A stretch of 64,000 bases of DNA. Source: Magallana gigas (lineage: Eukaryota). The stretch covers positions 15,810,001 through 15,874,000 of the forward strand of contig NC_088855.1 in assembly GCF_963853765.1 (NCBI RefSeq), written 5' to 3'. The translations under genes were made by a program, and so were the position numbers. Shown here piece by piece: positions 1-64,000 of this stretch; within the stretch, counting starts at the first letter, position 1, and every line of letters starts with the position of its first letter. The notes below the pieces were generated by a model. The model did not search any database. It was not told where the DNA came from and saw nothing but the letters and a program-made list of their open reading frames with translations.

Positions 1-11048: not shown

Positions 11049-12499
11049 TTTCTTTCAATACTTTAACTGTGTACTATCGAATGGTATTAAATTATTATCC
11101 TAATCAATAAATAAGTTGACACAAAATAAGAGAATTAGTCCTGATCTGTAGAGCATACTTGCAACTGTATCGGATTCATTTGGCATGACTACAAAGGGAA
11201 CTTGAACGTCAGGCAGGCAAATATTTTATGTCGATTATTAAATTACGCTTCATATAATATCCCGCAGTTATATTTTTTAAAATAATCGATTAAGCTGTCA
11301 TTCCTAAAAAATTTAGAATAATTTAGCCAAATGATGAAACAAATGGACACATAAAACTCTACATTACTAGTATCAACTTCTAATTTATAAAAAAAAAACT
11401 AATTATACACCATCTACAAAAATCTTATATTCTTTGAATTTGTAATCAAAATTCAAAACTAATGGACCTTTTTAGAATTATCTAAACAAGGTTTCAAGAA
11501 AAGTTCTACAGTGTCAATATTAATTATACAAAATCAAAGTTCTCACTTCTCATAAAGACAACATTGTTATAAAGCATAATTGATCTACATTTTGAGTCTT
11601 TGTCAAAATTCAAGATGTATGTTTCTCACAATTCATAATTTTTATACTGACTCATTGTTCATAAATGCGTGTTCGAAGCCAGTAAAAAAGTTGGTGAAAA
11701 AGTGTACAAATCTTTATAAATATGAATAAATTTTTTGATGAAAGTTATTTACAGTCTCAAAATGGTTTGTTATGAATAATTTAACTGTTATTTTCAATGC
11801 AGCTTCATTAATTTTCTCAAAAATTGTTTTGGAGCGATTCTGCAATTTTTTGCTTCATTACGGGTATATGGGAGCAGAGACATAAATAATTTTTATTATG
11901 TTATGTTATTTGTGTCTCTGATGGGAGTCATTTTAACTGTGGTGAAGGTCTGTCCCAAGACACAGATTATTCTAACTAAGCAAAGTGTAGTGAAATTAAT
12001 AGCATTATTGTAGGCTTAAAGATTGGTTAACTAAATGTAAAAAAAAAAAGGTGTGTTGATGTATCTATTTCGTAAATGTCCGATATCATATGCAATGTCA
12101 ACCCGTGAACGCACGGGTCAAAGTCAAGTAAGATTTAAGTTTTAAAAGGCCGTCCCTTGTACTGCATTCTCCAGTCAGTTGGCTGATGCCCATTTTACAA
12201 TCAATGTGGGGAAATCCAAATCCCTTTTCACAAATTCACTGCAAAACAGTTTACAAATTCTTAATTAGTTGTTTGGTTTGAACAGAGAAAGAGTTCTGTC
12301 AGATAGCAACTTACTTCTCACAAAGCTTTTTAAAATAACACTATGCCAGGGCTTTTGTGACACCAAAAATAAAAGTTCATTATTCTGTGGGTTATTTCCT
12401 GGTTTGCGGTTATTTTTTCCCAATTCCTAATCACAGTTTTGAGAAGAAAGCGCGATAGAAATACTAGTTCTAATATAAACAAATCTTTCTCCGAGCCAT

Positions 12500-12865
12500 A
12501 GAGGCGAATATAAGGCCGATGCTTTTCCCTGGTTTCCGTGGTGCTAAGCGGATGACAAACATTGACCCCCACCCCCCACCCCCGGATAGGACACCAGTCC
12601 ATCGCAGGTTAACTCCCAGCGTATGTCGTTACCCAATTTCAGCTAGAGAAACATTGACCCCCATCCCCCACCCCCGGATTGGACACCAGTCAATCACAGG
12701 TTAACTCTCAGCGTATGTCGTTACCCAATTTCAGCTAGATGGCATGAGACAATGTAGATTAGGTGCCTTGTTTAATGACATAACAAACAACATAAGGCGA
12801 CCACAGTTCGTCTTGAATTAGCGGCCGTCTTGTTACCGCCTGTGACCTTTAAGCCATAAGCTTGT
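12500..12865 (-). mobile_element. Degenerate tRNA-derived SINE-like repeat with a 92-bp internal tandem duplication (12557-12648 / 12649-12740)
   Basis: The segment ggataggacaccagtccatcgcaggttaactcccagc...acccaatttcagct...gagacaatgtagattaggtgccttg resembles the reverse strand of widespread invertebrate SINE bodies (from recollection). The duplication is seen directly. Confidence 0.5.
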
Positions 12866-12959
12866 ATAATTTCCATACACTCTCAAGGGGGAGGAAATAT
12901 CAATTATTTTGACTTCTTTAAGCTCCTGTATATTGGTTAAAACGTAAAGCGATATAAAT

Positions 12960-13390
12960 AAATCAGTCGGAAGCAAATTGAAAGTGGGGGGGGGGGGGCT
13001 AAACTAATCCTCAGATATCTTGACAAAACCTAATTCCCCAAACTCCCAAAATCATGAAAATCCTAATCCGTTGGGGGGGGGGGGGGGGGGAGGGGAGGTG
13101 ATAACCATAGTTCCAAAAAAAATCTTTCCTACCAAAATCCCCCCCCCCCCAAATCATGAAATTCCTTATCCGTGTAGGGGGGGGGGGGGGGGGGGAATAG
13201 TATACCTATAATTCCAACTTCTAAATATTTCAATCTTTTCAAGGTAAATTTCAGATCAATTATGCTTGCTGCGAGAAAAAGTGGGGGGGGGGGGGGGGGG
13301 GCTCAACCTTCTTTTATGCTATGTGCCTAATGGTTAGGTCTTACTTGGCAAAAAAGTGGGGGGGGGGGGGGGCTAAGCCCCCCTCCCTAG

Positions 13391-13452
<62 letters not shown>
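12960..13452. repeat. Poly-G/poly-C-rich repeat remnant ending in (CT)~27 (13398-13452)
   Basis: Five long G runs (~12985, 13073, 13176, 13283, 13357) with a repeated aaagtgggggg...gct motif, followed by a CT microsatellite. Confidence 0.6.
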
Positions 13453-13456
<4 letters not shown>

Positions 13457-13747
13457 ACGGAAGACTATTTCCTGTTTCTAAACGAATACATGAATAGGTT
13501 AAGTCGGAATAGAAAATATTTATGCATAACCCACTTTACATTCTAGTTTTTTAAAAAGTTAAAATATCGGGCAGTTGGGTTTTCCTACTTCTTTTCATAA
13601 ATTTGTATTCTAGATTAGTTGTGTGGCTACAAACCAATCGGATGAGTTAGTTGCAAGGCATCATGGGATTTTAGAACTTTTAATGGGTAAACGGGGTTTT
13701 AATAAATAAAAACTTATTCTTTGATCAAGATAGGATCATAAAAAGAC

Positions 13748-16700
13748 ATGGCGGTTAAATGTTTACTGATTTTCATGGCGCTTGCTGCATATTTTCAAGG
13801 TTAGTTTTATAAAAAGTTCATCTCCAAAGTTGATAGTTCTTATTAATATTCTGTAAATAAAATTCTGTATTACATTAAAAGGATAATAACAAAATTAAAG
13901 TTACGGTAACTTTGATACTTTTGCATGCTTTTTTACATTTTCAAAAGGGTTTTTTTCCTGTTTTAATTAATACTGTCCTTATCTTAAATTTTAAGAAAAC
14001 ACTACAAGTACATGACTGAATTTTATGTACATTTTAATCAATGTTAGAGCGGGGGTAATGCTCATCTATAGATATTCCTTGACACATATGTTTTATCATT
14101 ATTGTCTATCTATAGATATTTTCATGGAGAAAAGCTAACAGAGCCCCTTAAATAAAGACTATAAAATAACTGATGAATCTTCTAACCATTTACTCTTTTT
14201 AATTTAAAAAAGTCTAAATTTGTTCCTTCCTTTTACATTCAATGCCCGAACAAGATTGAAGTCTGTAAAATAAACACAAATGTACAAACAGTATTGAAAT
14301 AATGAACAGGAAGAGGCGCCATTGAATCCATTCAATATTTTGTCTTTAAATGTCGCTTATCTCCAAAACTATCAAACCTTTAAAAATATTTTTTTTCTTT
14401 TTCAAACTTATTGGATGGTTTCAGATTTTAGCTACGATAGAAATATATTCATCATAAAGTTTGACTTGAAAAAAAAACGACATTTCAAATCCATTCAGTG
14501 CCTCCGAAAAAGGTTTGCTAAGTTTCTATTCATTATCCGCTTTTGAAAAGGGTTATGACCCTTTATTCGTTCACACAATACCGAAAATGTTTTTGTTGAG
14601 TCTAGGACAAAACGTCGAGATGATATTAGTTTACAGACGGAAGTACAAAGAAACAGGCGGATGTCGGACAAAATACTCTGAATGCTGTAGGATCAGTGCT
14701 CTTCAAATCAAATTTTAATCAATTTCTAATTGTTCTTCCATGTGAACCACTTTAAGAGTGAAATTGACTTAGCTGTCATAATTATGGTTTAACTCTACAT
14801 TATACCTATAAAAAGGAACAAAATAAAACTGTCTTATTTTCAAACTTTAAACATATAGATATGTAATCAACAAAACTGTTTAATTACAGGTATAGAGGCC
14901 CGCAGAGCAAGAGTAAGATTCCGGTGAGTTAGGTACACATTGACACATTTAAAAGAATTAAATAAATTGAAAATGCTATCTTATCATTTTAAGTGGGTAT
15001 AAATACAGGAAGAAGGAAAATATAATCAAAAGATCAAAATTTCGGACTTCTGGTCCATTAAAATCCCTAAATTATACTAATAAAGAAGTAAATAATTGTA
15101 ATGTATTGGAAAATAACGTTTAACAAAATTTCTTCTATAAAGAATTACAAAATATTTCACAATTAAAAGTTATTATAAAAAGCCAATGCCTTAAGAGCCC
15201 TCACGGCCCCTAATTTGAAAGGCCAACCCATTTTCTTGATATCAAATGAAAACTTAATTTTTGAATTTATTTCATGTAAAAGTTCATATCTTCACATACA
15301 ATTAGATAAAAGTGCATTACAGTGCATACGCATCACAAATACATATCATTTAAGACAGAGGTATAAAAGCGGTCAGATGCCGTGGATAAACTCTAGCTCT
15401 TAATTTTTTAAAGTTGTTTCTTTTTGTTTTACATGTCTTAACAACATACTTTTGAGAAAAGAGATATTTTAAAAAACTATTAAAAATCAGGACGCTTTTT
15501 TAACCTTAATTTTTAAGCTTTACAAGCTTTTGTGTTTTTAATGACAGAACAATAAAAATCTTCGGTCTACAATCCCTGAAAATTTGAACTCAATATCTTC
15601 ATTTATTTAGTAGAAAATCTAAACATCGTTTGAAATGTCAATATCTCAAAAACATAAATGACGTCATCAATGCAAAAAATCCAATATTTGTTAGTTTTAA
15701 ACGTTTCCTAAAATCTTCCGAGCCAAATAAACATCAAAATGATTATAGACATTGAATTCTAATTTTGAAATTGTTGGTTCCATAACACCATAGACTAGAC
15801 TAAGTATCATACCGCGCTAGCGTGCGGTAATCAAGTTTTGTCTCTGTGGCCTTGCGTGTTCTAAGAACGAGCATATTTAAGAATAACCATTCAATGCTTA
15901 AATAAAACAGCATTATATTAAAAGCTAGATGAATTTTGTTTCAATATTATATACATTTATGAATCATTTTCATGCGAACAAGAACCTTGAGCTGATAACA
16001 CTATCGGTTTTATTTTCTTCAGAGGAGGAAGGGGAGGAGGGGGAGGAAATGACTTTCTTGTTTACCTTGGTATCTTTGGTTCAGCGATAATTGGAGTGTG
16101 TTTCTTTGCTTGTGTCCTTTATTTCTTGCCCACAATTCGGCGGATTAAACGCTATCTGTTTCGCCTTTGTTGTTGTTGTTGCGCAAACCAACAGGCAGAA
16201 GTCGATGCAGGTATGTAAACCCATAAATATTGTATATTTCATGTATACGTTTATGATAAGCTATTATTTGTTTCATATATCAACAATGTTCTGTTGTAAT
16301 CCTAATAATTGAATTTGATTTAAAAATTAAACGATACTTACAAAGTAGAAGTTTGATTGTAATTCTCCGAAGTATGCGTCAGTATTAGAGATCAGGTGAG
16401 ATTGCAAAGCTATTCCCAGAATTCAATCTTAAAAGGTGCTGAGGCCACAAACAGAGACTCTCAATACAGGGTGGGTGCGGTGTGGCACCTGATCTCTAAT
16501 ACTGACGCATACTTCGGAGAATTACAATCAAACTTCTACTTTGTAAGTATCGTTTAATTTTTAAATTCTCCATCAGTATGCGTCAGCATCGAGATCACGT
16601 GAGAGATTTAAAGTGTGGTCACAGCACTAAATATGAGAAATGGACTTAGCAATAATGTCCTAATTTCTACTGAAAGCATTAACAAATTTTTTAATTTACC

Positions 16701-19700
16701 AAATTTATTAAAACAAACATTTTCAACCTATTGGGTTGAATTGTCACTTGTGGAATATTTGGATAAAACTGACAGTCCAAAATTATCACTATTTACAGTT
16801 CTGTGGTAAAACTTATGAAATGTTCCTGAGTTAGACCATCCTGCAGCATTCATGATACCGGTGAGCGACATTCCCACAGACTTTGCAGCACTAGTGGCAG
16901 CGGAGCGTGTGCTATGTGCACTAAAAATGTTCGTGTCTATGCCAGCGTCTGTCATCACTTTTTTGATCCAGCGAGCTACCGTTTGACTAGTTACAGCATT
17001 ATGTGGTTTTCTAATCATCAACAATAACTTAGTTGTATCTCCTCTAATATCTGCTGTTGTTTTTAAGTACAGTTTCAACAGTGAATATACACACAGAGGT
17101 GGACTATCTGAAAACTTTCTTAACACTAAAGGCGCAACTTGAAAAGATGGTCTTGTTTGCTTGAGTAACACATTAAACCTAAATACTATACAATCATCCT
17201 CTATATACATATCTCTTATATCTAAACAAGCTAAGGACTGACAACGTTGTCCTGAAACTAAAGCTAATAACATAGTCAACTTAGAGGTCATATCTGGTAA
17301 GGACAAACTCTCATTTTCTAACAAACTAAGGTATTCTAACACTATATTTACATCCCAAGTAGTACCATATCTAGGCAAACAAGGTTTAATATTGAATACA
17401 CCTCTCAAGAATCTTTTCACTAAAGGATGTTGGCCTACAGGGAGATTATCTACAATAATGAAACCTGACAGTGCTGATCTGGCTGTGTTTATAGCACTAT
17501 AACCACAACCCTCTGTCATAAGTGATGCTAAAAAATCTAACACATTAGAAATAGTAGGTACACAACTGTTACACTGAACTTGACTTGAATATTGAAACCA
17601 CTTCTTAATGTACACATTGTATTGTTTACATGTGGAGCCTCTCCATGATTTCATAAGAACTGAAATTGATCTTTCCGATAAATCAAGTTTCTTGAAATTT
17701 TCCCTGAAACATGGCACACCATCAAATGAAGTTTTCGGGCCAGAGGGTGCACTTGTGTAGGACTGTTTTTCAACTGCAGCATTGTTTTGGATGGCTTCAG
17801 AGCAAGTGGAGGTTTCACACACATTCTCAAGATGATTGGGTACCAGTTCTGTGTGTCCCATAGAGGTGTAACCAAGAGGCCTTCTGCTTTGTCCATCAGG
17901 ATTTTTTGACATACTCGGTCGATAATGCTAAACGGAGGAAAAGCATAAAAAGACAAATTAGTCCAAGAAATAGTGAATGCATCAACAAAAGATGCTCCAG
18001 GTTCATTTTTCCAACTTACAAAACATTCTAACTGTTTGTTAAGTCGAGATGCAAATAAATCAATATGTGGTTTAAAATATACACTAGTTATAGTTTTAAA
18101 AAGTTTTTCATTCAACATCCATTCTGTTTCATCTCGAATCATTCTACTCTCCCTGTCTGCCACTACATTATCAACACCTGGTAAATGTACAGCTGTTAAC
18201 CACATATTATTTCTTTGCACAAAAGTCCATATTTCTCTAGCTTTATAATTACATGCTGTTGATTTTGTACCACCCATATTGTTAATATATGCCACTGTTG
18301 TGGAATTGTCACAATAAATTTTTACATGTTTATTACACAACTCAGCATGAAAACTTTGTAGTCCAAGAAAAACTGCATGTAATTCCAAATAGTTAATGTT
18401 GGGCAAGTACTGTTTTTCTTCAATGGACCAATGTCCCCCTGTAGAGACACCATTGTATTCTGCCCCCCAACCTATTCCTGATGCATCAGTGGTTAGTGTC
18501 GCTTGGATACTTTTCTGTCGAATTGGAGCCTTGATGCCACTATTTATTTGTATTGACCACCATTTTAAGTCTTGAAGCGCCTCTGCTGACAGTGTCATTT
18601 TTGAATCAAAGTTTCCCTTGTTACATTTAAGAGCTATAGCTTTTTCTTTTTCAAGTAGTTTGGTATGTAACAATCCTAAAGGAATTGCTACTGAAGATGA
18701 AATAAGGACTCCCACTAGTTCTGCCACTTGTCTAATTGAGTGTGATTTATTTGAACAAAAATGGTGATAAAGATTTTTGAATTTCTTTATCTTTTCCGGA
18801 GTAAGACTGATTGTCATTGATTTAGAATTCAAAACAAATCCTAAAAATACAATTTCGTGTGTAGGTACCACCACTGATTTTTCTTTATTGATCTTAAATC
18901 CCAATTGTTCAAATAGATCTATTGTGTCTTGTATGTTTTTTAAACACTGTTCATAAGTTTCTCCTTGTAAATAGGAATCATCAATGTATGCAACAGACAC
19001 ATGTCCTTTAGATCTAAGTGAAGCATATACTGGTTTTAGGAGCTTAGTGAATAGTCTGGGTGCACTTGACAGACCATTTGGTAAACATGTGTACTGATAA
19101 AGAGTTCCTTTCCAAATGAATCTTAAATATTTTCTGTCAGGATAGGCTACATTCACAGTATAATATGCATCACTTAGATCCACAGAACCCATATAACATC
19201 CCGGTTGAATCAATCTTAAAGCTGTACACAGTGTTTCCATTTTAAAATGAGCATACTCAATGTTTTCATTCAGTTGTTTTAAATTCAAGATAACACGATA
19301 GCTGCCATCCTTTTTAGGACGTAAAAACACAGATGATATATATTCATCATCAGAGTGTGAAGCTTTCTCCACTACCCCTTTCGCCATTAACTTTAATAAC
19401 TCTCTGTCTAGAGCCACAGCCTCTGCAGAGTTGAGTTTAGTTTCTCTCACTGAATATTGAACAGGTACTGAAGTAAATTCTAATGAATATCCTTTAACAG
19501 CATTAAGGATGTATCTGTCATGTGTGATAGTTTTCCACACTGATAGAAATTGACTAATCCGTCCGGCATGTTGAATGTCACCTACCTTCTCTACTTTTGG
19601 TGGGACACGGGTTTCTTGTTGTAGTTCTTCTTTGTTTCGTGATTGCTGTGGTGGTAGTTCCGGTTGTAATGCCCCAGCTGGTAATGCTGGGGTCCTCTCC

Positions 19701-22700
19701 CTAAAAAATTAGGTTTGGATCTTTCTCTGAACTTCAGACGAGGATTGAACTTCATTCTAGTTTTGGAAGTTTTGTCATCATAAGCTACCTTGTTAGCCAT
19801 TTTGTTGTGTTCCGTGATGTTTTTCATTTTTTCCACCACGTCATCACCAAACAAATATGCCGTTATTTCAGTCTGACTAGTGCACAGTTTTTTGTATTCT
19901 GGTTTCATGTTATTTTTTATACATGCTTTTCTGTGCAAAGAAAGTTCAGTGTTACTAGAGGCCAACAAAGCCACACCATCGAGCAGATCTTTGGCTGCTT
20001 TGTTTTTGTCAAATTCATTGTTAGGTTTCAGCAAGCTATCCACCACCTTGATTACGGGACCAAGTCCTTTCAATAGGGTTTTCTGGATCTTATGAACCTT
20101 TACGTCCGTCGACCTCGTAGTTTCGTTCATACAATAGTTCCAAACGAAATCATTCACTCGAGGAAATTCCAACTTGCAGTTTTCTGGCCGTAAATGTTTA
20201 TCAAACAAGTCATTTTTCTTCGAATCTTCTAATTTGTTGACTAACAGCTTATTTACTAAGTCTGCTAATTTTGTTGTCACGGCATCGGAAGTTTTTTCCT
20301 CAACAATGTAGTTGGAAACAGCGAAGAAATCTTCGTCATGTTTATCCGTGCCGCCATTTTTGTTTACCTCTACGTCATGTCCGCCCAAGTCTGAAGGCCC
20401 CGCCTCCTTTTGACTGACAGCGGGTAATTTTCCATGCGCGGTCGACTCGCAGCTTATCTTGGCCTTTTTTGCCGCGTTATTAGAAACGTTGTCGGCCTTT
20501 CTTTTAGTTGTACTATGTTTTCCAACCGATTCAGAATCACTATCATCAGCCGATTCTGCTTGCACATAAATCAAATTATTTATTGCATCCAAAGATTTCT
20601 TCATGGCCATCATAGCCGAATTTTGATCTACCATGAATCTTTTGAACATCGATTCGGTAACAAATTCGGTGTTATGCACAGTATCTTGTTCGCTGCACAT
20701 TTTATCTTGTGTAGTTACGTAATCTTCTTCTTTAGATCTTGGTCTCGAAGAATCATCGTCCACCCACTTATGGGCATTTGGTGACGAATTATGTTCAAGC
20801 GCATCTCGCTTACGAGAATGCTTTGCACTTGTATGCGCATCTTGATCATGATGCGTTTCCGACTGTTCAATGACTTGGGTTAGAAAATCCCCCAAAATGG
20901 CGTCGGAGCCTGAGGGACGCTCCTCGTCCATCATGTCCATATCCATATCGTAAAAACGCACGATAAAACAGTTTACATCTAAAAACTCCTTTCAAATTTA
21001 CCGCAAATGTTCTGCACCAATTCACTATCCAACGAGAAACGCTAAATGTACTAAAAAACGGTCACAAAACAAATTTAAATTACAGAGCATAAAATTCCAC
21101 GACTGATCAAATCTGGGTCAAACTTCGCATTGAATTCTGGGAATAGCTTTGCAATCTCACGTGATCTCGATGCTGACGCATACTGATGGAGAATGTTTAT
21201 CCTTTGCTATTAAGAATTGATATTATATTTGAAAAACCAAAATATGCATACTACTAGTCATAATTAATTGCAGGAATCGCCAAAAACACAAACTCGTTAA
21301 AGAACAGACATGAATAGGATATGTAGCTACAGCAAAAAACAATTGACACGATGTAGTCATTAGACGGCAATAACCGCATGAATTGTCACTAAATGACACA
21401 CTCTCTTGTACCAGTTTTAGTAAAAAAAAAAAAAAAAGAAGAAGAAGAAGAAGAAGAAGCATGCAACTTCTGGTACTTTTTAAAAATTACAATTTTCATA
21501 AAGGATGAGATCTCATCTCATAACACACATAAACGGCCCATTATGTACAATTTGGTGTAAAACTGCATGTAAATTTTAAAATCAATAATCTAACATATCA
21601 TATCATACGAGGGTTGTTCGGAAACTATTGAGACAACTCGAATATTTTCTTTTCTAATTGACGAATTTTGGTGAAAATTGGCATAGACACTAAAGAAACG
21701 ACAACAAATAATAAAACAAAGTAATATTAAAAGAATATTTAATATTTTGTTTACGACGGTAGATAATCAAGTCGGTGGTCGGAGATTTAACAACTTAAGC
21801 ATCTACTTTATAAGTGTCCGTAGAATTACAGTTAATGATAAAAGAAATCAAATTAAACATGTTCATTTTGCTATTCTTTGCGACTAACTTTTGATTTAAG
21901 TTTCACTGATGTTCGAGTTGAAATACGGATATGGTACACATATATTTACCAAACAATAGAAATCTGACAACGACTTTACATTGAATTTTGACGTCAAGGC
22001 GGCGCATTGAAAACCGTCAAACTGGTGAAAATATCAGAAAAGGACCTTTTAGGGCCACGCAATTGCTTAAAAAACTATTCGATGACAAAAGAAGGCATAG
22101 AGCCTCAGTTCATCATATTTTTTTCACTAATTGTTAAACTAGAATTAGGCCAAAGGGATTAATTATCAAGTATTTTTGACATACTAACTGTTGTCAACAG
22201 TTCTAAAATATATAAAAAAAAAAATGACTGCATGAGACATTCACAGTAATTAGACTTTCGGGTAAAAATAACTCGATTTTTACCCACCACCCCCCCCCCC
22301 CCAAAAAAAAAAACCAAACAAACAAAACCACAAGAATTATAGAAAATATAAATGATGACATCTTGAAATGAAAACAAAAGATGAGCAATAAAGAATAATT
22401 CTTATTTCCGTTCGTTTGTAAGGTGTTTAAAACACAAGAACAATAAGAAGCGTTAAAATGACGTTGCGTAAAGTTTGCAGTTGCGCCGGGTCACTGGACG
22501 AAGGCATGTTGGTTAGCTTACCAGGAATGATCTATTCATGCCATGGACAAGAAACTTTTCACATTGATAATCTCTATCCTGATTTCCGTTTTGGTGAAAT
22601 TTCAAGAGTTTATCTTTTTAACTAAAAGAATAAGAGAAAATGTCTCAATGATTTCCGAACAACCCTCGTAGATACATGTAGTATGGTCTATATAATTATA

Positions 22701-23797
22701 ACAAACAAAATTAAATTATACCCACCCCCGACGGTTTCGGCGCTAGATTTCCTTTTGTGTGTCAACATTTACGTGAGCCAGATTTAGTGGCATGGGGTTT
22801 CCTGGGTAAATAATTGCAAGTAGAGAGTTCGAATCCTGTTGGGCCTGTTAAAATGTCAAGAACTTATCTTTTTGGACCAAATATTGTAAAATTTGAAAAT
22901 TCTAACATGGTGAAAGTGTTTTGATTATAAAGTACTTTTATTCACATTACAATCGACATGTGTCCCACATCAACTTTAATAATTAAATCTCCTACAGTGA
23001 AAAGCACTGCGCAGTGTGTCAATTATTTTGCCCTGGTTACAATCATCTTCATTGCAACTAAATTAGAAAATTTTGTTTATATCAAAATATTCTGATGTAA
23101 TCTTCAGGTAGTAGCGGCACATGCGCAGATTAAGAGCGTTTCTGTTTTTGCTATGGTGAGTGGCAAAGTGCAGTAATAATTGTAGTTGCATGGATGGGGT
23201 GATGGGGTTGGAGTCCAAGGTTTATTTTTTTAAAATTTACTATATAAATGAATTGGACTCCCCATTCCTACCCTTTTTTTAAATGCGGCACACGATGACA
23301 TTGGCACACAAAAGCAAATCTAGCATCGGCAACTGAATTGAAATGTTAAGATAATCGATAAATTGAAATTTCACATGCAAACATTTTAACCCCAAATTGT
23401 GCATAAAGGGCTGCTCATGTGTATTATGGTACGCGATCTCATCCTTAAATTTGAAGTTTATAAAAATTATAATTTTTAAAAAGTACCAGAAGTTGCACGT
23501 TGCCTTCTTTTTGACAAAAACTGATACAATCGATTGTTATTAAGGGGTAAACACTTAGTCCGAGTATTGCTGTCTAATGACATCTAGTCTTAAATTGATT
23601 ACTGTGTTTAGGGAACGATATAGAATGTCAACAAGAACATAGGCAAAAATTACATGCATCTTAAATAGACTTTTTTTTACTTTCTTAAGGATTGAAAAAC
23701 CCCAGCAATAAACAAAGCTCTGATGAACAGTTGGACCAACACATGTTGGAATTAATTTTATTAGCAGGTATTTATTTATCTTTTGTAAAGATGTAAC

Positions 23798-23836
<39 letters not shown>

Positions 23837-24372
23837 AGTCCAAAAAGGACAATGAAAAGTTTCATTTATATCAAATAAAAGATGACAAAATGTACTTATA
23901 GTATTTCTATTATTACAAAAACCGTACGGTTAATAGTAAAAATGATATTGTCATTTGTGGTAATTTTTGTGAAAATCCTTAGAGATTTTTTGACAATAAT
24001 ACATACTTACAATGCACAAATAATTTTTGAAAACATCAATTTTGTATTAATACACTTTTGTTTTGAAATCGTTTAATATTAAAACATTTTACAGAACAGG
24101 CTAAACTTGTCACCTACCTTCGTGCCCAGCAAAACATCGAACAGTCTACTGCAGATGAGCAAAGTGGTCCATGGGAACAGATGGGATTCTCTCATCTTAA
24201 CTCAGACCCGAGGACGTTCAACATCACGGAGGAATCCCCAATGACACCAGATGTACAAAGTGGGCCTTGGATACTGAAGGAATACCCTCAATTAGAATTC
24301 GTCACAACTAGTCCGATGACGTCATATGACGCAAATGTCACAGAGAAAACCCCAATGACATCTTATGTATAA
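13748..24372 (+). CDS. Small single-pass type I membrane protein, copy A (5 exons, 209 aa), unassigned family
   Basis: Exons 13748-13799, 14890-14923, 16023-16210, 23690-23767, 24095-24372 have GT-AG sites and compatible phases (1,2,1,1); CDS is 630 nt. Signal peptide [21 protein letters not shown]; ectodomain [18 protein letters not shown]; [27 protein letters not shown]; [15 protein letters not shown]; C-terminus MTSYV. Exon structure matches copy B. Confidence 0.85.
15195..15399. mobile_element. Possible Kolobok-like MITE flanked by TTAA
   Basis: TTAA|GAGC...GCTC|TTAA at 15191-15194 and 15400-15403, with a weak subterminal match (cacggc / gccgtg). Confidence 0.3.
16728..17912 (-). CDS. 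DIRS tyrosine recombinase (394 aa)
   Basis: [11 protein letters not shown]-terminal motif; SGQRCQSL (catalytic R), HSTRSAATS (HxxR), AAGWS, FHKFY (catalytic Y). Overlaps the 3' end of pol. Confidence 0.93.
   Translation of the reverse strand: MSKNPDGQSRRPLGYTSMGHTELVPNHLENVCETSTCSEAIQNNAAVEKQSYTSAPSGPKTSFDGVPCFRENFKKLDLSERSISVLMKSWRGSTCKQYNVYIKKWFQYSSQVQCNSCVPTISNVLDFLASLMTEGCGYSAINTARSALSGFIIVDNLPVGQHPLVKRFLRGVFNIKPCLPRYGTTWDVNIVLEYLSLLENESLSLPDMTSKLTMLLALVSGQRCQSLACLDIRDMYIEDDCIVFRFNVLLKQTRPSFQVAPLVLRKFSDSPPLCVYSLLKLYLKTTADIRGDTTKLLLMIRKPHNAVTSQTVARWIKKVMTDAGIDTNIFSAHSTRSAATSAAKSVGMSLTGIMNAAGWSNSGTFHKFYHRTVNSDNFGLSVLSKYSTSDNSTQ
17651..19708 (-). CDS. DIRS pol: reverse transcriptase, RNase H, DNA N6-adenine methyltransferase-like domain; frame open from 19708
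   Basis: [44 protein letters not shown] (RT). [38 protein letters not shown] (RNase H). IDLFAS and YAFPPF (MT). Confidence 0.95.
19591..20946 (-). CDS. DIRS gag-like ORF1 (451 aa from the first ATG)
   Basis: First ORF of the element. Acidic disordered N-terminus; C-terminal half [11 protein letters not shown]...[17 protein letters not shown]...LFGDD is typical of DIRS ORF1. Confidence 0.8.
19672..19711 (-). promoter_or_regulatory. Predicted -1 programmed ribosomal frameshift signal at the gag/pol junction
   Basis: Slippery heptamer T TTT TTA (19708-19702) in gag phase; 9-nt spacer; hairpin CCCCAGC-ATTACCA-GCTGGGG (19692-19672); TAA in the pol frame immediately upstream (19711-19709). Confidence 0.75.
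21356..23581. mobile_element. Old non-autonomous element with ~150-200-bp imperfect inverted arms, hosting nested insertions
   Basis: The arm at 21356-21510 (gtcattagac..gcaata...tgcaacttctggtactttttaaaaatta) is the reverse complement of 23440-23581. No clear TSD. Confidence 0.5.
21608..22668. mobile_element. Tc1/mariner-type non-autonomous element
   Basis: TA|CGAGGGTTGTTCGGAAA..ATTGAGACA ... TGTCTCAAT..TTTCCGAACAACCCTCG|TA: ~28-bp TIRs and TA target duplication. Confidence 0.85.
23798..23835. repeat. (GAT)~12 microsatellite in intron 4 of copy A
   Basis: Seen directly. Confidence 0.95.
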
Positions 24373-26001
24373 GCAAAATAAACCAGATGTTTTACATTCC
24401 GAAAGCTTCCTTTGCTCGAGAATCTTTTTACAACAATGGCATATTATTTATCATGTTCAGTTTTTGTAGTGTGTTATATATACATATGTATTTGAGAGAG
24501 ATACTGTATTGTAAAATTGCAATTCTTTGTTATATCAACCAGAAGCTGTGTTCTCAATATTAATACAAATACGATTTCAAAAATTTGTAATATTTTATTT
24601 AAAAACACAATTCTTAGACAGATCAAATTAGCTGCTTTGAGCCAGTACGTTTAATATCTTTTAATTACAATTTTTTGAATAGGTTTTCATGACAATTGGT
24701 TTTTTTTTTCTTTTGTCTCATTGCAAAGCAGTTTAAACTAATCCTTATAAATGTCATAACCAGACAGATTTTATTCCCAATAATCTGTTAAGCCACATTA
24801 ATCATCAATTTCACTATGGAGTGAATGTTCACTTGCATAACAGCCTAACCATTGTCTGCTCTCAGTATTAACAATGCTTACCTCTTTCAGGCAAGCTCAA
24901 ACGAATACTTGCGCTTTTAGCTATAGGTCTCTACGTTCTATAAAGGAAAGCATAAAATTATGGAATTTGTTAACAATGAACAAATGTTTAAGTTCATAAT
25001 TTATATTAAATTTTGAATTATCGCTCATGTGACTTTTATAATACAACCTTTGTCGTTGATTAGAGGAAATGTTGTGTTCATCATGTTTATGTTATAGTGT
25101 TAATATATACAGTTTAGTTGTTTGTAAATGTATTCTAATATATGATATGTTTATCTAATATATACTTGTACACCAATGTGTCATAAGGTACACAAATTGA
25201 TATAATGGCAAAAAACAGATGTAATGTCACGAAAAAATGTATATACATGTATCTATATTTCAATGGAATCTTTAGTGGACATAATGGCTTGCAAAGAGAT
25301 ATCAGTTCAAATCGTGCCCCGGAGAAAACGTAAGTTAGAGAAAACGTACCCTTGACTTATAGGAAAAGTTTTTTATGTGCGGATCCATAACAAATAAACA
25401 AACAAAAACAAGTGCTGGTTTTCTTACTGTAATGGGACTGGCTAGGAGTTAGTCCCGAACATAACCCGAGTTCAGAAGGATAAAAGAATTACAAAAATCT
25501 CGGTGTTTAAAGAATTAGATGCTATATTCTGTGTAAATAACAACCATGCAAAACAAACGTAAGAGATATGAAATTACATCAAATAAAATCCAAGAATAGG
25601 ATACTCTAGGCCCCAATCCCCGTTATACATGTACGTGCGTCTAATCGATAATTAATTAATATTTTGTCGACTGTTGCTGATTAAACAAATGCACCTATCA
25701 TATAATAATACTGAACCACGGCTGGGTAATATAGACCCGGGCACGCCTAATATATATGGATACATATAGACATAATAGATAATATACAGATACACATCAC
25801 ATACTTGGATAAATAAATGAATACACAAAATAAAATATACACAAAACCATCACGTTATTCTTATTATTATATAAAATTTAATACTCCATTTACAATGCAA
25901 TCAAAAATATTGTATATTTTGTAACGATTTTAGTTAAATTGTATCGATTGATTTAAGTTTAACTGCTCAGCTGACGCTTGTTCGTGTGTAATCACATATT
26001 G

Positions 26002-26286
26002 CAGGCACGTACCATCATTGGGGCCGGGGGATGCCCCCTCCTCCTTTTTCTTGCAGCAAACCTATTTTTAAATTTTCAAATAAAACACTGCATTATCAAG
26101 GAGGTACCCTCCCCCCCCCCCCCCCCCCCCCACTAACACATTTTTAACCCATATTCCTGCACCCCATCCAACGGATTAGGATTTTCATGATTTCATGCGA
26201 ATCTTTTTTTCTGTCTTTTTTAATTTCTCGTCAAGATTTTCAAGATGAGTGAGTCCCCCAGAACTTTCAAAAACGATGCGTTCCTG
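26002..26286. mobile_element. Degenerate MITE with internal poly-C
   Basis: Imperfect termini CAGGCACGTACCATC and GATGCGTTCCTG. No TSD found. Confidence 0.35.
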
Positions 26287-27956
26287 TATGAGGGAATCAT
26301 TTAATGATACTGGACACTGATACAAGCAAAAATGATACAAATGTTTATTAGATAGGGTAATTTATTGCATTAGTATTTTTTTCAAAATATCTATTTCAAT
26401 TCTTGTTACAATTTCTCCAAGGTACGTTTTCTCAAGGGAGGTCAGTGATGTCAATTTATAAAAGTTAAGGATGTTCAGTATTAGAAGCCACTCGTAAAAG
26501 CCATATTTGCTATCAATAATCATGAATGGTATATCGATATTGTGACGTCTACTAATGGACAAACCTTAAAAGGGTTTCATAAAATTATCGTAATAAGATT
26601 AAACATTTAAAAGTCCGTCCCTCGTTCTTCAGTCTCCGGTCTGTTTCAGTCATTCCCATTTTCACAGTCAATTTGGGGTACTCCGAGTCACGTTTTACAA
26701 CTTGACTGTAAAACATGCAGTATACGACCTTAATATTACTTTAATTAAAAGGGAGCAAGATTTATGTCAGATAACGATTTGCATATAAAAAGCTTTTTCC
26801 CTAAATTTGAATACTCTAGACTTTGACAGGGTTCTTTTGACACCAAAATTTAAATGTCATTGAATTGTGGTCTACTTCCGGGTTTCCAGTTTTTTCCGTT
26901 TCGAATCAAAGCTGAAAAAAAGTGTCATGGACATACTATCATTAACGAGTATTATTTCCATACAGTCTCAAAATAGAGAAAATCTCAATTGGGTCATTCC
27001 ATAGAAGAAAACGAAGAAAACACCCCGTCCATATTGCCTCAATATGCAATATGCAGGAACAAGCATAATTAATAGTCACTTTCAAAACATTGTTTATAGA
27101 TACTAACACAAATAATTGTGGAATGGTGTAATTACATGAAATTCAAAAAAAAAAATTGAATGAGTTTCAAACGTTTATTTTAGAACAAAAAATGTGAATA
27201 AGAGATGATTAATGATATAATATTATTCGTTCCTGCACCTGCACCCCCCCCCCCCTCAAAAAAGTAAAAAGTAATGGACAATTTTAACATAACAGGTTGT
27301 ACAAGTAATTTTTAGGTCACATATACCTAGTATCAGTGCTTTTGTATATTTACATACGTTTCATAGTGTTAAATTTGGGGGGGGGGGGGGGTTGGGGGGG
27401 GGGGAGGTAACAGTCGCTATATACCCAGGTCGATTTAAGTCTATCAAATGGATCTGGCTTTGTCATATCATTTACTTATATTAACAAAAAATAACAAAAA
27501 TTGATACTGTGCAATACGTGTGTATTGTTTGTGTACAGAACGGGGGTTGAAAATTAGATAAGTTCTAGGAGTGTGTAGTCCTCGAAAGTTTCTAATAATA
27601 TATTGCTAGCATTTCAGTTTCAAAGTTATATTTTATCGATATTACGACACGATATTGTTCAAAAGTATCAAGCAGCATTTTCAACATGCACATTATAGCG
27701 AGTTTATTAATTAATGCACAAACTGACTTGACTGCAATGCGGTTTCATCTGCCGTTTAAAACTTCATTGGATCACGGAATGCAGGGTCATTTGATAAGTA
27801 GGTCACATCTCTAAGAACTACATGTGTAATTTTAAAAAAAAAACCTTCAGTTCATGTGACTTGCAATGCGCCATGGGATTATACAATCTTTAGATGCTAC
27901 CAAGCGTATTGGAATAAAAGCGTTATTGTCTGGTCAAGGTAAATGAAAAAAAAGCC

Positions 27957-30900
27957 ATGGCAGCTATGTATTCAGTGTTTTTCGTGGTTCTTGCAGCATA
28001 TTTTCAGGGTAAGTTTTGTCGATAGTTAACTTCAAATGTTAGTAGTTCATATCCTGCAAATAAATTATATGATTTTATAAGTTGGAACTAACAAAATCAA
28101 AGTTAAACGTATATAAATACTTGTACATGCTTTATAAATTTATGTTCTTTCGTCAAAAGTGTCCTTATTGTCTCAAATTTATGGAAATTGTACCACTATA
28201 AAGGTAGAAGATAGAATTTTAATATACATGTACATACCTCATATGACTGGGAGTCATGTCTATTTATAGATCTTACGAAAATATACACTTTATTTAATCA
28301 TTTTTTGTCTGTAGGAAGTTCATAATTCATTAAAAAAAAAAAAGCAAATGTGCCCCATTTAATAAAGACTTCAAAATAATTATTTCAAATGGATCTCTTT
28401 TACTCTTTTTTTAATTTTCAAAAGTCTAAATTTGTTTGCTTTAAATTCTTTTAAATGTCGCATATCTATTATTGTTATACATGTATTTTTAAAGGAAGTC
28501 TTGATTTATTAAGTTGTTTAGATTTTTTGTAGCTATAAAAACACGTGTATATGAATCACACACAGAACCACTATAGTTCTAGTGAGGATTTCACCCTATT
28601 TATTCATATACATGTATATGTGCAACTCTGAAAACCTTTAATGCTATAGGCCTGAGTGATGGTTTTACGGAATTTGATATGTACAACATCCGGAAATCGC
28701 ACAGCAGCAGCTTTGGGTGTAAAGTTCCTTCTGATGTAAAAAAATCTTTAAAAATTTTCCTTGCTCTTCAATCTCCTGAAATCCCTCATTGGTACGACTA
28801 TCCTAGTTCAACCAAAAATGGAATTGACAAGTTAATTACAAGATTGCTTGAATTTACTTTGGATATTTTTAACTTTGAAAGAAGACCGATTTTGCTAGTG
28901 TAAATAAGCGAAAGTATATAACTTTCTAATAAAATAGTTGGTTTGTATGGAGAGTTATTTGATATTGTAATAGCCAAAACATCAGATCATGCAGCTTTAA
29001 AAAAAACATAGCCATGCACATTTCATACTAACAGAAAAATAGTTTTAAAATGGCATCCTTCAGTGGGTTCATTATTGGTCCATGGCACAGAGTTTCTACC
29101 GTATGTCCGAACACCAATAACGTCCACTATTAATTAATAGTAGTTTTTAAAGAACCATTGCTATGTTAATCATTGGACCCCACCTAAGACCAAATTTTTA
29201 TGCAAAGATCATGATTTTAACAATTTAAAATATTATGTAGTCGGTATCATTGATATTTTACATGAAGTGTTTCCGAGAAAGTATACTGGGTTTTTTTATC
29301 GTCTCATATTGACATATCGACATATCATTTGTACAAATTAAATTCATAAAATGGTTGGTTTAAGTTTACTAAGTAAGTCTGGACGTAAAAGTCAGACAGA
29401 CTTTGGATCATATACGATCAGAAGAGTTTACCATCTCTAGTATCTGAGCTATGTTCAAAACATATACTTCTTTACAACCATCTTCTTCTTTACAAGGCAT
29501 TCAGTCTTTACAAGCATCTATAGTAGGATTTTGTTTGTGCTTAATACTGAAATTTTTAAATTACTGTTTAATTATTATAAATTGTTCTTCCATGTATACA
29601 AGTTTGAGGAACTTATTCATTGAATAAATAGGGTCATTAACATGATTTATTAATATCATACCTAAAATTGGATCAAATAAAACTGATTAAGTCTAAAAAA
29701 TTCAAACATGTAGATTTGTGATCAACATGAATTGTTTAATCACAGGTATAGAGGCCCGAAGAATAAAAGTTCGGTGAGTTAAGTTTTCACAACATTTTAA
29801 TTTAACAACAAAGTGCATTGCTTGGTATTTTATGCGGTTTCTTTCTCAATTTCAATTATTATTAAAATGAAAACATACATGTTTACGTACAGTATCACTA
29901 TTTTCACTATTTTCAATCAGCGCGTTAAACAGAAAGAACAGCCAATTCTTCCAAATATGTATAGTATAATATGGTTACCACATCTACTTGGCAGCCTAAT
30001 GTCAGTCCGTGCAAGTTCGTGTTCTCAATGTAGCTAAAGTCTTGATCGATAAGAAATTAATCCAGACCATGTCACGTCAAAGTATAAAACAAGACACCAA
30101 CCAAAGAACGATGTCAGCATTATCAAAAAGATTGCGACAAATAGTGTGAGAAAAAGAATCCTTAATGTTAATGTTCTCAACAATTAAACTTTTTATTTGG
30201 CATTTAGAATAATTCCTTACCATGATATTTGTTTATCAATATTGTATTCTTACTTAAACTTAAATACCTATTTTAACATTGTAGATTTCGATGTTTGTAA
30301 AATATATATAGGGTATAAATGAAAGATTTTCTTATAAAACGTTAAAATGACCTGTTTTTATAGCAAAAGGAACCAAAATACGTCGTATGTGTTAAAATAT
30401 AAATGATATATTTAGTATTATATACATGTATTGAACATGCTTTATTGGGTTTTTCAATTATAGAGGCGGAAGCGTAGGAGTAGGAGGAGGGGGATCAAAC
30501 TTTATTACTTACCTTTCTATTATTGGTATAGTTATAATGCTAATGGGTTTCATGGTCTGTTTGATCTCCCGTTATTGCTGTGGCAAAGACCAAGAAGAAG
30601 AAGACGATGATGCGTGTAAGTATGGTGTAAATGTAATCTATCTTTAAAAATCAATAATTTGTGCATATGTGTATGATATTTTCACATATCCCTGATGTTC
30701 TGTTGTAATCCTATTTAATTCGATGTTTTCTCTTGAAAAAAAAATGAGGTAAAGATATTATTATAGAAAAAAAAAATTGTAATCCTAACTAACTCCCAGA
30801 ATTGTCGAGTACACAAAATCAGTAAAGACATCCGAGGAAGAAGACATGAACATAGGACGTTCAAAATATTCAAAAACTCTTTCGAAAAATTGATTTCAAT

Positions 30901-33387
30901 AATGTTTTCTTCTTAAATTATATTTTGATGTTACTGATACAGTAATAATTTACTCTCTAAACTTAAGAATTCAATTGATAACTTGGTTCTGTTCATTACA
31001 AGCGGGAGTTGAAGGAAAACTTTAGTTTGAAATATTATTTGTAATATATCATTTATATGTGATAGATGTCTTACATTTGTTCCTTGTGAATCGAATTTAG
31101 GACAGAAGATATTGCCTTTGATTATCGTTATTTTCAATGGCTTTACTTTTGACAATTGATTTTTTTTTCAATTTTAAAAATGTCACTCGACTGAAGAATA
31201 TTTTTGTGAATGTTATGAAAGAGTTGAATTTATAAGGTTATTAGAATTGTACCTTATATCAACAAATCGGCATTTCTATTGTTTTAATTGTTTTATTAAC
31301 CCAAATTCTTTTTCTTATTTTGTGGTTGTAGTGAAGTAACGCCCTGAAATGTCAAAGTTAACATGGGTTCAAGTAATTAACAAACATTTGAAAATACTTG
31401 TTTATTTTTTTTTTATTTCAAATCTTTTTTTAGATTCTAAAGAATATGAAATCAACAGGAATAATCCAACCTCCACTGAACAGTTGGACCTTCATATGCT
31501 AAAGTTAATTTTATTAGCAGGTATTTATCTTTTTTATTATACCTCAATATTATTATTCTATATAATGCGGCATCTGATTGGTTCTTAGGCTATACAATCA
31601 CGTGTCAGGGCAATAAAACTTAATATTTTTCTGTCATCGTCATATTTTTCACCCTATCCCTTCCCCTCGAATTTTCATTCCAGGCTTAAGAAAAATTTCG
31701 AGGATAAACATACGATGTAATTAATTCATTAATTCTATTAAAAATAGTTTTAAATCCTTTTCATATAAGAACACTGTCATAGAAAGAAACCGGTAAACAT
31801 AAACTACGTTATTTGCTTTACTACATTTGATAAACAAATAGAAACCTATTTATTTTAAATTATCGTCTGTCGTTAGGTGTGATAAACTATTAATTGCATG
31901 AAACATTATATAAATAGTGCCTGTTTGGGAGGGTAACAGTTGAAATTGTAGTGTAATATTAGGGGGAAATATTATCTTGTAATAAAGATATCTCTTTATA
32001 ACGTGAGAAAAAATCTTGTAATTACGATAACAGATTCTGTGATTTATTAGACGATATATTAACTAATCATTACAAGATTACGAAATTATCATATCGTTAT
32101 TACGATATCTTAACTCGTTCAAATGGTAACATATTTATCAATATCGTGTTTTTAGCACATGTGTTGAGCATTCATGACAACTCCTCCCTTTAAATAAAAA
32201 ATTTTTTCAAAAATTCAGTGCTTCACAAAATTATTATGTTTGATTTCCATTTATTCTGTTTTCATTATTTCATTTTTGATTTTCTTTTCATGCCTTTTCA
32301 TGTTCATTTCTTTTACAACATTTTTGTTTTCATCTCAGCCGTCAAAAATCTATTAAATAAATAAAAATATATATTTAAATATTCCATTTGTATTACAATA
32401 TACAAATTATGTGAGTTCTTGAAGACATCGGGTTCCACTGAGAGGCCGCTTGTTCATAATAAATGTCATGCTGTAATATCCTTATTTTCCTGCGCTGCGT
32501 GACTATGAAGCAGAAGAGCAAAGTAATAAGTGTTTGGCCAATTTTAATCGAATTCATAAAATTTTACTTTCCAACAAATGTTTGTCTTGTCATATAATAT
32601 ATAAAATACTGTGGAATCATTGGAATTTGTGGTGGCTTACTTTTCGTGGTATTCGTAGGAAGCCCGCACCCCCTTACGAATTTATACTTCGATGAATCAT
32701 ATTTTCAAAGGGTAAGTTATCTTACTGAAACCGATGTCCACAAAATTACATCCCGACGAATAAGCAAACTTCCCACAATCCATGAAAATGGGCCCCTATG
32801 AATTTAATTGATTACACATGTGGAAGCAATCGCAACTTTTTGAGATTTTCCAGGCTGAAAGGTTCAAGAAGCTACAATTGATGTGGAAATCGTATATAAA
32901 AAAATCAATATTAGGTTAATTATCTATGTCTCTTTTAAAAACATTTTTATAATATCAATCTATAGAACAGGCTAAGAATATCTGTAACCTCCATGCATAT
33001 GGCCAGCAACACGGCGAACAGTCCACTGCAGATGTACAAATTGAACCTCGAGAACAGATGGGATCCCCTCAACTGATATTATATACTTCTCGTCAGATGA
33101 CGTCATATGAAGCAAACACAACGGACGAAAACCCAATGATATCAGATATACGGAGTGGACCTCATGAACAAATTGGACTCTCTCGGCTGAAATTTGACAC
33201 TAACAGATCGACGACATTATATGACGCAAATACTAGTATTACGGAGGAAACCCCGATGATATCAGATATACAAAGTGGGCCTTGGGAACAGATGAGGCTC
33301 TCTCGGCTAAAATTAGATGCTAATAGACCGACCACGTTTAATGACGCCAATAACAGGGAGAAAACCCAAATAACATCATGTGTATAA
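27957..33387 (+). CDS. Small single-pass type I membrane protein, copy B (5 exons, 246 aa), unassigned family
   Basis: Exons 27957-28008, 29746-29773, 30464-30615, 31434-31520, 32966-33387 with GT-AG sites and phases 1,2,1,1; CDS is 741 nt. MAAMYSVFFVVLAAYFQGIEA-RRIKVRGGSVGVGGGGSN-FITYLSIIGIVIMLMGFMVCLI-SRYCCGKDQEEEDDDA...; C-terminus ITSCV. Confidence 0.85.
32607..32822. mobile_element. Short degenerate MITE (TACTGTGGAATCATT-type terminus)
   Basis: Left terminus TACTGTGGAATCATT; decayed inverse AATTGATTACACATGT at ~32805-32822. Confidence 0.4.
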
Positions 33388-34993
33388 GGAAAGACAGCTT
33401 TCACATTGTCATAGTTTCCGGTGCATACGAAGCCTTTTTAAATAATTGCATAACATTTATTATGTTCATTTTCTTGTGTGTAATATGTATTTGAGAAAAA
33501 GATTAAAGTTGTCGTATGATTGCGATTTTTCATTGTATCGTTAAATTAGCGAAAAGATTTAAATTGTTTTCAATACTTTTACAAACAATTTTAAGAATAG
33601 TCATCTTAAAAATAATATCAGTGATAGCAAGACTGTTGTTTTGAACCTGTTTATATGTAAAATTCATAAAACGGCATTGGATCATCATTATTTTTCTTAA
33701 TATAGAATTTTATTTGTTTTTAAAAGAATGCTTTTTTATTCTCAATTATGTTTTTAAAAATAAATGAAACTACAAGCTATTACAACTTTCACTTTTTTAA
33801 ATGTCTTAATCAGACAATATTTTGAAATAAACTATTTCATCAGCATAAATCTGTCTAATGTACGTATGTAAATATTTGTCACAGCAGACAATTAAAACAG
33901 GTTCAACGTTATTGCCTTTAATACACGTTTGCAAGATTTGAACATGATTAAATACTTATCTTAAACAATTAACTAGACGTATGCATATGTGTCATTCAAT
34001 CTTTGTATGCAAAGGATATTTTCGGTTCACCCCCCCCCCCCCCAACAAAAAAGGGGGAGGGCGGAAATGACAGAACATACTTTGCTAACGAAGATGATGC
34101 CATTAATAATCCGACACAAGAGTGTCTGTGCTGTCAAGCAAAACAAATGACTGTACAAAATCAACCCAAACAAATGGGAAAAGAGACAAATATTTACAAC
34201 CAATGATACTGCTGATTAATCCCGAGAGGCGAGCTTTAGTTTAGTGTAAGAGTTGCTTTTAGAGAATACTATAACAGAGAATATGATAATGTTGCACATG
34301 CAGCCCAAACACTGTGTTACTGTGCAACCAAAGTAAGCCGTTTGAAAATTACATTACATACCGATAAAACAAAACCGGAAAATGAAATACATTTGTACTA
34401 ATCAATCAATCATAACTTTTCGAATACATTACAACTAAACGGAAATTTAATACTTAACTCTTTTGGAAAGCAGTCCCTCAAAAAAAAAACAAAGCGATTG
34501 AAATTACTGTTGCACCAGAATTAAATCTTTTCTTCTTTGATAAGCCATTTTACTATGACATCATTCGAACCTGAACTTGGGATTGTCTCATTAAATTAAC
34601 AATCCAGGGATGAATTGGTTGGACTTTCTTTCATCTTGCTTTATTTTTATAAGAGAAAATGTACTTCGTTACTTTCAGCATAAATCTGTCTAAGTACGTA
34701 CGGAGGTATCCCTAATCATCCCTAATGTTTTTATTTGCGTATCCTTATGATATATGTAGTGATTTGTTTGTAAGAATTTATATCATCAACAAACTAACAT
34801 TGATGCAACATCTGAAACGTCTAAAATACAGTGTATCCTTTTTATATTGAAAAATATTACCAAAAAAAATATCTGATGTTTATTCAAATAGTTCAACCAA
34901 ACAGTTACAGTTCGTCTTTTAAAACAATACTCAATTAGAATTTTCCTGATTCCTAGCTAATATCTTTTAAACACTCTTGAATAAGTGCCTTGA

Positions 34994-35852
34994 TTACATT
35001 TTATATCCAGAGAAAGACGTATACGTCTCAAAAATATTAGCTGTTCCCGAGAAAACTCCAATCCAAGCCTTATCTCCTTGTTTTAGTCTCACTATCGTCA
35101 TTTTGGTGCAATGAAGCCAAGCTTTTGGAGTCCCACCATAACAGTGATTCCATGACTTTTCCTGGTCATTAACAAAGAGTGACGTGTGGGCATATTGATC
35201 CTCATATGCCATAATTGTCCAGTCGAACACGTACCACCCGCCGCTGGGGGCCTTGAAAATTCCGGAAGAAGCGTCATATCCCAGACCTTCGTTCAGATCA
35301 ACTGTCTCAAATATAACCTTTGTTTTGGTGGCGAGATTTCTTTTTTGACTCTTAAGCCGAACGTCAAAAGCAACTATTCTATTACCTAAAATAAACGTAG
35401 TATGTTGAAAGAAAAGTTAATAACAAATTCCTGTTCATGTACCATATTAGAAAATATACTAGATTGTAGTTGTCAGAGTAATAATTCACATTGCTTTCGA
35501 TGTGAATCTTTAAACGACTCTTTTTTATAAATATATTGGTATACCTGTACAAGTGTGAGAAACCGAATGCGGGAGCGATGTACAAAAATATGTGTTTAAT
35601 TTTGAAATTACCAAATTTAAGAAAAAGAATGCAAAATCAAAAGATTTACCGATGAAAGTAGGTAATTTATATAGTGTACATACTTGTCTTTGTCTCATTT
35701 CTACAGTTATTCCTCACAAATCCAACAGCGAGACATGTTTCTGCAACGCTTTTATAATCCTCTCTGAATAATTTCAGGCCTGGTTTTGGAGACAATTTTT
35801 CGCCTAATCCCCAATGCATTGTCAGTAAAAATGCGACAAATGTGATATACAT
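34994..35852 (-). CDS. Secreted globular-head C1q-domain-containing protein, copy 1 (2 exons, 186 aa)
   Basis: Exon 35852-35684 encodes the signal peptide MYITFVAFLLTMHWGLG. Exon 35385-34994 encodes gC1q: VAFDVRL...KVIFETVDLNEGLGYDASSGIFKAPSGGWYVFDW...VRLKQGDKAWI...TSFSGYKM. Phase-1 GT-AG intron, no stops. Confidence 0.9.
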
Positions 35853-59500: not shown

Positions 59501-62500
59501 AATACATCATTAAATATCTAAATATTTCAAGAAACAGTAAAAATACAAGAAAGAATTGCCTGTATTTGACTATTCTTTTAAAGCTCAACTTTACATTAGA
59601 TTTGTAAATAATTGCAAAGTGATAAAACATACCTTTTGCCTTGCTTCCTCTTCTTCATAAAGCTTCTTTTGCCAGCTCTGAATCTCATTTTTGAGAGAGA
59701 GTTCAGCATTTTCTTTCTGATTTCTTGTCTCAAGCACCTGCAACTCTGCTTGTTTCATCTTGTATTCATGATTTTCTTGAAACTTTTCAAACTGTTGTGA
59801 TAAAAAAAAAATCTTTGTAAATTTGAAACCAAATATCACTTTCAGCCAATTTTTCATTAACAAAATAGTGTGGCAACAAAGTCTAAACCAAAATAGAGCT
59901 TACTTTTTCAGAGTATCCTTCAATTTCTTCCTGCAAGCTGTCTCTTTCTGCTTCCACAGCATCAAGCTAGAATAGCGAAAGTTTTAGCTTATCAAATTTA
60001 AAAACTCAGCATTAAAAAATCTAATACTCAATATATTGCAGTATGTTAAAGCTCTGAATGAGTGACATGGGCCACCTTACCTGCTGTTTGTAACTGGTGA
60101 CCTCAGCCAGGGCCGCCTCTCTCTGCTCTTTGTACACCTCTATCTCTTTCTGCAAGTCTCCTTTATTGTGTGTCTGGTTCTCAACATCTTCTGAGAGACA
60201 CTGTACCTTGCTCTGTAGAGACTGAATGTCCTGCTGGAGCTCAGAGATCTTTCTTGCGGAGCTTTCCACTTCACCTTCCTTTTCTTTCAGACTTCTGTTT
60301 AGCTGAGCCACAGCAGTGTTTCTCTCCTTGATGGCACTGTCTTTCTCTACAATCTTTGCTTTGAGTTCACCAGTGATGATCTTAAGCTCCTTGTGGCTGT
60401 TCAGCTCCTCAGTGAGCAAATCTTCCAATTTTTTGTTTTTCTCTCGAACTTCTTCTATTTCTCTCTGTCTCTGGGCAACCCTGCCTTCCAGGTGAGATAC
60501 TCGGTCTTGGAACATGAGTCTCTGATTGCTCAACATGCCCTCCTTCTCTGCCACTATGGATTCATACCGACTGGTCATTTGGTTAAGTTTATCTTGCATC
60601 TCAGTGCTGTAGTTCTCTTTCACTTCCTCTGAGGCCCTTGAATACTCGTTTTCCAACTGCTCAAGCTGTGCCCGCCAGTAAGATTCACTTTCCTCAAGCT
60701 TGCGGTGAGTTTGAGTTTCAAGTTCTTGATAACGTCTGGTTCTAAACTCAACATCCTCCTGCAGTTCCTGCACCGTCTTATCAAACATGGCCTTCATTTC
60801 TTTTTTAGCCTCCCTCTCCACTTTACACTGCATCTCAAGCTCATCAATCGTCCTTTCATTTGTCTGTTGCCTGTCCCTAGCTTCTTTCAGCTCACGGTTA
60901 ATAGCAGTAAAGTCAACTACTAAGCTCTTTAATTTCTCTTCACTGTTCTGCTTCAGTTGTGAGAGCTCTTCTTTCAGGGAGGAAACTTTCTCCTCATGCT
61001 CTTCACACAGTGACTCAATCTGTTCCTTATAACCTTGAGTTGTCTTGTTCTTCTCTTCAACTGTTTTTTCATAATCTGATTTCAGCTGCACTACTTCATC
61101 CCTCTTACATTCTAGTTCCTTGTTAGCTTCAATAAGATTTTCTGATGCCTTCCTGAGTTGACCAGCACTTTCCTCGTTTTGTGATGTCAACTGGTTCACT
61201 GAACATTCTAAAGTTTCAATCATTTCACATAAACTCTGCTTTTCACTCAATATGTTTTCACATTCATCAACTTTCATTTTCAGTGTATTTTCATTTTCAG
61301 TGTTCCTAGCTTTCAAACTTTCCAATTCACACAACTTATCTGAGTATTCTTTCTTCAGATGTTCCAAAGAATGCGTAAGTTTTTCAGAATCAACATTCAA
61401 GTCCATTATCATTTTATCAAGATCACTTTTTTCTGCCAGCAGTCTTTCAGAAATCAGTTTTTCACCTGACAGATCACTTTCCAGCACTAAATTCCTCTCC
61501 TCTAGCCGTTTCGCACACTGCTCTTTGTCTTCCAGTTCACTCTTCAGTGCTTGTATCTCTGAACTGAGTTCCGCCTGCAGACTGTTCACTTGCTCCGAGA
61601 GGACCTCCACCTTTCTCAGGCTCTCATCTCTTTCACTGGTCACTGATAGCACACTCTTTTTCTCCACTTCAAGCTCGTTGTGAAGATTCATTATCTGACT
61701 TTCCAAATCTTGGTTCCTTCCTAACAGGGACTCTGTCTGCTGTTTTTGATCATCCAGACGACATGACAGATCCTGAATCTCTGCTTCCAGCCTGCTGGTC
61801 TTCTCTTTCAGTCTTTCACATTCCGAACCAGATTGTTGGATCTCTGTCTGATTGGCCATTGCTTGGTTAGTGAGAGATTCAACTTCATCCTGCAAAGAAG
61901 CAATTCTTTCCTTCAAGCTCTGGATTTCTTCTTCACGATTCGTCATCACTCTGACCTGCTTGGCATTGTTAGAGGTCAGCTGATCAACTTGCCCTTGGAG
62001 TTCATCTCTCTGTCCACGAACATCTCCCAAAGTGTTTCTCAAACTTGTAACTAAGCCATTCAGCTTGTTCTTCTCAACTTCAAGAGAGTCCACTTCTCGG
62101 TGCAGTTGTCCAACACTTGCCTCTGAATCTTGTAGACGCTTTTCCAACTGATCCCTCTGGGCTTTCACTCTGTTCTGGCTTTTGTTAAGCTCTGACTCTT
62201 TCTCCTTCATTTCTTTCACTGTTTTCTCGAGCTGTTGGATCTGCTGTTGGAGTTGTTCGTTGTCTGCTTGTTTGACCTCTATGACCTTCTTAACTAGCGC
62301 CATCTGGCCACTGTTTTCCTCCAATAGATCTTGCTTGCTCTGTACTTCCTCACGTGCGGCTTGAAGCTCTGCTTCTCTATGCTGTAACTGCTGACGTAAC
62401 CTTGACACTTCTCCATTGATTTTCTGATTCTGCTCAGTTGCCTCCTCATGTTGTTTTAATTGTTCTTGATGGAAATTAACCTCTTGCTGCAGACGACTTT

Positions 62501-64000
62501 CAAGATCATTGCTTGTCTGTTCCAACCTATTCAGTTCCTTTTTCAAAGACTGTTCTTTTTCCATTGACACCAACTGAAGTTCTTCAAGTTCACCTTGTAA
62601 TTTTTGATTCTGTGAACTAATCCTTGAAATTTCATTTTTCAATTTGTCTACGGTGTTTTGCATATCCTGTTCTAAGTTCCCGTAACTAGTCTTTACCTCC
62701 AAAAGCTCATTCTTACAATGTTCATTTTCTGTCTTCACATTGGTCAGGGATTTCTGCAGAGTCTCTATCTCACACTTTTGTCTATCCACCTCCATTGACT
62801 TGTTCTCGGAGGCACACTTTTCAGCACTGCAGTCACTCTCAAGATCACTAACCCTGTTACTGAGTTGCACATTCTTCTCCTTTTCCCTCAGTAATTCTGT
62901 GTTAATGGTCTCCAGTTCCTGACCCTGTTCTTCTAGCTTCATCTTGAGCTCACTCATCTGCTCAGCTGACATCTGGTTATCATGAGCACTCCACTGATAC
63001 TTGTCCTGCCAAGATGACAGCTGACTCTGCAGTTGTTCCACCTGAGACTTGGACTTGCTGTTTATGCTATCAATTTTCTCTTCAAAGTTTACACAATCTG
63101 TCTTCAATCTCTCATTTTCACTCTTAAGCTGATCCAGTTCATGCACAAGGTTGTTTATTTCCTCTGTTTGTTGGTCTACTTGCATTTTACTCTCAGATCT
63201 GATGGATTGTAACTGCTGTTTCAGTTCCTCAATGTTTTGATCTCTCTGGGCGAGTTCTTTCTGTGCAGATTCCTCCTGTTGTTTAGCCTCAGTGGAAACT
63301 GTCATAATCTGAGCATTCAGCTTTTCCTCAGTCTGTGTAATTTCCTCTTTCAGTTGCATCATCTCTTCTTTCAAAGCTTTGATAACGTTGTCCTTTGTCC
63401 ATCGCTCATTCTCTAACACAATTTCGGTCTGCTTTAAGGAGTTTTGGGAGGCGACAATCTTGGTTTTCAGACTCTCTTCAATGTTGTAAGCCTGTTCGGT
63501 TTGGGAATTGAGCTGAGATTGTAGATCCTCTATCTGATTCATCAGTGAAGCCTTTTCTTTACTTAAAGTCTGTTCCAGAGCTGTTCTTTCTGAGAGGACC
63601 GTGTCATAGGAGGCAGTCATTGTCTGTCTTCTGCTCTCATACATTTGCTTTTCACGATCAAACTCCTACAAGAAAAATTAACCTGCCATTTATTATGAGT
63701 GTAATTCTGTATATTATGATGGTAACACAAAACTATTAAAACCACAAGATCAACCAAACCATTGATGGTTCTTTTTTACACAGCATCAAACAGAAAAGAA
63801 AAGAAGGAACTACCTATCTTAGCAGACTGTATTCGGCTTGACTTCCAACAGACAAACAGTAACCCATACCTTTGAATTTCATAGAATTCTGATGTTTCTA
63901 AAAGAATAGTTCCCTTTGAATTTCATAGAATTCTGATGTTTCTAAAAGAATAGTTCAAATAAGAAAGGAGTTAATTACCTCTCTGAGCAGACTGTACTCC
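56560..64000 (-). CDS. NUMA1: NuMA (nuclear mitotic apparatus protein 1)-like gene, 3' part; 5' end lies outside the window
   Basis: Phase-compatible GT-AG exons: >64000-63979, 63665-60081 (3.6-kb coiled-coil exon), 59966-59904, 59791-59633, 59496-59302, 59141-59018, 58914-58774, 58608-58455, 58346-58219, 57861-57599, 57313-57134, 57030-56560. Motifs LKVQLDHASRQLRD and CEDEPEEFEWNRLTELQRRNTLCLPHLKTSYPVE match the NuMA/Mud C-terminal signature (human DEPEQLDDWNRIAELQQRNRVCPPHLKTCYPLE, from recollection). Confidence 0.88.
63869..63956. repeat. 44-bp exact tandem duplication in a NuMA intron
   Basis: cctttgaatttcatagaattctgatgtttctaaaagaatagttc occurs twice. Confidence 0.95.

Follow-up and report, generated by a model that had tools for sequence, protein, structure and literature searches.

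A candidate −1 ribosomal frameshift signal links gag and pol in an intact DIRS1-like retrotransposon and recurs in related families

The overlap between the gag-like and pol reading frames of an intact DIRS1-like retrotransposon very probably holds a canonical −1 programmed ribosomal frameshift signal. The element lies on the minus strand of the window, i.e., the whole stretch of 64,000 nucleotides that was analysed. Its gag/pol junction combines a slippery heptamer in the phase of gag, a predicted RNA structure downstream of it, an open −1 frame that lacks a start of its own and conservation of this arrangement in diverged relatives. The preliminary description had proposed that a −1 frameshift makes Gag-Pol in a DIRS element. 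At the level of sequence, this proposal is supported by heptamers that are specific for phase and overlap, by structure at the appropriate position and by the absence of the signal where it would not be needed.

Repeat architecture and encoded domains delimit a complete element of 4,877 bp (16318–21194, minus strand), the only copy of this DIRS1-like element in the window. Repeat comparison placed the 5′ (left) terminus, an inverted terminal repeat, at 21129–21194, the 3′ (right) terminus at 16318–16427 and an internal complementary region at 16486–16604. The first bases of the element are ATT. The outer 40 nt of the 5′ terminus (21155–21194) are complementary to the internal complementary region, in which 16565–16604 match the element's 5′ end and 16486–16566 its 3′ end, both with 100% complementarity. 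The inner 3′ terminus (16362–16427) repeats the 5′ terminus in inverted orientation, and its outer part is matched by the internal complementary region only. No target-site duplication is present, the bases flanking the element on the two sides being unrelated. The element is DIRS1-like (order DIRS) by its reverse transcriptase, tyrosine recombinase, inverted termini and internal complementary region; the matches to RVT_1 and Phage_integrase together with the termini and the internal region thus bear out the earlier assignment. Copies with 99.6–99.95% identity reside on 11 other contigs, and the gag/pol junction is identical in all of them. Since near-identical copies in 11 contigs share the same junctions, the family is, as judged from these sequences, young and intact. 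The index of the collection lists its pol protein for 258 blocks.

All three reading frames of the element are open, and the sole frame changes are the two natural ones between the genes. ORF1, counted from its first ATG, has 451 codons up to the stop (19591–20946, minus strand, taken as frame 0), and its open frame reaches upstream to 20961. No sequence match for ORF1 was found in Pfam or PDB. Residues ~200–430 are homologous to the upstream ORF in 35 of 39 related families, and the name gag is given here on the strength of position and of homology among DIRS relatives. The pol ORF (17651–19708, minus strand, 685 codons plus stop) is in the −1 frame relative to gag and contains an RVT_1 domain at about 18833–19318 (E = 3.9e-21). 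For RNase H and methyltransferase, the window pol itself yielded only a weak match in the methyltransferase region (PCIF1_WW, residues 524–603, at about 17900–18139). Among aligned pol relatives with 45–72% identity, RT_RNaseH is matched in 21 of 32 and Dam in 13 of 32, and by homology to these the window pol probably contains RNase H and methyltransferase-like domains as well. The third ORF (16728–17912, minus strand, 394 codons) is in the −1 frame relative to pol, overlaps it by 262 nt (17651–17912) and encodes a tyrosine recombinase with a Phage_integrase domain at about 16800–17318 (E = 3.9e-10). Note that gene callers cut pol at an arbitrary GTG and handle gag and pol as separate genes.

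It had been claimed that no ATG precedes the conserved start of pol. This proved correct for the window element: the pol frame has its first methionine at residue 108, relatives show homology from residues 45–48 onwards, and the first ATG consequently sits 60 residues inside the conserved region. Across 33 families, an ATG ahead of the conserved N-terminal pol block is absent in 19 and present in 14.

Every detail previously described for the frameshift site was reproduced on the minus strand. Gag and pol overlap at 19591–19708, from the opening of the pol frame at 19708 to the stop codon of gag at 19593–19591. The heptamer, six T followed by A (T6A), is located at 19702–19708 in the X XXY YYZ phase of gag. 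This type of heptamer is among the most slippery ones in textbooks. A spacer of 9 nt (19693–19701) separates it from a predicted stimulatory stem-loop (19672–19692) with a perfect, GC-rich stem of 7 bp (19692–19686 paired with 19678–19672) and a 7-nt loop. In the −1 frame, a stop codon at 19711–19709 directly precedes the heptamer, and the frame then stays open from 19708 to 17651, just as had been reported. By codon count, the putative Gag-Pol fusion would have about 1,098 amino acids, which agrees with the ~1100 originally estimated. RNA folding of the site gave a minimum free energy (MFE) of −15.8 kcal/mol, a hairpin centroid of −14.1 and a z-score of −2.27, and 3 of 200 dinucleotide shuffles folded as well as the native site. 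The stable structure is thus predicted to begin 9 nt 3′ of the heptamer, within the distance of about 5–9 nt expected for a −1 signal; a pseudoknot partner for the hairpin loop was not evident. The T6A heptamer alone is common in the AT-rich window, with 106 occurrences on both strands. A perfect hairpin of at least 7 bp follows in only three of these, and the site ranks second of the 106 for downstream folding energy (−16.1 versus a median of −3.8).

The distribution of heptamers in related elements is the most telling evidence. We examined 83 loci, about 25 of which are truncated or have interrupted frames. In 49 of the 83, pol is read in −1 relative to a gag in frame 0 and the two overlap by roughly 60–300 nt; 46 of these 49 carry an in-phase canonical heptamer. 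The set with this arrangement comprises 39 families with 40–72% pol identity, namely 35 families plus four nearer relatives; as these families are related by descent, counts of them are not fully independent. The preliminary description had called for a slippery heptamer to be conserved at the start of the pol frame in related DIRS families, and an in-phase canonical heptamer indeed lies within the gag/pol overlap in 37 of the 39. The type found in the window or A6C accounts for 33 of the 39, in the same phase and again within the overlap. Among the 35 families, 33 have a canonical heptamer (T6A in 20 and A6C in nine, together 29), and two with the −1 arrangement lack one of any kind; all four nearer relatives (55–72% pol identity) possess the window's type. 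Several families carry X XXY YYZ heptamers that are not homopolymer runs. T6A and A6C encode different amino acids, and it is therefore the slipperiness that is conserved and not a peptide motif. Flanking columns have diverged among the families, the share of the commonest base being about 0.41–0.43, and GG directly follows the heptamer in 16 of the 23 families with the window's type. The stop codon immediately before the heptamer is not conserved and is incidental, as the offset from the pol-frame stop to the heptamer varies from 0 to 144 nt in relatives.

Two controls show how specific this distribution is. Within the overlaps, T6A and A6C occur 29 times in phase 0 compared with twice and never in the other two phases. 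As to position, 29 in-phase cases among 1,791 overlap positions contrast with five among 12,872 positions of upstream gag, which amounts to an enrichment of about 40-fold in the overlap over the rest of gag. Outside the overlap, in-phase canonical heptamers are found at about 0.4% of gag codon positions in the related elements and the favoured types at 0.04%. Because they are so rare there, a chance in-phase heptamer in the 39-codon overlap of the window element is unlikely.

Predicted RNA structure is concentrated at the same place. The 60 nt 3′ of the heptamer have a mean MFE of −15.8 compared with −8.9 in control windows of the same elements (p = 2e-10) and a z-score of −1.31 compared with −0.13 (p = 6e-6). 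When 40-nt stretches were folded in a sliding manner across the families, the energy dipped only at 0–6 nt after the heptamer. In 22 of 36 families, the longest helix (at least 5 bp, arm GC content 0.72) is situated 4–11 nt downstream, with unrelated stem sequences, while in about a third of the families the longest predicted helix falls outside this range. The stems of different families are not alignable, and energy statistics were used in place of pair counts. The covariation of stem pairs that had been looked to as a further check was not found: compensatory changes were seen neither among the copies of the family, which differ little or not at all at the junction, nor in L083 (cluster member P0135), the sole alignable relative. 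In L083, which is 70% identical, the 6-bp core of the stem is unchanged and the outermost pair lost, and the spacer differs from that of the window element at three of nine positions and the loop at three of seven.

Two groups of sequences served as negative controls. In 30 of 31 families, the recombinase is likewise shifted by −1 against pol, and the overlap of the two spans 190–440 nt. T6A never occurs in the overlaps of these 31 families and A6C occurs once, and a second frameshift site between pol and recombinase was rejected on these grounds. As this overlap is conserved yet has no slippery site, the recombinase of these elements is evidently expressed from the second −1 overlap by another route, as far as the sequences tell. 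Eight loci have gag and pol joined in a single frame; there, the 150 codons ahead of pol contain one T6A/A6C heptamer in total.

We infer from the anatomy, the predicted fold and the conservation of the site that slippage occurs, and it would be its efficiency that sets the stoichiometry of the products. Ribosomes translating gag on the full-length RNA would reach the heptamer at 19708–19702 with the hairpin (19692–19672) positioned at the entry channel for the mRNA. During a minor share of these passages, the tRNAs in the P and A sites may re-pair one base back (tandem −1 slippage), after which the pol frame would be read as far as 17651 and a Gag-Pol fusion of about 1,100 amino acids would arise, with reverse transcriptase, RNase H and methyltransferase-like parts. 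Most ribosomes would end Gag at 19591, so that Gag would outnumber Gag-Pol, as it does in retroviruses and many LTR retrotransposons.

In principle, the heptamer and the hairpin could be fortuitous, and pol could be translated otherwise: a spliced or subgenomic RNA might carry it, ribosomes might initiate internally or at a non-AUG codon, or they might reinitiate once gag is finished. Such an explanation draws on the abundance of the heptamer in the window (106 occurrences), on the 14 of 33 families with some pol-frame ATG before the conserved block and on the recombinase, whose evident expression from an overlapping −1 frame without a slippery site means that an overlapping ORF can be expressed in these elements by at least one other route. 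It would, however, leave unexplained why the heptamers are enriched specifically in one phase and in the overlap, why structure peaks right after them and why they are absent from the relatives with fused gag and pol. Moreover, initiation at the first pol-frame ATG of the window element would start 60 residues within the conserved region. We consider this explanation improbable.

A change of frame at the RNA level is slightly less probable still. Here, polymerase stutter on the T6 or A6 run would yield transcripts with one base more or less, in some of which pol would be in frame with gag, and both favoured heptamers do contain a homopolymer run of six bases. A run of six bases is nevertheless short for a eukaryotic polymerase to slip on efficiently. 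Furthermore, stutter would be indifferent to the reading-frame phase, but 29 of the runs are in phase as opposed to two and none in the other phases; several families use heptamers without a homopolymer, and a hairpin 4–11 nt downstream is a hallmark of a ribosomal mechanism. Finally, many genomic transposon copies are degraded, as exemplified by the about 25 truncated or interrupted loci among the 83, and the frame difference might be a meaningless mutation in a dead copy. This is very improbable for an element in which all ORFs are open and the termini and the internal region are 100% complementary, whose junction is identical on eleven independent contigs and whose frame relation recurs in 39 diverged families. 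A programmed ribosomal −1 frameshift thus remains the preferred reading.

It is conceivable, and we put this forward tentatively, that a −1 frameshift at T6A or A6C plus hairpin is the prevailing and selectively maintained route to Gag-Pol in a large clade of animal DIRS1-like elements and may never have been described. If so, no recoding signal would have been documented in tyrosine-recombinase retrotransposons before, and control of the ratio of Gag to Gag-Pol at translation would have outlived the exchange of protease and integrase for a recombinase. By the preferred reading alone, the order DIRS would join the retroviruses in setting this ratio by −1 slippage. For annotation, the signal would help to separate intact from degraded copies and allow Gag-Pol to be annotated as a recoded product, and the heptamers, spacers and stems of the 39 families, as natural variants, offer comparative material for recoding studies.

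The literature check that had been recommended brought up no description of programmed frameshifting in DIRS elements in full-text articles, a scope that excludes early DIRS descriptions (Goodwin and Poulter 2001, 2004). DIRS overviews use the word frameshift for damage or for the recombinase ORF only. A retrovirus-style −1 signal thus seems to be a familiar trick that is apparently undocumented for this class. DIRS1-like elements have been described as having three ORFs for a gag-like protein, a pol with reverse transcriptase, RNase H and methyltransferase and a tyrosine recombinase, furthermore inverted termini, an internal complementary region matching both ends, an ATT start, a size of 4.0–6.3 kb and overlapping pol and recombinase ORFs (Piednoel et al. 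2011, PMC3266345). The window element shares the three ORFs, the termini, the internal complementary region, the ATT start, the size (4.9 kb) and the pol/recombinase overlap. In that study, ORF overlap refers to pol and recombinase only, frameshift means damage, and neither a slippery site nor a recoding signal is named (PMC3266345). No long ORF overlap was reported there for molluscan elements, whereas pol and recombinase of the window element overlap by 262 nt (PMC3266345).

Among the closer comparisons, the eight relatives with fused gag and pol have the same gene order and a homologous pol (40–48% identity) and would also make a Gag-Pol polyprotein. In contrast to the window element, they show no change of frame and hardly any of the heptamers upstream of pol, and cannot set the ratio of Gag to Gag-Pol by recoding. 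The label HIV-1-like initially given to the signal holds as a functional analogy but not as homology, as a cmscan of 19560–19800 (E ≤ 10) found no match to Rfam frameshift elements and all eight weak matches were to other families. With the gag-pol −1 signals of retroviruses and LTR retrotransposons, in which an X XXY YYZ heptamer is accompanied downstream by a stem-loop or pseudoknot, the site shares a heptamer phased to frame 0, its place close to where gag ends, a GC-rich stem-loop that follows after a few bases, a pol without its own start and the expectation of a minor Gag-Pol beside a major Gag. The element itself differs from retroviruses and LTR elements in that it has a tyrosine recombinase and inverted termini and is devoid of a protease, a DDE integrase and LTRs.

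The putative frameshift signal lies in a DIRS1-like retrotransposon on the minus strand (16318-21194, 4,877 bp), in which every ORF is open. Its assignment to DIRS in the preliminary description is borne out by Pfam matches to RVT_1 in the -1 (pol) ORF and to Phage_integrase in the recombinase ORF (16728-17912, minus strand), as well as by inverted termini (21129-21194 and 16318-16427, minus strand) and an internal complementary region (16486-16604, minus strand), a repeat structure that is the hallmark of DIRS1. Relatives aligned on pol also matched RT_RNaseH and a Dam-type methyltransferase model. No target-site duplication was found in the flanks of the element. The element is present in the window as a single copy (16318-21194), and 258 blocks of the searched collection list its pol protein. 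Near-identical copies (99.6-99.95%) with an identical junction occur in 11 contigs from other sequencing runs, which marks the family as young and shows that its frame layout is no private mutation.

Several further features were noted in the window. Inverted repeat arms at 21462-21565 and 23382-23497 adjoin the 5' end of the DIRS element; they comprise ~40-65 nt, are 80-95% complementary, lie ~1.8-2 kb apart with no long ORF between them, and may delimit a small DNA transposon. A Helitron/Helentron-like transposon occupies 4969-11048 on the minus strand, where a 1,374-aa ORF with matches to an OTU-like protease (Herpes_teg_N), DUF6570, Helitron_like_N and Rep is followed by PIF1 helicase and Exo_endo_phos endonuclease ORFs; the coding region is divided among three adjacent ORFs with two frame changes. 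An uninterrupted 1,207-aa ORF (60021-63644, minus strand) gave weak matches to coiled-coil-type Pfam models (Fez1, GAS, crescentin rod), each under its cut-off, and may be a host gene or encode another mobile element protein. A tandem array at 47665-49335 (10 copies of a 166-bp unit, 90% identity, G-rich core) looks like a satellite. Direct repeats with a period of ~101 nt, each closed by a run of 15-20 G, are located at 13045-13372, and a CT dinucleotide repeat at 13398-13452.

Three-frame translation of the minus strand revealed a gag-like ORF whose first ATG lies at 20946 and whose stop codon occupies 19593-19591. Within this ORF, six T followed by A (T6A) at 19708-19702 form a heptamer in X XXY YYZ phase. 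In the -1 frame, a stop at 19711-19709 precedes 685 open codons that reach down to 17651; the stop just ahead of the heptamer is incidental, because its offset in relatives varies between 0 and 144 nt. Likeness to relatives sets in at residues 45-48 of the pol frame, ahead of its first Met, residue 108. Nine nucleotides past the heptamer follows a perfect, GC-rich 7-bp stem (19692-19686/19678-19672, minus strand) with a 7-nt loop. Heptamer and phase, spacer and hairpin, the open -1 frame and the lack of an ATG before the conserved pol start were thus all found as the preliminary description had them, and the predicted slipped product, a Gag-Pol fusion put there at ~1100 aa, would comprise ~1,098 aa by codon count. 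For a 53-nt segment, the predicted fold has a minimum free energy of -15.8 kcal/mol (hairpin centroid -14.1; z = -2.27), matched by 3 of 200 dinucleotide shuffles. The AT-rich window contains 106 occurrences of the heptamer on both strands; a perfect hairpin of at least 7 bp follows just three of them, and the slip site ranks second among all 106 for downstream folding energy. It is the comparative data, rather than this base rate, that provide the decisive evidence that the slip site exceeds chance. Just upstream, inside gag, weak matches to C/D-box snoRNA models were observed (19732-19785, minus strand); with 13-17 bits against gathering scores of 35-90, they are most likely due to chance.

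A word search with pol as query yielded 1,074 relatives. DNA was obtained for six loci (L001, L002, L083 and L094-L096) from exact-protein look-ups and for 80 loci, with 40-50% pol identity, by a pattern scan of metagenome contigs. For each locus, the pol frame was walked upstream to the first stop and the frame of the long upstream ORF was then determined. In 49 of 83 loci, a gag ORF of at least 200 codons in frame 0 was combined with pol in -1, the two overlapping by roughly 60-300 nt; ~25 of the 83 were left out due to contig-end cuts or interrupted frames. No convincing case of a +1 arrangement was found among the 83 loci. Eight loci (L046, L051, L052, L058, L070, L075, L080, L081) have gag and pol joined in a single frame, and in one (L012) the two share a frame with a stop in between. 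The clade therefore has more than one layout for gag-pol expression. Although ORF1 (gag) has no match in Pfam or PDB, it is a conserved protein, as 35 of 39 families carry an upstream ORF with homology to residues ~200-430 of the window's gag.

An in-phase canonical heptamer is present within the overlap in 46 of the 49 loci with gag in 0 and pol in -1. When junctions were clustered at 80% identity, 33 of the resulting 35 families had one (T6A in 20, A6C in nine), counts that are not phylogenetically independent; in nearer relatives (55-72% pol identity), T6A occurs in phase in the overlap in four out of four. The two favoured types lie in the slippage phase 29 times, as opposed to twice and never in the other phases, and they fill 29 of 1,791 in-phase positions in the overlap versus 5 of 12,872 in upstream gag, a ~40-fold enrichment. 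Since T6A and A6C give different dipeptides in both frames, it is slipperiness that is conserved and not a protein motif. The families have diverged in the flanks of the heptamer, where the share of the commonest base is 0.41 upstream and 0.43 further downstream; the two bases directly 3' of it form the exception, with 0.77 (GG in 16 of 23 families).

All evidence on structure comes from predicted folds. The 60 nt past the heptamer have a mean folding energy of -15.8 kcal/mol, compared with -8.9 in gag/pol control windows of the same elements (Mann-Whitney p = 2e-10), and composition-corrected z-scores of -1.31 versus -0.13 (p = 6e-6). Averaged over 33 families, the energy of a 40-nt sliding fold stays level at about -5 to -6 kcal/mol and dips solely in windows starting 0 and 6 nt past the heptamer (-11.9 and -11.3 kcal/mol). 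The longest uninterrupted helix (5-9 bp, arm GC 0.72) begins 4-11 nt downstream in 22 of 36 families, and stem sequences are unrelated from family to family. L083, a locus with ~70% DNA identity to the window's element, retains the 6-bp stem core and has lost the outermost pair, with 3 of 9 spacer and 3 of 7 loop bases changed; no compensatory change was found in the window's stem. Of the conservation in related DIRS elements that the preliminary description had proposed to look for, the in-phase heptamer was thus recovered, whereas covariation of the window's stem was not.

The pol/recombinase overlap and the fused loci served as negative controls. In 30 of 31 families, the recombinase ORF occupies the -1 frame of pol and overlaps it by 190-440 nt (17651-17912, minus strand, in the window; the corresponding region in loci L002-L082). 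In these overlaps of 31 families, T6A never occurs in phase and A6C once; any canonical heptamer is found in only 11 families, with scattered types and positions. L002, a related locus, shares with the window an ATG that overlaps the pol stop codon; this ATG is not kept in other families. The eight fused loci contain one favoured heptamer in all in the 150 codons ahead of the pol block. Both controls therefore indicate that the signal accompanies the need for a -1 shift and is missing where no such shift is required.

Judged from sequence, canonical -1 programmed frameshifting is the best explanation of the window's heptamer and hairpin, and very probably the right one. Tandem -1 tRNA slippage would occur on the heptamer with the hairpin as stimulator, and a minor Gag-Pol would be made alongside a major Gag. 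The Gag-Pol frameshift that the preliminary description had proposed is thereby supported, on comparative grounds, by the patterns of phase, overlap, structure and negative controls. Production of pol by splicing, from a subgenomic RNA or by internal or non-AUG initiation appears unlikely, as it leaves the enrichment patterns unexplained. Stuttering of a polymerase on the six-base run is quite improbable and predicts neither a phase preference nor a hairpin. That the frame change is a mutation in a dead copy is hardly credible, being contradicted by the same frame layout in diverged relatives and by the identical junction in 11 contigs.

In the full-text literature searched, DIRS-focused papers included and early subscription papers outside its scope, neither a slippery site nor a programmed frameshift is described for DIRS elements, and the principal overview treats ORF overlap for pol/recombinase alone (PMC3266345); an earlier passing mention of a frameshift in DIRS elements may exist. 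A cmscan search against Rfam (E <= 10) returned eight weak, unrelated matches and no frameshift element. The Rfam library includes the HIV-1 frameshift element. While the window's signal belongs to none of the curated frameshift RNA families, it functionally resembles the gag-pol strategy of retroviruses and LTR retrotransposons.
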